The notes under the pieces were generated by a model. The model saw only the letters and a list, made by a program, of their open reading frames with translations. It did not search any database and was not told the DNA's origin. The position numbers and the translations under genes were made by a program. A DNA stretch of 51,093 bases from Macrostomum lignano (Eukaryota), in contig NIVC01004306.1 in NCBI GenBank assembly GCA_002269645.1, positions 1 to 51,093 of the forward strand, written 5' to 3'. Position 1 is the stretch's first letter. Each line of letters begins with the position of its first letter. Of this stretch, positions 1-51,093 are shown in pieces.

Positions 1-39200: not shown

Positions 39201-40402
39201 ATCCAACTCATGCAAACTCATCCAGCTAACATTACGCACTCAGATTATGCTGTAGCCCAGTGACACGGGGGGAAGGCCGCACAGGGCGGTGAGCAGTTCG
39301 TCCCGCCATCAATTAGTACAAAAATTAAGCTTCAGTTGCAGTCAGATAAGAATGTGCAGATAAAGATTGGACTGGCACAGGCTGGAGCTAACTTTGCTCA
39401 GCCATCTCGCTGCCACAGAAGGCTCTGTGCTGAATTCTGGATAAACTGTATGTCCATGGACCTGGACATGGACCACTGTAGATATCAAATATGGATTAGA
39501 AACCAAAAATTTATACATGTATAGATAAGGGACTTTTACACAGAAAAATAGCAAAAATACTAGCAATCTGTGCCCCCGCTATATATAAACAAATGCAGCT
39601 TTTGACCTTGTAAATTCGATATTGTAAGTGCCCTAATAAAAAAGATTTTTAAAGCAAAAAAGCATCAGCCCCGAGAGCCAGCTGTCTAGCCTGAGATATC
39701 AACATACCTCATGAGCTTTGGCATCAACGCCTCCCTTTAAGACTTTGGCTTGGCCGACCAACAACTTCCAATTGACCCTTGACATCTCAGCAACCCCCTC
39801 CATGAGCCCCAGCATCTCAGCAATTCAGACGTTCCTACAGCGCAGAGAACTGGACGCTGACAGACTCGCTCAACCAGCAAGCAGACGATTCGCATAGAGT
39901 GGCCGACGAACAAGTCACCAGTGCAGCACTCTATCGCCTCGTTTGTCCAGGCAACCTGTTGCACTGTCGGCGACGCTGCAGGCACCTCACCGGTGATGAC
40001 AGGCTACTCATCGACTGCTGCGTACTGGCTGACGCCGATGCTGACGTCAGCAGAGCGCCCAAGCCTTGAGACGGGCCCTCAGACGCTAACATGTAGAAAA
40101 AAATTAAGTTTCCACTCAACGCCCAGTCCAGTGGATTATCCAGGGATCCATGGATTGCCAAAGCCTTTCCCTATTGGCCAGTGCCGCTCGACGTCACCCC
40201 AGCGAGCCCAAATTGAAGCGGACTGCTAAAAGAAGATAAAACAGCCGCTGCCAGCAGCGCCAGCCGGAACTTTTGCAGCCGAGTGAAGAAAAGCAGAAAC
40301 AGCTTTCTCAAGGGGAGAAAATCACAGCACTGCTGCTTCCCCTTATCCCGCATTGCTCAGGTTAACAGGGTTCGATCCGCAGTCCATCCAAAGGTCACTA
40401 CA

Positions 40403-41740
40403 ATGCCATCAATTACTGACGGCAGCCTCACAGCCAAGCTAGCCGTCCATCTGCTGCTTCTTGTGCTCATCTCGATGCAGTGCAGCTGCTTTCACATCAA
40501 CGAAGGTAAGATGAGGCTCTGGTTAGCTAGATGCTGGCTGTGGGATTTTGTTCCCAGTTTGAAATCTCAGCTATTGGGATATCTTCCCTTACATGTTCGT
40601 ATTTGTTAATTGTTCCAGAAGCAGAGTGCGTGCAGATGTGCATATCAAACAGACTGCAGTGCTGTATGCAGTCGCTGCTCAACTCTGTCCTTAAAGCTGC
40701 TGTTTAACTTGGACATGCGTGCTCTGGCTTAGCACCTTTGTGCCACCAGCTGCTGGGCAAACATTTGCCTTCATTCTCCAATTTGATGTCTCTGAGGCGC
40801 GACACTTTTGGGGGGTGGGACAATTTACTAATTTCTTATCACTTTATCGCCTCTACTGTGCCACCTGGGCAACCAGGGCAACCAGGTGGCACAGACGGCC
40901 ATTCAAAGCCAATTAAATTGTTTTCTAGGTAAAAGCAAGTGAAATTGGTCGATTTCGGGAGGTCTGAAAATAATAATAACCAATTTTGATAATTTGGGTT
41001 CAGTAAACAAGACTGATTTGCAAATTGTCTGGCTTGACATTTTATTTACAGTAGCTTTATTCTCATCTCCTACTCACAGTAGTTAGCATTATAACAGAAA
41101 GTGCTAAAATCAGTAATTTATTAGTAATTCTTTACAATAAGCTCGAATTCAGCTTAGGAAAGGGACTTCCAAATCTGTTCGGGCTCGATGGTTTTGTTTT
41201 AATCTTAAGAAACATCCGGTGATACAAGGCTAAAACAAACTGACTCATTTAAACAAACTGGTGTTTAACAGACGGAATTACGAGAGCTCGTAAAACTCGA
41301 AAGAAACTGACAAATGTCCGTTTCTGGCCTTTTCAACTATGGCTATAAGGATTGTAGCTCCTTTATGGTTTTCCTTCAATAAAAACTCCGGTGTTAATGC
41401 ATTTAAACAAACAGCAATCTCCGACTCTCTGACTACCATAGGCGCTGCTGACAAGGGGGAACAAAATTCTGATGGTATCGAACTCGACGAGGGAGGCGTC
41501 ATCAGCATTGACGACGGCCTCCAGGACGGTCTTGGCAACCGCCTGCCAATCGGTCAACACCCTGCCAAGACTAAGCGCTTCATGTACCACTCGAACGGCG
41601 ACTGTCCAGTGTTCCGTGTCCAGTGTTTCAACAGCTACGACTGCTACAGGCAAACCGGCGACTACAACTATCGCTGCGTGATGCACCGCTGCGCCGTCAG
41701 CTGCTTCGACATGCGGCCGTACATGAAGTCGACGAAATGA
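40403..41740 (+). CDS. Secreted cysteine-rich prepropeptide, copy A (133 aa; exons 40403-40505, 41442-41740)
   Basis: MPSITDGSLTAKLAVHLLLLVLISMQCSCFHINE-G|AADKGEQNSDGIELDEGG...AKTKR FMYHSNGDCPVFRVQCFNSYDCYRQTGDYNYRCVMHRCAVSCFDMRPYMKSTK*. Phase-1 GT-AG intron; AATAAA at 41834; frame conserved in copy B. Confidence 0.8.
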
Positions 41741-42464
41741 CGCCCAAGTCTCATCTGGACTTCAAGCATTGCCTGCCGCGCAATGATGTAAAACTGCCAC
41801 AACCGCTGCGTGCACTCATTGAGATCGGCACTTAATAAAAAATGCAAAACAAAATATAAACCGCTGTCGGGCTAATTTCTGGCTTTGGAATGTCCTGACC
41901 GTCGGAAATCTTCAAGTGCAACAGTACTTAAAGAGCTTAGCAATACTTTGGTATTCATTTCCTCAATGAAAATAGTTGATTAAAACTCTTTTAATCGGTG
42001 AAATTTTACCAATACTACCTAAAAAACTGTGCTCATAATTAACAACCGATTGCCATAGCAGCTCCATCACCATAGCAACTGGATGAGTTCAAAGCACGGC
42101 TTTATCACGATAGCAGCAAATATATTATGCGGAATGGCGATGCAACCAGTATATAATGCATCCTAAAATTTCATAGCACACCAATATTTCCCTCAACTTA
42201 ATGGCCGGGCGTAACGCACTGACTGGAGGGTGAGTTTCAGAGCCGCTCGGGTCACGGATGCCTGAGACAGTCAGTCATAAAGCTCCGTGTCCATTCAGTC
42301 CCCGCGGGAATGGCGCGGACATTCGGAGTCATTTTTACTAGCTGACTGCCATTTCGGTGGGCTGAATAACGCAACTGGAGCAGCTGGGGGGGGGGGTGGT
42401 AAATCTTCCTCAGGCTTTGACTGACCGACCGCACAGAGTGGATAAATAAAGTAATGAGTCTTGC

Positions 42465-42962
42465 ACTGGGATACAAAGGCACTGGGATACTACAAGGGCA
42501 TTGAGATACAAGGGCACTGGGATACAAGGGCACTGGGATACAAGGGCACTGGGGTACAAGGGCACTGGGTACAAGGGCACTGGGATACAAGGGCACTGGG
42601 GTACAAGGGCACTGGGATACAAGGGCACTGGGGTACAAGGGCACTGGGGTACAAGGGCACTGGGATACAAGGGCACTGGGATACAAGGGCACTGGGGTAC
42701 AAGGGCACTGGGATACAAGGGCACTGGGATACAAGGGCACTGGGATACAAGGGCACTGGGGTACAAGGGCACTGGGATACAAGGGCATTGAGATACAAGG
42801 GCATTGAGATACAAGGGCACTGAGATACAAGGGCATTGAGATACAAGGGCACTGAGATACAAGGGCACTGGGGTACAAGGGCATTGAGATATAAGGGCAT
42901 TGAGATTCAAGGGCACTGAGATACAAGGGCACTGGGATACAAGGGCATTGAGATATAAGGGC
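42465..42962. repeat. Minisatellite, 16-bp unit GGGCACTGGGATACAA, in the spacer of the inverted duplication
   Basis: About 31 copies. Confidence 0.94.
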
Positions 42963-44391
42963 CCTCCTTAAAAGAAACTGGTGGCGCCACACCTGAACTC
43001 ATCATCCAATCGACCATGCGCATTTGGCTATCCTAATCAAAGGAGGGGAGGTGTTCACAGGGATTCTTCCCAGTCCAGGTGCATTTGCTCAGTCTCCAAG
43101 TGTCGGCTATACTTGTGGAGCAGATCAGCGGGAAGGCCGCTCTAGTGAATCATGTTTTGCTGCTCCATCTCGGGGGGGGGGGCTACAGACGCCCCCAAGC
43201 GGGGGCTTTGCCAGTATTTCTGTCCTCCGAAAGCAAAATGGAAATCTCTTGTTTCGCCCCACTGTTTGCGCGACTTCTTAAATCAAAATCTAAGATCTCT
43301 CTACTCAATAGTATTTCTAAACGAACTTCATTCAACAGGCCTTGGTAAGAACTCCAGTATTTAATTAACATGGTCTTGTTAGCAGAGAGGAGAAAGGTAG
43401 ATGAGATTCAGAGACTACCATGAAGAAGGGACGAGGCGTACTTGATTGAGTCGGAAATCAAGATGGGAAATGTAAAATTGATAAGAAAAGTCAGAAAAGT
43501 TTTACAATGCAATGAAATGAATTTTGAGAAGTTCTGAGATGGGAAAACAGTTGGTATGCGCGAGGGATCCTTGTAGATGATGGAAAGATGCTGGTAGATG
43601 GGGAACTTTGAGATGGGGTTGTTTTGAGTATTCTGTGGCTAAAATTTCTGGGTTGCTATTAAGATCTTTTGATGTTTAAAACGTCAGTTTTTTTAGTCTG
43701 TTCTGCAGTGCCTCGTATGTCCCTCTCTAGAGTGAAAGTAAAGCAGATCTTAGTGATTATTTAACTGCCTTTCAGATTTTTTTCTTGATTTTAAATCAAG
43801 TCGAGTAAAGTTTGAGTGAAGGTGATTTTTTAGAATCTTCACCTTTGATGACCGATATGTGAGTGATTTGGGTCCAGGTCGAACGCTGACTTTCAATCTC
43901 TGATTGTTCATCTCTGGTCAGTGTCCTCAGTCGGAGAAGTGGCTTCTACATGACATTTCAATTCTAGTAAAAAGGTGGAGCAGATGCCAATGGAATTACA
44001 GAGCTGGAGAGAATAGCCAACTTTGGTGTCACACCCAAGTGTCGTTCAATTCTCGAATCAAGTGCATGGCTTCATTCCCCTTTTTACTTTTTATTAATTT
44101 TCGTACAAGCGGAAGTCGTTAAAACTGTAGATTTTCAAAAAGTCGGTCAACTAACGAAGTTAAATTTTAGTACACAGAAGTTCTTATAATAGAAATGAAT
44201 ACCAAAGTATTGCTCAGCTCTTGAAGCACTGTTGCACTTGAAAATTTCCGGCGATCAGGACATTCCAAAGCCAGGTATCAGCTCGACAATTGATTGAGTT
44301 TTTATTTCGCATTTAAAGTTAGTTTGGATCTCAATGAGTGCACGCAGCGGTTTGTGGCGGTTTTACATCATTGCGCGGCAGGCAATGGGCG

Positions 44392-45525
44392 TCACTTCGT
44401 CGACTTCATATACGGCCGCATGTCGAAACATCTGACGGTGCAGCCGTGCACAACACAGCGGTAGTAGTAGACACCGGTTTGCCTGTAGCAGTCGTAGCTG
44501 TTGAAACACCCCACACGGAACACCGGACAGTCGCCGTTCGAGTGGTACAAGAAGCGCTTACGATTATACTTGACGGTGCGTTGACCGTTTGGCAAGCGGT
44601 TGCCAAGGCCATCGCTAGCTCTGATGACGCCTCCCTCGTCGAGTCCGATTACGTCCAAATTTTTTTCTGTTTCGCCTTCGGTAGTCGGAGATTGCTTTTT
44701 GTTTAAATGTACTTACACCGGAACTTTTTTTATTAAAACAAAACTATCGAGCCCGAACAGATTTGGAAGTCCCTTTCCTAAGCTGAATTCGAGCTTATTG
44801 TAAAGAATTACTAATAAATTACTGATTTTTAGCACTTTCTGTTATAATGCTAACTACTGTGAGTAGGAGATGAGAATTAAGCTACTGTAAATAAAATGTC
44901 AAGCCAGACAATTGGCAAATCAGTCTTGTTTACTGAACCCAAATTATCAAAATTGGTTATTATTATTTTCAGACCTCCCGAAATCGACCAATTTCACTTG
45001 CTTTTACCTAGAAAACAATTTAATTGGCTTTGAATGGCCGTCTGTGCCACCTGGTTGCCCAAGTTGCCCAGGTGGCACAGTAGAGGCGATAAAGTGATAA
45101 GAAATTAGTAAATTGTCCCACCCCCAAGTGTCGCGCCTCAGAGACATCAAATTGGAGAATGAAGGCAAATGTTTGCCCAGCAGCTGGTGGCACAAAGGTG
45201 CTAAGCCAGAGCACGCATGTCCAAGTTAAACAGCAGCTTTAAGAACAGAGTTGAGCAGCGACTGTATACAGCACTGCAGTCTGTTTGATATGCACATCTG
45301 CATGCACTCTGCTTCTGGCAAAATTAACAAATACGAACATGTAAGGGAAGATATCCCGATAGCTGAGATTTCAAACTGGGAATAAAATCCCACAGCCAAC
45401 ATCTAGCTAACCAGAGCCTCACCTTCGTTGATGTGAAAGCAGCTGCACTGCATCGAGATGAGCACGAGAAGCAGCAGATGGACGGCTAGCTTGGCTGTGA
45501 GGCTGCCGTCAGTAATTGATGGCAT
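44392..45525 (-). CDS. Secreted cysteine-rich prepropeptide, copy B (128 aa; exons 45423-45525, 44392-44675)
   Basis: Same signal exon, then G|ETEKNLDVIGLDEGG...YNRKR FLYHSNGDCPVFRVGCFNSYDCYRQTGVYYYRCVVHGCTVRCFDMRPYMKSTK*. GT-AG intron conserved. Confidence 0.8.
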
Positions 45526-46957
45526 TGTAGTGACCTTTGGATGGACTGCGGATCGAACCCTGTTAACCTGAGCAATGCGGATAAGGGGAAGCAGCAGTGC
45601 TGTGATTTTCTCCCCTTGAGAAAGCTGTTTCTGCTTTTCTTCACTCGGCTGCAAAAGTTCCGGCTGGCGCTGCTGGCAGCGGCTGTTTTATCTTCTTTTA
45701 GCAGTCCGCTTCAACTCGGATTCCGACACTAATCGATTTGATAATAATCAGGCAGCGGGTAAAAGTATCGTGTTGGGAGAAATTCGAACTAAGGCACATT
45801 TCCCTTTTTACCGATTTCTTTAAGAATAGTGAATATAAAACTAATGAGTTTATGGAGTGAAAAATTTGTCCTGAAATTGGCTCATTGGGGGATAAACAAG
45901 TGGCAGGTAAAATCATGTTGAAATATTTTGAGCTAAATAACTCGCCATTTTTCCCATTTTCTTCGGGAAAATATACGAATATTCCCAAACGATGAATTCT
46001 GACGTACAAATAGGATTAATGAGATCGGGAAAAATTCTGTCCGGAAAGTGGTTTACTGAAGATTCAGCAAGCAACAGGTAAAAGTGTCGTATCTGAAGAT
46101 TTTTGTCAATTTCTTTGCGAATAATAATTATAGGACAAATGGGATTATGAAGGTCGTGAAAAATTCAATCCTGAAAACCACCTTTCTTGAAATCTGGTAG
46201 TTAGGGATTTTACAAATGGGAATAAAGCTGGTAGATAAGGGGGACGTTGTATGATCTAATTTTTTTAAATTATTCGAATCTTTGAGGCTAAACAATTTTA
46301 TATCAAGTTGTCATCAAGTTATATTGATTGCTTGCTTGCTTTCATAAGCTCAAACTTTAACATAGTCAAATCCTGCTACGAGTTTGTTTGAGTTCGTTAT
46401 TTATTGGTCACCTCCGCTAGCTCACCACTGAAGCAAACTCGAGGAAGTGTAAAGTTTTGAGCCTGTGAAAGCGACAATGTAAATAGGAAAGTGGAAAGTC
46501 GTCGAAGCCGAAAATATTAATTTGTATAAAAAGCTTATAAGATAAAACTATGTTAATTGAATATGAACGGGATAATGTATAAAACTAGGATATTCAATCA
46601 CTATATGTTAGATCAAGACCAGGAATACTTTTCAGGCAATTTTTCAACCTCTGATGAAGCTTAGGAGAGCTAGTATAGTCTTAAACTGCAGTCAGCTATA
46701 GTCTAAGCAGACTTAGCAAATAAAGTTGGCCAAGAAAGTCAAATAAAGAATGAGAGGGAAAGGATCGGATGCGTGGGCAGGTTGCCAAAGGCTTTCTAAC
46801 TTCGAGTATGAAAATCAATAAATCTTGCTTGTTTGCAAGATTTAGCAGCGAGCGCGGCCTCCCCAAGAATTTACGTACCGCGACCTCTGACCTGGCAATC
46901 ACCTGATCTTGCCGACTCAAGAGAGATCGTGTCGTTTGAGCGGCTAATTAGAATGAT

Positions 46958-47820
46958 CAGCCGGTCTCAGACTCAATGGGGAATTGCTCAGCCGGTCTCA
47001 GACTCAATAGGGAATTGCTCAGCTGCCTCAGACTCAATAGGGAATTGCTCAGCCGCCTCAGACTCAATGGGGAATTGCTCAGCCGCCTCAGACTCAATGG
47101 GGAATTGCTCAGCCGCCTCAGACTCGATGGGGAATTGCTCAGCCGCCTCAGACTCAATGGGGAATTGCTCAGCCGCCTCAGACTCGATGGGGAATTGCTC
47201 AGCCGCCTCAGACTCGATGGGGAATTGCTCAGCCGCCTCAGACTCAATAGGGAATTGCTCAGCCGCCTCAGACTCAATGGGGAATTGCTCAGCCGCCTCA
47301 GACTCGATGGGGAATTGCTCAGCCGCCTCAGACTCGATGGGGAATTGCTCAGCCGCCTCAGACTCAATAGGGAATTGCTCAGCCGCCTCAGACTCAATGG
47401 GGAATTGCTCAGCCGCCTCAGACTCAATAGGGAATTGCTCAGCCGCCTCAGACTCAATGGGCAATTGCTCAGCCGCCTCAGACTCGATGGGGAATTGCTC
47501 AGCCGCCTCAGACTCAATAGGGAATTGCTCAGCCGCCTCAGACTCAATGGGGAATTGCTCAGCCGCCTCAGACTCGATGGGGAATTGCTCAGCCGCCTCA
47601 GACTCAATGGGGAATTTCTCAGCCGTCTCAGACTCAATAGGGAATTGCTCAGCCGCCTCAGACTCAATGGGGAATTGCTCAGCCGCCTCAGACTCGATGG
47701 GGAATTGCTCAGCCGCCTCAGACTCAATGGGGAATTTCTCAGCCGTCTCAGACTCAATAGGGAATTGCTCAGCCGCCTCAGACTCAATGGGGAATTGCTC
47801 AGCCGGTCTCAGACTCAATG
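46958..47820. repeat. Minisatellite, 30-bp unit AGCCGCCTCAGACTCAATGGGGAATTGCTC
   Basis: About 28 copies. Confidence 0.96.
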
Positions 47821-48699
47821 GATGTTGCTAATATGAGCTCATTATGATGTCGAGTTAACTCCATGGCATGCAGGTGAGAACAGCCTTGATAGAGACTTTA
47901 AATTTTAAGTTAGGAATAAAAACAGGCAGTCATTAAATTTGAGCCATAATCAAAGCTGATTTTGATTAAAACAAAATTATTTTTATTTGTTTTTGAGCTC
48001 ATCACACGACTGGATTTTGAGCACAGAATAAAATTATATTAGTAATTAAAGAATAGCAAGTTGACTTTTTAGGGTCTAAAATAATCAGCATCTCAACCGC
48101 AACGCTGATAGGCACATTGTTTAGATGTATAGACACAACGATCGGGAACTGTTCCAAAATAGGATTCAACTTAAAACAAGAGCAGAGGCTACAGATAGAA
48201 TTATGCAACAGATGCGTATCACGCTACTAATAAGTAGGAGAGACGTAATTGCGCTAGCCGAAATTGAAGATTTTAGCCTAGGCAAGAGCTTTATATTAAT
48301 AATGTGCACGATTGTATGGCTTTCTTTTAAAATTTCAAAAGTATTTGAAAACAAAAGCATATAAGAAGTGGAAATCTGTAACACTGCTCAGCAAGATTTT
48401 TATTTAGAACTAATAGACAGACAGATAAATCGAGCGATGGGGACATTATAGAATTAGAAAATAACTAAACTATGCAAATAAAAATAGTAGACCGATTTTT
48501 GGATTAAATTTTGGCAGCAGCCATGACGTCAGAGCCAGTACTGTCGGTAAGAGGGAGGCTCTTTAGTCTATGGCCAAGTGTAGTGCTAGTCATCAACAGT
48601 TCGTGTTGCAACGTTGCTGAGACAAAAATATTAGTGGCCATCTATTTCGCTGAGTTCAAGAACATGCTGTCTCCATGACCACATTGCTAGGGCAACAAA

Positions 48700-48960
48700 C
48701 ATTAGTTGCTATGTCCGTTGCTAAGGCCACAAAAATTCTGTTTACATGTCCGTAGCTAAGGCCACAAAAATTATGTTGACATGTCCGTAGCTAGGCCACA
48801 AAAATTATGTTGACATGTCCGTAGCTAAGGCTATACACAAGAGTTGTTATGTCCATTGCTAAAGCTACAAACACTGTTTACATGTCCGTTGCTAAGGCTA
48901 TAGATACGAGTTGATATGTCCGTTGCTAAGGACATCAACAATAGTTGCCAAGCCCGTTGC
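48700..48960. repeat. Degenerate tandem repeat, ~37-bp unit with core ACATGTCCGTTGCTAAGG
   Basis: About 7 imperfect copies. Confidence 0.75.
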
Positions 48961-49136
48961 CAAGGGTAAAATACAGAGTCAACACACGTTACTTAGGTTG
49001 CTACACCGCTTGAAAACAATCCAAGAAAATCCAATAAAATTAAATTAGTCTAATGAAAACAAAATCGAGCATTGGCTTAACAGATAAAGAAATATCAAAT
49101 AGGAAACACACAAATTCACCAGAATTCAACCTCGGC

Positions 49137-51027
49137 TCAGGGGGCATAGTCAAACTTGAACACCGTAGCCTGGCTGTACTTCGATCCGGGCGTCAGCAGT
49201 GACGACGGAAATTCCGGATGGTTGAGCGAGTCGGGATAGAGCTGGGTCTCGAAGCACAGGCCAGCGTGGCGGCTATACTGGCAGCCGCCTTTGCCAGGCA
49301 CCGAGTCAATGTAATAGCCGGTGTAGAACACCAGCACTGGCTGGTCAGTGCGGCAGCTCAGCCTCCGGCCGCTGCTCAGCTCCTCGGCAACTCCGGCAGC
49401 TGGTGCCGATTCGTCATCAACCGACTGACCAGAGGCCGAGTCTAACACGTAGATGTGATCAAAATTGATGCCGTCAGACAGTTTGCGGCCGGCGCCGCGA
49501 AGGTCGGACGGCGTGCCATCAACGGGCAGTACGCGGCCAGTGGGCAGCAGCTCGGCGTCCAGTTCGATCAGACGGGAGCTGGCAAGCTGCCAAAAGTGGG
49601 GATAGGGTAGACTGGATGATGAGGCTGTTTGGGATTGGGGAGGTTGGATGGTGAGGCTGGATGATGAGGCTGTTTGGGGATCGGGGAGGGGGGTTGGATG
49701 ATGAGGCTTTTTGGAGATGGGAATCGGGGAGGCTGGATGATGAGGCTGTTTGGGGATCGGGGAGGCTGGATGATGAGGCTGTTTGGGGATCGGGGAGGCT
49801 GGATGATGAGGCTGTTTGGGGATCGGGGAGGCTGGATGATGAGGCTTTTTGGGGATCGGGGAGGCTGGATGGTGAGGCTGCTTGGGGATAAGGGAGGTTG
49901 GATGATGAGGCTGTTTGGGGATTGGAGGCTGGATTATGAGGCTGTTAGCGGATTAAAGAGCATGGATGATGAGACAGCATAGGATTCGGGAAGTTAGATG
50001 ATGAGGCTGTTTGAGGGCCGTTTGGGGATTGGGGACGCTGGTGATAAGGTTAGCTACATACATGCGCAACCCCTGATTCACACTGGCCGTGCGAATTACT
50101 TTTTGACCAAAAATTGGACTTGCCTGTGAAATGAACCTAGAGAAAGATTAATGCAATTTTTGGTAAACGGCAGGAGTAACTCGGTGGTCTTATTAAGACT
50201 AAAGGCCTAGTCATCTAATTAGTACTACGTCTATTTTTGGGATTAAATAGGCTGAATTAGGAGACAGTTTGAGGATTTGGGAGGCTTGGTGATGAGACTA
50301 TTTGGTGATGAGGTCTGACGAGCTAGGACTTCTAAAAAGATTGGCGGCTGCTAATTCAGTTGATAATATTATCAACTAGGCCATCCTTAGGCTTAAGTCC
50401 CTCCGCATAAGCGCAGTGAATTCCGAACCTGGACTCGATGATTGGAGACGTCACCGGACGAGTGGCCAGACAGATTGAAGTAGGCGTGATTAGTGAGGCT
50501 CACTGGACACGGTCGGTCGCACTCGGCCGAGTAGTTCAACCGCAGACTGTTGTCATTAGAAACTGTGTAGGTGACGGTGACGCGCAGGTTGCCAGGGTAG
50601 CCATCTTCGCCGTCCTTGCTAAGCAAGCTGAGCGTGACGGAGTCCTCGCCCAGATTGTCAATGTTCCACACTGCTCTGGTGAGTCCGCGCTCGCCGCCGT
50701 GCAGACTGTGCCGACCGTGATTGCGAGTGACGCTAACGGGTTGATCGCCCCCAGGCAAGCTGAACTGGGCGTCCTTGACTCGGCCTGGCTGGCGTCCAAC
50801 AACAAAGCCGAAGTAGCACGGACAGCTCTCGTAGCCTTGCACCGTGTCGTAGCCGAGCACGACGTCGGTTGGGGGGTCGCACGGGTTGCGCGAAGGGCAG
50901 TAGAGACTTTGCAGAGCGGCACCATAGGTCAGCACGTGGCCTCGAAGCCGCCAGGGCTGCGCAGTACAATCTTTTGAACTTCGCGACCGTCACTTGTACG
51001 GCCGAATAGTTCGGACACGGCTACCAT
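49137..51027 (-). CDS. GALM: Aldose 1-epimerase (galactose mutarotase); exons 50429-51027 and 49137-49586; 1-nt frameshift near 50938
   Basis: LTYGA.LQSL..P, DVVLGYD, YFGFVVGR, NHGRHSLHGG, DGEDGYPGNL, SLTNHAYFNLSG, LPTG, FDHIY, TDQP.L.FYTG, GLCFETQLYPDSLNHPEFP; phase-0 GT-AG intron; ~349 aa if one base is restored. Confidence 0.93.
49610..50050. repeat. GALM intronic minisatellite, ~33-bp unit GGGAGGCTGGATGATGAGGCTGTTTGGGGATCG
   Basis: About 10 copies with decaying ends. Confidence 0.88.
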
Positions 51028-51093
51028 TTGTAATGCTTATTAAATGATGCAGCAGGAAGATGTGGCAAAAAGGTGGAGAGCATTCATCAAATA

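Follow-up and report, generated by a model that had tools for sequence, protein, structure and literature searches.

Two paralogous genes for predicted secreted six-cysteine peptides in Macrostomum lignano, with a weak resemblance to the WAP four-disulfide core

Do the two short reading frames that face each other on a Macrostomum lignano contig belong to genuine genes for a secreted peptide, and if so, is that peptide a member of a known disulfide-rich family? The window analyzed here, 51,093 nucleotides of contig NIVC01004306.1, carries gene A (forward strand, 40403-41740) and gene B (reverse strand, 45525-44392), both intact and consisting of two exons. An earlier note, made from the letters alone, had described them as two intact two-exon paralogues for an unassigned six-cysteine peptide, and the spliced translations of A and B agree with this description. 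Each gene occupies one arm of an inverted duplication (Table 1) that was delimited by blastn and with which the inverted-repeat list agrees; arm A and the reverse complement of arm B are 97% identical over 40213-41221 and 77% identical over 41365-41961.

Table 1. Features of the A/B locus, in positions of the window
Feature	Positions	Strand	Remark
Arm A of the inverted duplication	40213..41961	+	~190 bp upstream, complete gene A and its 3'UTR; blastn, inverted-repeat list
Gene A 5'UTR, as annotated	40244..40402	+	Gene call begins at 40244
Gene A exon 1, coding part	40403..40505	+	Leader MPSITDGSLTAKLAVHLLLLVLISMQCSC/FHINE (slash, predicted cut); 34 codons + 1 base
Gene A intron, GTAAGA...ATAG	40506..41441	+	Phase 1; junction confirmed by PAA47864.1
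Gene A exon 2, pro-region	41442..41578	+	C-terminal KTKR
Gene A mature six-Cys peptide (predicted)	41579..41737	+	53 residues, FMYHSNGDC...KSTK; stop codon 41738-41740
Gene A polyadenylation signal AATAAA	41834..41839	+	Read from sequence
Minisatellite	42463..42962	.	16-bp unit, 31 copies; spacer separating the 3' ends of A and B, belongs to neither gene
Arm B of the inverted duplication	44192..45714	-	blastn, inverted-repeat list
Gene B polyadenylation signal AATAAA	44301..44306	-	TTTATT on the + strand; read from sequence
Gene B mature six-Cys peptide (predicted)	44395..44553	-	53 residues, FLYHSNGDC...KSTK; stop codon 44394-44392
Gene B exon 2, pro-region	44554..44675	-	C-terminal NRKR; acceptor set by homology with A
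Gene B intron, GTGAGG...GAAG	44676..45422	-	97-99% identity with the A intron across the first ~700 bp
Gene B exon 1, coding part	45423..45525	-	Leader peptide identical to that of A

The 5'UTR of gene A is open in frame but contains no ATG, so that the first AUG is the one at 40403; consistently, none of the 53 residues upstream of this Met in the partial protein P0001 is M. Joining of the GTAAGA donor to the acceptor (...accatAG) ahead of exon 2 (41442-41740) yields a product of 133 aa, which corresponds to a transcript-derived GenBank "hypothetical protein" (Mlig017203) from an annotation built on RNA-seq and transcript assemblies. Of the two splice junctions that had been proposed, that of A (40505/41442) is supported independently by the transcript-derived GenBank protein PAA47864.1, whose sequence spans it (...HINEGAADKG...), whereas that of B is placed by homology only. 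In gene B, a GTGAGG donor and a putative ...ccgaAG acceptor would join exons 45525-45423 and 44675-44392 into a product of 128 aa; further in-frame AG dinucleotides are present at 44711, 44666, 44630, and 44618. Neither copy B nor either of its two sister copies is included in the public annotation.

The family comprises three paralogue types, each at three loci: type A (Mlig017203), the unannotated type B, and Mlig006190. The pair recognized in the earlier note is real, and A and B represent one locus of a larger set. The intact inverted A/B pair was found again on two further contigs of the redundant M. lignano assembly, and in every one of the six A/B copies at the three loci the ORF is intact. 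This recurrence, together with an excess of synonymous over replacement changes per site, places the A/B genes far beyond chance. Mlig006190 has the KR/F-x-x-HSNGDC junction and a phase-1 intron after the leader in common with A and B, and the precursor layout initially described for the pair, with a leader, a pro-region, a dibasic site, and a disulfide-rich C-terminal peptide, recurs in this independent paralogue. A and B are genuine genes, both of them intact, and paralogous members of a small M. lignano family.

The C-terminal peptide is under stronger constraint than the pro-region or the 3'UTR. Between A and B, dN/dS of the mature peptide is 0.12-0.26 (about 0.2), with dS of 0.28-0.45 and no indels, and among the A copies it is 0-0.1, compared with a dN/dS of 0.48 and three indels in the pro-region. 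Likewise, A and B share 88-91% of their nucleotides in the mature part but 70-74% in the pro-region, with the 3'UTR in between at 84-86%. Across the six A/B copies, identity in the 5' half of the gene is 97-99.7%, and divergence is confined to the 3' half with its UTR, as would be expected if the 5' half had undergone gene conversion. Accelerated evolution of the peptide, which high identity in the intron and low identity in exon 2 might suggest, was considered and rejected: the boundary is positional, and the mature part is the best conserved portion of the 3' half.

The leader of gene A reaches a peak hydropathy of 3.2 at residues 17-25, and a cut after C29 would satisfy the -3/-1 rule; leaders of all three paralogue types are signal-peptide-like by both measures, and the predicted cleavage would expose a new N-terminus, FH, in both lineages. 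The pro-region had been characterized as acidic, which holds for A (net charge -5) but not for B (+1 overall). All three types, A, B, and Mlig006190, carry K-R-F without variation at the dibasic junction, and the pro-regions that precede KR are unrelated among them. The two 53-residue peptides show the spacing C-x6-C-x5-C-x10-C-x4-C-x3-C, with Cys at mature positions 9, 16, 22, 33, 38, and 42; as initially reported, 8 of the 53 residues differ between A and B and all six Cys are conserved. The mature peptides of the family are cationic, with net charges of +3 to +5. Taken together, these features suggest a pathway in which the leader would be removed after about residue 29 and a furin or PC-type convertase would cleave after the conserved KR, releasing a cationic peptide of 49-53 residues, the predicted fold of which is a beta-hairpin with a short helix packed against it and three disulfides.

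A signal peptide, a spacer, KR, and a C-terminal peptide make up a layout typical of prohormones, and the first eight mature residues are, along with KR-F, nearly invariant across paralogues that are just 53% identical overall. The peptide might accordingly be a hormone, a neuropeptide-like, or a pheromone-like signal, its N-terminus F-x-x-H-S-N-G-D-C acting on a receptor after the KR cut; purifying selection on the mature peptide (see above), with a pro-region free to vary, would suit such a role. However, the spliced A/B precursors contain neither an amidation signal nor additional dibasic sites, searches of Pfam and PDB revealed no likeness to a known six-Cys hormone family, and the conserved N-terminal G-D-C-P also aligns with a structural G-x-C-P of the WAP domain. 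On balance, we consider a signalling function possible but on the unlikely side. By architecture alone (a signal, an often anionic propeptide, and a dibasic site), pre-pro-defensins and other convertase-processed invertebrate antimicrobial peptides have the same organization, and their mature part is likewise cationic, three-disulfide, and 40-55 residues long.

When 1.84 billion proteins were scanned exhaustively with HMMER, true relatives were confined to M. lignano; with A and Mlig006190 as queries, a word-indexed search covering 5.8 billion proteins recovered M. lignano entries only. One additional HMMER match, P0008 (995 aa, 14 stretches), proved to be a tandem repeat translated from metagenome sequence and was dismissed as a relative. 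Among JGI metagenome contigs, a DNA pattern scan matched 116 patterns, none of which was confirmed. The Pfam scan of precursors and mature peptides produced no match above threshold; DUF5332 (E = 0.012, with A alone) was treated as Cys-motif noise. When PDB sequences were searched, once with a single peptide and once with the family profile, the only matches were LDL-receptor class A modules (E = 1.4-9). The name Mlig017203 is absent from the full-text literature, and neither Mlig017203 nor Mlig006190 appears in the supplements of M. lignano papers that were covered. Hence, the peptide belongs to no described family by Pfam, PDB, or HMMER, as the term "unassigned" implied, but it is not unlabelled: A is annotated as hypothetical, and the UniRef name of two identical entries, A0A1I8H804 and A0A1I8JBZ1, is "BPTI/Kunitz inhibitor domain-containing protein".

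This automatic UniProt name would make the peptide a BPTI/Kunitz-type serine-protease inhibitor, and Kunitz domains do have six Cys and a terminal C-x3-C, as does the peptide. The spacing in five Kunitz domains (x8/x15/x7/x12/x3), however, does not match that of the peptide (x6/x5/x10/x4/x3); the Pfam model PF00014 gave no match at E <= 10; hhalign against these five domains aligned a single column (P = 0.61); and no Kunitz chains were among the Foldseek matches of either structural model described below. With spacing, profile comparison, and fold all failing, copy A has very likely been mislabelled, and we give a Kunitz identity next to no credence.

The earlier note remarked that the cysteine pattern recalls the WAP four-disulfide core with only six Cys, and this was the sole resemblance that profile and structure comparisons, hhalign and Foldseek, recovered, if weakly. 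Against an alignment of six WAP domains typed by hand, of which SLPI was verified against PDB chains, hhalign gave a score of 20.4 (P = 4e-4, probability 34%) over 35 columns spanning the whole domain. WAP was the best of the eight families compared, the seven other small disulfide families scoring <= 13.1, and its score was not reached in 200 column shuffles or in a further 200 shuffles with Cys fixed. AlphaFold models of A and Mlig006190, computed from input alignments of five sequences from one species, each consist of a helix and a hairpin (pLDDT 75-76). For both models, the PDB matches of highest TM (0.40-0.48) were SLPI domain 2, elafin, and omwaprin, which superimpose with an rmsd of 1.3-2.4 A over about 30 residues at E-values of 0.7-6.8; in the second of the two Foldseek searches, a poorly fitting scorpion toxin came first by E-value and WAP chains were highest by TM. 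The Pfam WAP model PF00095 (gathering threshold 20.8 bits), which scored SLPI domain 2 at 42.2 bits as a positive control, did not match any of seven family sequences at E <= 10. Overall, these comparisons point to a weak WAP resemblance, with each signal below normal significance.

Several details of the alignment are shared with WAP domains: G-x-C-P at the first Cys, C-x5-C with Asp preceding the second Cys, and a C-terminal [KR]-C-x4-C-x3-C that aligns with K-C-C-x3-C-x3-C of WAP. In addition, the WAP domains of SLPI, elafin, omwaprin, and the invertebrate single-WAP and crustin-type proteins are likewise small, secreted, and cationic. In contrast, the family has six Cys and no CC, where WAP is defined by eight Cys with a central CC (PF00095; PROSITE PS00317, PS51390); every paralogue has Val at mature position 34, opposite the second C of this CC in the alignment. 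The family also differs from WAP in a five-residue insertion ahead of the hairpin, in the shortening or absence of the protease-binding-loop segment between WAP C2 and C3, and in the predicted KR-cleaved propeptide, which WAP proteins normally lack. In WAP domains, the disulfides connect C1-C6, C2-C7, C3-C5, and C4-C8. How the family's cysteines correspond to these is ambiguous: according to how the sequences are aligned, C16 falls on WAP C2 or on C3, and a different pair of WAP cysteines is missing. The fold would resemble a reduced WAP core minus two cysteines, in which the stretch equivalent to the canonical protease-binding loop of SLPI and elafin is shortened.

Other cysteine-rich families fared worse. 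Legume late-nodulin/NCR peptides (PF07127), which are secreted and defensin-like, have a C-x5-(D)C...C-x4-C motif in common with the Mlig006190 peptide, and the mature part of Mlig006190 matched their Pfam model at 22.2 or 19.7 bits (E = 2e-4) against a cutoff of 30.4; copies A and B gave no match to this model. We read this sub-threshold similarity to a plant-lineage family as convergence on a short Cys motif; being as weak as the WAP signals, it speaks against the WAP reading by showing how easily motif-level matches come among small Cys-rich peptides. The LDL-receptor class A module begins, like the family, with N-G-x-C-x6-C-x5-DC, but the family has no acidic calcium-binding cluster and differs in the spacing of the second half; this assignment was rejected on hhalign (P = 0.03 over 18 columns), and the PDB matches to such modules, although the best obtained, are non-significant. 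The hhalign comparisons likewise led to rejection of the Kazal, EGF, and beta-defensin families. The CS-alpha/beta defensins, whose CxxxC...CxC motifs are absent from the peptide, were discarded on the basis of hhalign (P = 0.083 over 10 columns) and Foldseek (TM about 0.26-0.31).

A toxin for prey capture or defence, whether ion-channel-blocking or membrane-active, would agree with the precursor layout, which many venom peptides have in common, and scorpion CS-alpha/beta toxins stand low among the Foldseek matches. These matches, however, reach TM values of only 0.26-0.31 with an rmsd of 4.8-9 A, the CxxxC...CxC motif of the CS-alpha/beta fold is lacking (hhalign P = 0.08), and the mature peptide shows no sign of diversifying selection. 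Furthermore, M. lignano is a diatom grazer and is not known to have a venom apparatus. We regard a toxin as very improbable; nothing points to the toxin role initially envisaged, and a mature dN/dS of about 0.2 is unlike the diversifying pattern typical of toxins.

A gland secretion, reproductive or exocrine (prostate, seminal fluid, shell gland, adhesive or rhabdite accessory), would be in keeping with a small, secreted, duplicated, and lineage-restricted gene family, and many prostate-limited secreted transcripts of M. lignano are reported to be species-restricted (PMC5977470, PMC7336406). Nevertheless, the mature peptide is conserved, as opposed to the Macrostomum reproductive proteins, reported as fast-evolving (PMC7336406); Mlig017203 and Mlig006190 are absent from those supplements of PMC7336406 that were covered, and the sequence indicates no particular organ. 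This explanation appears improbable to us, and nothing in the analysis points to the seminal-fluid role that had been proposed.

Combining the precursor and fold comparisons, our tentative reading, held with somewhat less than even confidence, is that the peptides may be convertase-processed and secreted, adopt a reduced-WAP-like fold, and serve as extracellular host-defence effectors. An effector of the WAP type would act on microbial surfaces or on microbial or digestive proteases; at the level of a guess, a classical tight-binding serine-protease inhibitor is not favoured, nor is a toxin. Purifying selection and the invariant N-terminus were counted against the host-defence guess, since they fit a receptor ligand at least equally well, as was the pro-region of B, which is not anionic; a signalling peptide is a close rival to this best guess. 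That the family constitutes new biology, a flatworm-restricted three-disulfide family whose fold is a WAP core stripped down or else a mini-fold of a new kind and whose closest homologues occur only in Macrostomorpha, strikes us as rather doubtful. New biology in this sense could be, for instance, a host-defence effector or a signalling ligand locked by disulfides, in a regenerating model animal open to transgenesis and RNAi.

Should the WAP link hold, a four-disulfide protease-inhibitor or antimicrobial scaffold would have been pared down to three disulfides and coupled to a prohormone-style propeptide, and a tractable innate-immunity or signalling peptide would be gained for M. lignano, a flatworm model to which both transgenesis (PMC5730564) and RNAi (PMC4490696) are applied. 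Otherwise, this would be one further lineage-restricted family of Cys-rich secreted peptides, of which there are many. In either case, there are practical gains for annotation: the copy B type proves to be unannotated, the Kunitz label on A is very probably mistaken, and an older gene model that joins the peptide to a TRPM2-like channel upstream is exposed as a fusion.

The two genes of the pair are real, and their products have the precursor architecture of a familiar secreted cysteine-rich kind. Spliced translations of copy A and copy B showed that the earlier note was right in its two-exon models: in both precursors, a hydrophobic leader is followed by a pro-region, whose last residues are KTKR in A and NRKR in B, and by a C-terminal 53-residue peptide with the cysteine spacing C-x6-C-x5-C-x10-C-x4-C-x3-C, the mature peptides differing, as the note had counted, at 8 of 53 positions and at none of the cysteines. 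The copy A protein is 100% identical to GenBank entry PAA47864.1 from assembly GCA_002269645.1, the annotation of which was made with RNA-seq and de novo transcripts using StringTie, TACO, TBONE and TransDecoder (PMC5730564). Because this transcript-built protein is continuous over the 40505/41442 junction (...HINEGAADKG...), copy A is evidently transcribed and spliced as proposed. The 159 nt preceding its ATG are open in frame and lack an ATG, which accounts for the "partial" status of the annotated coding sequence and makes the start codon of our model the first AUG. The splice sites of copy B were placed by homology, with further in-frame AG sites close by. Neither the GenBank annotation of the assembly nor the protein collection searched contains copy B or its sisters at the two other loci, all three of them intact and conserved.

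Coordinates of the peptide genes, their neighbours and tandem repeats
Feature	Position	Strand	Remarks
Copy A exon 1	40403-40505	+	ATG at 40403; donor GTAAGA; spliced translation
Copy A exon 2	41442-41740	+	acceptor AG 41440-41441; product 133 aa; spliced translation
Copy B exon 1	45525-45423	-	ATG at 45525; donor GTGAGG; spliced translation
Copy B exon 2	44675-44392	-	product 128 aa; acceptor from homology
Copy B, whole gene	44392-45525	-	intact, conserved
Sister of copy B, locus L001	14363-15503		intact, conserved
Sister of copy B, locus L002	~14000-15155		intact, conserved
TRPM2-like cation channel	up to ~34480	+	~1,800 aa; LSDAT, Ion_trans and NUDT9-like domains; upstream neighbour
Aldose 1-epimerase-like ORFs	~49137-50935	-	downstream neighbour; L001 equivalent has Pfam Aldose_epim
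Microsatellite (ATAG)x226	22594-23498
Minisatellite, 56-mer x30	34595-36267
Minisatellite, 40-mer x27	38102-39196
Minisatellite, 16-mer x31	42463-42962		spacer between A and B 3' ends
Minisatellite, 30-mer x29	46957-47821

Together, the A and B genes form an inverted duplication, one arm spanning 40213-41961 and the other 45714-44192, with their 3' ends pointing toward each other across ~2.2 kb that includes the 16-bp minisatellite. The same inverted pair is also intact on contigs NIVC01000540.1 and NIVC01001444.1, which fits the known redundancy of this assembly (PMC5730564). From 190 bp upstream through exon 1 and ~700 bp into the intron, the 5' half shows 97-99.7% identity among all six copies, whether of A or B type; in the 3' half, identity between A and B is 70-91%. 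The boundary is sharp and lies within the intron, at ~41221-41365 (5' tract 40213-41221 versus 45714-44716, plus the equivalents at L001 and L002, the two other loci with the pair). Fast evolution of exon 2 was rejected as the explanation; judging from the alignments, the high 5' identity in all six copies looks like the result of gene conversion or partial re-duplication.

The C-terminal peptide is maintained by selection, given that A-to-B nucleotide identity is higher in the mature part (88-91%) than in the pro-region (70-74%) or the 3'UTR (84-86%), and that dN/dS is lower in the mature peptide (0.12-0.26, with dS of 0.28-0.45 and dN of 0.056-0.082) than in the pro-region (0.48, plus three indels).

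A HMMER search with the mature-peptide profile against 1.84 billion representative proteins yielded three matches at E <= 0.001. The first is the cluster to which the query itself belongs, and the third corresponds to Mlig006190 g1-g3 (P0009/P0010), a 117-residue M. lignano protein encoded at three loci. This protein carries a leader of its own, then an unrelated pro-region followed by ISKR|FLFHSNGDC..., with exactly the six-cysteine spacing of A and B and 53% identity to A over the mature part. As in the A and B genes, a single phase-1 intron immediately follows the leader, and under the -3/-1 rule, signal cleavage is predicted right before "FH" in both lineages. The K-R-F junction is invariant across the paralogue types even though the pro-regions are unrelated, which is the best evidence at the sequence level that KR is probably a real processing site. 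Together, A, B and Mlig006190 make up a family of three paralogue types, which in M. lignano occupy nine loci and were previously described only as "hypothetical protein". A (CAAC)n microsatellite makes up nearly the whole intron of Mlig006190 (~10095-10290 at one of its loci, L004).

No relative outside M. lignano emerged from two word-indexed searches covering 5.8 billion proteins or from scanning metagenome contigs at the DNA level; since the library probably holds no other Macrostomum species, restriction to M. lignano means that none was seen elsewhere in these collections. P0008, a 995-aa protein from an ENA metagenome and the second of the three HMMER matches, was rejected as a relative: it is a translated tandem repeat, and its E-value of 4.5e-13 results from summing 14 weak stretches resembling 'CPLYRV', a caution for E-values obtained with short cysteine-rich profiles. 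Pfam scans gave no match above threshold, and PDB sequence searches returned only LDL-receptor class A modules (E >= 1.4). Two UniRef entries that are identical to A bear the name "BPTI/Kunitz inhibitor domain-containing", a label that we rejected; a Kunitz inhibitor is highly improbable, as the cysteine spacing does not fit, Pfam gives no Kunitz match, hhalign against five Kunitz domains yields P = 0.61, and no Kunitz chain figures in the Foldseek results.

The likeness to the WAP four-disulfide core, which the note had pointed out along with the count of only six cysteines, was the one resemblance that recurred, weakly but reproducibly, in hhalign and Foldseek; membership in WAP did not hold. 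Separate AlphaFold models of the A and Mlig006190 peptides (mean pLDDT 76 and 75, respectively) both display a short helix and then a beta-hairpin, and in both Foldseek searches, the PDB chains that superposed best were those of SLPI domain 2, elafin and omwaprin, at TM 0.40-0.48 and rmsd 1.3-2.4 A over ~30 residues, although with E of only 0.7-6.8. In hhalign, the family profile aligned with six WAP domains over the whole domain (score 20.4, P = 4e-4, probability 34%), compared with scores of 7-13 for Kunitz, LDLa, Kazal, EGF, beta-defensin and CS-alpha/beta defensin alignments. Neither 200 full column shuffles nor 200 Cys-fixed shuffles reached 20.4 (mean ~10 and sd 2.2 in both), which indicates that non-cysteine residues contribute to the score. 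The matching motifs are G-D-C-P in the family versus G-x-C-P in WAP, D-C versus D-x-x-C, and, at the C terminus, R-C-V-x3-C-x3-C-F-D versus K-C-C-x3-C-x3-C-L-D. The family nevertheless falls outside the WAP definition: it has six cysteines rather than eight, with Val at the second position of the CC doublet, its second cysteine aligns with WAP C2 or C3 depending on the alignment used, and the Pfam WAP model does not match it, the SLPI control scoring 42 bits. An equally weak Pfam match of one paralogue to plant late-nodulin peptides is a reminder of convergence among short cysteine motifs. Collectively, the profile and model comparisons suggest that the predicted mature peptide may work like a WAP-type core and might descend from WAP.

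The leader has signal-peptide character and would be removed co-translationally, after which a convertase would cut after KR within the secretory pathway, setting free a ~6 kDa peptide with three disulfides. The mature peptide is cationic (+3 in A, +4 in B, +5 in Mlig006190). In SLPI and elafin, the protease-binding loop sits just after WAP C2, and the family is deleted for this stretch in the hhalign alignment, which tips the balance from a classical tight-binding inhibitor toward an antimicrobial or host-defence peptide of the WAP type, the putative role that we tentatively favor. A signalling peptide, for which the invariant mature N-terminus and purifying selection on the mature peptide argue, is a possible reading that follows close behind host defence. 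No expression data were found for Mlig017203 (the type of copy A) or Mlig006190, the identifiers being absent from searchable paper text and from the supplements searched. That the peptide is a gland or reproductive secretion seems unlikely, and a role as a toxin very unlikely.

The TRPM2-like channel adjoins the peptide pair on NIVC01001444.1 as well. P0007 (UniRef100_A0A1I8I8E7, 1437 aa), an older model named 'Ion_trans domain-containing protein', joins this channel, a translated SRAEQ/SRAEP repeat stretch and the entire peptide precursor, a fusion that is almost certainly a mis-prediction. The window abounds in long mini- and microsatellite arrays of great regularity, some of which yield long spurious ORFs, and its 34-38 kb region has a strong G-over-C skew.
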